Shown here: positions 1-64,000 of the stretch, one piece after another
Position numbering within the stretch: position 1 is the stretch's first letter
Layout of the letters: every line of letters begins with the position of its first letter
Source of the DNA: a virus
Length of the DNA stretch: 64,000 nucleotides
IMG/VR virus record: IMGVR_UViG_3300028800_000059
Span: 96,001-160,000 of that record
Reading direction: 5' to 3' (one strand)
Translations under genes and position numbers: made by a program
Notes under the pieces: model-generated
Database searches by the model: none
What the model was told of the DNA's origin: nothing
Seen by the model: the letters and a program-made list of their open reading frames with translations, nothing else

Positions 1-32
1 TAAAAGATTTAATCCACTCAACAAATCCTTCT

Positions 33-1004
33 TCACGCAGAGGCATTTTGACCCTCCCGATATTTTTTCATAATTACATCCTTCCAAGCTGGAACACGAT
101 CATATTGATGGACCAAACAGAAGGGCTCCTTGGCTTGTTCTAAAACAGTATCTCCCTTTTCATCATCATATTGCAGCATTGGATAAATCAATTCATCTGG
201 CCACAACACAGGTTCAGAATTGAATTCCAAAAGATTTGGAGCAAAGCCTCCAATCTTAGAAGGATCGGCTACCGTGCCTGCCTGACAACACCAGCCATCA
301 TCATGATTATTTACTAACGTGATATCACTCCATGGCGCCATGGATAGCAAAACATTCAAGGCTGCCTGGTCTGGATTATGAATTTCATTATTTACAGAAA
401 GAAGCCAAATATTATGAAACAGGTCTCGCATATATTCGGCATGACCAGCAATCGTACCAGCATTAACGATTGGCTTATCTTTCATTGCCTGTTGAACAAC
501 AGGCCCAAAAGATTGCAACATATTGTTATAACCCCAAGGCTCGTCCTTATATTTCAGGCCTTCAGACCCAACATTGATTTTTGCTGGACCGTCTTCACCA
601 AGATTTTCTTCCAACCATTTGGAAGGATTTGTTTGAAACACCACATCTTTAACATCTGTCGCAATGATATATCTCAGAGTATCAAATTGATCCTTAGGAA
701 TCTGATTTAAGAAATACCACATATGCAAGAAACGATATGTAACAATAGAGAAAGGAGGTGTATGAACAAACCTCCTATTGGCATCATCCTTCTCAAACGT
801 AAAAAGAGTGAAATTTCGTTTCAGAAGTTCATCGGCAGTGTCGAAGTCCATATTATAAACAACGGCAGCCTTGAGACCTGTGAAACCAGAACGATCAATA
901 GATACGGCCCATGGTTCAATTTGATCCCATGTGTAATTTGTAATAGAGCCAAAAATTAGGTCTTGTTTCATCCTGTTATTTCCTTTTCTTTTTTCTTTCG
1001 CCAA
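33..1004 (-). CDS. Putative GT-A fold glycosyltransferase / nucleotide-diphospho-sugar transferase
   Basis: 323-aa ORF with a DxD-like motif (IIATDVKDVVFQ), NAGT, DQAALN and a C-terminal HQYDR motif typical of GT-A enzymes. Confidence 0.65.
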   Translation of the reverse strand: MAKEKRKGNNRMKQDLIFGSITNYTWDQIEPWAVSIDRSGFTGLKAAVVYNMDFDTADELLKRNFTLFTFEKDDANRRFVHTPPFSIVTYRFLHMWYFLNQIPKDQFDTLRYIIATDVKDVVFQTNPSKWLEENLGEDGPAKINVGSEGLKYKDEPWGYNNMLQSFGPVVQQAMKDKPIVNAGTIAGHAEYMRDLFHNIWLLSVNNEIHNPDQAALNVLLSMAPWSDITLVNNHDDGWCCQAGTVADPSKIGGFAPNLLEFNSEPVLWPDELIYPMLQYDDEKGDTVLEQAKEPFCLVHQYDRVPAWKDVIMKKYREGQNASA

Positions 1005-1153
1005 TCTCGATATCGTAACCAGTCTCCCTCATGTACCCAAATCCAAACACAATCTCCGCGATGATACATTGGAGTTTTGCGAATTTCATCCGCTGATTTT
1101 CCGGTGTCGTCATATTCAAAAAGAGGAGAATCGTCGCTCATATTTGATGCCAT
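968..1153 (-). CDS. Hypothetical protein
   Basis: 61-aa ORF that overlaps both neighbours and fills the gap in a tightly packed operon. Confidence 0.5.
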   Translation of the reverse strand: MASNMSDDSPLFEYDDTGKSADEIRKTPMYHRGDCVWIWVHEGDWLRYRDWRKKKEKEITG

Positions 1154-1908
1154 GGCAGGTCGTGATTGATAGAAGCATAATATTCTTTATATTTTTGATT
1201 TCCTTGTTCAAAAAATTCCTTAGTAACAGAATTTGGATTGCCATCAAGTCTATAATTAAGAGTGTGCAATCCACTGGTGCCCCATGTTTCTGGTTTAGTT
1301 TGTGAGGCAACAATCTGTAAGAACCTACGGTCGGCGCCCCAACCCCAATGCCAATGATGGCCATATTCTTTCAAAAAGGATGTTTTAAAACAGAATGAAG
1401 AAGTGTCCACAAGAAAATTTGGATCATTGGCGAGAGAACACCAAACAGGCCAACGCCCGAGACTTTCGCAATTGTCAGCAAGAAGATAATTGCCTTTTAC
1501 ATCTACAATTTTGCGAAGTGAATATGCCCAATCCCACTTGTTGATTTCGATTGCTTCGATTAAAGATTCAACATGGGTTGGTTCATAGAAATTATCTTCG
1601 TCCAGAAACAACACATAATCATCATCGACCAAATGCGAAAACGCTGCATAGACGCGATGGCCATAGAACCCATGGCCACCTACGTTATTAGCTAAAAGGG
1701 AAACCTCAATTTTTTTGGATGGATTAAGATATTTTTCTTCTTTTGATCCTGACATTACATTTGGAAAACTTGATAAACCATCACACACCAAAAGATGCCG
1801 AAGATTGTCATAAGTTTGAGATTGAACAGAATCGATAGCATCAGCAAGCGTTTCTTTGCCTATAGTTGGTGTAATGACAACAGCCGATTTCAAAATTTTC
1901 AAATCCAT
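1138..1908 (-). CDS. Glycosyltransferase family 2
   Basis: VVITPTIG...SVQSQTY N-terminus, LVCDG, and a DxD motif (LFLDEDN). Confidence 0.85.
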   Translation of the reverse strand: MDLKILKSAVVITPTIGKETLADAIDSVQSQTYDNLRHLLVCDGLSSFPNVMSGSKEEKYLNPSKKIEVSLLANNVGGHGFYGHRVYAAFSHLVDDDYVLFLDEDNFYEPTHVESLIEAIEINKWDWAYSLRKIVDVKGNYLLADNCESLGRWPVWCSLANDPNFLVDTSSFCFKTSFLKEYGHHWHWGWGADRRFLQIVASQTKPETWGTSGLHTLNYRLDGNPNSVTKEFFEQGNQKYKEYYASINHDLPWHQI

Positions 1909-1910
1909 TT

Positions 1911-2105
1911 TTATTCCTGTAGAAGGATTTTGTTTTCATTAGAATCTAAATTTTCAAAATGTAATCCTTCTCCCATTTTTTCTTTTAATTCTTCGAAGGA
2001 ATTACATACCAAAACAATTTTACTGGTGACGCTAGTGTGTCTTGTGCAAGACCACTTATCTGTTGCCTTATTATAACTAATGGCAAATTCTACTACTTCT
2101 TCCAT
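1911..2105 (-). CDS. Hypothetical protein
   Basis: 64-aa ORF abutting both neighbours. Confidence 0.5.
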   Translation of the reverse strand: MEEVVEFAISYNKATDKWSCTRHTSVTSKIVLVCNSFEELKEKMGEGLHFENLDSNENKILLQE

Positions 2106-2417
2106 TTATTCGCCTTCCTTTGCCACAATATCAGAAGGCATCTTGGCGTCCTTCGTGTTTCTATCGTGATTTGGCCATTTGCTTCGACTCCAATGTGCGG
2201 AGACATGCCCTTCCGCCAAGGACTGATTTGCTTCCATGCCTTTTGGTGTGTAACCTTTTTGCCAGGCAGCAAGTTTCGCCATTGTCCTGTCCAATACACT
2301 TCGTTCCCGGCGCATCAACTTACAGATATAAGGATTGACGTTAGGTCGTTCGCCCTTCGAAATATATTTGCCCTTGGAATTTCCAGAGATAACAGTTTTT
2401 TCAACAGTTGCTTTCAT
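2106..2417 (-). CDS. Hypothetical basic protein (T4-like phage type, SKGER...AWxKG)
   Basis: 103-aa ORF contiguous with its neighbours. Confidence 0.55.
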   Translation of the reverse strand: MKATVEKTVISGNSKGKYISKGERPNVNPYICKLMRRERSVLDRTMAKLAAWQKGYTPKGMEANQSLAEGHVSAHWSRSKWPNHDRNTKDAKMPSDIVAKEGE

Positions 2418-2420
2418 ATT

Positions 2421-2654
2421 TTACCATCCATAATGTTGTCTGTGCCAGCCATAATATCCATAACGATAACTATAATCGTGTAGTGGATATGGATAATAAT
2501 ATTGAGGAATTGGCGCCACATACACTTGAGGAACTTGATAATAATAAGTTCCGTATGACCCGTCTTGATAATAGACGGGCGCACAGGCTCCGATACACAG
2601 AGCCATGGCAATATATGCCAACCAATTGATAAATTTTCGCATTCCCATAATCAT
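2421..2654 (-). CDS. Small Tyr-rich putative lipoprotein
   Basis: Basic N-terminus, hydrophobic stretch, lipobox-like IGAC and a Tyr/Pro/Gly-rich mature part. Confidence 0.55.
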   Translation of the reverse strand: MIMGMRKFINWLAYIAMALCIGACAPVYYQDGSYGTYYYQVPQVYVAPIPQYYYPYPLHDYSYRYGYYGWHRQHYGW

Positions 2655-2674
2655 ACACTAATTCCTTGGTAATA

Positions 2675-3589
2675 TCAAACAGGAAATTTATTGAGACCTA
2701 GGTATTTTTTAAGTTGTTCAGGATCAAGAGGATTTTTTCCATCGCCAGTAGAACCAAATCCACCAGTTCGACTTGTGGTTCTTTGAGGTTTCATTCCTAC
2801 TTCTAAAATACTATGTGGAGGCACAATCTGTTTCAACATACCCTGACAAACTCGGGTGTTGTTTTTGATGTTTACGGCTTGATCCGTCGTCAACAAGACA
2901 TGGACCTCTTCTTTGAAGTCAGCATCAATAATACCAACACCATTTACAAGATGAAGTCCTTCCTTTAAGGAAATACCAGATCGCGAAAATAATTCGACAT
3001 AATATCCTGGTTGTATATTGAATATTATGTTTGTCGGTACCATCACTCGTTCGCTAGGATATATCGTGAGACTTCCATCGATAGGATCAAAGTTTCGAGT
3101 ATAGGACTTAGGTTCATCTGCCCGCCAAACCTTACATTCCTGTTTTCCATCCGAAGAAAAAACCATATCAAAACAGGCTGAATCTTCGGTGGCGAAAACA
3201 GGAAGAGGAACATTGGGATGACAACGATAGGTTTGTAATCCAATGGCTCCATGATTCCATGGAAGGACCTGCATATAATTTGCTTGTTCTAACTTACCAG
3301 GAAGCAAATCTGATTTTTTAGAGGGAACAAGGAATCCTGGATCGGGATCATCATGAAATAATTGTGGAGCCCTCATGATATATCCATCTGGTCCAATCCA
3401 ACAATGATTGATAGGGTCCCAGGTTATCTTAACAGTGCTACTAACCAAGGATTCCCCGGAGTTGTTCGCCACTATCGTCGGAGACATGCTCGCTGGAGTT
3501 CCACAGAATGGTGTTAGACAAGGGCTGGTGTTGGCGTCCACTAATACCTTCTCGCCGTTCAACCACCGATCCATCTTCGTATCGTTCAT
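2675..3589 (-). CDS. dut: Trimeric dUTPase with ~110-aa N-terminal extension
   Basis: Motifs SACFD, FSRSG, GVGIIDADF, RVCQG and RTGGFGSTG; AGGAG Shine-Dalgarno upstream of the ATG at 3589. Confidence 0.9.
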   Translation of the reverse strand: MNDTKMDRWLNGEKVLVDANTSPCLTPFCGTPASMSPTIVANNSGESLVSSTVKITWDPINHCWIGPDGYIMRAPQLFHDDPDPGFLVPSKKSDLLPGKLEQANYMQVLPWNHGAIGLQTYRCHPNVPLPVFATEDSACFDMVFSSDGKQECKVWRADEPKSYTRNFDPIDGSLTIYPSERVMVPTNIIFNIQPGYYVELFSRSGISLKEGLHLVNGVGIIDADFKEEVHVLLTTDQAVNIKNNTRVCQGMLKQIVPPHSILEVGMKPQRTTSRTGGFGSTGDGKNPLDPEQLKKYLGLNKFPV

Positions 3590-4001
3590 CTTTTTTCACT
3601 CCTATCTTTTTTCCAATACTATATTTTGCCTGTAGATTCCATTCGCTCTTTTCGCGAAACGGAAGAATTTTTAACTGTGCAATAGGTATAACTGGTTCTT
3701 TTGATTTGTTGCCATCAACCAATTTCAATAGATTCCACTCTGCCAAGAGATTGGCAATAGTGTTTCGTCGTGCCACATCATTTTCGGATATGTTTGTTGG
3801 TTTGCCATCCAACGCAAAAAGTTCCTTAAAATGTAGAAGCCAATAACGATCCTTCTTATGAAGGATGTGAACTGATTGATAAAGGGTTTTGTCTTTCTTG
3901 GAAGCCACGCCGATCCGGGTAAGAGTTTCTTTTACCTTTAAAAAATCATCGGGTTTGACCAATAGAATTTCAATTCCGTCGTCAAGAATATTACTAAACA
4001 T
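3441..4001 (-). CDS. regA: RegA translational repressor (zero frame runs ~50 aa past the usual C-terminus)
   Basis: PDDFLKVKETLTRIGVAS...LYQSVHILHK...HFKELFALDG...RRNTIANLL is the T4 RegA signature; canonical position after gp62. Confidence 0.93.
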   Translation of the reverse strand: MFSNILDDGIEILLVKPDDFLKVKETLTRIGVASKKDKTLYQSVHILHKKDRYWLLHFKELFALDGKPTNISENDVARRNTIANLLAEWNLLKLVDGNKSKEPVIPIAQLKILPFREKSEWNLQAKYSIGKKIGVKKDERYEDGSVVERREGISGRQHQPLSNTILWNSSEHVSDDSGEQLRGILG

Positions 4002-4043
4002 AAGCTTCGCTCCATATTCATATTTTTATTGTTGTTTCAATAT

Positions 4044-4436
4044 TTAGCGGTTCCCGACTCCACCCTTGTCCATCCTTTTCCGTATTGTTTCCAAATCTTC
4101 TGGGCGCAGAATTTTCAAGGCTTCGCGGCCTTTTCTTTCTGAAAATCCATAGTATTCACATACCAAATCCAAGTCTTCCGATTTTTCAGGCTTCCACCAT
4201 TTCCTATATCCACGATCTTTCGGTAGAATTACTCCTAGGTGATAATCAAACTGCATCTGTTTATCTAAAGGCCAGCGTTTGTTCATTTCATTGGCATAAA
4301 GAACACTGTCGCGATGATAAGACAGAGCCCGATTAACTACCCAAGGCACATAATCCTTTTCTTTTTTTAATGCCTCTCGATTTTTCGACTTACAAATTGC
4401 AGGCAGAATATCATCGAAAATTGGATTGCCAGCCAT
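4044..4436 (-). CDS. gp62: Clamp loader small subunit
   Basis: YVPWVVNRALS...ANEMN...QFDY...EYYGFSERKGREAL; start placed at the TAATG overlap at 4436. Confidence 0.88.
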   Translation of the reverse strand: MAGNPIFDDILPAICKSKNREALKKEKDYVPWVVNRALSYHRDSVLYANEMNKRWPLDKQMQFDYHLGVILPKDRGYRKWWKPEKSEDLDLVCEYYGFSERKGREALKILRPEDLETIRKRMDKGGVGNR

Positions 4437-4888
4437 TAATTCCAACCACTGGAGGATGCCGCCATCAATTGATCCAATATATCCTGATCGTCAATTTTAT
4501 AAATCATTTCCATTGCGTCCTGTTCGATTGGAACACACTTCATTACACGTCCATCTGATGTTTCTTTATTATAATATCTGAATTTCTTGGACGTGTCCAG
4601 TTTATAGACACAACCATCAAACTTAGATGGGTATTTCTTATTAGGAACAGCAACGAAATAAACTTCATCGGCCTTCATAACTTTCCAAGATTGATCGTCC
4701 TTAAACGTAAAGGCACCCTCTTTGACCCAAGGAACCTGAGTTTTCACTTCGACTCTTTTACCATCGATCAAAAAATCTTTTTCAAGGTCCCACCAATCTC
4801 CAATCACGACAAGTCGGCCAACGGACTCCAATAGAGTTCGTATAATAATTTCACCAATTTGTCCCATAGTTTGTTTTTTGTCGGTCAT
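4436..4888 (-). CDS. Putative PD-(D/E)xK nuclease-like protein inserted between gp44 and gp62
   Basis: GE...KDFLIDGKRVEVKTQ resembles a D...E-x-K catalytic motif; TAATG overlaps on both sides. Confidence 0.5.
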   Translation of the reverse strand: MTDKKQTMGQIGEIIIRTLLESVGRLVVIGDWWDLEKDFLIDGKRVEVKTQVPWVKEGAFTFKDDQSWKVMKADEVYFVAVPNKKYPSKFDGCVYKLDTSKKFRYYNKETSDGRVMKCVPIEQDAMEMIYKIDDQDILDQLMAASSSGWN

Positions 4889-5841
4889 TATATCCACTCC
4901 ACACCAATCATAAGTTCGGTCAGACAAGCCACCGCGTTCAATTCTAAATCAGCCACAAATGCCGCCTTATACATATAATCAGCCAACGTCACAACCAATT
5001 GCGGAACGCTTCCTGGCTTCACCATGTCATAAGCCTTATCGTAAATCTGCCGAAACAGTTTCGTCCAGTCGGCGTCATTGTTTTGCCCGGCCCATTTTCT
5101 CATGCCAATAAAATCTTTGGCCTTCAAAAATTTGACCAATTCTCCGAGATTGATTTCTTGAACCTGAGCCAGAATACCAACATCGATATTTCCATTACCT
5201 TGTTTGGAATATCGTTGAAGTTCGCCAATGATCCGACGATAATCTGGAAAATGTTTCTTGATTAACTCGACAACAACTGACTTATCAAACGTCACATTTT
5301 CGGCCTTTAGAATTTCCGAGATACGAGCGAAAAATTGTTTGGCCATTTCTGGCTTTTCAGAATTTTTCAAATGAAAATCAACAATCGCCATTCTTGAATG
5401 AAGGGCTGGAATGATTCGATCTTTATAATTTGCCGTAAAGACGAAAGAACAATTCTGAGAAAATTCTTCGATGGCGCCACGTAGCGCGGGTTGAGTTGAT
5501 TGAGCATTAAGATAATCAGCTTCATCCAAAATAATAACTTTACGCCCACCAGTCAGAGACATGGCCGAGGCATATTGCACAATATTAGTCCGAAGTGTTT
5601 CGATGTTGCCATTCATCGAAGCATTGATTAGATAGTGATCTAGACCAATTTCTTCACAAATAGCCCGGGCAGCCGTAGTTTTCCCCATCCCAGGTCCACC
5701 AGTGAACATGAGATTAGGAACTTCTCGGTCGTCAACAATTTTTTGAAGTGTGTTTTTTAAATGTGCCGGGAGAATACAATCAGCTATCTTGTGGGGCCGA
5801 TATTTTTCCACCCACAAAAATTCATTCTCATTGATATCCAT
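4888..5841 (-). CDS. gp44: Clamp loader large subunit (RFC-like AAA+)
   Basis: LWVEKYRP, Walker A GGPGMGKT, IILDEAD and SRC-like HSRM. Confidence 0.96.
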   Translation of the reverse strand: MDINENEFLWVEKYRPHKIADCILPAHLKNTLQKIVDDREVPNLMFTGGPGMGKTTAARAICEEIGLDHYLINASMNGNIETLRTNIVQYASAMSLTGGRKVIILDEADYLNAQSTQPALRGAIEEFSQNCSFVFTANYKDRIIPALHSRMAIVDFHLKNSEKPEMAKQFFARISEILKAENVTFDKSVVVELIKKHFPDYRRIIGELQRYSKQGNGNIDVGILAQVQEINLGELVKFLKAKDFIGMRKWAGQNNDADWTKLFRQIYDKAYDMVKPGSVPQLVVTLADYMYKAAFVADLELNAVACLTELMIGVEWI

Positions 5842-5844
5842 AAT

Positions 5845-6051
5845 CTACCTTCCATAATTTATTTTTATTAGGCCTAAAATTTCTGCGCTATGTCCTGACG
5901 GAATACCAGCACAATCTCTCAAGTTTTCCCATAATTGAGTTCCATTAAGAACTGGTCTATCGGCTGTCCAATGGGCAGCAAAATAAAGTTGTCTCACTGC
6001 CGAACAAAGAAGATCATATTTTTTCTCATAATTAATTTCTTCGTCTGTCAT
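5845..6051 (-). CDS. Hypothetical protein
   Basis: ORF 5845..6102; the probable start MTDEE at 6051 abuts the mazG stop. Confidence 0.5.
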   Translation of the reverse strand: MTDEEINYEKKYDLLCSAVRQLYFAAHWTADRPVLNGTQLWENLRDCAGIPSGHSAEILGLIKINYGR

Positions 6052-6052
6052 T

Positions 6053-6469
6053 TTAATCCTCACGAACTCGCTGTGGAAAATTCTCGCGTTCCGAAACCTC
6101 ATTGAATTTATGTCTAACGCAATCAGCCATTCGCAAGCCTAAATGTTCCGCGAGCAAATCAAGATAGGCATACACATCACCAATTTCATCGGCAATGTCT
6201 TGAACGGCCTGTTCGCGAGTCTTTGGTCCTTTTGATTGGACCATACCATCTTCAAGGCGTCTTAGTTTCTTGACGGCATTGCAGACTTCTCCTGCCTCGC
6301 CAGCAAGAGCATTAGACCAATCGACAACACTCCAATGAGTTCCTTTGTGCCAAACCTTGGATCGTTCTCGGCTTACTGCCGAAAATTCATCAAAGGTTAG
6401 AGGAGATTTAAATCTCATTCCTGGCCGAGCAATTGAATCCTTTTCAGGCTCCTGGCGTTGCTGGTTCAC
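6053..6469 (-). CDS. mazG: MazG-like nucleotide pyrophosphohydrolase
   Basis: ALAGEAGEVCNAVKK and DEIGDVYAYL acidic helices of the all-alpha NTP-PPase fold. Confidence 0.85.
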   Translation of the reverse strand: MNQQRQEPEKDSIARPGMRFKSPLTFDEFSAVSRERSKVWHKGTHWSVVDWSNALAGEAGEVCNAVKKLRRLEDGMVQSKGPKTREQAVQDIADEIGDVYAYLDLLAEHLGLRMADCVRHKFNEVSERENFPQRVRED

Positions 6470-6647
6470 CTGGCTGTCCTTTCCCTTTTTCTTTTTGAAC
6501 TTGATCCCAAAAACTATTTTGCATTGCCTGATGAATTGAATTCACAACATCATCGAATTTCCCTTTGGCACTAAATCCACCGACATTACCAATATATAAA
6601 TCATCTGGTATTGTTGAATAAATCGTTGCTGTAACATGAATTGTCAT
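6444..6647 (-). CDS. Hypothetical protein
   Basis: 67-aa ORF in the operon. Confidence 0.5.
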   Translation of the reverse strand: MTIHVTATIYSTIPDDLYIGNVGGFSAKGKFDDVVNSIHQAMQNSFWDQVQKEKGKGQPGEPATPGA

Positions 6648-6651
6648 AAAA

Positions 6652-7011
6652 TTATTCTCCTTTTGTTTCTTGTTCTACTGCATCAGGAAAATTACCGTCT
6701 TGAAATGGATTTCCTTCTGCCCAAATATCATCCGTCAATTCACTTCCATCTAATAGTGGAAGAGTTTCTGGATCGTTTGTTTTCAATACATCTACTCCTA
6801 AATCACTTTCTAGATTGACTCCTAAACTTTCATAAGTCTTAGATCGTAATTCGTGAAATTGTTGTAACCATGCCGTTTCAACAGCATCAACAACATCATT
6901 AAAATTAGAACTTGCAACAGCAAATCTTCCCACTTTACCGGCAAATACTCTATCAAAAGGAATTGATTCGTTTTGAATTTTTTCAATCACAGCATTTAAT
7001 TCAAACAACAT
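6652..7011 (-). CDS. Hypothetical protein
   Basis: 119-aa ORF coupled to gp45 by a TAATG overlap. Confidence 0.6.
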   Translation of the reverse strand: MLFELNAVIEKIQNESIPFDRVFAGKVGRFAVASSNFNDVVDAVETAWLQQFHELRSKTYESLGVNLESDLGVDVLKTNDPETLPLLDGSELTDDIWAEGNPFQDGNFPDAVEQETKGE

Positions 7012-7718
7012 TATTCTACCCCTTTGCCTTGTTTCTTTTCACCAAACCAAGTTTCTTTTTCAGTAGTGACCCAATATTGTAAATTATTGGCCTTAAAATG
7101 TGCCATACCTTTGGCAGTCACAGTTACATCATAGGTCTTTGGAAGCATTTTCCAATTTTCTCTCTTGAACACAAATTCGAATGGTGTTCCAGATGGCGCC
7201 TTTCCTAACTCTACTGTATCTTCATGTGCCGAATCATTCTTGATATCCATCGTTACTAACGATAACGTTTTTCCATCGCTGCGGAAAATGATGTTCGGAC
7301 TGTGAAGAATGTCTGCCATTCTAAGAACCCAATTCAAATCTTTTTCATCCAATTTGATTTCAAGGTCTTTGCTTGGAAGAACCAAGGCCTTCTTTGGCGG
7401 AGAGATAATTAGATTTGGTGCTGCCAGACGATATTTGACTTTTGATTTCCCAGAATGTCCTACAATCGTGATTTGATTTTGATCGTCTTTATCGAGGACA
7501 AGATCAACCAAATCTTCGTCTTCGGAAAGAATGCTTAGAAAATCACCTAATGCATAAATGCGAATTTGAAATGGAAAACTTTCTTTCACAACAGCCGATC
7601 CCATAATCACTTTGTTGGGATGGATTGTAGATAGAACGTTCCCTTCCTCGATTACAATTCCCGAATTGATTTCAGAAAAATTCTTGAGGATAACTAAAGT
7701 CTCGTCAGATAATTTCAT
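7011..7718 (-). CDS. gp45: DNA polymerase sliding clamp
   Basis: MKLSDETLVILKNFSEINSGI...FPFQIRIYALGDFL...YWVTTE; T4 gp45 family. Confidence 0.92.
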   Translation of the reverse strand: MKLSDETLVILKNFSEINSGIVIEEGNVLSTIHPNKVIMGSAVVKESFPFQIRIYALGDFLSILSEDEDLVDLVLDKDDQNQITIVGHSGKSKVKYRLAAPNLIISPPKKALVLPSKDLEIKLDEKDLNWVLRMADILHSPNIIFRSDGKTLSLVTMDIKNDSAHEDTVELGKAPSGTPFEFVFKRENWKMLPKTYDVTVTAKGMAHFKANNLQYWVTTEKETWFGEKKQGKGVE

Positions 7719-7726
7719 TATATCTC

Positions 7727-8440
7727 CTATTTTTCAGATGTATTAATAAGTTTATCAGAACCTCTTAATGCCGTCAATGCATATTTTACATTAACATGAA
7801 GTTCCTCTAGTGAATTAGTTTCTCGGTCGTTTTCGATTTCCCAATCAGGAGTGATTCCTACCCACGACCATTCGGAAGGATGAATGCCATAAAGTTCCTG
7901 AGGATTTTTTAATTTTATGTCCAACAAAGCTTTGGCTATGGTATATTCGTTCTGACGTACAGTTCCTGCCATCATACGATTATATTGATAGGCATAATCC
8001 CACCATTCTGGAAGTTCTTTCTTTCGAACATGAATGACGAAACCCTTATTACGTTTGATAACGTCAATTTCGTTTGGGAAACGACAGTCCGTAATTACAA
8101 CATCCCCGCTTTTTCCTAGAAGTCTTTTTTCCAGTGAAGCAATCCAAATATCTTTATGGAAATGATTTCGAAAAACTTCTGTTCCAAAATGTTGAAGCAC
8201 CCAACGCGGAGTCACTTCATGATCCAATCGAAGGGACCACCATTCGTCTCTGGCTTCACGAAATTCTCGACTTTCTTCGGTGATACCTTCTAGTAATTCT
8301 CGATTCCATCCAAACACCGCTGCCACTACATCTTTCAACGGAGAGGCAAAACTTTCTTTTTGGAAACCACAAGATTCAACAAGATAATCGCCAACGGCGT
8401 TCTTACCGCTACCGATAAGTCCTACTACACCAATGATCAT
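7727..8440 (-). CDS. Deoxynucleoside monophosphate kinase (T4 gp1-like)
   Basis: IIGVVGLIGSGK P-loop, SFASPLKD, TPRWVLQHFGTE and VITDCRFPNE. Confidence 0.9.
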   Translation of the reverse strand: MIIGVVGLIGSGKNAVGDYLVESCGFQKESFASPLKDVVAAVFGWNRELLEGITEESREFREARDEWWSLRLDHEVTPRWVLQHFGTEVFRNHFHKDIWIASLEKRLLGKSGDVVITDCRFPNEIDVIKRNKGFVIHVRKKELPEWWDYAYQYNRMMAGTVRQNEYTIAKALLDIKLKNPQELYGIHPSEWSWVGITPDWEIENDRETNSLEELHVNVKYALTALRGSDKLINTSEK

Positions 8441-8455
8441 AATTACTCCTAATTT

Positions 8456-8632
8456 TTAATTAGAGGAAGCGTGTTTTTTATCTTGGCGTTTACGCTTTTC
8501 TTCGTCCCATACTTTTATAATCAATTGAAATAATTCCTGAACATCATCAAAATTCTCGACCATGGCGTTAATTTTATATCCACTTGGAAGAATAGGGTCT
8601 CTAACTTCAATTTCCGTAGGGGACGTAAACAT
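8456..8632 (-). CDS. Hypothetical protein
   Basis: 58-aa ORF starting at a TAATG overlap at 8632. Confidence 0.5.
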   Translation of the reverse strand: MFTSPTEIEVRDPILPSGYKINAMVENFDDVQELFQLIIKVWDEEKRKRQDKKHASSN

Positions 8633-9564
8633 TATAATTCTCCTGTCAACTCTGCCACCTTTGGCATATTGCCACTGAAAGGATACGTGCCTAAATGTTG
8701 GGTTTTCATCCACGGACACAACCAAATTTTAAATCCAATCTTTCTTGCCCATTGACAAAACATATAATCTTCGGATAGATAACGATCCGATGCACCAGGA
8801 GGCACACCCAACTTAACCTGCATTTCTAATGGAAATAACTTCACCAATTCTTCACGAGGCATTTCTAATTTCTTCGCTAAAAGATCAACTGGATCAAGAG
8901 GCGTATCAATCACAGTGTCAAAATAAGCGTGAATATATCGTGATCCATCGAAATGTTTTTGTCCTACATGATCTGGTTTGTATTTCAACTGTGGATACGC
9001 CTCGGCAAATTTAGGAAACACTTCACGGCGAACCATCATATATCCAGTGCCAATCTCCATAACTTCTAGAGGTTCGGTTACTTGGAATTGTTTTGTTCCC
9101 ACAACAGGATTGAAAACATAATCACCAACAACCGTTTCAAGATCGCCAGGATTCAAACTTGCGTTTTTCTTTATGGCCTTGACAACATTTCCCCAATTGA
9201 TTGATTTTTTAGGATAAGGGGCGCCAATAATATCTCTAGTTTCTCCTTGTTCATTTGGCATACTCAAAGCCAACAGAGTCAAAACATCCTTTGGATCAAA
9301 ATGAATGTCAGAATCTAGAAACAAGAAATGAGTAAACTGTGGCGCCCTGTAAAGAAATTCATCGACCAAATAATTTCTGGCACGAGTAATCAAACTTTCA
9401 TTGAACAGAAAAGAAAATCTATTTTCTATACCATGAGCCGTTAGAATGGCCTGGAGGTCGAGAATTGATTTGTTATATAACCCGTGACACTGGCCTCCGT
9501 ACATGGGCGTTGCCACAAAAATCTTCTGTTTACGTAAGTCTTCGACTTTGACTTTTATTTCCAT
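8632..9564 (-). CDS. Putative GT-A fold glycosyltransferase (ATPMYGG family of T4-like phages)
   Basis: KIFVATPMYGG, ESLITRARN, LFLDSDI (DxD), IGTGYMM and SEDYMFC. Confidence 0.7.
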   Translation of the reverse strand: MEIKVKVEDLRKQKIFVATPMYGGQCHGLYNKSILDLQAILTAHGIENRFSFLFNESLITRARNYLVDEFLYRAPQFTHFLFLDSDIHFDPKDVLTLLALSMPNEQGETRDIIGAPYPKKSINWGNVVKAIKKNASLNPGDLETVVGDYVFNPVVGTKQFQVTEPLEVMEIGTGYMMVRREVFPKFAEAYPQLKYKPDHVGQKHFDGSRYIHAYFDTVIDTPLDPVDLLAKKLEMPREELVKLFPLEMQVKLGVPPGASDRYLSEDYMFCQWARKIGFKIWLCPWMKTQHLGTYPFSGNMPKVAELTGEL

Positions 9565-9628
9565 TTTTTCCTCATATTAATTTCAATTGAATATTTTAGA
9601 ACAAACACAACCGAAAGTCAACAACAAA

Positions 9629-11155
9629 TTATTCAGAAAAAATCATCTGTGCCGCCTTGGTATCTTTATCGCCATTATAAGACGACAACACCACACGAAA
9701 TCCCCAAAGTCTTCTAACATGAAGAATTGCTTCCATGGCCATTGGCAAATCCAGAGGAACCATATTGTATCTATTGTGGCGAAGATATAAAGTTCTGTCG
9801 CCATCCAAATCTATATCTTCCACTAAAATTCTTGGCAATGTAGTATGAACATCATTTTGTTTTGCTAACTTATGCCGAATGTTTCGATAACCTTCATCGT
9901 CATGAGTTTCAGAAACAATGTAATGATGGGAATCCTTCAAAGGATTGTCCTCAATAGCAGCCAACTTCATGTCTCTAATAACCTTTGGGCTCAGGAATTG
10001 TAGAATGAAACTTTCGTCTTTATAGTTTTTCATGGCATCATCTAGAACTTCCTGCCAACTATTTCCAATCAAATGTGGAAACCACTGTTTATCTTCACCA
10101 GTAGGATTTTCACAAATTCTTTTTATATCCTGAAAAATATTAATACCTAAAGCATATGGATTGATGCCATTATAATGTGGGTCATCCATTTCTCTTTGAT
10201 ACACAACACCAGAATGGGACCTGAAAAATTCCAACATCGATCCTTCGGTTATCATGCCATTATCATACAATTCATTCATCAGATGATAATGCCAGAAAGA
10301 TGCCCATCCTTCATTAGCGACTTTGGTTTGGAACTGTGGCCAGAAATATTGAGAAATCTTTCTGACTATCCTTACAATTTCTCTTTGCCAAGTCAAAAGA
10401 GTTGGTGAATTCTTTTCAAGAAACAATAAAATATTTTCTTCTGGCTCTGGCAACATCAACTGTTTTCTTTGAGTAGCATTGGTCTTTGTTAATAGCGAAG
10501 GACGATTTTCAGGAACGGGCCAAAGTTCGCTGATACGACTTTGATAATAATCATCCCTTTCTTCCAATCGCATCTTTTTTTCTTTTTCAGATTTGTCTCT
10601 GACTCGTTTCACCCGATCAAATCCAAAAGTTTCCAATGTATGACATGAATCTAGAAGTTCCTCGACGGCCTTTTCTCCATATTTCACTTCACATTCAGCA
10701 ATATATTTGTTGGCATAAATCAGAAAATCAATAATATTCTCGGCGTCTGTCCATTGTTTAAATAGATAATTGTTTTTGAAGAAACTATTGTGTCCATAAC
10801 AAGCATGGGCAATGACCAAACATTGCATCGTTGCAGAATTTTGTTCCATGAGATAAGAAATACAAGGGTTGGTATTCGTTACTACTTCATAGGCCAATCC
10901 CATATGTCCTTTTTGATAGGCCTTTCTTTCCCGGGAGAAAGTCTTGCCAAATTTCCAATGATGATACATGACCGGCAAGGCATGTGTGGAATATCCTGCC
11001 AACATTTGATCCGAAGAAATAATTTCTATCTGATTTGGATAACAATCAAGATTGTATTTCCCAACAGCAATCTTAGAAATTTCCTCATCCATCAGGTTGA
11101 GTAATTCGAAATCCCAATCGCCGTTGTTAACCAAAAGAGGTTTATTTGTTGACAT
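9629..11155 (-). CDS. spoVR: SpoVR family protein (YcgB)
   Basis: YPNQIEII, YHHWKFGK, LAYEVVTN, HACYGHNSFFKNN, KVANEGWASFWH and INPYALG. Confidence 0.95.
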   Translation of the reverse strand: MSTNKPLLVNNGDWDFELLNLMDEEISKIAVGKYNLDCYPNQIEIISSDQMLAGYSTHALPVMYHHWKFGKTFSRERKAYQKGHMGLAYEVVTNTNPCISYLMEQNSATMQCLVIAHACYGHNSFFKNNYLFKQWTDAENIIDFLIYANKYIAECEVKYGEKAVEELLDSCHTLETFGFDRVKRVRDKSEKEKKMRLEERDDYYQSRISELWPVPENRPSLLTKTNATQRKQLMLPEPEENILLFLEKNSPTLLTWQREIVRIVRKISQYFWPQFQTKVANEGWASFWHYHLMNELYDNGMITEGSMLEFFRSHSGVVYQREMDDPHYNGINPYALGINIFQDIKRICENPTGEDKQWFPHLIGNSWQEVLDDAMKNYKDESFILQFLSPKVIRDMKLAAIEDNPLKDSHHYIVSETHDDEGYRNIRHKLAKQNDVHTTLPRILVEDIDLDGDRTLYLRHNRYNMVPLDLPMAMEAILHVRRLWGFRVVLSSYNGDKDTKAAQMIFSE

Positions 11156-12458
11156 TTATATCCCTTGAAAAGAGGTCTCGGAAAACAGGGAATATATCCG
11201 CCGGCGAGGATATAGAGCGACAATGAAATATGGTTGGAAACTTGGCCGCTATTTCAGAATATTTTCTCTGTAGCGATGAAAAGAAACTGGTCGTAACACC
11301 CCACATATTCGTTTCTTCATTTCGCATATGTCCAACTTGCACATAGGCAAAATACTGAATGTAAGGAATGAGTTTGTTCACAATGATTTCTTCGCATACA
11401 TCATCATCCAAATTAGAATTATCTCCATCAGAACATTGACTGATATAGATATTCCAATCGGACGTAGGATAACGTTTCTGAATAATTTCGGACGTTAAAG
11501 TAAGCGCCGAACTAACAACTGTTCCACCTGTTTCTAATGAATAGAAAAAATCATGTTCATCTACTTCATAGGCATCGGTCGTGTGTCTAATGAATACCAC
11601 ATCAACCTTTTCGTATTTACGATTGAGGAACATGTGAAGCAACATAAAGAATCTCTTGGCCAGGTCTTTTTCGTATTCGCCCATTGAACCCGACACGTCC
11701 ATTAGACAAAACATGACGGCCTTGGTGATTGGTTTTGGTTGCTCCACAAAGAGTTTGTATCGCAAATCAAAATCATCAATAAAAGGAATAGAGTCTCGTT
11801 GTTTTTTAAGTTCTACAATTCTCTGACCTAAATCAAAATGTAATGTATTGTCGATATCAGGCGCCCATCTTTGTTTTTCCAATTCCTCGATTTCTTTATC
11901 ATAACCAGCAGCAAGGGCAATCGTCCGAGCCAGCGCCTGAATATAGGACTTGCTCACATCCAAATTAGCAGGGATGCCAACCGTCGTAAATCCTGACCGA
12001 CACCATTTGTTTTCAGTCAGGTCTTTGAGTGCCGTCTTGACAAGATTTGGAAGTCTCAAATCATCAAAAAGAAAATCTAGAAATTCATCGCGGCTCAGAG
12101 TGAATTGAAATTCGTCCAATCCATCTTCACCATCTGGGCTTCCTGGACCTCTGGTTGAATCTTGTTCTGATGGCTTGCGAATTTTATCTTTACGTTGATA
12201 GTGTTTGTTTCCAGTCACCACATAATCATGAAAACCATCTTTCGATGATTGTCTAAACGTAGGTTCAGAAATTCCTTTTTTAGGTATGGAGACATTTCCA
12301 CCACCAGCATCCGTGATCGATCTACCAGGATTGCCACCAATAGTTTTCTTCAAGGCTTTTTTAATCGCTTCCCTGGTACGATCAAGGAACTTTTTGCGAT
12401 TAATTAAGTGTTTGGACTCTTTGCCCTGAGGTCTTCGATCTAAAATGATCGTGGACAT
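11142..12458 (-). CDS. yeaH: YeaH/YhbH (UPF0229, DUF444) vWA-domain protein
   Basis: DRR...NRKKFLDR, FCLMDVSGSM (MIDAS), FIRHTT, GGTVVSSAL and SDGDN. Confidence 0.95.
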   Translation of the reverse strand: MSTIILDRRPQGKESKHLINRKKFLDRTREAIKKALKKTIGGNPGRSITDAGGGNVSIPKKGISEPTFRQSSKDGFHDYVVTGNKHYQRKDKIRKPSEQDSTRGPGSPDGEDGLDEFQFTLSRDEFLDFLFDDLRLPNLVKTALKDLTENKWCRSGFTTVGIPANLDVSKSYIQALARTIALAAGYDKEIEELEKQRWAPDIDNTLHFDLGQRIVELKKQRDSIPFIDDFDLRYKLFVEQPKPITKAVMFCLMDVSGSMGEYEKDLAKRFFMLLHMFLNRKYEKVDVVFIRHTTDAYEVDEHDFFYSLETGGTVVSSALTLTSEIIQKRYPTSDWNIYISQCSDGDNSNLDDDVCEEIIVNKLIPYIQYFAYVQVGHMRNEETNMWGVTTSFFSSLQRKYSEIAAKFPTIFHCRSISSPADIFPVFRDLFSRDINVNK

Positions 12459-12511
12459 GTTTAATTGCTCTTTTTCTTTTTAGCCCAAGTTAGAGTCATA
12501 GGAATAAAAAA

Positions 12512-14452
12512 TTAATTAGATTTCCTGACGCGGAGATACCAATCAACAACGATACGGGTCTGTCTTTCTGAATATCCACGGGCCTTCATTCGTGATACGA
12601 ATTCACTATGTTTCTTTTCGTGTTCCGCAGATGATTTTTTATCAAACGAAATCACTGGCAAAATTTCATCCGTTGCCGCGAACATTTTCTTTTCGATGAC
12701 TTCGCGAAGCTTTTCATAGCTGGTCCAATGTGGATTTTGTCCATTATGAGTTCCACGATATCGCAAAGCGAATTTGACAATTTCATTTCGGAAATCTTTT
12801 TCGTTTACGATACCAGAAGGTTCTTCGATTTTTTCAAGTTCGCGATTGAGTGTTTCATTGTCGTACATTTCACCGGTATCTGAGTCTCGATAATCACGAT
12901 CCTCGACCCAATGATCGGCATAATCAATATATTTGTCGAATAGATTTTGTCCATATTCTGAATATGATTCCAGATAAGCAATCTGAATTTCCTTGCCGAT
13001 GTATTCAGAATATTTGTCATGCAACCACTGGCGATATTCCAACAGAATTGCTTCATCCTCTTCGGAAAATTGTTCCTGGATAATAGAGTCTTCCAATATT
13101 CTTAGTAGATGAACAGGATTGGCTCCCACTTCCATTGGGTCATAATTGAACACCTTGGAAAGAATTTTGTAACTCCAACGAGTAGACAATCCTTCCATGC
13201 CTTCATTGACGCCAGCATCGTCGCGATATTCCTGGATTGGTTTGATGTTTTGATCTTTATCTTTCAGATTTTCGCCGTCATAGATTTTCATCTTGGAAAA
13301 CACATTGCTATTGGCAGGAACTTGTAGGCGAGAAAGAACAGCCAATTGCGCCAACATTTCTAGCGTCTTTGGTGTGCAAGGAGCCTGATCCAAACTGGAA
13401 TCTTTCAGCAATTTATTGTAAATGAAAATTTCATCGCTGACTCGGAGACAATAAGGAACCTTGACCATATAAACACGATCCAGGAAGGCTTCATTGTTGC
13501 GATTGTTTTTGAAAGACTGCCATTCTGATTCATTCGAGTGACTTAGAATAATTCCTTGGAATGGAATACCAGAAATTGCTTCGGTGCCGTTGAAATTTCC
13601 TTCCTGTGTCGCCGTCAACAGAGGATGAAGAATTTTGATTGGTGCCTTGAACATTTCAACGAATTCAAGAAGCCCCTGATTGGCTCGGCATAGTCCACCA
13701 GAATAACGATAACAATCTGGATCGTCCTGGGCAAATTTTCCTAGACCTCGAATATCGACCTTGCCAACGAGACTTGAAATGTCCTGATTGTTTTCGTCGC
13801 CTGGTTCGACTTTGGCGATGGCGACTTGCTTTAGGCGATTAGGATACATTTTAACAACAGAGAATTGACTTAGATCGCCTTTGGCGTCCTTAGTCAATCG
13901 CTTGACGGCCCATGGGCTCAAACGCCCTAGAATATAACGACCTGGAATATTGTAATCCTGTTCTAATCGAGTCCGCCAAACAGTAGGATCAAAAAGCCCT
14001 AAAGGAGATTCGAAAACTGGAGAAAGTTCATCGCCATATTTCAAAACATAAATTGGTTCACGTTCCATCAATTCTTTTAGCCGTTCAGCCAAACTTGATT
14101 TGGCACTTCCTACAGGCCCCAACAGATACAAAATCTGTTTACGTTCTTCCAGTCCTTGGGCGGCATGTTTGAAAAAGCCAACAATATTTGCAATGACTGA
14201 TTCCATGCCATAGAAATCAGAGAAAACAGGATATGTTTTGATGGTTCGATTTAGGAAAATCCGACGCAATCTTTCGTCCTTGCTCGTATCTACCAGCACA
14301 GGCTCTCCGATTGCTTTGAGCATTCTTTCGGCAGCACTAGCATACGCCGAAGAATCTGTTTTGCATAATTCAAGATAGTCTGTCAAGCTTAGTTCATTTT
14401 CGGTTTTAACTTCAAAAGCATTCTTAAAATCAGCTAACAGATTTTTTTCCAT
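12512..14452 (-). CDS. prkA: PrkA/YeaG family AAA+ serine protein kinase/ATPase
   Basis: QGLEERKQILYLLGPVGSAKSS, PGDENNQDISSLVGKVDIR, ANQGLLEFVEMFKAPIK and HSNESEW. Confidence 0.96.
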   Translation of the reverse strand: MEKNLLADFKNAFEVKTENELSLTDYLELCKTDSSAYASAAERMLKAIGEPVLVDTSKDERLRRIFLNRTIKTYPVFSDFYGMESVIANIVGFFKHAAQGLEERKQILYLLGPVGSAKSSLAERLKELMEREPIYVLKYGDELSPVFESPLGLFDPTVWRTRLEQDYNIPGRYILGRLSPWAVKRLTKDAKGDLSQFSVVKMYPNRLKQVAIAKVEPGDENNQDISSLVGKVDIRGLGKFAQDDPDCYRYSGGLCRANQGLLEFVEMFKAPIKILHPLLTATQEGNFNGTEAISGIPFQGIILSHSNESEWQSFKNNRNNEAFLDRVYMVKVPYCLRVSDEIFIYNKLLKDSSLDQAPCTPKTLEMLAQLAVLSRLQVPANSNVFSKMKIYDGENLKDKDQNIKPIQEYRDDAGVNEGMEGLSTRWSYKILSKVFNYDPMEVGANPVHLLRILEDSIIQEQFSEEDEAILLEYRQWLHDKYSEYIGKEIQIAYLESYSEYGQNLFDKYIDYADHWVEDRDYRDSDTGEMYDNETLNRELEKIEEPSGIVNEKDFRNEIVKFALRYRGTHNGQNPHWTSYEKLREVIEKKMFAATDEILPVISFDKKSSAEHEKKHSEFVSRMKARGYSERQTRIVVDWYLRVRKSN

Positions 14453-14489
14453 TTTATTCCTTTGACAACAGGATATTGCAGTTTCAGAT

Positions 14490-14495
14490 TATTTA
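14490..14495 (-). promoter_or_regulatory. T4-type late promoter core (TAAATA) upstream of prkA-yeaH-spoVR
   Basis: CATAAATA on the minus strand directly after a terminator and ~37 nt before the prkA ATG. Confidence 0.5.
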
Positions 14496-14498
14496 TGC

Positions 14499-14539
14499 AA
14501 AATAAAACGTGGTCCATGTAAAAACATGGTCCCACGTTT
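14499..14539 (-). terminator. Rho-independent terminator
   Basis: AAACGTGG/CCACGTTT plus CCATGT/ACATGG stems followed by TATTTT. Confidence 0.7.
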
Positions 14540-14558
14540 CAGAAATTGTAGCCAGAAA

Positions 14559-14786
14559 TTAAGCGCGGCGCTTGGTGCTAGCCAGCTTGTATACGGCTAC
14601 CTTACGGCCGGTTGTTGAATTGACGCGCCAATCGGTAGTGATTGGGTGGCCATCCTGGCGAAGTTCATCAATGCGAGCGGTAATATTGTGCCCGCCTGTT
14701 CGGCTTCGTGCCTGAGCAACCGAAAACGAGTTTTTCTTTTCTAGCGTAGTTAGAAGCTTGGACTTGATTGAAGTTTTCTTGGACAT
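14559..14786 (-). CDS. Small winged helix-turn-helix DNA-binding protein
   Basis: 75 aa; FSVAQARSR...ITARIDELRQDGHPI...YKL; AAGGA Shine-Dalgarno. Confidence 0.7.
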   Translation of the reverse strand: MSKKTSIKSKLLTTLEKKNSFSVAQARSRTGGHNITARIDELRQDGHPITTDWRVNSTTGRKVAVYKLASTKRRA

Positions 14787-14823
14787 ATGTTTTCCTTTCA
14801 GTTAGTGGTGGAGATAAAAATAA

Positions 14824-14844
14824 CCAGTGGAATGTTTCCACTGG
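14824..14844. promoter_or_regulatory. Perfect 9-bp inverted repeat (operator or attenuator hairpin)
   Basis: CCAGTGGAA-TGT-TTCCACTGG between the sigma70 promoter and the HTH gene. Confidence 0.55.
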
Positions 14845-14860
14845 CTGCATTCAATGTAAA

Positions 14861-14889
14861 ATTATAGGATAAAAAGGGGGACCTGTCAA
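14861..14889 (-). promoter_or_regulatory. Consensus sigma70-type promoter
   Basis: TTGACA-N17-TATAAT on the minus strand. Confidence 0.85.
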
Positions 14890-14912
14890 CACTTAAAAGG
14901 TGTCCGGCCCCC
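14871..14912 (-). terminator. Putative terminator overlapping the -35 box of the next promoter
   Basis: GGGGG...CCCCC stem with an inner ACAC/GTGT pair, followed by TTTTT. Confidence 0.5.
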
Positions 14913-14961
14913 TAGTTTACCCCAAATGATCCGAGAGAGTTAGGACCTATTTGAGGCTAGT

Positions 14962-15171
14962 TTATTCCTCCATGATGGCATCAAGCAACTTGGGATTCAA
15001 TCCAATTACCAAAAGCATCTTTTTCATTGTCAGGATTTTCTTGGTGGCTCGTTCAACTATATCATGGTCGGCCATGCCGGCATGATTGCCTTCAGGATCG
15101 AGTACCTCGGCCAATATCTGCATTGGAAAATCCATTGCGTTTCGATATTCATCATTTGTCAATTTTGTCAT
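14962..15171 (-). CDS. Hypothetical protein
   Basis: 69-aa ORF downstream of the AAA+ gene. Confidence 0.55.
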   Translation of the reverse strand: MTKLTNDEYRNAMDFPMQILAEVLDPEGNHAGMADHDIVERATKKILTMKKMLLVIGLNPKLLDAIMEE

Positions 15172-15181
15172 TTTCGTTTTC

Positions 15182-16438
15182 CTAGAAGGCCAAAGGATCG
15201 TCAGTGGTCTTATTCACTCCCGAAGTCTTTGGCGCGGCTGCCGGGGCCGTGACCTTGGCATCAATCCGAGTGTAGAACTTGATGAAACTGTCCCGGCTTT
15301 CCGTATCAAACCGCGCCAGGCAGAGCGTCAAAGCCTTCATCCGATCCAGACCAAAGATTGAGTAAGCCTTGCAGATATCCACGAGACGCCGGGTCGAAAT
15401 CAGTTCCGAAACACCGCCGTCCTTATACGTCTTACGAACAAGGTCGGCCCATTCCGTCAGGATGTTTACAAATTCCTCACCCTGGTCGTCCCAAGTCCCT
15501 TCCTTTTTCAGAACATGGGTCAGAATCTGGGTTTCGATTTTCGGCGTGGGATAATCCTGTTCCATCGTGATAGAGAACCGATCAAGAAACGCCTCATTCA
15601 TGATGTTGGTCCCGATGAAACGCCCATTATCGTTTCCCCGCCCCTTGGTGTTCGCCGTAGCGACCACCGTAAACCCGGGCTGGGGATGAACGATTTTATT
15701 GATCTTCTTAATAAAGATCGGCCGCCCTTCAAGAACCGGCTGGAGACACATCAGCTTGGACGACCCAAGGTCGACCTCGTCCAGCAGAAGAACCGCGCCG
15801 CGTTCCATTGCGACCACGACTGGCCCGTTGTGCCAGACAGTCTTGCCGTCTTGCAAACGAAAACCGCCGATCAAATCATCTTCATCCGTTTCGGCGATCA
15901 CGTTGACCCGGATCATTTCACGATCCATATTCGCGCAAGCCTGCTCCGGGATCATCGTTTTCCCGTTACCAGTCTCACCCGTCAGATAGATCGGATAGAA
16001 CCGCTTCGAAGCAATGATGCCGGCGATATCCTTGTAATTCCCGAACGGGACATAGCCCTGGAACTTTTCGGGGACAAGTGAAACATGATGCACCATCGTC
16101 CCAGTACCACCATCGTCGGCCAGATTATCAGCGGCCGTATTTGCCGACTCAGTCGGCCCGGCAACAGCAACAGTCTGAATCATTGCCGGCGCTGGCATGA
16201 TTGACTTACTGCGCCGTGCTCCCTTACCAGAAGCAAGCGGAGGAGTCTGCCGCGCGAAAGAATAAACGCCGCGACTGACCTTATGAGCATCGCCAGCAAT
16301 CAGCCACCACGGAACAGGCAGCTTGTGTTTGGCGACTGTTTCGAAAACCTGAGGACGACTCAATTGAGTGACCTCCGGACCATGATCTACTTTCGCGGCG
16401 TCAATAAACGCCTTGCGTTCCTCGGGACTAGCAGCCAT
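15182..16438 (-). CDS. MoxR/CobS-like AAA+ ATPase
   Basis: Walker A GETGNGKT, DLIGG, Walker B LLLDEVD, ATANTKG, NEAFLDRF and STRRL. Confidence 0.9.
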   Translation of the reverse strand: MAASPEERKAFIDAAKVDHGPEVTQLSRPQVFETVAKHKLPVPWWLIAGDAHKVSRGVYSFARQTPPLASGKGARRSKSIMPAPAMIQTVAVAGPTESANTAADNLADDGGTGTMVHHVSLVPEKFQGYVPFGNYKDIAGIIASKRFYPIYLTGETGNGKTMIPEQACANMDREMIRVNVIAETDEDDLIGGFRLQDGKTVWHNGPVVVAMERGAVLLLDEVDLGSSKLMCLQPVLEGRPIFIKKINKIVHPQPGFTVVATANTKGRGNDNGRFIGTNIMNEAFLDRFSITMEQDYPTPKIETQILTHVLKKEGTWDDQGEEFVNILTEWADLVRKTYKDGGVSELISTRRLVDICKAYSIFGLDRMKALTLCLARFDTESRDSFIKFYTRIDAKVTAPAAAPKTSGVNKTTDDPLAF

Positions 16439-17111
16439 TTCTATTTCCTCTCTCGTTTGCCATTTGTAACAATTTCAAAAAAAGTATCTCACAAAACCAG
16501 ACGATATCCAACAACTATTTTACAGTTTTACACGTTTAGTTCGGCCACCATTCAAATCAAACTGCCATATCTTGAATTTGCAATAAGGATAAAGGGGCTG
16601 TTTGACTTTGATATGTTGCTTGGCTGCCTTGAGTGAAGTGAAAAGTTCAAAACGAAGATTTCTCTCTCGCCTTCGGCATCCATCATGTCTACAGCATACT
16701 TGTCGAACATGGAAAACTCCTTTCATATTACAAAATCATTATATCATAGAAATCAATGACATGCCATTATATTTTATGACTATTTTCGATGATAAATTGT
16801 AATTTTGTTACTGAGCGGTTTTCCGGGCTCTAGGGCGGCTTTGACACATATGGACTTATGATTGCCTATAAAACAATGTCTAGACCGCCCCACGACCCTC
16901 TAATGAGACTGGATTTTCCTGGCTCTATTAGACGGTCACTGGGTGGTTTTGATAGCGCGGCATAGGGCTTCACACATACCCCTCTGCCATCGTTGCCGTA
17001 GCGCCTTCTAATGAGCCCGCATTTTAATTGCCAAAAATCTTAAAACAACGCAATCATATTTCTACCCATTGTGTTACACTACATTTGCGTTTTGAGAAAC
17101 AGGAGAAAATC

Positions 17112-17294
17112 ATGGCTAAGGTATTTGTGCTTCCTGCCGATGCAAAGACCCGTCCGGCATCTATTGCCCAGCGTGTCTTTCTGGCGAGGCTTGAACACAA
17201 GGTCAACACTGGTGAGGAAATGACCATGTATCAGGCTGCGGAACGTATTGCTGCCGCGAAGGGCGAACCTGTCGCCCAGATGAAGGCAGCGTAA
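17112..17294 (+). CDS. Small hypothetical protein (60 aa)
   Basis: AGGAG Shine-Dalgarno before the ATG at 17112 (MAKVFVLP...). Confidence 0.65.
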   Translation: MAKVFVLPADAKTRPASIAQRVFLARLEHKVNTGEEMTMYQAAERIAAAKGEPVAQMKAA

Positions 17295-17531
17295 AATGCG
17301 CCGGAAGATGAGTCGTTGGAAGAGATTCAAGAAATGGTTCTTCCGAGTGGAAGAAAAATATGGTCCTTGGGGCGGAATGCCCTGGTAGAGTCGCCCTGCG
17401 GCTCGGGCATAGAGCCGTGTTTTACTTGGGGAAGAATTGCTGCGGTTTGCGTGTTTTGGGTTTTCCCATTCCCATGACAGTTATGCAAAATCAGCGCGAC
17501 TCTTCCTCCTTTTTTGTGAGATAATGCCCCT

Positions 17532-19820
17532 ATGAACAATTCATTCAATCAATCTCAGGACATGCTCGCCAAACTGATGGCGAGTGAAAATTTAATCGTA
17601 TCCCGTAAGGCTGGGGTCGCAACAGCGTCCTTCACGCCCAAAACTCGGACACTGGTTCTGCCAATGTGGAATCATCTGAGTGAATCGGTCGAGGATGCTT
17701 TGATCGGTCACGAAATCGGTCATGCTCTTTATACTCCGGCGACGGAAGATGATTTGGCTCATGCCAAAAGGATCGATCCGAAACAATTGAAAGCGGCTCA
17801 TTCGTTTGTGAATGTGACGGAAGATGCTCGTATCGAAAAACTGGTCAAGCGTAAGTATCCAGGGATGCGGCGCATTTTCAATGAGGGTTATGCCGAATTG
17901 GAATCGAAAAACTTCTTCGGTACTAAGGAGAAGTTTGTCGAGGACATGCGGCTAATCGACCGCATCAATCTTCACTTCAAATTAGGGGCTTCATACGGTA
18001 TTCCTTTCTTCAACAAGGAAGAAAAGAAGCTGGTCGATTTGGTCGCGGCTTCTGAAACGTTTGACCAGGCCATCGAGGCAGCCAAGGCCGTCTGGGTCTA
18101 TATGAACGAACAGAATCAGGAGGAAGAAGAAAATTCTCCTGGTGGCGAAGGTGAGGGCGGTCAGCCCGGCGATGAGGAAAAAGAAAGCGACAAATCTGGT
18201 AAGAGCCAGAAGAAATCTTCCTCGCCCGATAAGGACGGGAAAGAGAAAAAAGAAAAGGGATCGGCGCCGTCGGATGGCGAAGGCGAAAACAAAGATGAGG
18301 ATGGCGAAGGCGAAAGTGCCGGGGCCGACGGCGACGGCGAGGATGAAAGCGATGATAAATCGTCGGGCGGTCAGGACGATGGCGACGGCGAGGATGAAGG
18401 CAAAAACAATAATCCATCTGGCGATCAAAACGAAAGTGGTGGTAATAAAAAAGGCAAGGGTTCGGCGCCAGCAATGGCCGAGGCCGAGACTGACAAAGCT
18501 TCGAAGGAAGCCTTTGAAAAATTGGTCAATAACAAAGCTACTGACCCCATTTATATCAATCTGCAAAAGAAGGTCGATCTAAAGAATTATGTTCAGCCTT
18601 GGGAGAAACTTTACAAGGCGTTGGATAATTACTGGGTCAAGCTGGATGTGCGCGACCAAGAAGTTAGAAACAATCAATTCAAAAACTTCCGGGCTTCGGC
18701 ACTCAAAGTAGTGTCGCATATGGCCAAGGAATTTGAAGCCAAGAAAGCGGCTCGGTCGTATGCTCGGACTCAAATCTCAAAAACGGGTGTGATTAACACG
18801 AATAAGTTGTTTGCCGCGACCTACTCCGAAGATATTTTCAAGCGGGTAGCGGTCGTGCCGCATGGCAAGAATCATGCTCTGGTCATGTATGTGGATTGGT
18901 CGTCGTCCATGGCAGGCAATTTGCAAGAAACCTTGCAGCAATTGATGAACCTGATTTATTTCTGCCGTAAGATCAACATTCATTTCGAGGTCTATGCCTT
19001 TCAGGATGGATCAATGATCTATCAGAATGGATATAATGGCGAAAACCAGAACGAAGGAATGGCCGCTGGACAAGGATTGACCTTGCTCAATCTGTTTTCC
19101 TCGAAAATGAATAATCAACAGTTGGATCATATGGCGACCATGATGCTTTATGCTCGGGCCACGGCAAATCAGCCGGGAGAAGATCGGGTAAGTATTGGCA
19201 TGGGCGGGACGCCTTTAATCAAGGCGCTGGCTCTGATGCCGTGTGTTATCGAGGAACTTCAAAAGAGAACTCGGGCGGAAATCGTTCATGGAATTGTCCT
19301 GACGGACGGCGATGATACCCATGGAATGAATTATTGGTCCAAAGGAAGTTATGGTGGCAAGTTTAGTCAGCGGAGTAACGCCTACATTCTGCGCGATCCA
19401 GTGACCCGGCACGAAATTGATGTGGATAAGGCTGGCGGTCACTTAAAGGCTTTGATCCAGTTAATTCGGAAGCGGTGCAACGTCACCATGACTGGGTTCT
19501 TTCTCATGGATAATCCTACTGGCTGGTACATCGCCAACAAGGCCGGACTCGATAGGGGCGATCATACCGTGGTCGCAAAAATCAAACATGAAATGAAAGA
19601 GGAAGGTGTTTTCGCCGGGATCAATTCTGGATACGATGAATACTACTTCATTGATGCAACGCGGATGCGGGTTTCGGATACCAATATCATTGACACGATT
19701 ACGGTCCATGATACCAAGGCTGCCATGAAGAAAAAGTTCCAAAAGCATTTCGAAAATCTGAAAATCAATCGGCAGATCATGACGCGGTTCATTCATCGGA
19801 TCGCAAAGCATATGGAGTAA
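17532..19820 (+). CDS. CobT-like protein: N-terminal HExxH metallopeptidase domain, acidic disordered linker, C-terminal vWA domain
   Basis: HEIGH and NVTEDARIE; D/E/G/K-rich linker; VDWSSSM MIDAS, GGTP and LTDGD. Confidence 0.85.
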   Translation: MNNSFNQSQDMLAKLMASENLIVSRKAGVATASFTPKTRTLVLPMWNHLSESVEDALIGHEIGHALYTPATEDDLAHAKRIDPKQLKAAHSFVNVTEDARIEKLVKRKYPGMRRIFNEGYAELESKNFFGTKEKFVEDMRLIDRINLHFKLGASYGIPFFNKEEKKLVDLVAASETFDQAIEAAKAVWVYMNEQNQEEEENSPGGEGEGGQPGDEEKESDKSGKSQKKSSSPDKDGKEKKEKGSAPSDGEGENKDEDGEGESAGADGDGEDESDDKSSGGQDDGDGEDEGKNNNPSGDQNESGGNKKGKGSAPAMAEAETDKASKEAFEKLVNNKATDPIYINLQKKVDLKNYVQPWEKLYKALDNYWVKLDVRDQEVRNNQFKNFRASALKVVSHMAKEFEAKKAARSYARTQISKTGVINTNKLFAATYSEDIFKRVAVVPHGKNHALVMYVDWSSSMAGNLQETLQQLMNLIYFCRKINIHFEVYAFQDGSMIYQNGYNGENQNEGMAAGQGLTLLNLFSSKMNNQQLDHMATMMLYARATANQPGEDRVSIGMGGTPLIKALALMPCVIEELQKRTRAEIVHGIVLTDGDDTHGMNYWSKGSYGGKFSQRSNAYILRDPVTRHEIDVDKAGGHLKALIQLIRKRCNVTMTGFFLMDNPTGWYIANKAGLDRGDHTVVAKIKHEMKEEGVFAGINSGYDEYYFIDATRMRVSDTNIIDTITVHDTKAAMKKKFQKHFENLKINRQIMTRFIHRIAKHME

Positions 19821-19825
19821 AGGAA

Positions 19826-20068
19826 ATGTCAACTGATTACAAATCAAGTCACGGTTTCATGAATGTTAAATGGTCCTCTGTTAAAGAATATGCAGGACTA
19901 ATGAAACAATTCCAAACGATGAAATGTAAAGAAGTTGATTCAATAGAAATTAAACGTCAAGGAGAAGACAGTGTTGAAATTTCCGTCACAAAAAATAATG
20001 AAATCCAATATGTTTTGATTCAAATGGAAGATGAAAAGCTAACCTTGCGAACTGAGGCATTGCAATAA
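19826..20068 (+). CDS. Hypothetical protein
   Basis: 80-aa ORF with a strong SD. Confidence 0.6.
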   Translation: MSTDYKSSHGFMNVKWSSVKEYAGLMKQFQTMKCKEVDSIEIKRQGEDSVEISVTKNNEIQYVLIQMEDEKLTLRTEALQ

Positions 20069-20083
20069 AGGAGTAAAGGAAAA

Positions 20084-20311
20084 ATGGACGAGAATTTTGA
20101 AAAGGTAATGGACTTTATTTTCAAGCTTCGAGACAAACGCCTAAAGCAAATGAATCAGACAGACAGTAAGTCCACTGAAATGTGGGCCGCCACCAGCGTA
20201 TGCACGTTGGACGATGTTTATGGATATATGGTTGCTCTAAAGGCAAAAAACGAAGGACGCGGTGATAGTTGGACCGATCATATTCTAGAGGCGGGGATTC
20301 TTCAACAATGA
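20084..20311 (+). CDS. Hypothetical protein
   Basis: 75-aa ORF with a strong SD. Confidence 0.6.
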   Translation: MDENFEKVMDFIFKLRDKRLKQMNQTDSKSTEMWAATSVCTLDDVYGYMVALKAKNEGRGDSWTDHILEAGILQQ

Positions 20312-20338
20312 AACAGTTTCTAGTTGATTTTATTGTAT

Positions 20339-20387
20339 GGGCCTGGCCCGTCATGCCTCGGCGCTTTCGCCTGTGGGCTTTCCTAAA
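20339..20387. terminator. GC-rich hairpins between convergent transcription units
   Basis: GGCG-CTTT-CGCC hairpin and a GGGCC/GGCCC repeat at the convergence point. Confidence 0.35.
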
Positions 20388-20411
20388 TGATGATATGGAC
20401 GAATTGAAGGA

Positions 20412-22013
20412 CTAAGGTTTGTAGAACACAAACACTGGCTCATATTTTCGATACAATCCATTCACGCGACAAATATTTTTCGTTGTCGCCTTAATATCCC
20501 CATTTTCATCGGTCACTAATCTATTCCCTCCCGGCATTTGGCTCATAGCCATTTTCTCCACGCCGCGATATTCCATGCCTAGATCGGTAAGTATATTGAT
20601 AGAGTCCTGTTCGAGTGGCAGGCGCTCCCCGGAGAAAACCACATCTGCAATATTCCACAAGAGATATCTATCGTTCCGGAGCCAATGGAATGCCGTCCAG
20701 AGTGTAGGTTCCAAAAAGCCTTTTTTCCAGGCATCATATTGTCCAAATTTTTTATAGGATTGTCCTTCATCTTCTGAATAAGCCTCCTTCGAAAAATATG
20801 GTGGGCTAGTGAACACCATATCCACTTTCCCTTTCCACTTCTGGAAGTTTTTGTCCTGAGCAATTTCCTCAGACCCTAACTGATAAATTTCATAGGAATT
20901 CAGATGGGGAAAAAGTGACGAGCCCTTATTAGTTTTATCATTAAAAAAATCAGCCAATTCGTGATATTTCGTCCGGCCGCCCACAGTATCATGATCCCGA
21001 TTAGGATCAGTACCGATATAATGAATGTTCCGATCATCGATAGAAAGAGCGCCAAGAAGACGGCCACCCCAACCAGCAGAAGGGTCATATAAAACCACTG
21101 TCTCATTGTTTTTGCAATGCTCCGTATATTTTCCATAGAGATATTTAGCCGTTAGTGGAGGGAAGTTAGTCGCATACTGACAATACGACACGCGAAACGC
21201 CTTCAGACCAATTGGGAAAAGTTTTTGGCCGTGTTTGAAGACTCGGATATTGTATGTCTTATGTTTGCTGCCCGCCACATTAGTCAGAGCCTTGGCTGGA
21301 ATAATATTCTGTAAAACAAACAAATCAGCCTCATTCAAAAAGAAATTTTTTCGATCTTTGAGTTCCTGATTATATCCTGTGTATGTTGCTGCCTCTTCCT
21401 TGGGCGCAATCCAATAGTCCCATTCTCCATGGGCACGATATTTTTTCTCGAATGTTTGAATCCAATCCTGGGCGTCCCTGGTGCAAGGAAGAAATTCGAC
21501 ACTTTCTTTATCCATAACCTTAGCAGGATTTGAATAGGCATAAAAAGAATCTCGCTTAAAATGCCGCGATGCATAGGTTACGAAGGTGTCTAGGAGGATT
21601 GGGTCGGCAAAGTAATCATAGATAGATCGCCCGGCATCAGGGTCTTTCGTGTAGTTAATACGAGTTTTCATCATGGTTGGAAAGAAACCATTGATTACGC
21701 CCGACATTTCAGACTGTGTGTTGTGAATGATATCGTTGTTGCCAGTCAGTTCATCCTTGACCACGAATTCATTGACTGGATAACCAATCATATGGTTCAT
21801 AAGATCGATCATGGTTTCTTCGGACTTGCCTACAACAGGTGGCGTGCCCAACTTGTCCCAGGCATACACGACCACTTCCCGCAGTTCGACACACCACTGG
21901 CGAAATTCGTCTTTGGACATCCATAGGACCTGTTCAAAGGTCTTGTTGACCTCGTGATTTAACAGATAGGTATTTTTCTCATAGAAAAATTTATTCGCCA
22001 TCAAGGGTTCCAT
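20412..22013 (-). CDS. SAM-dependent amino-(N4-C/N6-A type) methyltransferase with long N-terminal domain
   Basis: YDPSAGWGGRLLG SAM-binding motif and FTSPPYF catalytic motif. Confidence 0.8.
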   Translation of the reverse strand: MEPLMANKFFYEKNTYLLNHEVNKTFEQVLWMSKDEFRQWCVELREVVVYAWDKLGTPPVVGKSEETMIDLMNHMIGYPVNEFVVKDELTGNNDIIHNTQSEMSGVINGFFPTMMKTRINYTKDPDAGRSIYDYFADPILLDTFVTYASRHFKRDSFYAYSNPAKVMDKESVEFLPCTRDAQDWIQTFEKKYRAHGEWDYWIAPKEEAATYTGYNQELKDRKNFFLNEADLFVLQNIIPAKALTNVAGSKHKTYNIRVFKHGQKLFPIGLKAFRVSYCQYATNFPPLTAKYLYGKYTEHCKNNETVVLYDPSAGWGGRLLGALSIDDRNIHYIGTDPNRDHDTVGGRTKYHELADFFNDKTNKGSSLFPHLNSYEIYQLGSEEIAQDKNFQKWKGKVDMVFTSPPYFSKEAYSEDEGQSYKKFGQYDAWKKGFLEPTLWTAFHWLRNDRYLLWNIADVVFSGERLPLEQDSINILTDLGMEYRGVEKMAMSQMPGGNRLVTDENGDIKATTKNICRVNGLYRKYEPVFVFYKP

Positions 22014-22395
22014 ATTCTCTTTCTAATCGTTCTAATGAATCTTGAAGTTTAGCATAGGCCTTTGGTGCTGTCAAATCCATTTTGGAAAGACCTGTACCAA
22101 CACCATCAGTAGGAATAATAACGGTCTGTCCAAGTTTTAAATGTAATTCAATTTGTTTAATGGGAAATATTATTTGATCCCAAAATTTATCAATTTGTGA
22201 ATCCATAAAAAATGATTCGACAGTTCTTTCAGGTTTCCATTTGGTTGGAATTCCTATGGCATTTGGCTCGCCGCGCATTTCTTTTGCCTGACCACCCAGA
22301 CCTCGACGCTGCATATTATCTCCAAACACATAAATTGTTTTGGGATTATCCTGTAGATTTTTTCTTGTAATCCATTTTTGATGTTTGATTGGCAT
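21991..22395 (-). CDS. Uncharacterised phage protein (IYVFGDN...GGQA...AIGIPTK type)
   Basis: 134-aa ORF overlapping the methyltransferase start. Confidence 0.65.
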   Translation of the reverse strand: MPIKHQKWITRKNLQDNPKTIYVFGDNMQRRGLGGQAKEMRGEPNAIGIPTKWKPERTVESFFMDSQIDKFWDQIIFPIKQIELHLKLGQTVIIPTDGVGTGLSKMDLTAPKAYAKLQDSLERLEREYGTLDGE

Positions 22396-23169
22396 TTAAG
22401 CACCTACATTCCAAAATAACGCACCACTTGATGCATACGCCTTTACAAAACTCCAAGCCTTGGCATCATACGTAGGTGCCGAAGGAAACGGAGGAATATC
22501 ATCGCCTTTCACAGGGCGATCAAATTTATATGGCGACACCCAAAGCTTGGCTCGTCCAATCTGTTCCGGTTTCATCTTATGCCCAACCTGCACCACGTTG
22601 AAATTTGCGTTAGGCCAGGCCAATTGCAGACCACGAGAAAGAGTTCCACTTGATCCTACTGTCCAAACCTCTTTGGGTTTGATATCGATTGCCTGCGCGA
22701 CCTTCACAATGGCTTGTAGAATAACAGGGTGTTCCAACCCAAGCGGAAGTACCATTCGTCTAGTAGGCTCCACGATGGCATATTCTCTGGCGCGGGCCTG
22801 AGTCACATTCAACATACCATCAGGAACCCAATGATATTCAGCACCCAAAGCAATTCCTTTTTTCTGATAATCCGTATAATTTTCTGGGTCTCGTTTCGCC
22901 ATGAAAAGAATAGTTCGTTTTCCATATTTCGAACAGGCTGCCGGCAAAGATATTTGGGCATATCCTGTTGCTGGACACGACCCAAAGACCCATTTATCAA
23001 TTTTTGGATAGGCATTAATCAGCGCATCAAGGAAACGAATCTTTGATCCGTATCCAAGTTTATCGTCACGCACTACGTTGATATAACGATCATGATCAAT
23101 CGCAGTGGGTTCCACGTAAGGTTTAGGATATGGATCGTTCCACTTACTTATGTCGAATTGCATCTTCAA
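22396..23169 (-). CDS. PLP-dependent fold-type-II enzyme (cysteine synthase/ACC deaminase-like)
   Basis: VVRDD...GSKIR (PLP lysine), Gly-rich phosphate loop VGSSGTLSRGL and YDAK. Confidence 0.7.
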   Translation of the reverse strand: MKMQFDISKWNDPYPKPYVEPTAIDHDRYINVVRDDKLGYGSKIRFLDALINAYPKIDKWVFGSCPATGYAQISLPAACSKYGKRTILFMAKRDPENYTDYQKKGIALGAEYHWVPDGMLNVTQARAREYAIVEPTRRMVLPLGLEHPVILQAIVKVAQAIDIKPKEVWTVGSSGTLSRGLQLAWPNANFNVVQVGHKMKPEQIGRAKLWVSPYKFDRPVKGDDIPPFPSAPTYDAKAWSFVKAYASSGALFWNVGA

Positions 23170-23302
23170 TATCCTCTAGGCGTCGGTGAATTTTTTCAGT
23201 TTCCATAAGTAATCTGACCAACATATGGGGAGTTCCCATCAAATCCTGTTCGGCCAGTTTATTAAACTGTCTCAGAGTAAGTTTTAATTCTTCACTCGGC
23301 AT
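23144..23302 (-). CDS. Small hypothetical protein (52 aa, below the ORF-track cutoff)
   Basis: Translated by hand: MPSEELKLTLRQFNKLAEQDLMGTPHMLVRLLMETEKIHRRLEDIEDAIRHK; fills the gap between two genes. Confidence 0.5.
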   Translation of the reverse strand: MPSEELKLTLRQFNKLAEQDLMGTPHMLVRLLMETEKIHRRLEDIEDAIRHK

Positions 23303-24521
23303 TTTCCATCCTTTGTATTAATTCAGGAGTCAACACAATGTCCACGACCAAATGAATACGATCCTCGGTTCCATTATTGATAGCGCGATGTGGCTTGCGA
23401 ATATCCAGATACCAACATTCGCCTTCTTTCATATTGACAGTGGTTGCCTTGCCATCAAAATCCCAGGACGTAAATTCAACACCAGGATTCGTCACAAGAG
23501 GGAAATGAAAACGCGCAAGTTTTCCAGGTGTCGCACCAAGATCAGGATCAACTTGATCGGTATGTCTTTCAAGTTCTCCGCCACCAGGCTTTAGTTTCAT
23601 TAAGCGAATGCGATGCACGTTGGTATAATCATCCTGTCCCAAAGATTTGAGAATAGGTTTTACGTGTTCCTCAAAGAAAGGCATGATGTAAGTATTTTGG
23701 ATGAAGAATTTTTCGTTCTTATGTTTCTCTTGCCACTTGGCATTCATTTCAATTGGTTTTTCAATGAAATTATAATCATTCTTATATCCACGAAGTGCCA
23801 GGGCACTCCAGGACCGTTCCTTGTTGTAATTGGAATAATGATCGGTGTAACTAATATCGAATCTGCGGCCATCAGGAAGTTGATTGGTAATATGTAATCC
23901 AAAATCTTTAATTGCCTTCCAATTGGCGGCACGAAACAAAACTCGTTTGACTCCAGTTTTTTCTAGTGGACTCAAAACAGGATGTTTACGGGGTTCCCAG
24001 GTTCCAGGCAAAGCGTAGATAGACGCCGGCATAGAATCTTCGCGGAAATAAATTCCCATGATCGATCCATAGGTGTCTATTTTCCCGCCAATATATTTGT
24101 AACCAATGGACAACAACATTTCATGTTTGGCTTGATCTTCACGCCAAGAATAAACCCAGGACGTTCCATAGGTAATCATAAACCAATTTTTGAACATTGC
24201 ATTTGAACAGGCGATGTGAGAATACACATTGTCGCCAGGCTCTTTATGGCCGATCACAACATCATCATAGGCAACGATATTGCCTTTAACCTTGACTCTT
24301 TTGACGCGCCAGATGGGTGTGTCTATACAACCTGTTTCATTAGAAAGTTTCAAATCCCCTTTTGATAAATCTTCGGCTATGCGATTTTTCTTATATTCAG
24401 CAAAGGGATTGCCACAGGCATACTTGTTATATTCGGCATAATGAGCCTCGATGGATTTTAGATAATCCAGGTCATATCCATGTTGCCATGGTTTAGTTTG
24501 TGCTGATAATGGTCCTGTCAT
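23292..24521 (-). CDS. Fusion: N-terminal GNAT-like domain plus C-terminal 2OG-Fe(II) dioxygenase (Asp/Asn beta-hydroxylase-like)
   Basis: C-terminus RIRLMKLKPGG...RHTD...RFHFPLVTNP...GECWYLDIRKPHRAIN...RIHLVVD gives the HxD...H triad; the GNAT call for the N-terminus is weaker. Confidence 0.75.
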   Translation of the reverse strand: MTGPLSAQTKPWQHGYDLDYLKSIEAHYAEYNKYACGNPFAEYKKNRIAEDLSKGDLKLSNETGCIDTPIWRVKRVKVKGNIVAYDDVVIGHKEPGDNVYSHIACSNAMFKNWFMITYGTSWVYSWREDQAKHEMLLSIGYKYIGGKIDTYGSIMGIYFREDSMPASIYALPGTWEPRKHPVLSPLEKTGVKRVLFRAANWKAIKDFGLHITNQLPDGRRFDISYTDHYSNYNKERSWSALALRGYKNDYNFIEKPIEMNAKWQEKHKNEKFFIQNTYIMPFFEEHVKPILKSLGQDDYTNVHRIRLMKLKPGGGELERHTDQVDPDLGATPGKLARFHFPLVTNPGVEFTSWDFDGKATTVNMKEGECWYLDIRKPHRAINNGTEDRIHLVVDIVLTPELIQRMENAE

Positions 24522-25144
24522 GTCGTCTTTATTGTAAGAGTTGATTTCTTATCGGCGGCTTCTAGTTTTTTCATAGCCTTCACTTTTCGCATGATTTTCT
24601 TCATGGTCTTGCGACGTTTTTCTTGTTTGATTTTCAGACTCAATGCCGGCACTCTTTCGGTAAACAAAATGCCATTGCAATGATCAACCTCATGTTGAAT
24701 CAAACGAGCCGTCAGGCCCGAGAAACGTCCTTTCAGCCATACGCCTTTTTCATTCTGCCAAATAGCATCTATCTCTTTGGCGCGTTGCACGTTTAAAAAC
24801 AACATAGGATAACTCAAACATCCCTCACTGTCAAGGAGTTTTTCTTCGCTGGAAACAACAATTTCTGGATTGAAAAATGCCTGGTGCTGTTCATCGGTGC
24901 CGACAACAAAAACTTTGACAGGAACTCCTACCTGGATTGCCGAAAGACCCAATCCCTTATAGTGTCGCATAGTCTGATAGAGCCGATGCACCAATTCTCC
25001 TGGATGCATCTGAGGATTATTGAAATTGAAGTCCTCTGGTACAGTTCTCAAAATTGGATTGTTTTCATCGACTAAATTGAAAAGCGTCAGCGTCTTGGTT
25101 TGATCCTGTGATCCGGTATCTATGCGGAGAAATTCTTCACTCAT
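24518..25144 (-). CDS. def: Peptide deformylase
   Basis: GLGLSAIQVG, EGCLS and QHEVDH motifs; AAAGGA SD before MSEEF at 25144. Confidence 0.95.
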   Translation of the reverse strand: MSEEFLRIDTGSQDQTKTLTLFNLVDENNPILRTVPEDFNFNNPQMHPGELVHRLYQTMRHYKGLGLSAIQVGVPVKVFVVGTDEQHQAFFNPEIVVSSEEKLLDSEGCLSYPMLFLNVQRAKEIDAIWQNEKGVWLKGRFSGLTARLIQHEVDHCNGILFTERVPALSLKIKQEKRRKTMKKIMRKVKAMKKLEAADKKSTLTIKTT

Positions 25145-25148
25145 TTTT

Positions 25149-25298
25149 TTAAGTTCCTTTAACCCATTCAGAATATGTCGTGGCATTACCTGCTAAAATT
25201 TCCTTATCAAATTCTTCTTGTAAAATTTCGTAGAGCGTTTTTTCCAAATCTAACACTGATTCTGAAATCTCACCCAACCAAAAATAATATGGCCACAT
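25149..25298 (-). CDS. Small hypothetical protein (49 aa)
   Basis: Translated by hand: MWPYYFWLGEISESVLDLEKTLYEILQEEFDKEILAGNATTYSEWVKGT; fills the gp46-def gap. Confidence 0.45.
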   Translation of the reverse strand: MWPYYFWLGEISESVLDLEKTLYEILQEEFDKEILAGNATTYSEWVKGT

Positions 25299-25300
25299 TT

Positions 25301-27025
25301 TTACACCTTTGTCATTTGAGAAAATTCATTTTTCGTTTCGAATTTAATAGCCGATCTAAATTTATCAAACAGAATATCCGTATGATGACTGATGATGAAA
25401 ATATTCACTTCTTCACCAAATTTTTGAATGATTTTCAAAAGCGCATCCGTGCCTTCCGGGTCCAGAGATGAATCAAAAACTTCATCCATAATCAATAGAT
25501 TCGTTGACACTGAATTTTTCAATTTGGCAATTGCTCGCCATGTGAACAAAAGAGCCAGATCAATGCGTTGTTTCTGTCCTTCTGAAAAACTTTCGTAAGT
25601 AAAATCGTCGCGGTGGCGACTCTTGATTTTTTCATTGAAATTTTCATCCAGCGTGAAATTAGCATAGAAATCCATGTCATCCAGATATTTGTTGACCAAC
25701 TTATTGATCACTGGAATATATTGCTTGATGATTTTTGTCTTCGGCCCATCATCCGACAAAAGATCAACCATGGCCTCATGATAGGAACGCTCATATATCA
25801 TTTCAGTTCTATCAGCATCCAAGGCAGTTAAATCCTTGATGGCATCATCTAATTGAGTTTGATAATCCTGGCCAGTGACAGGAGAGGCCCCTTTTAGGAC
25901 ACTGTTTTCATCTTGGAGTTTTTTGATATATTTTTCAATGGAATTGATTTGTTCATCAATCTTAGCCACTGATTTTTCATATTGAAGAATTTCACTCAAA
26001 ACCTTGGCAATTTCAGATCGGCGTTGTGTAAATTTGCCTAGATCGCTTTTAAGTTTGTCTCGACCTACTTCATATTTGTTCAACTTAATTTTTAAATCTT
26101 GGGTTGATTCCATTTTCTTGATGGGTGGAATTTCCTGTAAACAAGTCGGGCAGTTATCATTGTCTCGATAAAATTTCAATTGTTCTTTGTAAGTTTCAAT
26201 GTTGTGGTCAAATTTTCCACGATACCCTAACATGGCCTCAATTTTGTCGCTGTTTTCTTTTTGATCCAATATCGAATCTTTTAGAATTTTTATGTTATCA
26301 AGTTTGATTTGGCGATTATCAGCCAGGGCAGCGGCTTCGATATCGTGCTTATCAATTTCTTCCTGGTTCTTATCGATCTTGGATTGATTGGAGATTTTCA
26401 TATCCGCCAAATGCTGTTTCAGTAGACGAATTTTTTCATCCAAGAAACTCTTGGCCTTGCTATTATTTTCCAGAAGTTCTTTCAGAGCAATCAACTTCTG
26501 TTTGACCAACAAATTCATTGGCGCAAAAATTTGAATGTCCAAAATATCTTCAATGATGCCACGGCGTGCGCCAGTCGTCAATCTCATAAATGCCGAGGCG
26601 CCTTTGGCCGAACCAAGAATGACAATTTGATCGAAAGTCTTCTTCGACATTTTCAAGATAGACTTTTCCAGGTAATCTTGATAATCGCCTATCTTTGCAT
26701 CTTGTTTGACAAGCACCCCGTTTTTCCAAATCTCAAAAACAGCAGGCTTCAATCCTCGAATGATTTTGTATTTGTTAGTGCCAATGGAAAATTCCAACTC
26801 AACCACTAGTTCTTTTTGGTTGATCGAATTGATTAGCTGTGGCAGATTGATATTACGGAAAGGCTTCTTCCATAGAGCAAAATCAATGGCGTCTAAAATT
26901 TGTGATTTGCCATGCCCATTCTTTCCAACAATCAGAGTCGTGGAACTCTTATCCAAAACAATTTCAGTAAATGAATTGCCTGTGTTTAGGAGATTTTTCC
27001 ACCGTACCACATGAAATTTTATCAT
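25301..27025 (-). CDS. gp46: Recombination endonuclease subunit, Rad50/SbcC-like ATPase
   Basis: GKNGHGKS, CPTC zinc hook, FSEGQKQR signature and Walker B IMDEVFD. Confidence 0.96.
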   Translation of the reverse strand: MIKFHVVRWKNLLNTGNSFTEIVLDKSSTTLIVGKNGHGKSQILDAIDFALWKKPFRNINLPQLINSINQKELVVELEFSIGTNKYKIIRGLKPAVFEIWKNGVLVKQDAKIGDYQDYLEKSILKMSKKTFDQIVILGSAKGASAFMRLTTGARRGIIEDILDIQIFAPMNLLVKQKLIALKELLENNSKAKSFLDEKIRLLKQHLADMKISNQSKIDKNQEEIDKHDIEAAALADNRQIKLDNIKILKDSILDQKENSDKIEAMLGYRGKFDHNIETYKEQLKFYRDNDNCPTCLQEIPPIKKMESTQDLKIKLNKYEVGRDKLKSDLGKFTQRRSEIAKVLSEILQYEKSVAKIDEQINSIEKYIKKLQDENSVLKGASPVTGQDYQTQLDDAIKDLTALDADRTEMIYERSYHEAMVDLLSDDGPKTKIIKQYIPVINKLVNKYLDDMDFYANFTLDENFNEKIKSRHRDDFTYESFSEGQKQRIDLALLFTWRAIAKLKNSVSTNLLIMDEVFDSSLDPEGTDALLKIIQKFGEEVNIFIISHHTDILFDKFRSAIKFETKNEFSQMTKV

Positions 27026-28116
27026 TATGCCGACTCCAATGCCAAGGCATCCGAATGAATTTTACGCATCAGAGATTTTAGTTTCTGTGGGTCTAATTCC
27101 GTCGGACAAGTTGCGTCAATGGTTTCTTCCAATATTGTAACAATGTCTGATGATTTTTCGATCCCTTCTGTGGTGACTGAACCAGATGAATTTGAAGAAG
27201 GAGAATTATCAATATATTTTTCAACGATTGAAACATCGGCAACTCCAGCCTTGTATAGTGAATCTAAAAACACATCAAACCAATCGGGATGTTCCTTTTC
27301 GACAACCACAATTTTTACGTAACAATTTTTAGTATAAGAAAAATCCAACTTATTCAAATTTTCCAATGTCTCTTTTCTGTCGTCATATACAATTTTGTGG
27401 AACATTCGATAGGGATTTTTGATGAACTGTAAATCCAATGTGTCGGTATCCAATACATGAAAGCCACGTGGATCATTCCAATCAGCCCAAGTAATCTCAT
27501 AGGGATTTCCTAGATATGTGACAAGGCCATCCGTGGATCGATGATGAAAATGTCCACTTAGTACCATATCGAATTTATCAAACCATTTTCTTGGAGTAAT
27601 TCCAGTGTGACAAAAATTTCCTTTGTCCATTTCGAAACCAGCTATTTCCAAATGTCCCATTACCAATCGCGCATCAGTTTCACGCAATAGCTTTTCAGTT
27701 TCTCCAATGTTTGTAGGATTAACCCAAGGCAGCAAGATTGTTTTACGCCCATCCAGGTCTATCTCAACCGGGTCTGGATAAATTTTAACATTGGAATATT
27801 CAACGAAAATATCCTCAATGGCATTAGGCGTATTGAATGTTTTCAAAGGACAGTCATGATTGCCTGGAATGTAGATACAATCCACTTCCATTTGTTTAAG
27901 TGGATTGCCAAATCTCTTGTGAATGGTATCCAAAATCTGGAGATTTATGAATTTGCGATGCTCGACAAAATCACCAAGGCAAGCCATTTGCTTTATGTTG
28001 TGATCCTTTAAGTAGGGAAAAAACACATTCTCATAAAACTTGAAAAAGAATTCATTGAAAATTGGCGAAGCCTGGCGCGCTCCAAAATGAAGATCGGTTA
28101 TAATTGGAAGAAGCAT
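27025..28116 (-). CDS. gp47: Recombination endonuclease subunit, Mre11/SbcD-like
   Basis: TDLHFG, LGD, GNHD, GHLE and SGHFH phosphoesterase motifs. Confidence 0.96.
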   Translation of the reverse strand: MLLPIITDLHFGARQASPIFNEFFFKFYENVFFPYLKDHNIKQMACLGDFVEHRKFINLQILDTIHKRFGNPLKQMEVDCIYIPGNHDCPLKTFNTPNAIEDIFVEYSNVKIYPDPVEIDLDGRKTILLPWVNPTNIGETEKLLRETDARLVMGHLEIAGFEMDKGNFCHTGITPRKWFDKFDMVLSGHFHHRSTDGLVTYLGNPYEITWADWNDPRGFHVLDTDTLDLQFIKNPYRMFHKIVYDDRKETLENLNKLDFSYTKNCYVKIVVVEKEHPDWFDVFLDSLYKAGVADVSIVEKYIDNSPSSNSSGSVTTEGIEKSSDIVTILEETIDATCPTELDPQKLKSLMRKIHSDALALESA

Positions 28117-28499
28117 TATTTCGCATCCATGAGATATTTAATACCAGATTTCAATAGCATTACACTATCCTTAAACATACCCAATGCCACATTACAATTA
28201 TTGCAAAGAAATCCTCGAACCTTATTTGTGACGTGATCGTGATCGATGACCAAATCACTATCGGTTTTGCATATGGCACATAGATTATTTTGCCCCGTCA
28301 ATATTTCTGCATAGGTATCAGGCGTCAATCCGTATCTGTATTTGATTTTATTCGTCCAATTTCTTTCCTTGATACAAGAAAAACATTTTCTAGTTTTTAT
28401 GTCTCGTTTTGTTAATCCACAATGACCACATGGGAGTCCATGGTAATATTTGGCGCCGCGGTTCTGCGCTTTTTGTAAATTACTTAATCTCTTTCGCAT
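28116..28499 (-). CDS. Endonuclease VII-like (His-Me finger) putative homing endonuclease
   Basis: CAIC...LVIDHDH...VRGFLCNNCNVALG with an N-terminal Cys-rich segment. Confidence 0.85.
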   Translation of the reverse strand: MRKRLSNLQKAQNRGAKYYHGLPCGHCGLTKRDIKTRKCFSCIKERNWTNKIKYRYGLTPDTYAEILTGQNNLCAICKTDSDLVIDHDHVTNKVRGFLCNNCNVALGMFKDSVMLLKSGIKYLMDAK

Positions 28500-28568
28500 T
28501 TAACGAGAAGTGCCCTATTACACTCAATACACGATATTCCACAAAAAATCATGTGAAATTTCAATGTC

Positions 28569-28814
28569 CTATCGACGGCTTTTTCGTTTTTCTTCTTTTC
28601 GTTGCGCTATTCTATATCCTGATGTAGAAGGTCCCTTATGATCCACTTTATCGTTGAACTCTCTTAGGTACTGATTTTGCGCCTTACCGATTTCATTCAT
28701 GATATCAGTCAATTGGGAATCGTAATTGTCACGCTGTTCAAACGGAATAGATTTGTCACGCAACTTTTCGATTAGATACATAATCTGGGTAGGCAGAAGA
28801 ATATGCTTAGTCAT
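28569..28814 (-). CDS. Hypothetical protein downstream of gp55
   Basis: 81-aa ORF with an AGGAG SD. Confidence 0.65.
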   Translation of the reverse strand: MTKHILLPTQIMYLIEKLRDKSIPFEQRDNYDSQLTDIMNEIGKAQNQYLREFNDKVDHKGPSTSGYRIAQRKEEKRKSRR

Positions 28815-28859
28815 TGTTTTTACTCCTTGTCTTATTATAGCGGACGCAACTAAAAATGT

Positions 28860-29474
28860 CTATCGCTTTTTCTTGTCCTTCTTTTTGGCTGCCTTTAACT
28901 TAATCACCGCAGCCTCTAATTTTTTGGCCTTGCGTGCCTCTTCGTTTTTCTCATATACCGAAATGAATTCGGATATGTTGTCGTACACTTGTTTTGGTTT
29001 CATTCCATAATCTGCTATGGTAGAATCATTTTCTAATCCAGATATATCATCCATGACGCCAGAATTGATTGCTGACTTATATTTCACATACATCTGTTTC
29101 TTTTCGCGCATGACACGCCGAATTGCGGCATAGTAAATGATCTGGGTGAAATAGGCAAAAGCATCGCCCTTCTTTGGATTGTAGTTGTGCCAATACATCA
29201 GACAATTTTCGACTCCATCATGCACCATGTCCTGTTTATATTCAGGTGTATAGTCATAAAAATTAGGAGCCTTCATTAGGCCCCATCCAATCTTGGTCCA
29301 TACTTGACAAAGATAATTTGGTATTGGAGGAACAGGCAACTTTTCTCGTTTAGCCTTTCGACATGCCTTCTGATAATCGATCAGAGTTTTTTCTAATACT
29401 GCCTTGTCTACATAATCTTCCTTTTTGCTTTTTCTCGGTGTCTTTGGTTTTTTTGGTGTAAAATTAACTTCCAT
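28860..29474 (-). CDS. gp55: Late transcription sigma factor
   Basis: YVDK...IPNYL...PNFYDYT...DMVHDGVENCL...AFAYFTQIIYYAAIRRV.REKKQ. Confidence 0.93.
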   Translation of the reverse strand: MEVNFTPKKPKTPRKSKKEDYVDKAVLEKTLIDYQKACRKAKREKLPVPPIPNYLCQVWTKIGWGLMKAPNFYDYTPEYKQDMVHDGVENCLMYWHNYNPKKGDAFAYFTQIIYYAAIRRVMREKKQMYVKYKSAINSGVMDDISGLENDSTIADYGMKPKQVYDNISEFISVYEKNEEARKAKKLEAAVIKLKAAKKKDKKKR

Positions 29475-29483
29475 CTTTTTTGA

Positions 29484-29511
29484 TTGACAACTCCGGGTTT
29501 TAGGATATAAT
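29484..29511 (+). promoter_or_regulatory. Sigma70-type promoter oriented antisense to the uvsW-gp55 operon
   Basis: TTGACA-N16-TATAAT on the plus strand. Confidence 0.65.
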
Positions 29512-29555
29512 AAAGGACCCCTTTAGACCTCCGTTATATTCCCCTGTAGGGTTTC

Positions 29556-30176
29556 TTAGTTCTTAGGCTTATCTTTGAGAGATTCGAAATGAGCATTGAA
29601 GTCTTCAAGAGAAACAACATTATTAGAAGCCTTGATTTCAACAATCTTTCCTTTCTCAGCATGAAGGGCCTTTTCTCTCACAAAATCCTCTTTCAGCTTA
29701 TTAAATTCCTCTGATGTTGAATAATAGGCATTAGTCAATTCCTTAGAAGCCTTCTGCCATCCAAGAATGTGTGTTCCGTTGACTGGAAAATATTCACCAT
29801 CATCAACTAAAACATCAAATCTCCACCTAGTCAGAACAGGAACAATCCTGTCATCCGAAGTCATTACATAATTGATCTTCATTGGATTCTTGAACCAATA
29901 AAATTCTCCACTCTGTGGACAGTCTGTAGGATCAATTTCTGAGGTCTGGTTTGCGAAAATAGACTTTTCTACCTTGCTCACATTACAAATGACATCATCA
30001 TGTGTAATCAATCTAGTGAAAAAAAGAGTTTCGTGAACTGGTTCTTGTGGAACTTGTTGTTCTGGTAGCGAAGCAATAACTTCGGTTACCTTCTTATTCA
30101 ATTCCTCTCGGGTCATGAAAGGAATCACATTATCATCAACTAAATCGTCTGTTACTGGCAGATTATCATCAAACAT
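29556..30176 (-). CDS. Hypothetical protein between uvsW and gp55
   Basis: AAGGAGG SD before MFDDN at 30176. Confidence 0.7.
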   Translation of the reverse strand: MFDDNLPVTDDLVDDNVIPFMTREELNKKVTEVIASLPEQQVPQEPVHETLFFTRLITHDDVICNVSKVEKSIFANQTSEIDPTDCPQSGEFYWFKNPMKINYVMTSDDRIVPVLTRWRFDVLVDDGEYFPVNGTHILGWQKASKELTNAYYSTSEEFNKLKEDFVREKALHAEKGKIVEIKASNNVVSLEDFNAHFESLKDKPKN

Positions 30177-30254
30177 TGTTTCCTCCTTGGGCAAATTGTC
30201 TACAAATAGTCGAGCCATAATAAAAACACACTCCATCAGGACAGTCACATGGCA

Positions 30255-31823
30255 TCATAAATGGCTCCCCTTTAAATCGACGTTGTAAATTTTGTAAGGA
30301 AACTGTTCGCCATCATATATATCCACCCGTTCCAAGAAATGAGAGAGTGTATGATTAGGCGTACCAGGATTTCCTTGTTTATCATTAATTCTTAGATCAT
30401 CGGTAATATCGTAAATTTTAAGTGTCTTGTCGTCTCCGAAAAGTCTAAGGCCACGGCCGATGGCCTGTCTCATTCTAATTCGACTTTTAAAGGCTGTGGC
30501 GAAAATGATATTGTGTAGATTCTTGATGTTGATGCCCGTCGCAAATGTTCCATAGGATGCCAGGACTACACCATTTTCATCCTTTTCAATTTCGCCACGA
30601 TATTTATTTCTTAGATCGGTATCAATGTCTCCATCCACATAATACAATGTACGCCAAGGTTCAAGTTTTTCTTTGAACATTTCTTCCAAAATACGTCCCT
30701 GTTTCTCCTTCAGATGAAAAAGAATCAAGGTGTTTTCTTTCATTGACAACCCAAGGTTGACAATGAAATTATTTCGAGCCTGACTGCCTACAAGAAATTT
30801 GATTTCTTGATCATATTGAACTGATTTATGTCCATTCAATCTGGCAATGTCTTTTAGTCCTTTGGCTACTGTCTGTGGATGAACTAGAACAATGCCTTTG
30901 ATTTTTAGATTGGACAATACTTTTTGATCAATCAGGTCTTTCGTAAATACTTCTTGTATTGCCAGACCATGTAGACCTTCAATAATCCATTTATTAACCT
31001 TGTAGTCATCCAGAGTTCCTGTCATTCCTATACGATATTTTGCATTGATCATATTCGATAAAATGTATATAATGCTTTTTGCTTTGGCACCGTGGGCTTC
31101 GTCCGTAATCACATAATCAAATTGTTCCAACCATTCTTTAGATTGTGCGACGGCTGTTTGCCAGGTAGAAATTACTATATGTGCTTTGGTATTTGGGTCG
31201 CGGCCTTCATATAATCTAAAGGTGTCAGCAGTATAAAGATATGCCTTACCAGAATAATCATTGAAATCTTCATATAGTTGTTCTACTAACGTGGTAGTAG
31301 GTACAATAATCAATCCTTTTTTGCCTTCTTGTTTGTGCCATAACCATGAGACAATCAGATAGGCAATCAAACTCTTTCCACCACCAGTAGGAAATATAAT
31401 AGTGCGGCGTTTATCACGAATTGCCTTGGCGAACTCTTTTATTTGATCGTCTCGAACAGTTATTTTTTCGCCTTTGGCTCCACGAATATCTAAAGACTCC
31501 ACGAATGTCTTGGCCTCGGCCAATGAAAATTCAGTAGTGAGGTTCGCAGGATTTCTTTTATCATAGGTCACATTGTATCCGCGATCTTTCGCGAACTCTT
31601 CAATATGAGGAACAAGTCCCGCATACAACAAAGAAGTCTTGGCATGTAGAAGTCTGATTTTTCCGTCCCATTGCTTGGCTCTGACGCGAGGATCGAAATG
31701 CATTTTAGGAACATCGAATGTGAAATGGTCTCTAAGTTCCATGAGAACTCCCATTTCAGCGGCCACATGTATCCAGGCTTCGTTTATTTTTGTGACGTGG
31801 ATATTGTTATAATCCGTGCCCAT
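30255..31823 (-). CDS. uvsW: UvsW SF2 DNA helicase
   Basis: PTGGGKS, IIVPT, DEAH, TGT, GINIKNLH and QAIGRGLR. Confidence 0.95.
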   Translation of the reverse strand: MGTDYNNIHVTKINEAWIHVAAEMGVLMELRDHFTFDVPKMHFDPRVRAKQWDGKIRLLHAKTSLLYAGLVPHIEEFAKDRGYNVTYDKRNPANLTTEFSLAEAKTFVESLDIRGAKGEKITVRDDQIKEFAKAIRDKRRTIIFPTGGGKSLIAYLIVSWLWHKQEGKKGLIIVPTTTLVEQLYEDFNDYSGKAYLYTADTFRLYEGRDPNTKAHIVISTWQTAVAQSKEWLEQFDYVITDEAHGAKAKSIIYILSNMINAKYRIGMTGTLDDYKVNKWIIEGLHGLAIQEVFTKDLIDQKVLSNLKIKGIVLVHPQTVAKGLKDIARLNGHKSVQYDQEIKFLVGSQARNNFIVNLGLSMKENTLILFHLKEKQGRILEEMFKEKLEPWRTLYYVDGDIDTDLRNKYRGEIEKDENGVVLASYGTFATGINIKNLHNIIFATAFKSRIRMRQAIGRGLRLFGDDKTLKIYDITDDLRINDKQGNPGTPNHTLSHFLERVDIYDGEQFPYKIYNVDLKGSHL

Positions 31824-32253
31824 TGGTAAATTTCTGCCAATCAATAATGCTTCTTATTCCCCAATGCCTTTGGGAAATTTCCTTTATAATTCGGTCAAGA
31901 CTATTCACTGCCAGATCATGATAATCGCGCCTTATTTCTATTTTGGCGATTTCTTCATCACCATCGATAAAATCTTCGGCTTTCGGATCGGATAATTTCA
32001 ATTGGAAAGGTTCCCATCCAAGCGAAGTCAATTCTTCGCGAGACAAAGCGCCTTTGACCCATTTCCATTTGTTGACGCGCAGCCGCTTTAAATCAAAAGC
32101 TGCCTTGGATGCGCCTTTTTTATGGGCAACATAATATTTCAGATATTTTGAATGAAGCTTTCCAGTACGAGTTTCTTCCCGCGCTGGCTCAGTTTCATCC
32201 AAAGATGAATCTGTTTCCCATTCTTCCAGAATGTCTTCTAGTGTTTTTATCAT
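31807..32253 (-). CDS. uvsY: UvsY recombination mediator
   Basis: LHSKYL...LGWEPFQLKL...FIDGDEE...ISQRHWGIRSIIDWQKF. Confidence 0.88.
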   Translation of the reverse strand: MIKTLEDILEEWETDSSLDETEPAREETRTGKLHSKYLKYYVAHKKGASKAAFDLKRLRVNKWKWVKGALSREELTSLGWEPFQLKLSDPKAEDFIDGDEEIAKIEIRRDYHDLAVNSLDRIIKEISQRHWGIRSIIDWQKFTNGHGL

Positions 32254-32444
32254 GTTTTATAGATATTAACTTTGCCGTCTTTTTCTAATACAACCTGGCA
32301 TCTAATATCTGGTGGATAGACCTGAAAAGTATAGACCAGTTCCGTGTCGCCAGGTTCTACCTTTCCTAATCGAACTGCCTCGGACAATAATTCCAATACT
32401 TTTTGTATGTGATAGATGGTATCTTTGTTTTCAATCAGCTTCAT
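32250..32444 (-). CDS. Hypothetical protein
   Basis: 64-aa ORF with an ATGA overlap. Confidence 0.55.
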   Translation of the reverse strand: MKLIENKDTIYHIQKVLELLSEAVRLGKVEPGDTELVYTFQVYPPDIRCQVVLEKDGKVNIYKT

Positions 32445-32453
32445 GATTTTCTC

Positions 32454-32633
32454 TTACTTGGAATTTTTGATTTGATTGTGGAATCTCAAATGAGTCATGG
32501 AAGCCTCCAAGGCTTGATCCCAGGTATGTCCTGTATCTACATAAACCTGTCCATCGGCAAGATATACAGTAGAATTGAAAATATCTCCTGCCTTTACAAC
32601 TTCAATGGTATATAATTTAATAGCATCTGTCAT
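32454..32633 (-). CDS. Small hypothetical protein (59 aa)
   Basis: Translated by hand (MTDAIKLYTIEVVKAGD...); GAGGTG SD directly after a consensus promoter. Confidence 0.6.
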   Translation of the reverse strand: MTDAIKLYTIEVVKAGDIFNSTVYLADGQVYVDTGHTWDQALEASMTHLRFHNQIKNSK

Positions 32634-32652
32634 ATTTCACCTCTAGTTGCAT

Positions 32653-32681
32653 ATTATATATTGACAACCAATAATTGTCAA
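32653..32681 (-). promoter_or_regulatory. Consensus sigma70-type promoter heading the uvsY-uvsW-gp55 operon
   Basis: TTGACA-N17-TATAAT; also contains a TTGACA-N9-TGTCAA inverted repeat. Confidence 0.85.
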
Positions 32682-32689
32682 GCGGGGAT

Positions 32690-33229
32690 TTAACTTAAAG
32701 GCTGTCCCATGCGTTCTACTTCCAGGTAGAAATATCGAAATGTTGCGTCGCAAGTGAGCGCGGTTTCACCTGAATCAGTGGTAGTCATGTTGAATTGTGA
32801 AAGACTTGTTGGCCAGGCATCCGTAAATCTTACTCTTACTCTAGGAGTGTTTTGATTTGAGTTGATTACCAATATCAAATCTGAGTAAAGAGTGTTTTGT
32901 TTTTCCAAAAGGAGTCTTCGTTCTTTGAAGGACGACATATTACCAACAGCCATCATCCAACTTGCTAATTCCCACCAATTCCAAATTTCTTCATCTAAAA
33001 TGAAAGTAATAGTCAACGGATCGAGTGTGATTTTATTACCAGCGACCGGCCTATCAACAAAAGGAGTTAGTTGAACGGCTTCATTCAAATTCAATCCTGG
33101 CATGAATATGTTTTGGACTGTCCAAATCATGTTTGGAAATTTGTCCAAATGAACGTTGAATTTGTTGGCCTGGAGTTGATTTAAGGACTTTGGTAGTTGT
33201 GAAAGAGCATTGTCTTTGGATGAAGTCAT
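32690..33229 (-). CDS. gp3: Tail completion / sheath stabiliser
   Basis: PGLNL...G.KI..DPL.I.FILDEE..NW.E..SWM...F.DAWPTSLS pattern; position after gp23. Confidence 0.8.
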   Translation of the reverse strand: MTSSKDNALSQLPKSLNQLQANKFNVHLDKFPNMIWTVQNIFMPGLNLNEAVQLTPFVDRPVAGNKITLDPLTITFILDEEIWNWWELASWMMAVGNMSSFKERRLLLEKQNTLYSDLILVINSNQNTPRVRVRFTDAWPTSLSQFNMTTTDSGETALTCDATFRYFYLEVERMGQPLS

Positions 33230-33231
33230 GA

Positions 33232-33870
33232 TTATCCCCAGGCACTGAAACCGGCAGGAATTGATCCATTAAATCCTGCGCCGTTCATGTTTATTGTTAA
33301 ACTATTATTATCACTATCTCTAGCACCACCTTCGACAAAAAATGTGCTGCCTGACAATGCTGCATAACTAACACCGCCAACGCCGGTTGCTGGATCGGCT
33401 GAACCACCTTGATTCCAAACAGTAGGTGCGTTGTTATTGCGCCACCAAATTAATTTGGCATCAAGATCGACGGCTACACCACCAAAATCTCCAGTTGAAA
33501 ATGAAGGACCGACAATAATACCTCCACCATTTATAAATGATAATCCATTGTTAGTAGAGCCAAGATGAATACCATATGAATCAGAACTAGCTCCACCACC
33601 GGGACATGTGCTTAAAGATGCGCTGCCTTTGGCAATACCAACCGCAAGCAATCCAGAATTTGTCCCAACATGACATTCGAAATATTTTTTGCCGGTCGAA
33701 TTGGATTTTATAGAACGAATTGCTGATTCTGTTCCACCCAACCCATCATTAGTAAACGTCAAATTATTGTTTGACAGAATAAGATGGGAGTTTTTATCTG
33801 AGGGATTCCAAGTTGAACTGGCTACAGCAGCAGCCGCGGCAGCATAAAAAGTAACTGGAAAAACGAACAT
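33232..33870 (-). CDS. SPRY/concanavalin-like domain virion protein
   Basis: TWNPSDK...LSNNNLT...GKKYFE...VGIA...GVAVDLDAKLIWW. Confidence 0.75.
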   Translation of the reverse strand: MFVFPVTFYAAAAAAVASSTWNPSDKNSHLILSNNNLTFTNDGLGGTESAIRSIKSNSTGKKYFECHVGTNSGLLAVGIAKGSASLSTCPGGGASSDSYGIHLGSTNNGLSFINGGGIIVGPSFSTGDFGGVAVDLDAKLIWWRNNNAPTVWNQGGSADPATGVGGVSYAALSGSTFFVEGGARDSDNNSLTINMNGAGFNGSIPAGFSAWG

Positions 33871-33873
33871 TTT

Positions 33874-34359
33874 TTAGGCCAAATTAGTCGTGGCAACACC
33901 ATACATGTTTGTGCCATCGCAAATCAATGTAATGATATCCTTGGAGTTGTTCGCCGTGGACAGAGTTGGTGGTGTTCCATTCGACCATTTGAATACAGGG
34001 TTCCATGTTACGAGCCAATTACCTCCATTGGCCTGATTAAGAATCAGAGCATGGGTTCTAAATCTCATTCCAGTAGGAGCATTGACGTTTGCGTTTGCCG
34101 TCAAAGTCAAAGTTGCTATTTGAATTGTTTCCAAATTCCAAGAAACATTTGCGGCAAAAGTTAGATTGGCTGATGGACCTCCTTGGGAGACCACAAATGG
34201 ATTGTATCTATTTTCCATAACATTGGCAGTATATAATGCCATGTTTGCCGTAGAAATAGAATTGGATGATATATTGACATTGGCTGTTTCCAACAATTCG
34301 TTGCCGGTCATTGAAGAAAGAGCCAGAGTTTGTAACTGAGAGATTTTTGTATTTGCCAT
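33874..34359 (-). CDS. Tail-fibre-associated structural protein
   Basis: MANTKISQL N-terminus; W.GTPPTLST...DIITL..DGT.MYG C-terminal domain seen in fibre proteins. Confidence 0.6.
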   Translation of the reverse strand: MANTKISQLQTLALSSMTGNELLETANVNISSNSISTANMALYTANVMENRYNPFVVSQGGPSANLTFAANVSWNLETIQIATLTLTANANVNAPTGMRFRTHALILNQANGGNWLVTWNPVFKWSNGTPPTLSTANNSKDIITLICDGTNMYGVATTNLA

Positions 34360-34366
34360 GGTCTAG

Positions 34367-34374
34367 TATTTATA
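34367..34374 (-). promoter_or_regulatory. T4 late promoter
   Basis: TATAAATA, 7 nt before the ATG at 34359. Confidence 0.8.
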
Positions 34375-34375
34375 C

Positions 34376-34408
34376 AAAAAAATCTCGGACAAATTTCTCT
34401 GTCCGAGA
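34376..34408 (-). terminator. Rho-independent terminator
   Basis: TCTCGGACA/TGTCCGAGA 9-bp stem followed by T7. Confidence 0.85.
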
Positions 34409-34719
34409 CTTCTTGTTCATCAAATATGATCGGGGAGTGCTACCCGTCCCACCAATCCTATCTCGGCCTCCCTAACTTAGGGGCCTGATTGTATCAGGCA
34501 GACCAAACCTTGACAGGATATTCCATGACTCCCTTGTGATTTATTAGACCTCCAAGATCGTCGTCATATACCCGACTAGTAATGGTTTTCTTGCCTACCA
34601 AATACATTTCCGTTTTCCCTTAACGGATCATGGTCGTGTGAAAGGCCGCCATGATTTATTTGGCCTACTTTAAAGGCCGCGTTGTTCCACTACGTTAAAA
34701 CGCCATCATACTTGATTTC

Positions 34720-35223
34720 CTATTCCTCTACCTGCCAATCAAATGGAGTGTTTCCTCGTAAATTTTCACGGACTCGCATTAGAACACGGCCAAGATGATT
34801 TTCTCCTTCGCCTTGATACACGCCCCAATAGCGATCCTTCCAGGTATTGCCTTCGATCAATTCTCGGTCGCCAGTCGCAAGAAGTTTTTCGCCTAAGTCT
34901 TTGTGTGATTCAAATTTAGTCAGAACATATCGTTCCATAACTTCGATTTTAATTTCATCCCAATCTTTTCTTTTGGTCACTTTTTGTCCAAGTTTTTTTG
35001 CTTTTCCTGGAGTTGATGCTTCGAAAACTTTATGTGCTTCAACAATAGAATTGGTTTTGGCTGCCTGATAGGCATGTTCTACTGTTTTGACAAGTCTCCA
35101 TTTTTCATCAGGATCGTTATAGAGCCAAGGATGATTAATTCGAATAGGGCTGAAATAGAAATTGCTTAGAAAAACATTTTCACCATCGAAATGATCAATG
35201 GCATCATTTGAAAATAGAGTCAT
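34720..35223 (-). CDS. NADAR family protein (YbiA-like)
   Basis: FLSNFY, TVEHAYQAAK, KAKKLG, LLATGDRELIEGN.W.D.YWG and GENHLG..LMRVR. Confidence 0.93.
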   Translation of the reverse strand: MTLFSNDAIDHFDGENVFLSNFYFSPIRINHPWLYNDPDEKWRLVKTVEHAYQAAKTNSIVEAHKVFEASTPGKAKKLGQKVTKRKDWDEIKIEVMERYVLTKFESHKDLGEKLLATGDRELIEGNTWKDRYWGVYQGEGENHLGRVLMRVRENLRGNTPFDWQVEE

Positions 35224-35435
35224 TCAGAATACTCCCACCAAGTATAGCAACCATCATAGGAACTACCGGCTAGAATTCCTTGGCGCTTGATTGTTTTAAA
35301 CCAACACCATGGTCCTTTTCTACATGCAATTTCACATGGCCCCGGGAGAATATCATCTGGTGTAGATAATTTTACAGGGCGCCAAGCAAACCATGAATGT
35401 TTATCGGTTATGTATTTGCTCATTTGGTCAATCAT
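35220..35435 (-). CDS. Hypothetical protein
   Basis: 71-aa ORF with an ATGA overlap. Confidence 0.5.
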   Translation of the reverse strand: MIDQMSKYITDKHSWFAWRPVKLSTPDDILPGPCEIACRKGPWCWFKTIKRQGILAGSSYDGCYTWWEYSE

Positions 35436-35438
35436 ACA

Positions 35439-36095
35439 CTAGATTGCAGGCAAATCCAAGATATTTTTTTTCTTTTCATTTAATCGTTCACATTTAAATC
35501 CTTTGGCTTGTTTTAAAATACCATCGGCAACTTTTACCATATTACCTTGACCAATATTATAGAGTTTGCAGAAAGCGGTAAGATTGGTGATTTTTTCTTG
35601 TTCGCCTGTTGGGTATGTGATTAACCATTCTCTTTGATTTGCTTTGCGGGCCTGGGATCGTTGATATTCAGAAGAGGTTCCTCCTTTGCGGACTTCGGAA
35701 GCTTTTTCAACTGATTTGAGCCATTTGATTCTTGTTTCTGGATTAGCTTTAGCCCATCGCTCTTTATTTGAAACGGCTATTTTATCTTTGATTTCTTGTG
35801 ACATATGATTGGAAACAAGGGAAGTATTATATCCATCAGGGAGAAGACTATTTTCGGTTCTAATATGAAAAACTTCACGGTCATTGACCTGTTCTAAATT
35901 TAGACATTCTTCTAAAATTTCAAAAGAAAAATTATCAGGTCCAAATTCTCTAAGTGCTTTGCAGAATGGAGTGTTTTTAAATTGAGCATCTTTAAGATGA
36001 TTTGATTTTCTAGTATAAAGATCAGTAGTTTGACCAATGTATTTTTTTCCATTGATTCGATTTTTCCAACAATAAATGTAATATGTCTTTTCCAT
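35439..36095 (-). CDS. GIY-YIG homing endonuclease (Seg-like)
   Basis: YIYCWKNRINGKKYIGQT...R...H...FGPDNFSFEILE...GYN; free-standing downstream of gp23. Confidence 0.92.
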   Translation of the reverse strand: MEKTYYIYCWKNRINGKKYIGQTTDLYTRKSNHLKDAQFKNTPFCKALREFGPDNFSFEILEECLNLEQVNDREVFHIRTENSLLPDGYNTSLVSNHMSQEIKDKIAVSNKERWAKANPETRIKWLKSVEKASEVRKGGTSSEYQRSQARKANQREWLITYPTGEQEKITNLTAFCKLYNIGQGNMVKVADGILKQAKGFKCERLNEKKKNILDLPAI

Positions 36096-36124
36096 TACAC
36101 TTCTCCTGATTGATTTAAGGTATC

Positions 36125-36153
36125 ATTATATCAAATTTGAAATTAAATGTCAA
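36125..36153 (-). promoter_or_regulatory. Consensus sigma70-type promoter
   Basis: TTGACA-N17-TATAAT upstream of the GIY-YIG gene. Confidence 0.85.
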
Positions 36154-36163
36154 GTAGTATAAC

Positions 36164-36186
36164 AAAAAAGGGAATTTTCATTCCCT
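36164..36186 (-). terminator. gp23 terminator
   Basis: AGGGAAT-GAAA-ATTCCCT followed by a T-run. Confidence 0.85.
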
Positions 36187-36218
36187 TATCTGCTAAGTCA
36201 TTGAAAAGATTGACTTTT

Positions 36219-37562
36219 TTACATGAGATTGCGAACCCTGAAGATTCGGTAGTAGATGTTAGCCTGACCAGCGGTGTTACGATCACCAACTACGCCGTCG
36301 CCGTTTGTAGTTGCGAAAGGATTGGCAACCATGCCGTATCGTGTCTTGAAACCGATACGTGGCTGGAAGGTATCCTGACCAACGGCACGTACCATCTGTA
36401 GTGGGACGTATGGACAGTAGAAGATACCAGCGTCATAAGGAGAAGTTCCCTTGTAACCAACCAGTGCTAGTTCGTCGCCGCTTGAAGAACCACCGAAGTA
36501 TGGATCGATGTAAACTTTTACGCGACCACCGTGCATTGTACCAGCGAAGGTGTTGCCAGTGTCGTCAACGGATAGATTTGCATCCAGGTTTGGAGTGTAC
36601 GTTAGAATTCCAGTCATGGACATTGCCGATGCTACGTCCGAAGAAACTAGAATAACGTTACCCTTGCCTCGACGTGTTGCTTTTGCAATAGCGTTGGCTT
36701 CACGTTCGATCTGGAAAATCAGACCCTTGAACTTTTCACCCATCCAACGACCATTTGCGTCGGTGTCAAGGTCGAAAGTACCAGAGGTGGTTGTGCCGTA
36801 GGTGCAACCAACAGTTGCCGTACGATAGATTGTACGAATAACTTCACGATTGATTTCGGCAAGAACTTCTGTGGACAGAATGTTTGCCAATTCAGTTTCA
36901 GCGTCAAGACCATGAATAGCCTTCAAGTCTTGTGCCAATTCCATCGAGTATTCAGCCTTCAATGCTCGGCTACGTGCTGTTACAGTGACCTTGTCGATCT
37001 TGAATGCCATTTCAGCAAACAGGTTTGCGCCAGTGTCTCCCAATGCTTCGGCAGATGCCGTGGACATTGCGTTACCAGTCGTATAGGCAATTGAGTTTGC
37101 AGTATTGATAACTGGGTCAGTACCAGTGTTGGTTAACTGGACGCCGGCTGTGTTACCTGCCTTGTTGCTGGAGGAGAAAGTCGTATCAGCTTCGTTGAAC
37201 AACGCTTCTGTTCCACCCTGAGTTGAATAAGTGGAACGCATTGCGAAGATAAGCCCTGTTGGACCTGTCATTGGCTGAACGCCGCAAACATCATACGCAA
37301 TCAAATTTGGTAGAGCGCGACGAACCAATGAAATCAGGATTGGATCGTAGTTGTTGATCGATGCACCAGTTGAGTTCGTTGGTGCCGATTCAGACAACAT
37401 GTTTGGACGGGAGAAAATATCATTTTCTGTTGCCAAAACCTGGGTCTGGGTTTCCATGCAGAGTGCGGTGACCGCTCTCTTGTATGGGTCCTTGATCTTT
37501 GGTAGTGCTGGATGATCCAGAATTCCGGCCCATTTCTTTTCGATTGCTTCGTTAAGTAACAT
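36219..37562 (-). CDS. gp23: Major capsid protein
   Basis: DPILISLVRR..PNLIAYDVCGVQPMTGPTGLIFAMR...RALKAEYSMELAQDLKAIHGLDAE...FQPRIGFKTRYG. Confidence 0.99.
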   Translation of the reverse strand: MLLNEAIEKKWAGILDHPALPKIKDPYKRAVTALCMETQTQVLATENDIFSRPNMLSESAPTNSTGASINNYDPILISLVRRALPNLIAYDVCGVQPMTGPTGLIFAMRSTYSTQGGTEALFNEADTTFSSSNKAGNTAGVQLTNTGTDPVINTANSIAYTTGNAMSTASAEALGDTGANLFAEMAFKIDKVTVTARSRALKAEYSMELAQDLKAIHGLDAETELANILSTEVLAEINREVIRTIYRTATVGCTYGTTTSGTFDLDTDANGRWMGEKFKGLIFQIEREANAIAKATRRGKGNVILVSSDVASAMSMTGILTYTPNLDANLSVDDTGNTFAGTMHGGRVKVYIDPYFGGSSSGDELALVGYKGTSPYDAGIFYCPYVPLQMVRAVGQDTFQPRIGFKTRYGMVANPFATTNGDGVVGDRNTAGQANIYYRIFRVRNLM

Positions 37563-37603
37563 TTTTTTTCTCTCCGTGATTTTTGTTTTTGTTGTTACGT
37601 TTT

Positions 37604-37611
37604 TATTTATA
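37604..37611 (-). promoter_or_regulatory. T4 late promoter for gp23
   Basis: TATAAATA in the gp22-gp23 spacer. Confidence 0.85.
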
Positions 37612-37627
37612 ATTCCTGGAATTTCAA

Positions 37628-38812
37628 TTATTTCTTGAAACGATCTAGGAACGCAAGTGTTGACTGCATTTCTGGGTCAACCTTGTCGTGGTTGGTATTA
37701 TCTTCGGCAAGCATTTTTGCATTTTCTGGATCGCCAGCGTCTCTTGCGGCATCATCCAATTCTGCGCTAACGTTTGTCTTGTTGGCTGGGAAATAACTTT
37801 CCTTTAGAACTTCAAGCTTGGTTGCGAATTCTTCGTCGGTTGTGAATTCAGTTCCTTCGGCTAGCTGATAAACTTTTGCTGCCTGTACGTCAGTTAATTC
37901 CTTACAAGATTCCTTGATGATAAGAACTTTCTTGACTTCGTTAAGTTCTTTCTTGGTATCGATCCCGCGCTGAATTTCTTCATTCAACTTGGTTTCCAAT
38001 TCGTCAGCCTTGGCTGCCAATTCTTCGACAACATCAACCTTGTCTTCTGGAATGTCGATGTAGTGTTCGGCAAATAGTTTCTTTAGACCGGCCATGAAAT
38101 CTTCGGTCAATTCTGTGCGGATGCCAGCTTCTACGGCGAGTTCATTGTCGGCAACCCACTGTTCGGCAACATAGCCCATATAATCATTGACTTTGTTTTC
38201 TAGGTCTTCACGAATAACAGCCACAGCATCAGATAGTTCCTGTTGAGTCTGTTTGCGAAGAATTGTATAGGCTTCGGTTACGCGAGCGATAACGGCCGCT
38301 TCGAAAATTGTTTCGGCGCGGGTTTTGAATTCTTCGGATAGATCATCCTGGCCAGCCAATAGAGCATCAACATCTTCCTTGATGGCATCTTTCTTGACAA
38401 CCTTCTTGATCAATTCCTTGTCTTCTTCTTCGTCATTGTGACCTTCAGTAATTTCATCGGCTTCGACAACGCGGGACTGCATTCCATGTTCGGAACCAGT
38501 ATCACCAGACTGAGAATGTGTGCCGTCTACAAGCGATTCGGCACCTTCTTCGCTGTTTCCGTTACCAAACTGGTTTCCTGGATAAACGTGACGTGGTTCG
38601 TTTCCTACTGGAGGAGTTGCACCTGGAGGAGTTGCTGTTGGTGCACCGTGAGTTGCGGCCTGAGCCTTGTCGGCTGGATGACTTGGTGTTGGGCCACCAA
38701 TTTCAGCTTCACCGTCCTGTGACAATTTCTTTGGCTTGTCTTCCTTGCCCTGTGCGGTATGAACAGAAGCGTTTAGAATGTCGGCTGCATCTTCTAGAAG
38801 TGTTCTTGCCAT
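37628..38812 (-). CDS. gp22: Prohead core scaffold protein
   Basis: LSEEFKTRAETIFEAAV...YVAEQW..DNELAVE.GIRTEL.EDFM.GLK.LF.EHYIDIPEDKVDVV. Confidence 0.93.
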   Translation of the reverse strand: MARTLLEDAADILNASVHTAQGKEDKPKKLSQDGEAEIGGPTPSHPADKAQAATHGAPTATPPGATPPVGNEPRHVYPGNQFGNGNSEEGAESLVDGTHSQSGDTGSEHGMQSRVVEADEITEGHNDEEEDKELIKKVVKKDAIKEDVDALLAGQDDLSEEFKTRAETIFEAAVIARVTEAYTILRKQTQQELSDAVAVIREDLENKVNDYMGYVAEQWVADNELAVEAGIRTELTEDFMAGLKKLFAEHYIDIPEDKVDVVEELAAKADELETKLNEEIQRGIDTKKELNEVKKVLIIKESCKELTDVQAAKVYQLAEGTEFTTDEEFATKLEVLKESYFPANKTNVSAELDDAARDAGDPENAKMLAEDNTNHDKVDPEMQSTLAFLDRFKK

Positions 38813-38854
38813 GGTAGATATTCTCCGTAATTCAAATTGATTGTTTGGTGAAAT

Positions 38855-38862
38855 TATTTATA
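38855..38862 (-). promoter_or_regulatory. T4 late promoter for gp22
   Basis: TATAAATA overlapping the gp21 stop codon. Confidence 0.75.
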
Positions 38863-39517
38863 CTTTTGATAACTTTGAGAAAAACGCATCCATTACTTTA
38901 ATAGCGCGAGTTTCATAGTCTTTTTGATTTTTAGACTCGTTCAAATACTTGACGGCCTTGGATTGACTTGCTGGCAACCATTGCTTGTTTTCATAGACCC
39001 ATTCGGCGCCTTCGTAAATGCCATTGACAAAGGCATCCGGGGCGGATGGATCGATTACGATATCGGCTGCTGTCATTAGGCGAAGGTCTGGTTGGACTAT
39101 CGAGGCACCATTTGATTCTTTCAGCGAACCAAGAGCCCGGGAAGAAGCTGCAAGTTGGCCACCGTCATTTAGGATTGCGCGAACGATATTACCCTGTGGA
39201 GTTGTTCCAATTTTGGCTTTGCCAATCCAGTTGTCGCCGTCTTCTTTCAAAGAAGTGATACGGTGGGAAATTCTATCTTCATTGATTTTTGGTGTGTCTG
39301 GATGCCCTAGTTCGCCGTAGGCACGATTACGATTTACGTATTGCGTGATATAACGGGCACATTCATTTCGCAACGTTTCTTTTGGATAGATACGGCCATT
39401 CTTATTGAGTTTATTGGCCTGCATGAAAATGCCGTGGATGTAGTAATCCTTGCCTCCTGTTGAAGTGGCTTCGGTTAGGACTTCGAATTCTTGAATATCT
39501 TCTTTGATTAATAACAT
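38858..39517 (-). CDS. gp21: Prohead protease
   Basis: GIFMQA...NKNGRIYP...AYGELGHP...SHRIT...SSRALGSL...ADIV.DPSAPDAFV.GI.E. Confidence 0.97.
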   Translation of the reverse strand: MLLIKEDIQEFEVLTEATSTGGKDYYIHGIFMQANKLNKNGRIYPKETLRNECARYITQYVNRNRAYGELGHPDTPKINEDRISHRITSLKEDGDNWIGKAKIGTTPQGNIVRAILNDGGQLAASSRALGSLKESNGASIVQPDLRLMTAADIVIDPSAPDAFVNGIYEGAEWVYENKQWLPASQSKAVKYLNESKNQKDYETRAIKVMDAFFSKLSKV

Positions 39518-39528
39518 AGTGGTATTAT

Positions 39529-40155
39529 TTATTCTTTCGCAGTTGCAGGACCGTGGTGTTTTAGGATTGCATTTTTCAAATCTTCATAGGCACTTGCATG
39601 TTGACTAGGTATTTGTGTTAGACGGAGAGTGCCTGATTTTTTTGATTGCGCCATTTTTTCAACATAATTATGTAAATGTTTATCAACTTCTGGATGAAGT
39701 CCATTATAATGTCTAGTATCGTCTCCAGGAATCATGACCTTAACTGGTCCTCGTTTCCCAGCAATTGTATAGGAAGGAGTATGCGTTGGATGTGCTTCGA
39801 TTCCTGCTTGATGAATTCCTGCACGTCCTGGATTATCGAAAGATCGACCATCGGAAGTCTTGAAACGATTTTCCCATTCGACATTGCGCCGACCTGGACC
39901 GGCTTCATTCAAAGAAGATTCATTATAGGTTTTGCGTTTTCCTGTGCCTTTGCAAATTTCACATGTAATGGTTTTCTTCGGTCTTGTGTCGGGGCCTCCT
40001 CCACCATATGGTAAATGAACTTGATATTTTCCTTTACCATTACATTTAGAACATGTCTTGTTTTTTTCATCTTCACCTTTAAGAAATTTATCATGGGCTC
40101 GCGCATTATCGCGTCCTGGAGACATTTCTGTTATATAAGTCTTGAATGATTTCAT
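39529..40155 (-). CDS. Putative internal head protein with capsid-targeting N-terminus and DnaJ-type Zn finger
   Basis: MKSFKTYITE N-terminus, CSKCNGKG/CEICKGTG and an SLNE junction. Confidence 0.55.
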   Translation of the reverse strand: MKSFKTYITEMSPGRDNARAHDKFLKGEDEKNKTCSKCNGKGKYQVHLPYGGGGPDTRPKKTITCEICKGTGKRKTYNESSLNEAGPGRRNVEWENRFKTSDGRSFDNPGRAGIHQAGIEAHPTHTPSYTIAGKRGPVKVMIPGDDTRHYNGLHPEVDKHLHNYVEKMAQSKKSGTLRLTQIPSQHASAYEDLKNAILKHHGPATAKE

Positions 40156-40655
40156 GCTCGCAGCCCTAGTGCCTTTCTTTTCCGTAGTGACCTTTTCAAG
40201 GCCATTCTTGTTCTACTTCTTTTTGATTTTCTTTTTCGGACGGCCTTTCGAGCGCCCATTTTTCTAGCCCGTCTTTCAGCCGAACTCATTCTAACTAATC
40301 GTCCACCGCGTAACGTATAACCTTTCACATTCGATAATCTTTTTCGGCGCTGGATTTTTCCACGGCGAATTCGAATTCTAATGATCTTGATCCGTGGAGC
40401 CTCTTCTAGATTTTCTTCTTTTCTCAAGGCTGGTTCACGATAATCTATAGTTTCATCATATTCAGGATCACTCATTCCAAAGGAATCTTCGTCCACAACA
40501 TATTTCTTTGCCGAGTAGGCCTTCTTGGCTTCTTCGACCTTTTTGGCACAAATCTTTTTTATCTGTTCTTTAAATTCTTCACCAAGTCGAACGCGATTTC
40601 CCGTAATGATATGGTCAAGAAGTTTTTTATTATTGAGACCCGACACCAGTACCAC
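40152..40655 (-). CDS. gp68: Prohead core protein gp68-like
   Basis: Arg/Lys-rich C-terminal half RIRRGKIQRRK...MSSAERRARK...KRSLRKRKALGL; position before gp21; start codon uncertain. Confidence 0.75.
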   Translation of the reverse strand: MVLVSGLNNKKLLDHIITGNRVRLGEEFKEQIKKICAKKVEEAKKAYSAKKYVVDEDSFGMSDPEYDETIDYREPALRKEENLEEAPRIKIIRIRIRRGKIQRRKRLSNVKGYTLRGGRLVRMSSAERRARKMGARKAVRKRKSKRSRTRMALKRSLRKRKALGLRA

Positions 40656-41202
40656 CCCGAGGTGATCTTACTCCGGCGTTGAATGCCATAGGATCGGCTG
40701 TCTGGCCCATGTCATAATCTGTTCCAATCCACTGACCAGTCTTTCGGCCTTCAATGATTACTGTATAACCAGTGTTGGCAACCATGCCCAATGTCTGCAA
40801 TCCAATATCGCCTTTTGTATTGGCGGCCGGAAGATTGTTTTTGAATACATCCACATCCGAAGCAGATTCGAACAAGGCGGTACCAAGACCAGCGGCCACG
40901 ATTGTTGCATTTGCTACGTTGGTTGGATCAGTCGAGGCCCAGAATATAATTACTTCACCAGCAAGACCGTTTACAGTAATATTAATACGTTTGATTGTTG
41001 TCCGATATGTGGACAAGTAAACACTGTTAGCGTTGCCGGCAGCAATCAAACCATTGGTGTCCAATGCACCCTGTAGATTAGCGACATGAATTTTTGTATT
41101 TGATGTTTCCTGCCCGTTTGCACCATCAAATCGTCCGATAAGTTTGATTACAAATCGACGTGAATTGTCTTCTAATGTTTGAGTTTCGAATATGTTTGCC
41201 AT
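40630..41202 (-). CDS. Conserved hypothetical (likely virion) protein
   Basis: 190-aa ORF with GAGGA SD and TAAATA upstream. Confidence 0.65.
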   Translation of the reverse strand: MANIFETQTLEDNSRRFVIKLIGRFDGANGQETSNTKIHVANLQGALDTNGLIAAGNANSVYLSTYRTTIKRINITVNGLAGEVIIFWASTDPTNVANATIVAAGLGTALFESASDVDVFKNNLPAANTKGDIGLQTLGMVANTGYTVIIEGRKTGQWIGTDYDMGQTADPMAFNAGVRSPRGGTGVGSQ

Positions 41203-41219
41203 GGGTTATCCTCTTCGTC

Positions 41220-41522
41220 TTATTTAGATTTTAGGCTGGTTATAATTTTGGAAACCCTGGTAGATTCAGGCTTATAGGATTCACTTACCGTAGAAATATC
41301 ATCGTCTTTACCCGACACGTTATATGGTACCGAAATATATTTGTCAATTGCGGTTATGTAATAAAGAGCAATTCGTTTTCCTTGAGGAAATGTCCGAATT
41401 GCTGTTCGCCGCATTATAAGGGTTGGTGGAGGATCGCGGTGTGACGTTGATGGTGTGTTATCATCGTCCTTCTCGTTGGCGCTCTCCACCAATTCTGATT
41501 TGAATACTTCAAGGGTTTTCAT
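41220..41522 (-). CDS. Hypothetical protein of the T4-like head cluster
   Basis: DPPP.LIMRR.AIR.FP.G.RIALY motif; TAATG coupling. Confidence 0.65.
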   Translation of the reverse strand: MKTLEVFKSELVESANEKDDDNTPSTSHRDPPPTLIMRRTAIRTFPQGKRIALYYITAIDKYISVPYNVSGKDDDISTVSESYKPESTRVSKIITSLKSK

Positions 41523-42925
41523 TAGGCAATCCTAAATGCTTCCCCGTGTTTTGGATTATCTAATTTGTGTCTTTCGATAGGTGCTGTTGTTGGATGTCTT
41601 TTTCTATGACCAAGAATAGTCGAAGCATCATTCACTTGATCCAAATATTTTGCTTCGGCCTTTGGATCGTGACTTTGTACGGCCTTGGCTGCTTCTCCAG
41701 CATCCTTGATGATATAATGCAATTCAGCATCAGATTTTTTATGATACGGGTGATGTAGAAGGGGAGTGGAATAACGCGCTTCCTTTAAGGCATGTTTTTT
41801 AGCCGACTCTTCATTTGTAAAGAATCCTAATTTACCTTTTTTGTTTTTGGCCGTCCAAAGAGGCTGGGAATGTGGATGAATCTTTGGTGCTTCTTTATAT
41901 TCACCAGGCTTTAATTCGCTCTTGGTTTTGTAATTGATCTTAGAATCTTCGCTGAGTCTATCCGTAGCCTTGGAAATTCCACGGAGTCTCTTTTCGGTTC
42001 GGTCATGTTCTTTATTGGCCAATGTTGGTCTTCCGGCCGTGTGCATCCCGGCCCGCGTTGCGCTCATTTGAATATCAGCCGCAGCACGTTTTACATATGA
42101 GCCAAGAGTCTTCTTTGAAAGCTCGGTTAGAACCGCTTCGCCTAGTTTTACTTTTCCAGACCCGGCACAATTTTTGCAGGTTACATCGCCCATTTCTACT
42201 TCGCCTTTTTTATTGCTAGAAAAGGCATGTGTTTTTCCTGTACCCTGACATGGCCGACAAGTTCCCATAGTTGGCTTTAACATGGACTCAACAACATATT
42301 CCTTGAATGATTTTAGAGCCTTTTGTTTTCCGGTTCCTTCACATGTTTTGCAAAGATAGGCTCTTGGTCCATATATCTTATCGCCTCTTCTACCAGTTCC
42401 CTTGCAATCAGGACATTCTTTTTTATTTTCTTCTTTGCCGCTACTTTCTCCAATGCGATATGGACCAGAATGATGAAAATGATGTGCCCAGGCATTGCCT
42501 TCGGTCTTTCGGACCATATGTTCTGGAACCTTGGCTGATTCGTAGTCGCCATGATCAATCACAACAAAAGGAGAACCATGTGGATCGCCTTTATCGTGTC
42601 GCACAACCAGACCGCTTTTCATTTTTCCTTTGTGCGGGAAGCTTACTTTGTCGCCAGGGTTGAAAGATTCTCCAAATGCCCGATCACCATCACCATTGTT
42701 GGCCTTGATATCGCCCGTGTTTGTTGCTGGCTGGGCATCATCCATTAGCGATGTTTTCTTTGCATAGCTTTTTGTTGGATCAAGTTTTAGTTGTGGCGCT
42801 GGTTTCTCAGGTTCTGGTGCCGCGGCTGGCTTTGAAGGCAGCGCACGATTGATGATAGCATGAAGCTGGGCGCTACGAATAACACCATCGCTTTCGGACA
42901 GAAATTGAGAAAGAGTTTTAGCCAT
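41522..42925 (-). CDS. Modular putative internal head polyprotein
   Basis: MAKTLSQFLSE N-terminus, internal LKSFKEYVVE, two CxxCxGxG pairs, an LSKKTLGSYV module and repeated L/I/V-x-E junctions. Confidence 0.6.
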   Translation of the reverse strand: MAKTLSQFLSESDGVIRSAQLHAIINRALPSKPAAAPEPEKPAPQLKLDPTKSYAKKTSLMDDAQPATNTGDIKANNGDGDRAFGESFNPGDKVSFPHKGKMKSGLVVRHDKGDPHGSPFVVIDHGDYESAKVPEHMVRKTEGNAWAHHFHHSGPYRIGESSGKEENKKECPDCKGTGRRGDKIYGPRAYLCKTCEGTGKQKALKSFKEYVVESMLKPTMGTCRPCQGTGKTHAFSSNKKGEVEMGDVTCKNCAGSGKVKLGEAVLTELSKKTLGSYVKRAAADIQMSATRAGMHTAGRPTLANKEHDRTEKRLRGISKATDRLSEDSKINYKTKSELKPGEYKEAPKIHPHSQPLWTAKNKKGKLGFFTNEESAKKHALKEARYSTPLLHHPYHKKSDAELHYIIKDAGEAAKAVQSHDPKAEAKYLDQVNDASTILGHRKRHPTTAPIERHKLDNPKHGEAFRIA

Positions 42926-43818
42926 TAGGAACTCCAATATGCTTCGGATTCTGGACTTGCGTTATAACGTGCCTGGCGTTGATTAAAATCGTTTCTCCAT
43001 TGTGATTTGTTCATGCCAGTGCCCTTACAAGATTTACATGATTCTATATCGACACCACTGGTATGAACTTTTCCAGTGCCATGACACGCCCGGCAGCCAT
43101 ATTTTACTTTCTTGTCGGCTGCTGGTGTATTCTTGGTTGCGGCTACGACATTTTTAGCTGCCTTTGTTGGTTCTGGCTCGCTCCAACTTACCTTAATTGC
43201 TTCGCCAAAAATCTTCCCGGCAACTTCGACGCGCTTTAGGAGTAGATTGTCCTTGACGTGGGCGCCAATTGCTCCCTGGAAGACCTCCGCGATTGCGGAT
43301 GGGTTTTCCATGATTGCAAAATCAATAATCTGTGCTGCATTGGATGGGGTTTCGTTGTCTGTCATGTTTGTTTCCTTAATATGATTTCGGCCAAGTTTGC
43401 CTGATGCCTTTGATGATCCATAACCACGTCTTACTACATCACCCATCATTTTATCGTTGTTCAATTCACTGCCTTTTTCTCTGTGACGTAATGCTCGACG
43501 TTTCAATGTTTTATTTTGTCCTTTGGTTTTTTCATCCAAAGCAACTCCTTCAGCCATTTGAGTTGGATATAAATGATGAATGTATTTGCCGTGGATCATG
43601 TTCTGATATGGCCGGTGTCTATCTGGAAGAGAACCTTCCTTGTTCCGGGATCTAATGATTTTCTTGGTGTTGGCGTGTTCTTCTTCGGTTCCAAAATGTT
43701 TGGCGAGTAAGGCAATGTTTTCAGAATGATAGTTTTGATCCTCGTTTTTTTCGTATTCAGATTTGATTTTATCAATGGTGGCACCTTTTCGTGCTTCTTC
43801 TAATGTTTCTACAGTCAT
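42925..43818 (-). CDS. Modular prohead core protein containing a gp67-like segment and a Zn finger
   Basis: Immediately after the portal; segment AQIIDFAI.ENPS..AEVF..AI...V...L..KR.EVA..IFGE is gp67-like; CRACHGTG/CKSCKGTG. Confidence 0.55.
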   Translation of the reverse strand: MTVETLEEARKGATIDKIKSEYEKNEDQNYHSENIALLAKHFGTEEEHANTKKIIRSRNKEGSLPDRHRPYQNMIHGKYIHHLYPTQMAEGVALDEKTKGQNKTLKRRALRHREKGSELNNDKMMGDVVRRGYGSSKASGKLGRNHIKETNMTDNETPSNAAQIIDFAIMENPSAIAEVFQGAIGAHVKDNLLLKRVEVAGKIFGEAIKVSWSEPEPTKAAKNVVAATKNTPAADKKVKYGCRACHGTGKVHTSGVDIESCKSCKGTGMNKSQWRNDFNQRQARYNASPESEAYWSS

Positions 43819-43820
43819 GT

Positions 43821-45734
43821 TTATTTCCCTGGTTTCTTTGGTGCCGTGGTAACTTTATTTAGATTTCCCTGAGGTTTCTTTACTGGTAGTGATGCGTTTG
43901 ATTGTTTCGCGGCTCCACTATTCGCTCCTACATCGGCCGTCTTATCGTCAAACGGTGTTGGAGCATCGGCTGAACCTCCTACTGGCCGATCCGGAGTTTC
44001 TCCTTCTTCTGGAGGCATACCAGTTCCCATGCCACCTGGACCAAATCCAGCCGCCTTTTGTTCCTCCATCAATTCTTTTTCTTCTTCAATTTCTTTGTCA
44101 ATTTGCTTGATTTCTTCTTCGTCTTGATGCAGGACGTTCTTACGAATCCATTGCTGTGAGTAATAAACTCCCTTGAATGGTTCGACCAGTGACAACACCG
44201 ACAACCGATTCATCAGTAGTTCGGCTTCTTTCAACTCAGTGAAATTGTTGTCCTTTAAGAAGTCATAGTAAATATTTTCGCGAATTTGGCGCCATTCGGA
44301 AACTGAGCAAATACCCTTCAATGAAAGTTGAATTCGCATAGCTTCATCGAACACAGTCGCAAATCTATTTCTCAGACGAGTAATGAATTTGGAGAACTTA
44401 ACTTCGTCTCGCGTAATTTCTGTGGTACGACCAAGACCCATACCACCATGTTCCTCGCCTTGTTCGACACGGCTATAAGGAACCGAAAGGGCCTTGTAGA
44501 GTTTCTTTTCGAAATACTTTACATCGGCCAATTCGCCTAGATTTTGTCCAGCCGGCAGAGTAGAAATTTCTGTGCCTTTTGAACCTTCACGGCGAGGCAA
44601 CCAGAAGTCTTCCAACATGGCCATGTATTTACGGTCGTTTCGAATTTCGCCAGTGTTGGCATCATAGACCAGTTTGTTTCTATACTTGGTCATTAGATCG
44701 CGAAGATATTGTTCGGCCTTGACCTTTGGAAGTGAACCAACATCCACATAGAAAATTCGCCGTTCTGGCGCACGAGACAACCGATAAATTACGATGGCGT
44801 CTTCGGTCATACGCAACTGATTAAGCGGCTTGATGGCCTTGTCAAGATAAGATAAAACAATTGCGCGGCGAGAGTCCATCAATCCAGATGCCACCGAAAT
44901 AATGCTGTCGGTTGCAATTCGAAGGCCTAGATTAGAATAGGCACCAATGACGCCGCGCTCGTTATAGACGTAGTATTCATTGACGGCTCGAATGATTTCG
45001 GCGCCGCTCTTTGGGTCTTTTGTTTTTTGGACTTCACGGACCTTACGGATACGTCTTGGATCAATGTAGCGAAGTTCCTTGATGCCAGCCTTTGGATTTG
45101 TTTCGTCCAAAATTACGTGGAAGAAAATTCGTCCATCGACATACCAGCGGCGAAACAGTTCATCGCCCATGTTAGAGAAATTCAAAAGCTTTAGAATAAC
45201 GTCGAATTGCTCGTTGATTTTTGTTTTGATGTTGTCTGGTTGTTCAAGGTTGTCCAACATCATTGTAACAGATTTGCCAGTTTCATCATGGACAATGGCT
45301 TCGTTTACAATGTCGTCAATACAAGATTCGCATTCTGGCTGCCGCGCCATTTCACGATATTTCGTGATAAGTTTTACTTCGTCACGGACAATACCTTCAA
45401 GATCAACGAATGTGCCATAGTAGGCACCTGATTGAATAACAACGGCACCGTCGTCATTGGATGGTAGCGCGAATGATTTTGTGTTTCCAGATGCAAGTGT
45501 ATCCTGAGAAACAACTGTGTTTCCGCTCATGCCGGCTGGCTGAATTTGAAAGCCGAACATGTTGAAAAGAGATTCGTTTAGTTTTTGAATTTCCAGAGCC
45601 CGCTGGACAGGATTAGCAGTAGAAAGAGCCGGCCGAAACAATTCTGTGAGAGAATCGTTTGGTAGTGAAATGGTTTCTTTTAGACGGCTCTTTGTAGCAG
45701 CAGGACTCTTTTTCCGTTGCGTTGTTTTGGCCAT
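43821..45734 (-). CDS. gp20: Portal vertex protein
   Basis: IDDIVNEAI, RRWYVDGRI, ELRYIDPRRI, YRLSRAPERRIFYVDVG and MLEDFWLPRREG..GTEI.TLP.GQNLG. Confidence 0.98.
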   Translation of the reverse strand: MAKTTQRKKSPAATKSRLKETISLPNDSLTELFRPALSTANPVQRALEIQKLNESLFNMFGFQIQPAGMSGNTVVSQDTLASGNTKSFALPSNDDGAVVIQSGAYYGTFVDLEGIVRDEVKLITKYREMARQPECESCIDDIVNEAIVHDETGKSVTMMLDNLEQPDNIKTKINEQFDVILKLLNFSNMGDELFRRWYVDGRIFFHVILDETNPKAGIKELRYIDPRRIRKVREVQKTKDPKSGAEIIRAVNEYYVYNERGVIGAYSNLGLRIATDSIISVASGLMDSRRAIVLSYLDKAIKPLNQLRMTEDAIVIYRLSRAPERRIFYVDVGSLPKVKAEQYLRDLMTKYRNKLVYDANTGEIRNDRKYMAMLEDFWLPRREGSKGTEISTLPAGQNLGELADVKYFEKKLYKALSVPYSRVEQGEEHGGMGLGRTTEITRDEVKFSKFITRLRNRFATVFDEAMRIQLSLKGICSVSEWRQIRENIYYDFLKDNNFTELKEAELLMNRLSVLSLVEPFKGVYYSQQWIRKNVLHQDEEEIKQIDKEIEEEKELMEEQKAAGFGPGGMGTGMPPEEGETPDRPVGGSADAPTPFDDKTADVGANSGAAKQSNASLPVKKPQGNLNKVTTAPKKPGK

Positions 45735-45765
45735 GATTTACATTCCCAAGTGAAACGCAAGGTTA

Positions 45766-46314
45766 TTAGAAAATTGTATTAGAGATATCTGTCCAATACT
45801 GATATTCCAACGTGACTGTGAATTCTTCAATTTGATCATTTGATCCCCATGAAACTTCGATTGGACTTACATCATTAGGAAACATACCAATAAACTGATA
45901 TGTCTTGATTACGTTGCCCGTCTTTGAATACTGTCGAACAACCGCATCGACGCCGTAGGAAATTGGAGAGGCAGCAGCCGCCAATCTTTCATTTCCTTGC
46001 ATGGAGTTAATTGCGTTGAGCCAACTTTCGAATGAATTTCGGATTCCAAAATCTTCGTCATTATAAACTGTAATTGTCCATGGCTGGAATGTTCTGTTGC
46101 CAGCAAACTTTAATTCACGACCGAAATACATCAAAGGAACAACACCGACCGTTGAACCTGGCAACTGGGCTGAATGAGCCTTGAATTGCAAATCCGTTAC
46201 GGACGCTCCTGCATTAATAGCAAAGGCTGGAAGTGGAAGCAATATGTCGAATAGATTAGCGCGAGCGCCATCTAACTTCATATTGGATCGGAATGCGTTT
46301 ACGTCGAATGCCAT
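45766..46314 (-). CDS. gp19: Tail tube protein
   Basis: GARANLF...AQLPGS.VG...GRELKFAG.RTF.PWTITVYND...IEEFTVT..Y.YW. Confidence 0.96.
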   Translation of the reverse strand: MAFDVNAFRSNMKLDGARANLFDILLPLPAFAINAGASVTDLQFKAHSAQLPGSTVGVVPLMYFGRELKFAGNRTFQPWTITVYNDEDFGIRNSFESWLNAINSMQGNERLAAAASPISYGVDAVVRQYSKTGNVIKTYQFIGMFPNDVSPIEVSWGSNDQIEEFTVTLEYQYWTDISNTIF

Positions 46315-46337
46315 TTCTTAGTTTCTCCTAGTTGTTT

Positions 46338-46736
46338 TTACTTACGGTGTGGACCATGATGATGTAGAATTGCTGCCTTCAATAAGTCATGGTGTTTATC
46401 GGACATTTGAGCCCAATATGTTCTATCCTTTTGGCCGTTAGATGATCCATGATGATATGCTGCGCTCATGGCTCCTTCCAGGTGTCTCAAAACCTCTGGA
46501 TGAAGTCCTGGTTGTGGATTAGTTGGGCCCTCAAATTCAGCAGCCGCTTCGGCTCCGGCATGATGCCGGCGTTCGGCTGCATGTCTCGCTGGTCTTGGAG
46601 AAGGATGGTTCTCCCAAGGAGAAGTTCCATCTACATCTTCTTCTTTAAAAAGTGCCGCGCGAATTTCTTCTGTAGTTTCTTTTGGTTCTACAGTGATTCC
46701 TTGAATCAAATAACGCTCTAATGTGTCTCTTGCCAT
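46338..46736 (-). CDS. His-rich hypothetical protein, putative internal head protein
   Basis: Shares a GLHPEV...AIL.HHGP module with ORF 39529-40155; TAAATA 5 nt upstream of the ATG. Confidence 0.55.
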   Translation of the reverse strand: MARDTLERYLIQGITVEPKETTEEIRAALFKEEDVDGTSPWENHPSPRPARHAAERRHHAGAEAAAEFEGPTNPQPGLHPEVLRHLEGAMSAAYHHGSSNGQKDRTYWAQMSDKHHDLLKAAILHHHGPHRK

Positions 46737-46758
46737 GGTATTATTTATCTCCTAAATC

Positions 46759-48672
46759 TTAGAATGTTCCGACAATTTCAGTGAAGGCAACACCTTGAGG
46801 CGAAGCCACGAAGTTCAACTGAATACCACGGATGCTTTCGGCAGCCTTGATGTAGATATCACCGATGAAGTTCTTGGACTGGACAACAATTGGAGTGTTG
46901 TTTGTGTCGTCACATACAACCAAGAAACTATTGATACCACCAAGCCCCTGGACCTGTCGTAGGAATGGATTGACAAGATTCAGGAAGGCATTCTGTGTTG
47001 CATGATTGTTGAATTTGAATAGTGAGAACTTGGATGCCGAAGCAATCGCCTGTTCAAGAATGATGAACAAGAAACGAATACCAATGGCATTAAAGTCACT
47101 GTTTTCAGACAACATCGTTGTATCACCAAACAACATTGGTCCAAATCCAGGGAATGTAACGGCTGGATTTACACAGGCTGGGAACAACAAATCTCTGTCC
47201 ACCTGGGATGGGTTCCAAGAAAGCTTCACAGCATTCTTGATGATACCGCGTTCATAGCCAGCACCTGGAGCCCATGGTGCTGTTGTGATTGCCGACTGAG
47301 CCTGGAGGCCAGCCGAGTCACCACAAAGAGGAATCCAACGATACACGTCATTGTATTTGTCATAGACATATTTCCATGAACTGTCCATGAAGCCATAAGA
47401 AGATGATGGCAACTGATTACGATAAGCCAGGATTGCCGTATCTTCGTTTCCGGCGTTGTTGACAACATCGGAGAAGTTTGGTGAAATATAGGCCACGCAA
47501 TCCTTTCGGACTTCGGCAATATTTTCGATTAGATATTCGGCTATGTTCAAATCAGCATCGACGCCAATCAAGAAACGAACAGTCACATCATCTGTATTCA
47601 AGAAGTATGAATAGGCGGTTTCTTTATCGCCATCAGTCGAAGTGCCTTCAACACCACCAGATAGGCTTGCGTATTCTGGAACATTGATTTGTGTGAATGT
47701 ATTTCCAGATGCCGACTGGCCCCAATTTGTGCCAGCAGAGTTGTTTTGCATCCAATAGGCATATTTTGATTTCTGGAACAGGACGTTTCTGTAGTAATTT
47801 GATGTTCCGTCCACATTCTTGGCATCAGATGCCAGAGATAGATATGGGAATACTTCTAACACTGTATTTGCGGTGCCGGTGAACTGACCACCTTGATCGA
47901 CCACGATTACGTGAATTTGATCGTTTGCTCCGTTGACTTGGGAAGCAAAGCGTGAAGTGCCTGGCGCACCAGCAAAATATTTGGACCAAGCCCAACGGCG
48001 TTTTGCTGTATTGGCAACCAAGGTTGCATTGATAATTGCGGTAGAGTTTACGGTAGCGTTAGAATTAGAACCGTTTGACTGGACTTTAATGACTAATGCT
48101 TCACCCAAGGTACCAACCTGTAGAAGGTCGCCTGGAGTTAGGGTTCCGACAACGTTTCCGCTGAAAGTAACTAGATTGCTTCCGGCTGTAGTATTAGCCG
48201 TAAGAGATAATGTATCGCTGAAGGCATTTGCCGAAGGACAAGATGAAACCAACAGAGAATTTCCAAGAGCGCCAGCATAACGAGCGGCATAATCACCAAC
48301 CGAAGCACCACCAGCATAATAGCTGGCTTCGTATGTGTCACGATTTGCGATATACAAACCAGAACCATCGGCGGTTGCGTTTTTGTAAATGGTATTTCCA
48401 GAGCGAACAACCCAAAGGGAACCTGAATAAGACAGGAACTGTGCGGCCGTCAAGAATGCCAAGTAGGCACTATCATTTGGCTTAAAGAAAGTGTTCACCA
48501 AACTTGTTGCTGATGCGTTTTCGGTATCAACCAAAACTCTCTTGTTGATTGGACCCCAACGGAATTGCCCAGCAATACCAGCGGCAATTGTAGGAACTGC
48601 CGGAATGGTTGTTGTTAGATTGAATTCGTTGACCTTGACACCTGGCGAAAGGAAAAAAGGAATGTTTGCCAT
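46759..48672 (-). CDS. gp18: Tail sheath protein
   Basis: SPGV.V.E...AG.F.WGP...RKDCVA.ISP...DSSWKY.YDKYND.YRW.PL.GD.AG...AG.ERG. Confidence 0.97.
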   Translation of the reverse strand: MANIPFFLSPGVKVNEFNLTTTIPAVPTIAAGIAGQFRWGPINKRVLVDTENASATSLVNTFFKPNDSAYLAFLTAAQFLSYSGSLWVVRSGNTIYKNATADGSGLYIANRDTYEASYYAGGASVGDYAARYAGALGNSLLVSSCPSANAFSDTLSLTANTTAGSNLVTFSGNVVGTLTPGDLLQVGTLGEALVIKVQSNGSNSNATVNSTAIINATLVANTAKRRWAWSKYFAGAPGTSRFASQVNGANDQIHVIVVDQGGQFTGTANTVLEVFPYLSLASDAKNVDGTSNYYRNVLFQKSKYAYWMQNNSAGTNWGQSASGNTFTQINVPEYASLSGGVEGTSTDGDKETAYSYFLNTDDVTVRFLIGVDADLNIAEYLIENIAEVRKDCVAYISPNFSDVVNNAGNEDTAILAYRNQLPSSSYGFMDSSWKYVYDKYNDVYRWIPLCGDSAGLQAQSAITTAPWAPGAGYERGIIKNAVKLSWNPSQVDRDLLFPACVNPAVTFPGFGPMLFGDTTMLSENSDFNAIGIRFLFIILEQAIASASKFSLFKFNNHATQNAFLNLVNPFLRQVQGLGGINSFLVVCDDTNNTPIVVQSKNFIGDIYIKAAESIRGIQLNFVASPQGVAFTEIVGTF

Positions 48673-48710
48673 GAGTTATATGCTCTCCTAGTTTTTATTG
48701 TTGCTGATTT

Positions 48711-48716
48711 TATTTA
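48711..48716 (-). promoter_or_regulatory. Late promoter core for gp18
   Basis: TAAATA in the gp17-gp18 spacer, followed by a GGAGAG SD. Confidence 0.65.
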
Positions 48717-48729
48717 GAAAAAATAGGAG

Positions 48730-50469
48730 TTACGCTCGCAAGGCCCTATCAAAATCGAGGTCCCAGGAATCACCATCAAATGGGTAATACTGTCTTCGAT
48801 GTTCCTGATATAATTCTTCTCTTTCTGTCTGGGCTTCTTCCTTTTCGCGTTCGGCGTCGTCCACTCCATCATCTACAACGAATGGAACAATGTCGTCATC
48901 TTCAAGATTGAGATATTCTTTTTGGAGAATTTCTCGAATATTCATATCCACGGCGTCTTTGAAATATCTCTGAGCCATTAGCCATGAAAAAATTACTAGG
49001 CCCATTACAAGATCATCATGGTATCCCTGTTCGGCAGCAAACGATTCTTGACTGGCGATGAATGTGGTCATTTCCCCAATTGTCTGTGAATCATAAGTTA
49101 CCAATTTATCCATTTCGATCAAAGTTTTAAGGTTGGCACAACCAATTCTTTTAGTGGCCTTGGATTGTTTTAGACCGGTTTGCATCTTGCCTTTGGATTG
49201 ATATCCCTGAGAAATTTGTTGTCCTAATTTTCCCTTTGCAGTAATTTTAATCAGATTTTCATAGGCAATATCAAAATGCAATAGATCACCAACTTGGAGG
49301 CCAATTGTCGAAATTTCTAAAAGCACATAGGCACTATTATATCGATTGGCGAACTCCCAAATGATTGTTGGAAACAACAGCGGCGATATATCATTTCGCC
49401 GGAATGTGGCCACTACTTCATATGGTAGATAAGTAACATCAATCATTTGAATAGTAGAATAGTCTTGACCCTGTCCTTCGGCCACGTCCACACAGGCAAC
49501 ATAGATATGCGGTCGTTGAACAAGTTTTCCGTCTTCGGTTCGTTTTTCGATGATAGGGTCTTTCCAATATCTGAAGCCGCCTTCTTCTCGAATAGGATTT
49601 CTTTCGACCATGTTTCGGAGTTTGCCGGCACTAATTAATGTATTACTCGATCCCAGGAAGGCCAAATTATGTTCCTGTTCGAACTTAACTGGTCCGAGAG
49701 TTTCGATTTGGTCGCGCATCCATTTCTCGTCACGACCAGGAACTTCTGTCCAGTGAACGATAATAGGAACGAATCCGTTCTTACCAGCTTCGGCCGACTT
49801 CCACATTCGATAGAAGTGATTCATGCCTTTTGGAGTAGAAGTGATAAAGATTTTTGTATTTTTACCTTGAGAAAGAGTAGGATAAACCGAAGTAAAGAAA
49901 TCCTCGGCTAAATTATTTTGAATGTGAGCAAATTCGTCAAGATATAGAATGTTGATTGTGAAAGATCGTAGTGCGTCAACGGATGTTGCTGCTGAAACAA
50001 GTCGGCTACCGTTTTCCAACCAGATGCTCATTTTGTTCCATTCTTGAACACCTTGTTGGAGCCACTTTGGAAGACTCATATAACAAAAGGCTGCCCGGTT
50101 CATCAATTCTTTGGCTGTATCTTGTTTGTTGGCCATGATGGCTACTGTCTTTGTTTTGTGAAACAGAATATACCAAATGAAAAACGCTGCCACGACAGTT
50201 GTTTTACCAGATTGCCGAGCGGCCATGACAATTACTTTTCGGTTCTTGTGCATTCCATCTACAATTTTGCGCTGATATGGACGCAAAATACATGGAACTT
50301 TATTACCATCGGCGTCTAGAACGCTGACGTAAGTTTCAATAAAATAGATTGGGTCTTTTCGACACTTGATCCATTCACGTTTTTGATCGGGAGTGAACGC
50401 CATGGTCACTCCCACCTGTTTCAGAAATGGATTTTTTCTGAAAAAATCTTGCCGTGATAGATCGCCCAT
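48730..50469 (-). CDS. gp17: Terminase large subunit
   Basis: LRPYQ, ARQSGKT Walker A, LYLDEFAH Walker B, TSTPKG, DVAEG.GQDYS and YHDDLVM. Confidence 0.98.
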   Translation of the reverse strand: MGDLSRQDFFRKNPFLKQVGVTMAFTPDQKREWIKCRKDPIYFIETYVSVLDADGNKVPCILRPYQRKIVDGMHKNRKVIVMAARQSGKTTVVAAFFIWYILFHKTKTVAIMANKQDTAKELMNRAAFCYMSLPKWLQQGVQEWNKMSIWLENGSRLVSAATSVDALRSFTINILYLDEFAHIQNNLAEDFFTSVYPTLSQGKNTKIFITSTPKGMNHFYRMWKSAEAGKNGFVPIIVHWTEVPGRDEKWMRDQIETLGPVKFEQEHNLAFLGSSNTLISAGKLRNMVERNPIREEGGFRYWKDPIIEKRTEDGKLVQRPHIYVACVDVAEGQGQDYSTIQMIDVTYLPYEVVATFRRNDISPLLFPTIIWEFANRYNSAYVLLEISTIGLQVGDLLHFDIAYENLIKITAKGKLGQQISQGYQSKGKMQTGLKQSKATKRIGCANLKTLIEMDKLVTYDSQTIGEMTTFIASQESFAAEQGYHDDLVMGLVIFSWLMAQRYFKDAVDMNIREILQKEYLNLEDDDIVPFVVDDGVDDAEREKEEAQTEREELYQEHRRQYYPFDGDSWDLDFDRALRA

Positions 50470-50969
50470 TATTCTGCCTGTGGAATATTATTTGCCGTAG
50501 AAACCAACTCAGACTCTACGTCAATAACTCCCAATTCTTCTTCCATTTTATCGAAAAATTGGGCGCTTGTGCCAGTGAATTCAATTTTTTCTACATTGAA
50601 TTGTGTAATTGTTGCTGGTACAACTTCATTGTTTGATTTTGGTTCTGATCCTGGAACTGGCATTTGATCCATGAATTCGATTTCACGAATGTTTTTTTGA
50701 GTTTGAAGTAATTTTTCGGCAATTTCTCCAAGATTTTTTAGAAGTCCACTAGCTACTTCAAAAGCCCGTGGATGTTCGCTGTCTTCGGCAATGTCGATGG
50801 ATTTTTCAAAGGCTGTTTGACCTAATTCTAATAGGTCGTGCATGGCCTTTCGAGCCTTTTGATAGTCTTCGGCTGTGTCGGCTTCAGAAGTATATTTAAT
50901 AATTTTTTTGCTAACTTCTTCAATAGGAATAATATTATTGTTAGCATTTACTGATTCTAATAAAATCAT
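50469..50969 (-). CDS. gp16: Terminase small subunit
   Basis: DYQKAR...SEHPRAFEVA..LLK......EKLL..QK; start taken at the TAATG overlap (50996 is the alternative). Confidence 0.88.
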   Translation of the reverse strand: MILLESVNANNNIIPIEEVSKKIIKYTSEADTAEDYQKARKAMHDLLELGQTAFEKSIDIAEDSEHPRAFEVASGLLKNLGEIAEKLLQTQKNIREIEFMDQMPVPGSEPKSNNEVVPATITQFNVEKIEFTGTSAQFFDKMEEELGVIDVESELVSTANNIPQAE

Positions 50970-51295
50970 TATATTTTCCTTATTCCTTTGTTCCAAGGAA
51001 TTTGTCCTTGTTTTGATTTACTTATTTTCAATCGAGTTTCTATAGATTTTTTTCTTCCTTTCATTTCTTTTTTATCTATTTGTTTAGTCATTCCCAAATA
51101 TGCAAGTTTATCGCCAATTCTACTAAATGAATTCCACATCATATGATGACAGTCAATATGTTCCTGTTCGGTTAAATGAATAATATTAATGGGATGATTA
51201 ATGCCTCGCCCAGTTTCATCTAAGGCTTTTAAAGAACCATATCGACGTTTCCATTCATGTTTAGGAATGATATGGTGTTTTTGATTGTATATCAT
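50969..51295 (-). CDS. HNH homing endonuclease (HHIIPKH family) with short NUMOD3-like tail
   Basis: KHHIIPKH...NIIHLTEQEH..CH and ETRLKISKSK.G..PWNKG. Confidence 0.8.
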   Translation of the reverse strand: MIYNQKHHIIPKHEWKRRYGSLKALDETGRGINHPINIIHLTEQEHIDCHHMMWNSFSRIGDKLAYLGMTKQIDKKEMKGRKKSIETRLKISKSKQGQIPWNKGIRKI

Positions 51296-51302
51296 AACAA
51301 TG

Positions 51303-51331
51303 AAAAAGAAAGAGGATCGAAATCCTCTTTC
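51303..51331 (-). terminator. Rho-independent terminator
   Basis: GAAAGAGGAT-TTCG-ATCCTCTTTC 10-bp stem plus T-run. Confidence 0.88.
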
Positions 51332-51342
51332 TGTTCGTTATA

Positions 51343-51507
51343 TTAGAACCAGCCTAAAGTAAAGTGTTCAAGCAAGTATAATGCTACAGCTACAATTGCT
51401 GCACCGCCAACCCACTTCAACCAGTTTGTGTTGTGTTCAACCAAGCTTGTTGCTTCATTACTTACAGCATTTCCTACGGAATTAACTGTGTTTGCTACGT
51501 TTGCCAT
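51343..51507 (-). CDS. Small single-pass membrane protein (54 aa)
   Basis: Translated by hand: MANVANTVNSVGNAVSNEATSLVEHNTNWLKWVGGAAIVAVALYLLEHFTLGWF; AAGGAG SD, TAAATA at 51532-51537 and its own terminator. Confidence 0.75.
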   Translation of the reverse strand: MANVANTVNSVGNAVSNEATSLVEHNTNWLKWVGGAAIVAVALYLLEHFTLGWF

Positions 51508-51540
51508 GTTTTGTTTCTCCTTTTCAATAGTTATTTATGA

Positions 51541-52560
51541 TTAAAGTTGAGGGTATTCAGTGATAGTTGTATGGTATCCATAGGAACTATTGGCATTGGC
51601 ATTGGCTGGATCGGGTGTTACCACAATTCTACTCATTGGTGTAGGCACTTCTTCGGCAGTAAATACGATATAACCAGATGCATTTGATTCGGCTGACTTG
51701 ATGACAACATTCGACAAGAAGTGTCCAGAAGAAACATTTGCCAATCTCAGATGCCCAAGATTGGCGTTCCATTCGGCTACTTCGCCTTGAACATAGGATT
51801 CATTTAATGTTCGACCTTGGTAAACAATTTCGCCTGTTTTAAAAGACCCAGTTCCAGTGTTTGCATAAAATTCCAAATCAACGAATTCATCGAACAATCC
51901 ATAGGCATTATACATGGTCGTGGTGACGGTAGTAATTAATGGAGTATTAGCCACAGGTCCATAATAAGTAGCCTTCATTATGAAATTGAGGTCCCATTGG
52001 ATCATACGAATTGTTTCATATGGACCTTCATATTCAATATTTGTATCCATTCCTTGAAGTATCAGAGGAAAATTTTTCTTTCCAGCCTCACCCATTTCTG
52101 GCATGACGTTTATTGACAAGGTGTAATCTTGCCGAAAGAACGGGATGATTTGTTCAATTACTTGATAGGCATCATCGATGTTTCTGGCAAACAAAGATAG
52201 AGTGAATGATAAATCCCACGGTGCGCCTGTGAACATGGATAGAAGATGATCCGAAGCACCACCAACGTTTGCCATTTTGTTTGTCATTTGCAGGGCGCGT
52301 TGTGGGTCATAATTCATTGATGGTTGATCATATGAAAGCTGTGGAAGGACCACTTCAACCTGACGCGATAGATTTGGGTCCTGTCTCAGCCGGGATAGAT
52401 ATTTTTCTTTAGGTCCGTAATTGATAGGAACGCGCACACGATAAAACTCATTCGATTTGTCTTTACTGGCTCTAACAATCGAGATATCTTTAAAGATTGA
52501 ACCAAAGGCAGTAATAGCCTTTCGCGTTATTTGGTTATAAAATGGTTGATTTCCAAGAAT
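51541..52560 (-). CDS. gp15: Tail sheath stabiliser / terminator protein (apparent ATT start at 52560)
   Basis: FYNQITRKAITAFGSIF, VPINYGPKEKYL.RL, LPQLSY, EQIIPFF and WDLNF.MK..YYGP; the frame stays open upstream of the ORF-track start. Confidence 0.93.
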   Translation of the reverse strand: MLGNQPFYNQITRKAITAFGSIFKDISIVRASKDKSNEFYRVRVPINYGPKEKYLSRLRQDPNLSRQVEVVLPQLSYDQPSMNYDPQRALQMTNKMANVGGASDHLLSMFTGAPWDLSFTLSLFARNIDDAYQVIEQIIPFFRQDYTLSINVMPEMGEAGKKNFPLILQGMDTNIEYEGPYETIRMIQWDLNFIMKATYYGPVANTPLITTVTTTMYNAYGLFDEFVDLEFYANTGTGSFKTGEIVYQGRTLNESYVQGEVAEWNANLGHLRLANVSSGHFLSNVVIKSAESNASGYIVFTAEEVPTPMSRIVVTPDPANANANSSYGYHTTITEYPQL

Positions 52561-52573
52561 GGGAGTATTCCTT

Positions 52574-52581
52574 TATAAATA
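52574..52581 (+). promoter_or_regulatory. T4 late promoter driving the plus-strand HNH gene
   Basis: TATAAATA followed by a hairpin leader and a GGAGG SD. Confidence 0.75.
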
Positions 52582-52630
52582 AAGCATAGGTCGCGGATTG
52601 GCGTCCCACCTATTCTAACTTGGAGGAACC

Positions 52631-53227
52631 ATGTCAGCTAACAATCATATTTATCATATCCATCATATCATACCCAAACATCGCTGGAAAGAACTCTATG
52701 GTTCTTTGGATGGCATTAACGTGCCATGGAACACAATTCGATTAACTATATCCGAACATGCCGAATACCATAAAAAATTATGGAAAGAATTTGGTCGTTG
52801 GCAAGATGAATATGCGTGGAATTACTTATCTGGATTAATTGGTAAAGATTTGGTGTTAAAAGAAATATATAAGCAAAATGGTTTGAAGAGAATTGGTATA
52901 AAACAATCAGTAGAAACACAAGATAAAAAACGAATTAAATTAAAAGGGATTCCCTTATCAAAGGAAACAAAAAAGAAAATGAGTGAGGCGGCTAAGAAAC
53001 GTTGTCAAAATCCTTTGGAAAAGAAAAGATTGCAGAAAATGGCTAATAATTGGCTAGGCAAACATCATAAAACCGAAAGCAAAATAAAAATAAGTCAAGC
53101 CAATAAAGGACAAAATTTAGGTGGTAAATTATCTCAATCAACTAAAGATAAAATTCGTCAAAGCATGATTTTATTTGGTCAGAGAAAAAAAATTAATCGG
53201 GCGATCCAAATGGATTCACTTCATTAA
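52631..53227 (+). CDS. HNH homing endonuclease with NUMOD3-like repeats, inverted between gp14 and gp15
   Basis: YHIHHIIPKH...NTIRLTISEHAEYH; ETKKKMSEA and HHKTESKIKISQA repeats. Confidence 0.88.
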   Translation: MSANNHIYHIHHIIPKHRWKELYGSLDGINVPWNTIRLTISEHAEYHKKLWKEFGRWQDEYAWNYLSGLIGKDLVLKEIYKQNGLKRIGIKQSVETQDKKRIKLKGIPLSKETKKKMSEAAKKRCQNPLEKKRLQKMANNWLGKHHKTESKIKISQANKGQNLGGKLSQSTKDKIRQSMILFGQRKKINRAIQMDSLH

Positions 53228-54104
53228 AATTGATTACTTGATTTCCTTCGATTTGCAATTCTTCACCATCCGAAACAGTAAATGTTTCAGTATTGGCAAT
53301 ATCTAATTCATCAAAACTCGAAAGCAATCTAATTGTATTAGAAACACTACCGGAAACATTGATGCTTTCTTGGAATTCTCCTTTTGGAGGATATACAATA
53401 AGAGTATTGGTTGGGGCGTTCCAGCTTTTAACTTCGGCCGAAGCAAAGGAGGTATTCACGTTTGATCCTCCCTGATAAACAATTTCTCCCGAAATGTAAT
53501 TACCACTACCTGCTGATAAATGCAGCGAAATAGCATAAGCCAATTCTTGCCGTACGGCATCGATATCGTCCACGCCTGTCTCCAATACTTCCTGAGAGTA
53601 ACGAAAGGTTTCCACGGATAATTCGTACACGTAGGATTCCTTGAAGGATTTGCCCAAGGTGCCAAAATTATATTCTTCATTGACGAATTTGATTTCGAAC
53701 AATTTATCGAATACAGGAATAAAAATGAGGTCGCCTTCTCTTGGAACTATAGCCAAATTTGTTGGCATTACTTTTTTGAATGTTCGGCGTGATATAATTA
53801 GGCTCGTGGAGTCTCGTACCTCTAATCCAAATTTTGTGAAGAATTCTGAATCGCCAGTGAATCCATCCACTTTGTTAATATACATCGGCATCAGAAATGA
53901 TCGCTTGAATTTCTTGACTGGGTCTTCCCCAAATAATAAATCTACTTGATCTTGGCTTTCCCGCACAATATAATATACTGGCGCGGCGTGCATAATGATG
54001 ACTTCTTCCAATAGGTCCTCGATCAATTCAGTTTCGTTTGATCGCCCAGCTTTAGGATAAAGGTCAAAATATTTGTTGAATAGTGGAGTCGCTTGTTGAG
54101 GCAT
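53193..54104 (-). CDS. gp14: Neck protein
   Basis: EQ-like N-terminus, D.LFGED, FFTKFGLE.RD, PREGDLIF, LFEIKFV and E.NPFG C-terminus. Confidence 0.93.
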   Translation of the reverse strand: MPQQATPLFNKYFDLYPKAGRSNETELIEDLLEEVIIMHAAPVYYIVRESQDQVDLLFGEDPVKKFKRSFLMPMYINKVDGFTGDSEFFTKFGLEVRDSTSLIISRRTFKKVMPTNLAIVPREGDLIFIPVFDKLFEIKFVNEEYNFGTLGKSFKESYVYELSVETFRYSQEVLETGVDDIDAVRQELAYAISLHLSAGSGNYISGEIVYQGGSNVNTSFASAEVKSWNAPTNTLIVYPPKGEFQESINVSGSVSNTIRLLSSFDELDIANTETFTVSDGEELQIEGNQVINFNEVNPFGSPD

Positions 54105-54107
54105 GTA

Positions 54108-54890
54108 TTACCCAACAAAAAATTCTGGTGGAAATTGAACTGCGTTTTCTATATGATCTTTGGCGGCCTGTTCTTCCCGTGTAGCCTCATCATAAATCTG
54201 TTGTCCGTTCATAGTGACACCACCAATCAAGGCCACGCCTGAGAACTTCTTTAGATTTTGTCCCCATTGTTTTTTGACCAGGGCGGTCGCCAAAGTTTTC
54301 AAGGCTCGGTCGTTATATACATCCAAAAAGGTATCCGGTGAAACTATCTGGGTGGCTTCGTATATGATAAACTGGCCTGATAATTGGGCGCCTGTTGCCG
54401 AATCGGACCAATCCATATCAATGTATAGTCTGTTATTGTGTCTATTATACCGAACTGGTGCTTCTCCATTGAATAACATATCGAGCAAGCGTAAATGTGT
54501 CATTGTGGTCCAATAGTTGACTACCGAAGTTGTGGTAAAATCATATAGATCATTCAATCGAATTTGATAACGAATATCGAACATGTTTAACGTAGAATTT
54601 CCATCGGTTGGTGGAAAAATTCTTGACACCCCAACTACTGAATCTGGAATTGGTATCCATTTGTTCGCCACGTCCGTATCCGTGAGTTGATATTTGTTAT
54701 AGACTTTTTCGGTTGCGTCCACATGATAATCTTGGAACCATTGCATGGCATCATCTACACAATCTTCCAATTGCATATCATCAATATTGATTTTAATGAC
54801 CGGCGCTCCACACTTTCTAAGACAATAATCCTTTAGGTCTTGTCTGGATGCAAGCGAGAAATAAAGTCCTGTATTTGCTGAATCTGCCAT
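54108..54890 (-). CDS. gp13: Neck protein
   Basis: LKDYCLRK.GAPVI.INID..QLED..DDA.QWF..YH...K.QWGQNLKKF.G..L.GGV.MNG. Confidence 0.96.
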   Translation of the reverse strand: MADSANTGLYFSLASRQDLKDYCLRKCGAPVIKINIDDMQLEDCVDDAMQWFQDYHVDATEKVYNKYQLTDTDVANKWIPIPDSVVGVSRIFPPTDGNSTLNMFDIRYQIRLNDLYDFTTTSVVNYWTTMTHLRLLDMLFNGEAPVRYNRHNNRLYIDMDWSDSATGAQLSGQFIIYEATQIVSPDTFLDVYNDRALKTLATALVKKQWGQNLKKFSGVALIGGVTMNGQQIYDEATREEQAAKDHIENAVQFPPEFFVG

Positions 54891-54897
54891 GATGTAG

Positions 54898-54905
54898 TAT
54901 TTATA
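54898..54905 (-). promoter_or_regulatory. T4 late promoter for gp13
   Basis: TATAAATA 7 nt before the ATG. Confidence 0.8.
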
Positions 54906-56145
54906 GTTCCAAATAAAATACTAAAGCCTGAGTTATGTTGATTACTGGTACTGGATAGCCAAAATAAAGAACTTCATTGATTAATTTCCAGGCAGAGTTT
55001 TTTGATATATTGGTGACTAGGGCACCTGCCGGTCCTCTATTCGACCCTGCTAGTCCTCGACCATAACTGTATAATCTTGGATCGTTTGTGTAGGGAGTTG
55101 CTGGACTATAATCAACTATTACCCAAACATCTTCCACAGTAGTTAGATTACCATCAGCGGCCTTTGTTACTCCAGCCTCCAACAAATCAAGATTAGAAGA
55201 GGCCGTTGTCCAAATACCATCATCGAAATAAGCATCGGATGTGGTGGCTGTAATTGCTGTATTGGTTGTTGTTCCATTAATACGCCGTAAGATAGATGGG
55301 TTGCCAGAAGTAGCCCTTTTTATTATTACGGCAGTTTTACAGGCATTAATGGTATCTATATTACGGATAACTTCGGTGCCGTGACCGGTTTGAATAATAG
55401 AAAACGGATTAATGACCATACTCTGCGAAGAACCGCTTGTAGAACTAGTGCAATTAGAAGTAGCAACAAATGGAGTGTCTGACCAAAGAGTATAGGCTGT
55501 TGTGCCTGTTGATTTAGTCCAGGCATCATAGGTTGGAGTTCCTATTCGGCCTTGTCGAGCTAATATTTTACCTGATGCGACAAATGTTGTTGTACCGGTA
55601 TCAATACGAACATCGTCATAATATAGATTAGAATTTGAAACTACGAAATTGGCAGCGCGCCATTGATCTGTGGGGGAACCAGTAACATCGTTTGAATGTG
55701 TAGTGTTGACAATGTTTACACCATCAAGATAAAATTGAACTACGCCGCCTGCTGCCAAATCAAATACATAGTTAATTGTATACCATTGATTAGGATTTAA
55801 TATGTTACTAGGAATTTGCGTGGACATACCAATAGTTCCACCAGCATCAGATATATTTAAGACGCCAGTGGTTCTGAGAACTGCTTGAAGTCGAGAACTG
55901 CCTGACGTAGGAGCCTCTGAAAAGAAAGCCACGTCATTAGTAGGTAAGGCATCAAAGAAAAATCGAATTCGTGTTGATGATTGTGTAGCAGCAAGTCCCT
56001 TTACAAAGGTTGTGCGGCCTTGATTTGACGCGATTTTAAGAGCATAATTACCACTAGATACTATGGTACTTTGAATAGTTCCAGTAAGTGTATTTACTTC
56101 GCTGCCATCACCGGTTTCGAATCCACAAATATATGCTACAGCCAT
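54901..56145 (-). CDS. Virion structural protein with LamG/concanavalin-like domain
   Basis: GFETGD N-terminus, NQWYTI..VFD...VQFYLDG and YYDDVRI. Confidence 0.6.
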   Translation of the reverse strand: MAVAYICGFETGDGSEVNTLTGTIQSTIVSSGNYALKIASNQGRTTFVKGLAATQSSTRIRFFFDALPTNDVAFFSEAPTSGSSRLQAVLRTTGVLNISDAGGTIGMSTQIPSNILNPNQWYTINYVFDLAAGGVVQFYLDGVNIVNTTHSNDVTGSPTDQWRAANFVVSNSNLYYDDVRIDTGTTTFVASGKILARQGRIGTPTYDAWTKSTGTTAYTLWSDTPFVATSNCTSSTSGSSQSMVINPFSIIQTGHGTEVIRNIDTINACKTAVIIKRATSGNPSILRRINGTTTNTAITATTSDAYFDDGIWTTASSNLDLLEAGVTKAADGNLTTVEDVWVIVDYSPATPYTNDPRLYSYGRGLAGSNRGPAGALVTNISKNSAWKLINEVLYFGYPVPVINITQALVFYLEL

Positions 56146-56415
56146 TTACTGTTGCCACCAATTAGGATCAAGAGGTGAATTGCTAATACAAATAAATCCC
56201 TGTAATGGAACAACTGAAATTAAATGTATTCCAACATACTCTGCACCCTGTAGTTTGGTCTGAATAAAAGTTGTGGCCACATTTTCTAATTGCGCTGGTG
56301 TCATTAGTTTCTGCGCTGGCGTTAAATCATTGCTTGTAATTGTATGACTCGCGCCGTTGGTTGTCACAACAGTAAATCCATCAGTTAAAGAAATTATAGA
56401 ACGAACAAGAGGCAT
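56146..56415 (-). CDS. Hypothetical protein
   Basis: 89-aa ORF abutting both neighbours. Confidence 0.6.
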   Translation of the reverse strand: MPLVRSIISLTDGFTVVTTNGASHTITSNDLTPAQKLMTPAQLENVATTFIQTKLQGAEYVGIHLISVVPLQGFICISNSPLDPNWWQQ

Positions 56416-56416
56416 A

Positions 56417-57223
56417 TTACAAACTACTCACTTCAATTTGAAGGTTTGGCACTCCGCTGCCTGTACCATCGGCAGCTACAGTCATAAAGAGTGCTGAATT
56501 GGCATAAACTATAGGAAGTCCAGTTTTATCCAGTCCATGAACATCCGCCTCATGGTTAAATCTACAACGGCCTTGCCAGAGAGGTCGGAGGATCAGAACA
56601 TTGAAAGTTCCTTGTGTTGCTACTGTTGATTGAATTGATTGTATAGATGATACTCCGTTATCTCCAGCTTGTAGTGGCATCCTAAACATTCGGCCAAGAG
56701 TGGGGGCAATTCCTGTTGCAATCACGCCAGTCTGTTGGCCGGCTACGCCTAGATCATTAGTATAACCAATATTACAGGATTGCAAACCAGTAAAGGCAGT
56801 TACGGTTTCTAACCAGATTTGATTTCCTCGGCCAAAAGTATTAGGCGCGCTATAATCTGGCATTCGGCCTTCAAATGAAGGAGGACTAGTAATTGTATTG
56901 GATGTGGCGGCGTTGTAGGCCCCGGCCTTCCAAAGCATATCATAAAGATAAATTCTTCCAGAAACAGAAGAATTAAAATCTACAAGAGAAATATATCCAG
57001 TGGCTCTTGCACCAAATGGATCAATAGCTGGTGTTCCTGCTGTAGTATCATCAGGTACTACTCCAGCACTAGTATTCGACCCGGCTAAAGTACCAGGACC
57101 AGTACCAGCAAGATCAATTAATGAAAATTGGATGCTCGCAACGGTAGTTCTTGCACCAGACTTAAAAAAATTGATTGATTGTTTTTGGGCATTAATATAA
57201 TCACCAGTAGAAGTAATAGTCAT
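56417..57223 (-). CDS. Virion structural protein, paralog A
   Basis: Beta-rich Thr/Gly/Ser protein highly similar to the adjacent ORF. Confidence 0.65.
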   Translation of the reverse strand: MTITSTGDYINAQKQSINFFKSGARTTVASIQFSLIDLAGTGPGTLAGSNTSAGVVPDDTTAGTPAIDPFGARATGYISLVDFNSSVSGRIYLYDMLWKAGAYNAATSNTITSPPSFEGRMPDYSAPNTFGRGNQIWLETVTAFTGLQSCNIGYTNDLGVAGQQTGVIATGIAPTLGRMFRMPLQAGDNGVSSIQSIQSTVATQGTFNVLILRPLWQGRCRFNHEADVHGLDKTGLPIVYANSALFMTVAADGTGSGVPNLQIEVSSL

Positions 57224-57235
57224 ATAGAAAGTCCT

Positions 57236-58048
57236 TTATTTATTTGCAAATTCTATTTGTAATTCTGGCACGCCACTGGAAGTCGAATCGGTTGATGTTG
57301 TGACAAATAATGCAGAATTAGCATATACAATTGGAAGTCCGGTCTTATCAATGCCATGACAATCCCCACCATTAACAACAATAATTCTTCCTTGCCACAA
57401 TGGCCGTAGAACCAAGACATTAAAGGTTCCTATTGTAGAAACATAACTTCTAACTGCTGTAATGTTAGAAACTCCGTTATCTCCAGCGGCCAATGGCATC
57501 CTAAACATACGATTAATACCAGGTGCTACGCCTGTTGCTACGTTTCCTGTAAACTGTCCAGCCGTTCCTTGAGCATTAGTATAACTGATGTTGGCAGTTT
57601 GCAAACCAGTAAAGGCTGTAACAGTTTCTAACCAGATTTGATTTCCCATACCATATGCTAATGGGGTCGAAGGATTAAAATCTGGCATTCGGCCTGAATA
57701 CGATGGTGGATTAACTGTTACAACAGAGTTGAAATTATAAGGTCCACCTTTCCAGACCATATCATAAAGATAAAGTCGGCCGGCTACTGTGGAAGCAAAA
57801 TCAACCGTAGAAAGATATCCAGTTGATCCTGTATTGAAAGAGTAAATATTTGGAGTACCTGCCGTATTCGCATCAGGAATTACACCAATCGAGGTATTGG
57901 AACCACCAAGCACGCCGCTACCCGGGCTACCCAAAAGATTGAATAAAGAAAATTGAATGCCGGCTACAGTTGTTATGCTATTGCTTTTAAAATAAGTAAG
58001 AACTTGTTTTGTGGATGCAATATAATCGTCAAGAGAGGCAATCGTCAT
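57236..58048 (-). CDS. Virion structural protein, paralog B
   Basis: Shares GNQIWLETVTAFTGLQ, MFRMPL.AGDNGVS and DKTGLPIVYANSALF with paralog A. Confidence 0.65.
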   Translation of the reverse strand: MTIASLDDYIASTKQVLTYFKSNSITTVAGIQFSLFNLLGSPGSGVLGGSNTSIGVIPDANTAGTPNIYSFNTGSTGYLSTVDFASTVAGRLYLYDMVWKGGPYNFNSVVTVNPPSYSGRMPDFNPSTPLAYGMGNQIWLETVTAFTGLQTANISYTNAQGTAGQFTGNVATGVAPGINRMFRMPLAAGDNGVSNITAVRSYVSTIGTFNVLVLRPLWQGRIIVVNGGDCHGIDKTGLPIVYANSALFVTTSTDSTSSGVPELQIEFANK

Positions 58049-58060
58049 TTCGTTTTCCTT

Positions 58061-58651
58061 TTATACTAATAATAAGTTTAGAGTAATATTTAATTGGGTT
58101 GGAGATAATAATACTGAAGAAAGATTCACAGCAATAGAATTACCAGTGGCAATAGTATTGGCGCCAGTAGCAATATTAATAGTTGGGGTTGAACTAACAG
58201 CAATGGCACTTAGATTTGATACGGCCGCGCCATTAATCCAAATATTTGCAGAGCAGGTTCCATTTGCTGTGAAACAATTTGCTGAAACAATTTGGGCATT
58301 CTTCGGTGCCGCTCCCATAAAATAATATAATCCACCTACAGGATTTAATAAACACATATGAAGTGCCGCGGGTATTCCTATCACGTTTGTTGCATTGACC
58401 ACGTTTACATAAACATTGCCGCTTCCATCGCGTTCAACGCCGGTGCTTGCACTATTGGCAACCGAAAAAGTGGCGTTGCCAGCAGCCGAAGAATTGGCTG
58501 TGAGTACCCACATGATGGTATTTGAATCGTCTTTGAAATATAATTTACCGTCATGTTGATTCATGGCGATCTGACCATTGGCTACTTGGCCAAGGGTTGG
58601 ACCGCGTCCAGCAGTAATTGTTCGTAAATCTTGAATTACAGTATTAGCCAT
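58061..58651 (-). CDS. Fibre-associated structural protein
   Basis: N-terminal L..GQIAMN..DGKLYFKD motif of fibre proteins. Confidence 0.55.
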   Translation of the reverse strand: MANTVIQDLRTITAGRGPTLGQVANGQIAMNQHDGKLYFKDDSNTIMWVLTANSSAAGNATFSVANSASTGVERDGSGNVYVNVVNATNVIGIPAALHMCLLNPVGGLYYFMGAAPKNAQIVSANCFTANGTCSANIWINGAAVSNLSAIAVSSTPTINIATGANTIATGNSIAVNLSSVLLSPTQLNITLNLLLV

Positions 58652-58658
58652 TTTTCAC

Positions 58659-59417
58659 TTAATCGAATTTTTCTGCTAATACTGGATTTGGTATTTTTTC
58701 AGATTTAGCAAACAATCCTTTTTTCTTTTTCGTTGGCAAAGAGGCCTTTAATGCTTCTTGCACAGTAATATAATCTGCCGCGGCCTTAATTAGTTGCTGA
58801 TCTTTTGCTTGAATATCTAGTGTCAATATTTCATTTTTATTTTGTGCATCAATAAGATTGGATTGAAGAATTTTAACCTGTGCTTCCAAATTAATGATAT
58901 TGTCGGCACTGTCTTGACGTTCTTTATTATTTCTTCGAATTTCATTTTCAAGTTCGGTGATCTTGTTTCCAAATTGAGTTTCTAAGGTTGTTTTTTCCTG
59001 ATTATTCCGACGGATTTCATTTTCAAGTTCGGTGATCTTGTTTCCATTTTGAGTTTCTATATGCGAAATTCTTTCTTCGTGTTGTCTTTTTAATTTTCCA
59101 AGATCATGTTTATAATTATCGCTGGCATTTGTTTTATTTTTTTCTGTGGTTTGCTGAAATTCTTCTATTTTTTGCACAGCCGATTTCAAGGCATTATTCA
59201 AACCATCATTTTGTGTTTTGAAATGAAGAATTGTTTTTTCAAATACTTTTTGGTTGACTTCTTGAATAAGAAGTTCATGTGTCAATCCAGTAATTCTATT
59301 TTTTAAGGACTCGACATATGTATTCAAATAATCTCTTTGAATATCATTTGTATTAATGGTAGTAATAGGTTGATCTTCGGCTGACGTAGTAGCGGGTGCA
59401 AAATCGTCGTCACTCAT
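58659..59417 (-). CDS. Coiled-coil protein with a 25-aa internal duplication
   Basis: Heptad-rich; GNKITELENEIRRNN occurs twice. Confidence 0.7.
   Translation of the reverse strand: MSDDDFAPATTSAEDQPITTINTNDIQRDYLNTYVESLKNRITGLTHELLIQEVNQKVFEKTILHFKTQNDGLNNALKSAVQKIEEFQQTTEKNKTNASDNYKHDLGKLKRQHEERISHIETQNGNKITELENEIRRNNQEKTTLETQFGNKITELENEIRRNNKERQDSADNIINLEAQVKILQSNLIDAQNKNEILTLDIQAKDQQLIKAAADYITVQEALKASLPTKKKKGLFAKSEKIPNPVLAEKFD
58939..59046. repeat. Direct repeat, 33-nt identical core, 75-nt period
   Basis: ATTTCATTTTCAAGTTCGGTGATCTTGTTTCCA at 58939 and 59014. Confidence 0.95.
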
Positions 59418-59460
59418 TGTTCAAATATCCTTCTTTATAATCTAGAGTTTAATAATGTAA

Positions 59461-59468
59461 TATTTATA
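59461..59468 (-). promoter_or_regulatory. T4 late promoter
   Basis: TATAAATA upstream of ORF 59417, followed by an AAGGA SD. Confidence 0.75.
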
Positions 59469-59477
59469 TCGGATTTA

Positions 59478-61265
59478 TTAGAACGTCCCACAATCAACCA
59501 TGCCGAAGGCTGGATTTCCATTAACGTCTATTTGGAATAATGTTCCTTGTGCACCAAGTTGGGCTTCAACAAAGGCGGCTGTTGTGCTACCCAATAGAAT
59601 TGTGTTAGAACCAAATGTCTGTTTACCAGTACCGCCTTGACCAACACCAAGTCCCGAATCAAATATCACGTTACCAGTGGCGCGTAGTGTGCCTGATACA
59701 TGTAATGTGGAGGTTGGAGCGATGATGTTGATACCGACGTTACCAGCAGGATCAATACGGACACGTTCTAGCGCGACGTTGGCTGCCAATGCACTTGTTA
59801 AGAAGCGAATATAAGTGCCCTTGTTTACATCGGTGAATGCCTGAGCCGCAGCAAATTCAATGGCTGCCAGAGTGTTTGCATCATATGTAGTTGTACCAAA
59901 TCCAAATCCTCGAATAGACAAAAGTTTATCGTCGGTTGCGAGAGCCAGAGGAATTGCAATATTACCGTCGGCACGTCTTGCGCTAATTACTGGTGCGCCA
60001 GCAAACCCATCAATTAACATGCCAGCCTGTGAACCATTTTGTCCAATGATATGGACGTTAGTGTTGGTTGAAGTAAGAGGACCTGTACCAGTGTTTGGTA
60101 CGGCAACAGAATTTGTGTTGGCATCAACAGTAAATAGTGCATCCATTAAGTTGGTGCCTACACCAACTCGTCCACCTATGTTATCGACAACTAGAAGCGA
60201 TGCCGTTCCTAAGCTGACGTTAGATAGAGATTGGAATATACCATTAGATAGGAATGTTCCTTTGGTGTTTGCAATTTCAGTGGAGATGCCGCGAGTAGTA
60301 AATGTAATTTCCCCACCTTGCGAACGGAAGAATCCTACGTTTGCTTCGTTAGTAAAGGTGAAAGATGGTGCCGCTAAGTTTCCGTCGGCAACAAACAATC
60401 TACCCCATTGAGAATCGCCATCGGTGCCTGCCCATACGCCAGCAGCATTACCGGCATCCGGAAGAAACTTAAATCTATGTGTGGTATTGGACCAACCAAA
60501 GAAACCTGTGTTTTGTGTGTTGGCTTGTTGACCACCAAAGCCACCGTTGTACCACATGAAGGCAATACCGCGATCAAATCCATCGTTAGTTGCCAAATTA
60601 GCACTTGGACCAGCACCCAATGTAAGAATTGGGTCCTCAACAGTAACAGTGTTTGCATTAACTGTTATGAAGGCTCCAGCAACAGTCAAATTACCATTAA
60701 GAGTTATGTCCGACGTGAATGTTTTTGCTCCGCCAATTGTTTGCACGCCTGTTGTTCTAACAACGGTTGAGTCAACGTTAAGAGTGCCGCCATTGGCAGT
60801 GCTGAGCCCGTCACCCACGTTAATAGAAATAGTGGCTGCCGAGCCTAATCCAATAGCCGCAAGATTGGTGCTAAGGCCAGTGCCTGTATTAATTTGAATT
60901 GTAGAATTTTGAAGTTTGGCGTTGGTTACGGAACCATCAGACAGAGTGATTGTTCCTGTTACGTTACCAAAAATAACATTGAAGCTGGCCGAACCATTTG
61001 CGTCACGTCTGACGATTCTTCCAGCAGTCGCCGCATCAGTGGCATTATCTAATTGTAAAGTATAGAAACGGCCGCCGACATTGATGGCAGAGTTGCCAGC
61101 CGAGGCACCAGAGACACCAAATTGCGGTCCTAAGAAAAGAACATCTGAGCCGGTGCCGTGGGCATTCGAACCATAAGAATAGGCTAATTCAGCGACGTTT
61201 AATGTATTGGCGCCTGGAACGCCTGTGGTATTAGAACGACGGATGGATACAACAGTATTAGACAT
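59478..61265 (-). CDS. Tail fibre-like structural protein
   Basis: SIRRS...P....L...ELAYS N-terminus, DSTVVRT.G.QTI.G.KTF, DRGI.F.W, GRVGVGT, ERVRID..GNVGI and a .DCGTF end. Confidence 0.75.
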   Translation of the reverse strand: MSNTVVSIRRSNTTGVPGANTLNVAELAYSYGSNAHGTGSDVLFLGPQFGVSGASAGNSAINVGGRFYTLQLDNATDAATAGRIVRRDANGSASFNVIFGNVTGTITLSDGSVTNAKLQNSTIQINTGTGLSTNLAAIGLGSAATISINVGDGLSTANGGTLNVDSTVVRTTGVQTIGGAKTFTSDITLNGNLTVAGAFITVNANTVTVEDPILTLGAGPSANLATNDGFDRGIAFMWYNGGFGGQQANTQNTGFFGWSNTTHRFKFLPDAGNAAGVWAGTDGDSQWGRLFVADGNLAAPSFTFTNEANVGFFRSQGGEITFTTRGISTEIANTKGTFLSNGIFQSLSNVSLGTASLLVVDNIGGRVGVGTNLMDALFTVDANTNSVAVPNTGTGPLTSTNTNVHIIGQNGSQAGMLIDGFAGAPVISARRADGNIAIPLALATDDKLLSIRGFGFGTTTYDANTLAAIEFAAAQAFTDVNKGTYIRFLTSALAANVALERVRIDPAGNVGINIIAPTSTLHVSGTLRATGNVIFDSGLGVGQGGTGKQTFGSNTILLGSTTAAFVEAQLGAQGTLFQIDVNGNPAFGMVDCGTF

Positions 61266-61285
61266 TTTTTATTATTCCTTTTTTT

Positions 61286-61330
61286 TTAGAAGGTTCCGCC
61301 GTTTATTGATTGTTCGGCTGTGTATTTAGC
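61286..61330 (-). pseudogene. Orphan copy of the last 14 codons of ORF 61743-61985
   Basis: Encodes AKYTAEQSINGGTF* versus AKYTAEDMINGGTF* in the intact gene on the other side of the HNH gene. Confidence 0.85.
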
Positions 61331-61345
61331 CTAAATAAATCCTCA

Positions 61346-61762
61346 ATGTCTGTATTTCATATTCACCATATCATACCCAAACATCGTTGGAAAGAATTAC
61401 ATGGTTCTCTTGAAGGCATAAATGTACCATGGAACATTATTAGACTTACTGTTCCTGAACACGCCGAATATCATAGAAGATTATGGGAGGAATGGGGTAG
61501 ATGGCAGGATGAACTAGCATGGAAAACTCTTACTGGACAAATTACAAACGCTGAGTCTATTAAAGAGGCACAGAGACGAGGCCAATTAGGAAAACCTAAA
61601 TCAGAAGAGACTAAAAAAAGAATGAGTATAGCTTTAACAAATCCATCCGAAGAAACTCGTAGCAAAATGAGAGACGCTAAAAGAAATTATGTGCCGTGGA
61701 ATAAAGGGAAAAAAACAAATTTAATTCCTTGGAATAAAGGAATTAAAACGTCCCTCCGTTAA
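61346..61762 (+). CDS. HNH homing endonuclease with NUMOD3-like tail
   Basis: FHIHHIIPKH...NIIRLTVPEHAEYH; close paralog of 52631-53227; TAAATA at 61332-61337, 8 nt before the ATG. Confidence 0.88.
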   Translation: MSVFHIHHIIPKHRWKELHGSLEGINVPWNIIRLTVPEHAEYHRRLWEEWGRWQDELAWKTLTGQITNAESIKEAQRRGQLGKPKSEETKKRMSIALTNPSEETRSKMRDAKRNYVPWNKGKKTNLIPWNKGIKTSLR

Positions 61763-61985
61763 TCATGTCTTCTGCCGTATACTTTGCTGTGTTGGCATCG
61801 TAAATTATAGGCGACCCATCTTCTACGGCCGACACATCAACATCTGTCAAGTCAGAAAATTTTGTGGCTCCAGCACCAGAACTGCTGCCACCTCCAGGAA
61901 ATGAAACTCCAACTGTAGGAGCCGATCCTGATTGAACAGTGGCATTTGTAAGGCCCTTGGTTATTACGGTGACTTTGATTCCCAT
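61743..61985 (-). CDS. Small virion/fibre-associated protein
   Basis: FSDLTDVD......G....YD....KY.......GGTF motif. Confidence 0.7.
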   Translation of the reverse strand: MGIKVTVITKGLTNATVQSGSAPTVGVSFPGGGSSSGAGATKFSDLTDVDVSAVEDGSPIIYDANTAKYTAEDMINGGTF

Positions 61986-61996
61986 GATAAGGGTAT

Positions 61997-62335
61997 TTAG
62001 ACTGTCACTTGGCCGTCGTTGGTAATAATACCTTCAATCACTCGGGTTTTAATATTGGCCGGTGAATTTAATTTCACATCGAAATAATATCGTCCTGGTT
62101 TAATATTTGCGGAATTAGCTGACGTGAGCGCCATCTGTAAATTTCCATTTGGAGCATCACTAAAGGAACATTGAAAATAGAAACTGGCATTGGCCTGGGC
62201 AATAGATGCTTTGGCGGCTGAATTGGCTGTGTAACCAACCAAATTCATAGGATTGCCTGTAGCATCATCTGTTAGAACAATGCTTGCATTAAAATCTGTT
62301 CCTTGATCTAATAGGAGTTCTACCCAACCTGCCAT
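61997..62335 (-). CDS. Virion structural protein (DQGTDF family of T4-like phages)
   Basis: L.LDQGTDF...L.GYT.....K...F........G...L.LT...SA.IKPGRYYFDV......RV.EGI. Confidence 0.7.
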   Translation of the reverse strand: MAGWVELLLDQGTDFNASIVLTDDATGNPMNLVGYTANSAAKASIAQANASFYFQCSFSDAPNGNLQMALTSANSANIKPGRYYFDVKLNSPANIKTRVIEGIITNDGQVTV

Positions 62336-62345
62336 AATATATTAT

Positions 62346-63833
62346 TTAGACAACTGATAGTGTGATTGGAGAAAAATCATCCAGTAATTGATCATATGCA
62401 AAAATACCAGATTGATTGTGAACATGTCTTTGATATAATCGTAGGGTTCTAGCACCGGAAGCAATATTGCCAGCAAGAGATTGTTGTGTCCATGATCCTG
62501 ATGTAGAATTAGCATCGGCGGCCCGAAGAAGACCTGTAGAAACATTTCCTAAATCACTTCCATTTTGATCCAGAAAATGAATAGTTACGGCTATTTGATC
62601 GACCGAGGAGCCAATTGGATCGCCGGTTCCGACCTGCCAATAAGTAACATTGCATTTTGCGTGACCAGTATCTATGGCATTAAACCAATCAGGAGGTAAT
62701 GTTATATCTTGATATGCCTCACTCAATCCTGTAAACAATTCTCCAATAAACGTCAATGCACCATTATGTGGTGTTGTTGGATGTCCAACAGGAAATACTA
62801 TTGGCCCGCCGTGAACATTAGGAATAGTTTGAACCCAATTATTAGCAATGCCGGCCGTTTGAAATCCTTGATCTGTGAATTCGGCACTAGGATTCAATAT
62901 AGTCACATTTGTATTGCTAGAAGGAAGTGGTGGAAAGAATTGGGCTGGAGGCAATCCACTCCATCTAGGAGCTATTTGAGTATATATTTCATCCAATTCA
63001 TTCTTAGTTAATGCCTGTCCAGACCATAAAATTATTCCAGCCAATCGTCCTCCCGTCACAAGGGATTCATTCTGGCCGCCCTGATTCATTATTTGTAGAG
63101 TATAAGCAGCATTTCCAGCGGACGGATTTGTCATGCTTGCATTGAATGTATTATTTCCTGTTGTATTGTCATAGCTACCATCAAGATAGAAAAATCCTGT
63201 ATTGCTGGTTGAATCATAACTTAGGCCTATTACATGCCAAGAATTAGTCGAAATGGTATTAGATGCTTGGACACTTAAAACGGTTGATCCTCCATTTGTA
63301 ATAGTAATTTTTTGAGGACTTGGAGGATTAGCATAAGGCAGTTCCCATTTGAATCCTGTGCCTAAAGAAGTAGGGGCATTGCCGCCGCAATTTCCTATAA
63401 TAGAACCACCGCTTGAACCAAAAACAGGGGAAGAAGGAAACCAGACCACGGCCAATAATGTAAATTTTGCATTGAGTTGATGAATATCCTGCAATTCGGC
63501 AGGAGCGGCCGCTGCCAATTGAAATTGAGCCTGTCCCTGTCCACCACCGCCTCGCGTCAACCAAAACTCGTTTGATGTTACATGCCCTGCCGCCCCGGAA
63601 AAAGCAGGATCGCCAGGATTTTCAACAGAAGAAGTTGATCCTAAGAAAAAATTTACATTAGAGCTAGAAACGTCTTTCCATAATTGTCCAGAACCGTTCC
63701 ATGATGCAATATCTCCAGCATCTAATACAAACACTGTATTGGAATTTAAGTAGGCACGTTGAACGGCTTCGCTCAGTTTCGTGTTTTCAAATTTTGTTCC
63801 TTGGGAAAATCCAATACTCAAAAATGAAGGCAT
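62346..63833 (-). CDS. Virion protein with LamG/concanavalin-like and carbohydrate-binding-like domains
   Basis: LDAGD..SW.GSG..W.DVS, NSWHVIGLSYD...FYLDG and L...E...IY. Confidence 0.65.
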   Translation of the reverse strand: MPSFLSIGFSQGTKFENTKLSEAVQRAYLNSNTVFVLDAGDIASWNGSGQLWKDVSSSNVNFFLGSTSSVENPGDPAFSGAAGHVTSNEFWLTRGGGGQGQAQFQLAAAAPAELQDIHQLNAKFTLLAVVWFPSSPVFGSSGGSIIGNCGGNAPTSLGTGFKWELPYANPPSPQKITITNGGSTVLSVQASNTISTNSWHVIGLSYDSTSNTGFFYLDGSYDNTTGNNTFNASMTNPSAGNAAYTLQIMNQGGQNESLVTGGRLAGIILWSGQALTKNELDEIYTQIAPRWSGLPPAQFFPPLPSSNTNVTILNPSAEFTDQGFQTAGIANNWVQTIPNVHGGPIVFPVGHPTTPHNGALTFIGELFTGLSEAYQDITLPPDWFNAIDTGHAKCNVTYWQVGTGDPIGSSVDQIAVTIHFLDQNGSDLGNVSTGLLRAADANSTSGSWTQQSLAGNIASGARTLRLYQRHVHNQSGIFAYDQLLDDFSPITLSVV

Positions 63834-63836
63834 TGA

Positions 63837-64000
63837 TTATCTTGGATATCCTAGTGTTGCAACGCCATACATATACGTGCCATCAGAAAGGAAGGTCAAA
63901 ATAGTTGAAGTATTGGCCGTCTGAGAAATTTGTGGCGCTACGTTTCCTGGCCATATATATTGGGTGCCGAATGTCAAAATTCGAGAACCAACAGAATCTT
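63837..64000 (-). CDS. 3' end of a fibre-associated protein (truncated by the window edge)
   Basis: ...LTFGTQYIWPGNVAPQIS...ILTFLSDGTYMYGVAT, similar to the C-terminus of ORF 33874-34359. Confidence 0.65.
   Translation of the reverse strand, partial: DSVGSRILTFGTQYIWPGNVAPQISQTANTSTILTFLSDGTYMYGVATLGYPR

Follow-up and report, generated by a model that had tools for sequence, protein, structure and literature searches.

Three neighbouring genes in the genome of a T4-like phage from IMG/VR (record IMGVR_UViG_3300028800_000059, positions 96,001 to 160,000; this whole stretch of 64,000 nucleotides is the window) probably form one nucleic-acid base hypermodification system. Their PLP enzyme is kin to an enzyme that trims DNA-attached amino acids, thus the trio probably builds a DNA base decoration that has not been described. 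DNA is the likely substrate, and on balance we favour a conserved and mobile module for post-replicative DNA base hypermodification, distinct from the known thymidine-C5 pathways.

Results

The locus holds five open reading frames (ORFs) on the minus strand, i.e., the gene for MTase533, a methyltransferase-fold transferase of 533 aa (20412..22013), a 134-aa gene (21991..22395), the gene for PALP257, a fold-type-II PLP enzyme of 257 aa with a TTG start (22396..23169), a 52-aa ORF between the oxygenase and PLP genes (23144..23302), and the gene for the two-domain Diox409 of 409 aa, which combines a GNAT fold with a 2OG-Fe(II) oxygenase (23292..24521). The neighbouring ORFs overlap by 23, 0 (abutting), 26 and 11 nt, in this order, and the peptide deformylase gene (24518-25186) has a 4-nt overlap with the Diox409 gene. 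The earlier note had described four enzyme-sized genes and a 52-aa ORF that overlap or abut, all of which were found, and every motif that it named (DPSAGWGG, SPPY, GSK, GSSGT and HxD...H) was located in the translations. The catalytic residues were tested for degeneracy in alignments and proved invariant in 29 homologues of MTase533, 17 of PALP257 and 30 of Diox409. The idea of a five-gene operon pathway had to be narrowed to the MTase533, PALP257 and Diox409 genes, which make up the conserved core, since the other two ORFs are local insertions that no relative has. The 134-aa gene, previously labelled unknown, is assigned by Pfam to DUF7831 (PF25176, E 5.9e-43); it lies as an insertion between the genes for PALP257 and MTase533, outside the conserved module, with zero tblastn matches across 126 related loci and homologues in 101 cultured phages, chiefly of Alphaproteobacteria. 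The 52-aa ORF had neither a Pfam or PHROG match nor a homologue among the 126 related loci. In relatives, the end of the oxygenase gene abuts or overlaps the start of the PLP gene at this point; here the ORF fills the gap, and it is doubtful as a real gene.

Gene linkage was counted in those IMG/VR loci that extend 4 kb or more to either side of the PLP gene (n = 61). A methyltransferase gene lay within ~2.3 kb of the PLP gene in 57 of the 61 loci and an oxygenase gene near it in 45/61; as these loci come from metagenomes and some are redundant, the counts do not represent independent events. The earlier reading as a hypermodification pathway is supported in part, in that the methyltransferase, PLP enzyme and oxygenase form a functionally linked set. 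The oxygenase is missing in about a quarter of the lineages (15/57 loci with the PLP and methyltransferase genes). The core pair of the module consists of a SAM-binding methyltransferase-fold enzyme with amino-methyltransferase motifs (DPxAGWGGR ... SPPY) and a PLP enzyme of the M6 gp52/ViI gp226 family, often joined by a 2OG-Fe(II) oxygenase of the AspH/proline-hydroxylase type as third member. The loci with a full-length oxygenase (n = 30) have the order gp47-gp46-(PDF)-oxygenase-PLP-(0-2 kb insert)-methyltransferase. The trio occurs in three gene orders, one of them being methyltransferase-oxygenase-PLP away from gp46, and many trio-bearing loci lack the peptide deformylase gene.

The same enzymes are also joined in single proteins. 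P0367 (1081 aa) and P0378 (1138 aa) are triple fusions of methyltransferase, Asp_Arg_Hydrox and PALP, five further proteins fuse methyltransferase and PALP, P0372 combines an oxygenase with YunG and PALP, and P0500 combines PALP with ParB_N. The fusion parts matched the window proteins with E values of 1e-28, 7e-45 and 1e-80, every catalytic motif is intact and the ORFs are unbroken. In gp1 of Erythrobacter phage R6L, the PLP domain (aa 389-623) is inserted within a ParB-methyltransferase, between the positions equivalent to residues 112 and 117 of the methyltransferase of Mae-JY30, in which the ParB, methyltransferase and PLP genes are consecutive.

MTase533, for which the recorded gene call begins at M5 (22001), consists of a virus-only N-terminal domain of ~270 aa without an assigned fold (21204-22013, minus strand) and a catalytic Rossmann domain (aa ~282-533, 20415-21170, minus strand). 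The latter carries DPSAGWGG (aa 310-317) and SPPY (aa 403-406), and the invariant residues are D310, S312, G314, W315, G317, R318 and S403-P-P-Y406. The protein matched PADLOC MTase_II (E 7e-10) and phrog_12517 (E 2.3e-9), and reached 22.6 bits against Pfam PF01555, below the cut-off of 26.7. In the AF2 model (pLDDT 84.6), the closest solved folds to the catalytic domain were the tRNA m2G methyltransferases Trm11, TrmN and Trm14 (Z 14.5-15.7). The nearest solved structures, being those of tRNA m2G and not DNA methyltransferases, and the sub-cut-off PF01555 score were counted against a DNA module. The N-terminal domain had no match in PDB or to AADT, and its Atlas relatives lie in virus clusters only. 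MTase533 shares the Rossmann fold and the succession of motif I and motif IV, with (S/C)PPY then xxE-YS-D, with the ParB-fused and stand-alone phage N4/N6 amino-methyltransferases (PF01555; phrog_498 / phrog_12517), but differs from them in having a PLP enzyme as an obligate, paired or fused partner and in the Pfam score, and from the ParB-fused ones in the unassigned 270-aa domain that takes the place of ParB. In phages of Vibrio, Bacteroides and Staphylococcus, close relatives of the catalytic domain are encoded alone, with no PLP gene. They have the same motifs and carry annotations as N4-cytosine or DNA methylases, thus simple methyl transfer is a fair default, and plain methylation by MTase533 is to be read as an assumption.

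PALP257 likely starts at the ATG at 23163, two codons after the TTG, where the recorded gene call (255 aa) begins. It has the GSK lysine at K43 and GSSGT at aa 172-176, and K43, S174, G175, Y234, D235 and K237 are invariant. The protein matched phrog_7093 (E 1.6e-31), and its family is nearly restricted to viruses. Profile alignment with hhalign linked it to the PLP enzyme of Bordetella phage CN2 (prob 98%, E 2.4e-13) and to gp52 of phi_M6 (prob 97.5%, E 5.6e-12), the latter collinear over 219 columns with K43 matched to K36 of gp52; the CN2 enzyme and M6 gp52 share 81% identity, and the sole tblastn match of the former in this genome was PALP257 (E 3e-7). The motifs SSGT, PFPxxPxYDxKAW and FWN[VI]G are common to PALP257 and the gp52 family. 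Sequence comparison thus shows PALP257 to be homologous to M6 gp52 and ViI gp226, PLP-dependent enzymes of thymidine hypermodification that decarboxylate the amino-acid conjugates C-alpha-GlyT and O-SerT in DNA (Lee et al. 2021, PMC8989533), which agrees with the link to DNA hypermodification drawn earlier. Decarboxylation is the only known activity of gp52-family enzymes, and the characterised relatives all act on DNA (PMC8989533). The two groups share the family, the aligned catalytic lysine and C-terminal motifs, and both are clustered with, and often fused to, adduct-building enzymes; the partners are a 5-hmdU kinase, an aGPT-Pplase2 transferase and a radical-SAM isomerase for gp52/gp226, whereas PALP257 is accompanied by a SAM-methyltransferase-fold enzyme and an AspH-type oxygenase.

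Diox409 has a GNAT-fold domain assigned from predicted structure (aa 17-165, 24027-24473, minus strand) and an AspH/proline-hydroxylase-type 2OG-Fe(II) oxygenase domain assigned from Pfam and predicted structure (aa 184-400, 23322-23972, minus strand). It scored 49.5 bits against PF05118 (cut-off 22.6), and the triad H320-x-D322 with H378/H390 lies among the invariant residues H320, D322, H378, R388 and H390. In the AF2 model (pLDDT 88.3), the oxygenase domain resembled 7v4p (Z 14.8), AspH (Z 14.7) and L-proline cis-4-hydroxylase (Z 14.4) more closely than AlkB or TET (Z 9.4-9.7). The N-terminal domain matched the GNAT proteins 2pc1_A (Z 11.2, rmsd 3.6, 141 aligned) and 2fia (Z 10.3), so what had been a guess at a GNAT-like domain agrees with the predicted structure. 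No Q/RxxGxG/A acyl-CoA loop was found in the alignment and the domain is absent from the fused forms, thus the proposed acylation step loses its support. The GNAT-fold Mom of phage Mu moves glycine from Gly-tRNA onto N6 of adenine (PMC13219725). Like the Diox409 domain it is a GNAT fold without classic acetyl-CoA use, and its target is an exocyclic amine in DNA. The two have no detectable sequence similarity, and unlike Mom the Diox409 domain is oxygenase-fused, lineage-specific and missing from the fused forms.

Discussion

The genome is 98% complete, and the amino-acid:DNA transferase AADT, the kinase 5-HMUDK, radical-SAM isomerase and ThyA-type hydroxymethylase of the thymidine pathway were not found in it. 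Since a hydroxymethylase is lacking and the partners differ from the gp52/gp226 set, C5 of thymine is an unlikely target. The literature searched gave no description of the methyltransferase, PLP and oxygenase combination, in line with the earlier view that this is not a characterised pathway. In the CmoA/CmoX/CmoY system of Synechococcus phage S-B43, which makes 5-carboxymethylcytosine, a partner enzyme and a methyltransferase fold (CmoA/CmoX) together equip phage DNA with a group other than methyl (PMC12783734). This system and the phage C5-methyltransferase and TET systems resemble the module in using a methyltransferase fold and co-encoded partners to install a handle larger than methyl; they employ a C5-cytosine methyltransferase with carboxy-SAM, or a TET oxygenase, whereas the module has an amino-type methyltransferase (SPPY), an AspH-type oxygenase and an obligate PLP partner.

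The trio could be unrelated accessory genes in a variable region, namely a DNA methyltransferase of the orphan kind, a PLP enzyme of metabolism (ACC deaminase or D-cysteine desulfhydrase type) and a hydroxylase for proteins or amino acids as is common in marine phages. The interval from gp46 to the peptidase does accept inserts, e.g., dCMP deaminase, extra 2OG oxygenases and DUF7831, and aquatic T4-like phages often carry auxiliary 2OG oxygenases and peptide deformylase. We regard this as very unlikely because of the repeated single-ORF fusions with intact motifs, including both triple fusions and a domain insertion, the near restriction of the PLP family to viruses, and a linkage that persists over three gene orders and in genomes as unrelated as those of a siphovirus, a Microcystis phage and an integrative element next to glmS. 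The same three enzymes acting on RNA, e.g., the phage's own tRNAs, or on protein would fit the tRNA m2G methyltransferases as top structural matches, the weak match of P0414 to RNA cap guanine-N2 methyltransferase and the adjoining peptide deformylase gene. This is rather improbable given the ParB DNA-binding domains fused or adjacent in relatives, the DNA methyltransferases among the PADLOC and Pfam matches, the DNA-only action of the characterised PLP relatives (PMC8989533) and the many trio-bearing loci without peptide deformylase.

A different chemistry on DNA would arise if MTase533 were a true N4/N6 methyltransferase, the oxygenase hydroxylated the N-methyl to yield a reactive hemiaminal or iminium, and the PLP enzyme added a glycine-type carbanion and decarboxylated, giving an N-(2-aminoethyl) base. 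SPPY as the classic N4-cytosine signature, the identical motifs of the stand-alone relatives, the domain order of the triple fusions (methyltransferase, oxygenase, PLP) and the parallel with phage C5-methyltransferase and TET pathways speak for it. It is nevertheless quite improbable, as no oxygenase lies beside the pair in 15 of the 57 loci or in R6L and Mae-JY30, AlkB and TET are more distant from the oxygenase than amino-acid hydroxylases are, and the gp52 family is known for decarboxylation alone (PMC8989533).

For the preferred reading, a DNA base hypermodification module, we infer DNA as the substrate, the target atom, the transferred group and the step order, the group being deduced only from the needs of a gp52-type enzyme and what its conserved partner can supply. 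In the wybutosine pathway of tRNA, TYW2, a relative of Trm5, is a methyltransferase-fold aminocarboxypropyl transferase and TYW5 a 2OG oxygenase that hydroxylates the same side chain. The logic of placing a SAM-derived amino-acid side chain on a base with subsequent 2OG hydroxylation would be the same, though the pathway differs in its tRNA substrate and has no PLP step, and it serves as a lead only. As the best mechanism we tentatively hypothesize aminocarboxypropyl/aminopropyl chemistry, which is itself less likely than not. The methyltransferase-fold enzyme would flip the base and, on the model of TYW2, move the 3-amino-3-carboxypropyl group of SAM instead of methyl to an exocyclic amine (N6-A, N4-C or N2-G), the oxygenase would hydroxylate this side chain, which resembles an amino acid, in the manner of TYW5 or AspH, and the PLP enzyme would decarboxylate it through a Schiff base at the free alpha-amine. 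Alternatively, the PLP enzyme might decarboxylate SAM first and the transferase then work like spermidine synthase, with the same product. The phage DNA would thereby carry a cationic aminopropyl or hydroxy-aminopropyl base, which would block host nucleases.

Results

The genes that the earlier note had put forward as a modification pathway lie in an IMG/VR virus record of 177,318 bp judged 98% complete, and the source virus is a T4-like myovirus carrying gp46 (25301-27025; PHROG SbcC family, E 7e-148) and gp47 (27025-28116; PHROG SbcD family, E 2e-86). The identity of gp46 to its nearest cultured relatives, Synechococcus phages S-CREM1 and S-SZBM1 and Methylophilales phage Melnitz, is only about 44%, megablast gave no near-identical relative of the region among cultured phages, and neither the 409-aa nor the 533-aa protein was found at full length in any cultured phage searched. 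All ORFs claimed in the earlier note are present on the (-) strand, overlapping or abutting, and the motifs quoted there were recovered in the translations. The cluster is preceded, with a 4-nt overlap, by a gene for peptide deformylase (24518-25186 (-); PF01327, E 1.7e-36), a long protein of 222 aa with an N-terminal extension of about 37 aa, the Pfam domain at aa 38-181 and a lysine/arginine-rich C-terminal tail. A scan of the cluster for promoters and terminators yielded no more sites than shuffled sequence, thus the operon structure is based on gene overlaps only. NCBIfam had no match for any of the five cluster genes, and MTase_II was the sole PADLOC match.

A gene for a 134-aa DUF7831 protein (21991-22395 (-); E 5.9e-43) is absent from all related loci of our PLP and oxygenase scans, and a PDB sequence search with its product was without match. 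DUF7831 homologues occur in 101 cultured phages, nearly all of them on Alphaproteobacteria (Caulobacter 41, Rhizobium 25, Brevundimonas 8, Rhodobacter, Ruegeria), which hints at an alphaproteobacterial host for the source phage. The 52-aa ORF (23144-23302 (-)) occupies a 123-nt gap absent in relatives, has no homologue in 126 related loci and may not be a gene.

The fold-type-II PLP enzyme of the cluster, PALP257 (257 aa; 22396-23169 (-)), matches Pfam PALP weakly (E 0.006) and phrog_7093 with E 1.6e-31, while the protein and its profiles gave only weak TrpB and CysK matches among PDB sequences (E 0.02 to 2). Its relationship to a characterised family was reached through a weak tblastn match of the PLP enzyme of Microcystis phage Mae-JY30 to the 'threonine dehydratase' of Bordetella phage CN2, which is 81% identical to its counterpart in Pseudomonas phage M6. 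In hhalign the PALP257 family alignment matched M6 gp52 over 219 collinear columns (probability 97.5%, E 5.6e-12) and the CN2 orthologue with probability 98% and E 2.4e-13; in the reverse direction, the CN2 enzyme picks the PALP257 gene directly in the source genome (tblastn, E 3e-7). The catalytic lysine K43 of PALP257 (GSKIR) is aligned on gp52 K36 (SFSK36IRG), the proposed Schiff-base lysine (PMC8989533), the glycine-rich phosphate-binding loop SSGT is common to PALP257 and the gp52 family, and the motifs PFPxxPxYDxKAW and FWN[VI]G are further shared by the PALP257 family and the CN2 and M6 proteins. M6 gp52 and ViI gp226 are PLP-dependent decarboxylases of C-alpha-glycinylthymidine and O-serinylthymidine within DNA (Lee et al., PMC8989533; work also summarised in PMC11472151). 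PALP257 is thus a full-length homologue of these DNA-adduct decarboxylases, and the homology predicts a decarboxylase activity of its own.

The gp52 and gp226 clusters include a kinase and an amino-acid:DNA transferase, whereas the source phage has neither and shares only the PLP enzyme with them. The CN2 gene is flanked by genes for a radical-SAM 'photolyase', a P-loop kinase and a dUMP hydroxymethylase, and the rest of the CN2 cluster proteins had no tblastn match at E <= 0.1 in the 98%-complete source genome, so that the usual gp52 partners, 5-hmdU DNA kinase and the aGPT-Pplase2 amino-acid:DNA transferase, were not found there. A thymidine-C5 pathway was rejected, as the source genome lacks the kinase and transferase as well as the radical-SAM enzyme and the hydroxymethylase.

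The methyltransferase-fold protein of the cluster, MTase533 (533 aa; 20412-22013 (-)), matches PF01555 at aa 397-532 with 22.6 bits, under the gathering cut-off of 26.7 that several of its homologues and fusion partners pass, and also matches phrog_12517. In its structural model (pLDDT 84.6) a class I methyltransferase fold (Z about 15) makes up the C-terminal half, and the nearest solved structures are the tRNA m2G enzymes Trm11, TrmN and Trm14 (Z 14.5-15.7), which likewise have a (D/N)PPY motif. The N-terminal 270 aa found no match in a PDB sequence search, show no similarity to the M6 gp51 amino-acid:DNA transferase (hhalign probability 0.1%), and in the Atlas fell in unnamed virus clusters only; the matches listed in fold comparisons of the whole model were to the methyltransferase domain. 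In Vibrio, Bacteroides and Staphylococcus phages the catalytic domain has relatives that stand alone, sharing its motifs but with no PLP gene, and the one in Vibrio phage 2.058.O (L129) adjoins a dCMP deaminase gene. In one phage lineage, two tandem MTase533 paralogues follow the PLP gene (L085:8737-10335 and 10272-11909).

The third enzyme, Diox409 (409 aa; 23292-24521 (-)), matches PF05118 Asp_Arg_Hydrox at aa 199-395 with 49.5 bits, against a cut-off of 22.6. Its model (pLDDT 88.3) places a 2OG-Fe(II) double-stranded beta-helix at aa 184-400, for which the closest solved structures are the nucleoside-antibiotic hydroxylase 7v4p (Z 14.8) and human AspH (Z 14.7), followed by L-proline cis-4-hydroxylase (Z 14.4), with VIA scores of Z 14.3-14.8 for matches of this type; Foldseek matched the domain to L-proline cis-4-hydroxylase (4p7w, E 4.6e-10) and AspH 5apa (E 7.9e-9). 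AlkB (Z 9.7) and NgTET1 (Z 9.4) have the same fold, but the amino-acid hydroxylases score higher (Z > 14). The N-terminal domain, called GNAT-like in the earlier note, is indeed modelled as a GNAT fold at aa 17-165 (2pc1_A, Z 11.2, rmsd 3.6, 141 aligned; 2fia_B, Z 10.3; SbzI, Z 9.6). Diox409 lacks the loop Q/R-x-x-G-x-G/A by which GNAT enzymes bind the acyl-CoA pyrophosphate; its segment between strand 4 and helix 3, WRED-QAKHE (aa 125-133; consensus WAEDxxxxxxL), has no glycine. The GNAT-fold domain is missing from the fused forms described below, whose Diox409 match begins at aa 87-135.

All three enzymes were checked for degenerate catalytic residues and the motifs proved invariant instead: the SAM-binding motif I DPSAGWGG (aa 310-317) and motif IV SPPY (aa 403-406) in 29 aligned MTase533 sequences, K43, S174 and G175 in 17 PALP257 homologues, and H320, D322, H378, H390 and R388, the candidate metal ligands and 2OG-carboxylate residue, in 30 Diox409 sequences.

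The co-occurrence of the genes in related phages was borne out as well. A scan of IMG/VR with the oxygenase gave 42 loci, about 30 of which read gp47, gp46, (peptide deformylase), oxygenase, PLP enzyme, an insert of 0-2 kb, methyltransferase and peptidase, and a scan with the PLP alignment gave 80 further loci. In the 61 loci with at least 4 kb on either side of the PLP gene, the methyltransferase lies within about 2.3 kb of it in 57 and the oxygenase is present in 45, counts that overstate independence since the compared contigs are partly redundant. Three arrangements were seen, i.e., oxygenase-PLP-methyltransferase after gp46, PLP-methyltransferase without oxygenase after gp46, and methyltransferase-oxygenase-(YunG-like ORF)-PLP at another genome position, and the pair of PLP enzyme and methyltransferase is encoded on over 100 T4-like phage contigs of IMG/VR. 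Among bacterial and archaeal genomes, four loci were found in three MAGs, with the oxygenase beside the PLP gene in three of them and gp46 too in two.

In related phages, genes for dCMP deaminase and as many as four additional 2OG-Fe(II) oxygenases of PF13640 and PF13759 are inserted between the PLP gene and the methyltransferase gene (e.g., L007:10053-10595; L003:9852-11767 and 13495-14768). A fourth partner seen repeatedly is a YunG-like domain of some 155 aa (weak PF24585), which is encoded between the oxygenase and PLP genes (L097:7454-7918, L085:7453-7923) or, in six or more proteins (P0370, P0372, P0374, P0392, P0399, P0446), joined to the PLP enzyme. The source genome has no credible copy of it, and it shows no homology to the GNAT-fold domain.

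The same enzymes are also found joined in single proteins. Among cultured phages, tblastn with PALP257 matched only Erythrobacter phages R6L and ZS04 and Mae-JY30, in each case under genes annotated as DNA methylase. R6L gp1 is one ORF of 810 aa in which a ParB domain is followed by motif I of the methyltransferase, then by an entire PLP domain (aa 389-623; 42% identity to PALP257) and last by motif IV of the methyltransferase. The contiguous methyltransferase of Mae-JY30, in which ParB, methyltransferase and PLP enzyme are three consecutive genes, aligns to R6L gp1 residues 241-381 and 636-795, on either side of the PLP domain, which is thus inserted within the methyltransferase fold. The PLP profile retrieved 1456 relatives (50%-identity clusters, E <= 0.001, gp52-type included), many of them long, from 1.84 billion representative proteins. 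Pfam scans of 20 of these revealed triple fusions of methyltransferase, Asp_Arg_Hydrox and PALP in two (P0367, P0378), methyltransferase with PALP in five, and R6L-type forms in six, with N6_N4_Mtase matches and PALP between or beside the methyltransferase motifs; YunG with PALP was found in five, and oxygenase with YunG and PALP, and PALP with ParB_N, in one each. The parts of P0367 are homologous to the three proteins of the window (BLASTP E 1e-28, 7e-45 and 1e-80), and the fusion ORFs have no internal stops and keep DPCAGWGGR, SPPY, GSKxR, SSGT and RH[TS]D. The gene for P0367 itself (L132:6520-9765) lies on a bacterial-looking contig of 18 kb, close to glmU/glmS-like genes, two genes for resolvases/recombinases and one for a PemK toxin. 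Such neighbours suggest that it belongs to a bacterial integrative element next to glmS and not to a lytic phage.

Discussion

We propose that methyltransferase-fold enzyme, PLP enzyme and oxygenase together form a hypermodification pathway for phage DNA, in which the gp52 decarboxylase family is employed again but acts after another kind of installing enzyme, one that uses SAM. The minimal conserved system, which R6L, Mae-JY30 and the T4-like lineages lacking the oxygenase have in common, is the PLP enzyme with a SAM-binding methyltransferase fold. A gp52-type enzyme needs a primary alpha-amine next to a carboxylate, and the only amino acid of its partner is the methionine part of SAM, therefore an aminocarboxypropyl transfer is proposed. 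The methyltransferase-fold enzyme would flip the base and transfer the 3-amino-3-carboxypropyl moiety from SAM to an exocyclic amine, the AspH/proline-hydroxylase-like oxygenase could optionally hydroxylate the side chain, and the PLP enzyme would then decarboxylate it, leaving an adduct of the aminopropyl type. The product would be the same if SAM were decarboxylated before its aminopropyl group is transferred. Precedents are known: in TYW2, a relative of Trm5, a methyltransferase fold carries out aminocarboxypropyl transfer; TYW5, a 2OG hydroxylase, acts on the side chain that TYW2 adds; and spermidine synthase, which also has a methyltransferase fold, takes decarboxylated SAM as its substrate. 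The installation of a non-methyl group on phage DNA via a methyltransferase fold has a precedent in CmoA/CmoX (PMC12783734).

The target of the module is probably an exocyclic amine, and we infer that the substrate is DNA from the ParB fusions, the activity of gp52 and gp226 on DNA and the matches to DNA-methyltransferase families. The substrate may be RNA instead, as the best structural neighbours of MTase533 are tRNA enzymes. It is also possible that MTase533 carries out plain methyl transfer, in line with the stand-alone relatives that have identical motifs and no PLP gene, and that oxygenase and PLP enzyme might then elaborate the N-methyl group, although such elaboration fits poorly with the lineages that lack the oxygenase. 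Transfer of the SAM aminocarboxypropyl group to a purine or cytosine amine of DNA, followed by gp52-type decarboxylation and often AspH-type hydroxylation to a (hydroxy-)aminopropyl base, is offered as a tentative scheme, which could well be wrong in its full form.

Known entry points to phage DNA hypermodification are 5-hydroxymethyl pyrimidines, 7-deazaguanine, Mom and C5-methyltransferases, and an amino-methyltransferase fold paired with the gp52 decarboxylase family would, if the proposal is true, be a further one, and the result would be the first DNA base modification of an amino-acid or polyamine-like kind to derive from SAM. The full-text literature searched, which covered few subscription-journal papers and included PMC8989533, PMC11472151, PMC12783734, PMC13219725 and PMC8670742, contains no description of a methyltransferase-PLP-oxygenase system. 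The fusion proteins are single-ORF versions of the module that are simple to test in E. coli, and the module could yield new DNA-tailoring enzymes. Since it is common, with 1456 clusters and its occurrence in T4-like contigs, it could alter how aquatic viral DNA responds to restriction, how it performs when sequencing libraries are prepared, and how its bases are called by nanopore or SMRT. If true, the modification would be abundant in aquatic T4-like phages and would also occur in siphoviruses and bacterial integrative elements.

Follow-up and report, generated by a model that had tools for sequence, protein, structure and literature searches.

A 64 000-nucleotide stretch of the genome of an uncultured T4-like phage (the window; positions 96 001 to 160 000 of IMG/VR record IMGVR_UViG_3300028800_000059) was characterized around an open reading frame (ORF) at 41522-42925 on the minus strand, which encodes a basic protein of 467 amino acids, referred to hereafter as the target. 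The ORF is real. Its ATG shares bases with the stop codon of the upstream ORF (TAATG), GGAG lies 8 nt 5' of the start, and the gene has start/stop overlaps with both neighbours. A T4-type portal gene flanks it on one side and the gene for an S77 (gp21-type) prohead protease on the other. The genes of the interval and the segments of the target are listed below.

43821..45734, minus strand: portal gene (gp20 homologue; Pfam Portal_T4, 2e-173), the upstream border of the prohead-core interval.
42925..43818, minus strand: ORF297, the upstream neighbour, with a gp67-like prohead-core domain (residues 159-218) followed by KIFGE and a zinc unit of two CxxCxGxG motifs (hhalign, Pfam).
42893..42925, minus strand: target residues 1-11, MAKTLSQFLSE, a leader resembling the T4-type capsid-targeting sequence (CTS) and ending in L-S-E (sequence).
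42668..42892, minus strand: residues 12-86, N-terminal segment with a Pro/Ala-rich stretch, ending in AFGE86 at the start of the barrel (homology and model).
42446..42667, minus strand: residues 87-160, Tudor/SH3-like beta-barrel (about 92-142) and a disordered tail ending in RIGE160 (AlphaFold2, Foldseek).
42287..42445, minus strand: residues 161-213, zinc unit 1 (C171xxCxGxG ... C192xxCxGxG), then the internal string LKSFKEYVVE at 42287-42316 (Pfam, sequence).
42122..42286, minus strand: residues 214-268, zinc unit 2 (C223, C249), ending in KLGE263 and VLTE268 (Pfam, sequence).
41948..42121, minus strand: residues 269-326, the very basic LSKKTLGSY (LSKK) module, bounded by VLTE268 and RLSE326 (jackhmmer).
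41780..41947, minus strand: residues 327-382, a module of no recognised kind ending in ALKE382 (partial homology).
41525..41779, minus strand: residues 383-467, HPYHxKSDAEL...KYLDQVNDA (HPYH) helical hairpin (core 392-443) with a low-confidence tail (AlphaFold2, homology).
41220..41522, minus strand: ORF100, the downstream neighbour, its start overlapping the target stop, with a CTS-like MKTLEVFKSELVE and a conserved domain (sequence).
39529..40155, minus strand: ORF208, with an MKSFKTYITE leader, a zinc unit, the joint SSLNE before A and a C-terminal module (sequence, Pfam).
38858..39517, minus strand: prohead protease, gp21 homologue and presumed processing enzyme (Pfam Peptidase_S77, 9e-33; phrog_207, 2e-66).

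A T4-type head module and a prohead protease of the gp21 family (S77) are both encoded in the genome. Its major capsid protein (MCP) shares 64% identity with the MCP of Pelagibacter phage Mosig and has NMLSE before S at about residue 58, resembling the gp23 propeptide site. ORF208 is, judging from its sequence, a second, shorter polyprotein in the style of the target, and the portal-protease interval of another metagenomic locus, L057, contains a gene related to ORF100 (47% identity over 45 aa, E 2e-16). The late-promoter string of T4, TATAAATA, stands before the MCP and scaffold genes; it is not enriched in the window and is missing directly 5' of the target gene.

No full-length homologue of the target was present among the relatives found, and neither the complete protein nor the HPYH module had a tblastn match in 50,697 GenBank phage records. 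Searches of Pfam, PHROGs and NCBIfam assigned no module to a family, the exceptions being sub-threshold DnaJ-type zinc motifs and unnamed PHROGs; the PHROG head families did not match the target. The ESM Atlas yielded no usable feature or structure match, and its whole-chain model had a pTM of 0.21. All strings quoted in a preliminary description of this DNA were located in the protein: MAKTLSQFLSE (1-11), FNPGDKVSF (88-96), LKSFKEYVVE (204-213), LSKKTLGSYV (269-278), HPYHKKSDAEL (392-402) and four CxxCxGxG motifs (at C171, C192, C223 and C249). The RLSE named there ends at residue 326.

The barrel, folded with AlphaFold2 on a module alignment (A7), has five strands and a core pLDDT of 74-87, and Foldseek returned Tudor/SH3-type matches, which lends tentative support to the earlier description of this region as SH3-like. 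The best matches were Tudor, KapB and chromo barrels (probability 1.0, but E just 4e-3), headed by 6hq9 with a target-normalised TM of 0.79. Relatives contain 41 homologous copies of the barrel. The segment before it is less well covered: residues 45-86 are matched by just one or two homologues, and the modelled part (residues 77-85) has a pLDDT below 50. The HPYH hairpin core was modelled with pLDDT above 90, and Foldseek of the hairpin found generic helical hairpins only. In a profile search of solved structures, HPYH weakly matched eukaryotic ribosomal protein uL22 in its N-terminal helices (E about 1e-3 to 1e-5), which was taken as a chance resemblance between helical hairpins. Both modelled modules have confident cores, with joint-bearing flanks at pLDDT from below 50 to 67. 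MAFFT alignments of whole shuffled proteins and of mixed fragments (A2 and A3) were left out of folding because modules were misplaced in them.

The zinc units have the paired CxxCxGxG motifs of the DnaJ cysteine-rich domain and of Anti-TRAP. The four repeats scored 27.9 bits against Pfam DnaJ_CXXCXGXG, under the 32.7 threshold, and the target has neither a J domain nor a DnaJ C-terminal domain, nor an NCBIfam match; it was not assigned to the DnaJ cysteine-rich family. Unlike in DnaJ and Anti-TRAP, two-motif units occur singly in genes near the target, ORF208 and ORF297. The four motifs might nevertheless form one DnaJ-like domain, in which case LKSFKEYVVE would lie in a loop rather than at a joint.

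The barrel, the zinc units, LSKK and HPYH recur independently in hundreds of metagenomic phage proteins, in which order and copy number vary. HPYH matched 897 cluster representatives at E<=1e-3, in proteins of 73 to 1445 aa, and stands alone in proteins of 73-140 aa. LSKK is found in 146 copies (jackhmmer), one to seven per protein, and also in the cultured T4-like phages P-RSM6, P-TIM68, S-SKS1 and Cr30. The Cr30 carrier, gp064, is 682 aa long and has an MRSKILAE leader, LSKK modules and many L-x-E joints. Residues from about 360 to 382 have partial homology in about 45 matches, and no separate family was recovered among relatives for residues 327-382. The module shuffling suggested earlier was evident on comparison of homologues, in which modules are reordered, duplicated or solitary with no conserved order; HPYH and SH3, for instance, occur in both relative orders. 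The HPYH, LSKK and SH3-like modules are 45-80% identical between very different phages. Pfam analysis of 75 homologues recovered only CTP_transf_like, DUF5661, HicA_toxin, DUF6321 and DUF3008.

Gene contexts were taken from IMG/VR loci. In 11 of 15 T4-like loci in which portal or protease was seen, an ORF with HPYH is found between these two genes or next to them. At another locus (L036) the portal-protease interval holds an LSKK-module polyprotein instead. In L057, modules are fused through ESLEE joints behind a gp67-like core-protein domain, and a second gene there places a HicA-like toxin domain behind a gp67-like domain, again with ESLEE joints.

The N-terminus and the internal LKSFKEYVVE had both been likened to the T4 CTS, and the residue patterns bear this out. 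MAKTLSQFLSE matches T4 MKTYQEFIAE in length and key positions. A CTS with Asp at P1 is not processed in T4. Residues 4 and 7 of the T4 CTS serve targeting and residues 8 and 10 processing (PMC9026906); the leader of the target has aromatic or hydrophobic residues at the targeting positions, and L and E at the processing positions. CTS-like leaders begin at least four further ORFs of the genome, giving at least five genes in all. Strings of the type K[ST][FYL]xx[FYL][ILVM]xE are rare inside proteins: relatives have two in 115,260 residues, where 0.3 would be expected. The codon for L204 is CTA, and LKSFKEYVVE was therefore excluded as an internal translation start. Single-module genes place a CTS exactly where the joint would be: MNYKKYLVE before the barrel, MKTFKSFIVE before HPYH and MKHYKDLVSE before LSKK. 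Stand-alone barrel genes consist of a CTS and the module (L084, L089).

The preliminary description had the protein splitting at L/I/V-x-E junctions. Sites of the form [LIVM]xE end at E11, E135, E160, E213, E263, E268, E326 and E382. Their number does not exceed chance (8 against 4.8 +/- 1.9 in shuffles, P = 0.09). Their placement does exceed chance: seven of the eight fall at module borders set independently by homology and structure models. The eighth, VPE135, lies within the barrel, and its Glu is not conserved among homologues. The SH3-side border in the target is F-G-E (E86), outside the [LIVM]xE pattern.

The same motif is conserved at module borders in relatives. Among non-redundant copies, [LIVM]xE directly precedes LSKK in 137 of 139, typically as EEVEQ(I/L)DE, and lies within four residues upstream of SH3 in 16 of 28. 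For HPYH, 91 of 134 contexts have it 6-12 residues before the His, where 12% would be expected. HPYH joints prefer L at P3, then I, then V, with A, G or S at P1'; the LSKK joint has Leu or Ile at P1'. Linkers such as NESLEE and EEVEQIDE recur inside one protein ahead of unrelated modules. Module copies share ancestry, so these statistics overstate independence, and a flanking L-x-E could have been inherited with its module or kept as a recombination joint. The conserved [LIVM]-x-E joints match, on in silico evidence, the cutting rule of gp21-family proteases, which cleave after Glu (PMC9026906, PMC5694885).

Relatives of the carrier proteins are known from virions. ORF91, ORF92 and ORF93 of cyanophage S-SCSM1 were found in purified virions by mass spectrometry (PMC9602691). 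ORF91 begins with MKSFLQFLKE, a perfect CTS-like leader, and 41% identity links its NMNAT-like domain to the N-terminal domain of metagenomic carriers of HPYH and SH3; ORF92 contains an EEVELDE joint. The leader and joints were not remarked on in the published virion work (PMC9602691). These NMNAT-like virion proteins (S-SCSM1 ORF91, S-CBWM1) are linked to the target through the CTS-like leader and the carrier-related nucleotidyltransferase domain of the S-SCSM1 protein; the target itself lacks the nucleotidyltransferase domain.

We consider it probable that the target gene encodes a putative cargo polyprotein, directed to the prohead core and cut into its modules by the predicted action of the protease. 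The 'string of beads' internal-head polyprotein of the preliminary description is favoured by the head interval, the CTS, the independence of the modules and the joints, and disfavoured by the site count.

Alternatively, the chain may be packaged with removal of the leader only and work undivided, as a multi-domain protein of the head interior akin to a small 'polyvalent protein', in which the L-x-E linkers are flexible spacers or recombination joints. The chance-level site count fits such a chain, conserved linkers such as EEVEQIDE would also aid homologous recombination between modules, and delivery of polyvalent proteins as whole chains is known (PMC5512222). We regard it as unlikely, however. 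The linker motif is shaped like the end of a CTS, and a CTS substitutes for the linker in single-module genes. What stays constant is [LIVM]-x-E followed by a small residue at P1', rather than how long or how charged the linker is. LxE was present at HPYH joints in 12 of 12 non-redundant cases from loci with T4 markers, as compared with 11 of 25 from other loci (Fisher 9e-4). Phages without S77 in view join the same module by Gly-rich linkers; these contigs, from phages of about 58 kb, are 28-73% complete and gave no S77 match in a search that was positive in five of five controls. Roughly one in two loci with L-x-E joints is a short fragment with the protease type out of view, and the S77 search in L-x-E loci lacking T4 markers is uninformative, as those contigs are 7-28% complete.

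That the target is instead an assembly (scaffold or core) protein, cut for clearance from the head and with no role after assembly, appears improbable. T4 has its core genes 67 and 68 in the prohead-core interval, where the target gene sits, and T4 gp22 is processed at many L-x-E sites. ORF297 matches a gp67-like profile (phrog_1064 members; hhalign 83.6%, E 8e-6), and ORF167 weakly matches a scaffold family. The target itself matched the gp67-like profile with an hhalign probability of 0.2%, and neither this comparison nor the PHROG search showed similarity to gp67-like or scaffold families. In the scaffold homologue of this genome about 20 LxE sites are scattered over the whole chain, whereas in the target such sites are confined to the stretches between folded units; at 5-16 kDa these units are expected to be too bulky to leave through the shell, which argues against clearance. 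The same modules are also present in phages of other architecture. Still less credible is that the target works in the cytoplasm, as a multi-domain protein with zinc fingers and a Tudor-like barrel whose gene lies in the head block by chance and whose CTS-like strings and L-x-E sites are coincidental: the zinc units do weakly match an 'antitermination Q-like' PHROG, but the gene position is kept in many T4-like contigs, single-module homologues bear CTS-like leaders, modules are fused to gp67-like core domains, and mass spectrometry has placed related carriers in virions (PMC9602691).

The putative cargo polyprotein was compared with known systems. The leaders of T4 IPI, IPII, IPIII and Alt, about ten residues of the pattern M-K-T/S-aromatic-x-x-aromatic-I/L-x-E, have this pattern in common with the target. 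T4 internal proteins carry an N-terminal CTS, are processed by gp21 and are ejected with the DNA. The phage of the target likewise combines an S77 protease of the gp21 family with portal, scaffold and MCP of T4 type; its predicted products are small and basic, and the locus is highly variable among relatives. The T4 proteins are single proteins with one leader, whereas the target has one leader followed by about seven unrelated modules with further L-x-E sites and an embedded second CTS-like string. It has no sequence similarity to IPI-III, and its gene is found in the portal-protease interval, not at the ip loci of T4.

Polyvalent proteins also combine unrelated, shuffled domains in one chain beside virion genes; they are thought to be delivered with the DNA, and processing into separate units has been proposed (PMC5512222). 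With about seven modules in variable architecture, the target falls within their range of two to fifteen unrelated domains. Their hallmark domains (MPTase, other peptidase, ART, SNF2/helicase, methylase, LPD) were absent by Pfam from the target and 75 homologues. In contrast to theirs, the modules are tiny (50-85 aa), and release would occur in trans, by the prohead protease at L-x-E, not by a peptidase domain of the chain. Inner-body or ejection proteins of the giant phages phiKZ, 201phi2-1 and SPN3US have several (S/A/G)-x-E sites at which proteases of the gp21 family cleave them (PMC9026906, PMC5694885). As proposed for the target, a T4 gp21 homologue cleaves these head-internal proteins behind the Glu of a three-residue motif, in some proteins more than once; their extra sites shred long propeptides, whereas those of the target separate independently folding, mobile modules, and the substrates are not homologous to it.

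We envisage that the polyprotein would be made late, alongside the portal, core proteins and protease. By analogy with T4, its N-terminal CTS (MAKTLSQFLSE) would direct it to the scaffolding core while the prohead assembles. The conserved motifs suggest that the S77 protease, encoded 2 kb downstream, would cut after the Glu of [L/I/V]-x-E, removing the leader, and at the inter-module joints E160, E213, E263/E268, E326 and E382, and possibly at the degenerate FGE86. Such cutting would yield five or six basic mini-proteins, each about 5-16 kDa: the Tudor/SH3-like barrel, both zinc units, the LSKK unit, module 327-382 and the HPYH hairpin. As folded pieces of this size, they may stay in the head with the DNA and exit at infection, like T4 IPI-III.

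The preliminary description had proposed anti-defence cargo, which our results do not support. All seven segments are neutral to basic (pI about 6.5-11), and the strong conservation of modules across phages does not suggest fast-evolving inhibitors. T4 IPI is an inhibitor of that fast-evolving kind. A conserved DNA- or core-associated internal protein appears the better fit, and for the released pieces a DNA- or core-associated role seems more likely than a specific anti-defence one.

More tentatively, the target may exemplify a general plug-in cargo system of T4-like phages, although we hold this broader proposal to be doubtful. Modules flanked by [L/I/V]-x-Glu would be spliced into a CTS- or gp67-led chain, released through prohead protease cutting and carried into the cell along with the DNA. 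The pool would include HicA-like toxins, NMNAT-like enzymes and widely conserved mini-proteins such as the HPYH hairpin, which would engage a conserved target, host or DNA, as soon as infection starts.

To our knowledge, the T4 CTS with its injected internal proteins is the textbook case, known only as single proteins and from few cultured coliphages. If the reading of the target as a cargo polyprotein is correct, a large and abundant environmental group of T4-like phages, relatives of pelagiphages, cyanophages and Caulobacter phage Cr30, would pack a cocktail of mini-proteins from one gene, and evolution would swap the pieces at protease sites. Hundreds of 'hypothetical' module families, several of them outside Pfam, would gain a role, and the recurrence of NMNAT-like enzymes in cyanophage virion proteomes would be explained. 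Such genes would also provide a natural design rule for loading several foreign proteins into T4-type capsids, and would raise the question of how HPYH and LSKK act within the phage head or the newly infected cell.

The phage is T4-like: the window is a portion of a 177,318-bp IMG/VR virus record, and the MCP shares 61–64% identity with its counterparts in Pelagibacter phages Mosig and HTVC008M, Stenotrophomonas phage DLP_6, Methylophilales phage Melnitz and some cyanophages. Read along the minus strand, the genes come in the order tail tube, portal, ORF297, the 467-aa target, ORF100, ORF190, ORF167, ORF208, prohead protease, scaffold homologue and MCP. The principal features of this block are as follows (slash, predicted cut).

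43821–45734, minus: portal (Portal_T4, 2e-173)
42925–43818, minus: ORF297, starting MTVETLEE/A, with an internal gp67-like core domain (residues 159–218; hhalign 83.6%, E 8e-6), then KIFGE and a zinc unit
41522–42925, minus: target, 467 aa, between ORF297 and ORF100
40152–40655, minus: ORF167, with an extremely basic Arg/Lys/Ile-rich tail of ~75 residues after ENLEE/A
39529–40155, minus: ORF208, with leader MKSFKTYITE, a 2 x CxxCxGxG zinc unit, joint NESSLNE/A and a 125-aa C-terminal module
38858–39517, minus: prohead protease (Peptidase_S77, 9e-33)

The target ATG overlaps the ORF297 stop, and the ORF100 ATG overlaps the target stop. In T4, the prohead-core genes 67 and 68 lie in the portal-to-protease interval, which measures 4.3 kb here as compared with 1.5 kb, holding five small ORFs, in the cultured relative Mosig. 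Immediately before the MCP and scaffold genes stands the T4 late-promoter string TATAAATA (37604–37611 and 38855–38862, minus). The portal-to-protease block contains none and so resembles a single transcription unit. In style ORF208 resembles the target, as a second chain of shorter length, and its C-terminal module matched no family. ORF167, whose GTG start is uncertain, has a weak match to the head-scaffold family phrog_3503. The MCP gene is closely followed by a 218-aa ORF (35439–36095, minus) that opens with a GIY-YIG-like string (YIYCWKNRINGKKYIGQT); judged from its sequence alone, this ORF probably encodes a homing endonuclease that has entered the head module.

The target begins MAKTLSQFLSE, which agrees in length and at the key positions with the T4 capsid targeting sequence (CTS) MKTYQEFIAE, in which residues 4 and 7 serve targeting and residues 8 and 10 processing (PMC9026906). 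CTS-like starts occur on at least four further ORFs of the genome: that of ORF208 and three outside the window (whole-genome coordinates).

1269–1478, plus: MKTYRQFLFE
64292–65206, minus: MKSYNSFLKE
73288–73701, minus: MKSFKTFIQE

These three are candidate head cargo as well, with genes that lie apart from the head module. Target residues 204–213 (LKSFKEYVVE) are nearly identical to a CTS-like leader; they are not a start, because the Leu codon is CTA. Internal matches of this kind are rare (2 in 115,260 residues of relatives versus 0.3 expected), and the other case keeps its Met (AMKTLKDFLEE), which suggests fusion of two leader-bearing genes. The resemblance of both target strings to the T4 CTS, proposed in the preliminary description, is thus borne out, and all strings quoted there are present.

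No whole-length homologue of the target was found in two very large protein collections; matches cover single stretches. The barrel is matched over residues 87–142, the LSKK unit (LSKKTLGSY) over 269–326, with up to seven copies per protein, and the HPYH unit (HPYHxKSDAEL...KYLDQVNDA) over 383–443, for which 897 cluster representatives reach E<=1e-3, the proteins ranging from 73 to 1445 aa. Barrel and HPYH unit occur in both orders among relatives (P0002 versus P0004–P0010), and the HPYH unit is also found as a free-standing small protein and as a tandem pair. The earlier proposal of unrelated modules, with shuffling among homologues as its suggested check, agrees with these reversed orders, repeats and solitary modules. 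AlphaFold2 with module-specific alignments predicted two confident small folds, a helical hairpin for the HPYH core (pLDDT >90) and a five-strand barrel for residues ~92–142 (pLDDT 74–87), with low-confidence joint-bearing flanks in both; the whole-chain ESM Atlas model had a pTM of 0.21. The best Foldseek matches of the modelled barrel were Tudor, KapB, chromo and CarD-type barrels (probability 1.0, E 4e-3), which would fit the SH3-like fold first suggested for the FNPGDKVSF unit. The four CxxCxGxG motifs of the target form two pairs and might make one DnaJ-like domain; ORF208 and ORF297 have single pairs. With its many invariant polar residues (H, Y, H, K, D, E, K, Y, D, Q, N, D, T, R), the HPYH unit may have a specific binding site. 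Its profile (41591–41779, minus; alignment A4) also weakly matches helices 1 and 2 of the eukaryotic ribosomal protein uL22 (E about 1e-3, with 1e-5 for one chain; KAEAKYLDQV versus KAQKYLEQV), a resemblance that is probably chance.

The preliminary description had the protein split into modules at L/I/V-x-E junctions. The target has eight [LIVM]-x-Glu (L-x-E) sites, a number within chance (shuffles 4.8 +/- 1.9, P = 0.09), but seven lie at module borders (E11, E160, E213, E263, E268, E326 and E382), so that the signal is in their positions and not their number. The eighth, VPE135, falls within the barrel, where homologues replace the Glu by Ala, Ser or Val; the N-border of the barrel is a degenerate F-G-E86. 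Among non-redundant copies, the motif directly precedes LSKK in 137 of 139, lies within four residues of the barrel in 16 of 28, and stands 6–12 residues before the conserved His of HPYH in 91 of 134 (12% expected for this seven-position window), although shared ancestry of the copies means that these counts overstate independence. HPYH joints favour Leu (55), Ile (19) and Val (12) at P3 and Ala (49), Gly (21) and Ser (11) at P1'. In homologous ORFs of T4-like IMG/VR contigs, an identical short linker precedes unrelated modules.

L057, 299-aa protein: NESLEE/A three times, EELEE/K once
L001: EETELDE/A, EETLDE/I, TQLDE/T
L036: QLDE/L, AINE/L

The motif could have been kept as part of a module or as a recombination joint. 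Read as a set of cleavage sites, the joint pattern is, at the level of sequence, the rule of gp21-family proteases, which cut after the Glu of a three-residue motif (PMC9026906, PMC5694885). The same motif occurs in the phage's own presumed substrates, the MCP (NMLSE/S at ~residue 58) and the scaffold homologue (~20 sites), and three times near the N-terminus of the protease itself. In single-module genes, a T4-type leader stands exactly at the chain's joint position.

L084, 63 aa: MNYKKYLVE/barrel
P0223: MKTFKSFIVE/HPYH
P0116: MKFSEFLKE/HPYH
P0150: MKHYKDLVSE/LSKK

HPYH joints carry L-x-E in 12 of 12 non-redundant cases from loci with T4 markers versus 11 of 25 from other loci (Fisher 9e-4), where L-x-E loci lacking visible markers are 7–28% fragments of roughly 165–350 kb genomes with the protease outside view. 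The remaining joints are Gly-rich (e.g. GGG-R/M-MPLKGH). Their contigs have a different portal family and implied genomes of about 58 kb, and no S77 (gp21-type) protease match was found in them at 28–73% completeness (CheckV); the same search was positive in Cr30, P-RSM6, S-SCSM1, L001 and L057.

In L057, the module chain follows a gp67-like prohead-core domain (hhalign 92%) within one protein, and a second gene of the portal-protease interval (12093–12581, plus) joins such a domain to a HicA-like toxin domain (hhalign 94%; phrog_353, E 1e-4). Leaders and gp67-like fusions indicate that modules are attached to two kinds of core-addressing device, and L-x-E comes after each. HicA_toxin occurs in three of 75 homologous chains, so a toxin may be loaded into the capsid.

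GenBank phage records gave no match to the HPYH module; the LSKK module occurs in cultured T4-like phages, including P-TIM68, S-SKS1, BUCT-ZZ01 and cyanophage P-RSM6 (538-aa protein, EEVELQE/LSRSTL). Caulobacter phage Cr30 is a cultured, genetically tractable T4-like phage, and its gp064 has the build of the target's chain style, with repeated SEEMINE, SENLNE and SENLEE joints; 0.4 kb upstream there is a separate gene for a cytidylyltransferase.

Cr30, L102:2756–4804, plus: gp064, 682-aa hypothetical protein, starting MRSKILAE/ISKKTL, with LSKK modules and a dozen L-x-E joints
S-SCSM1, L105:2320–3549, plus: ORF91, NMNAT-like, starting MKSFLQFLKE/A, a perfect T4-type leader

The NMNAT-like domain of ORF91 shares 41% identity with the N-terminal domain of metagenomic carriers of the HPYH and barrel modules. 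The neighbouring S-SCSM1 ORF92 contains EEVELDE/R, and ORF93 (69 aa) has a C-terminal CTS-like RTFKEFLEYIE. [quoted passage not shown] Our literature search found no paper linking the CTS to cyanophage proteins or describing such polyproteins.

The observed basis for interpretation is position, leader, modularity, shuffling, joint conservation, joint/leader equivalence and association with T4-type phages. On balance we favour, with some reserve, the target being a core-targeted cargo polyprotein: the chain would be directed to the core, the S77 protease would release five or six small basic proteins from it by cutting at the joints, and the pieces would stay with the DNA and then be ejected. 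Of the seven predicted pieces, only the N-terminal segment is near neutral (pI 6.5), and the other six are basic (pI about 8–11). The 'string of beads' gene processed by gp21, as first described, agrees with position, leader, module shuffling and conserved joints, but the anti-defence role that it thought possible finds no support in these data. Across distant phages, HPYH, LSKK and barrel units keep 45–80% identity, and the pI of the segments ranges from neutral to basic (about 6.5–11). Such features suggest a partner that is itself conserved, whether DNA, the head core or a conserved component of the host, and speak against a fast arms race. As a variant of the T4 CTS/internal-protein system, the target would stand near polyvalent proteins in concept, with proposed release in trans by the prohead protease as the difference. 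That this vehicle can also carry true effectors or enzymes is evident from the HicA-like and NMNAT-like modules of sister chains.
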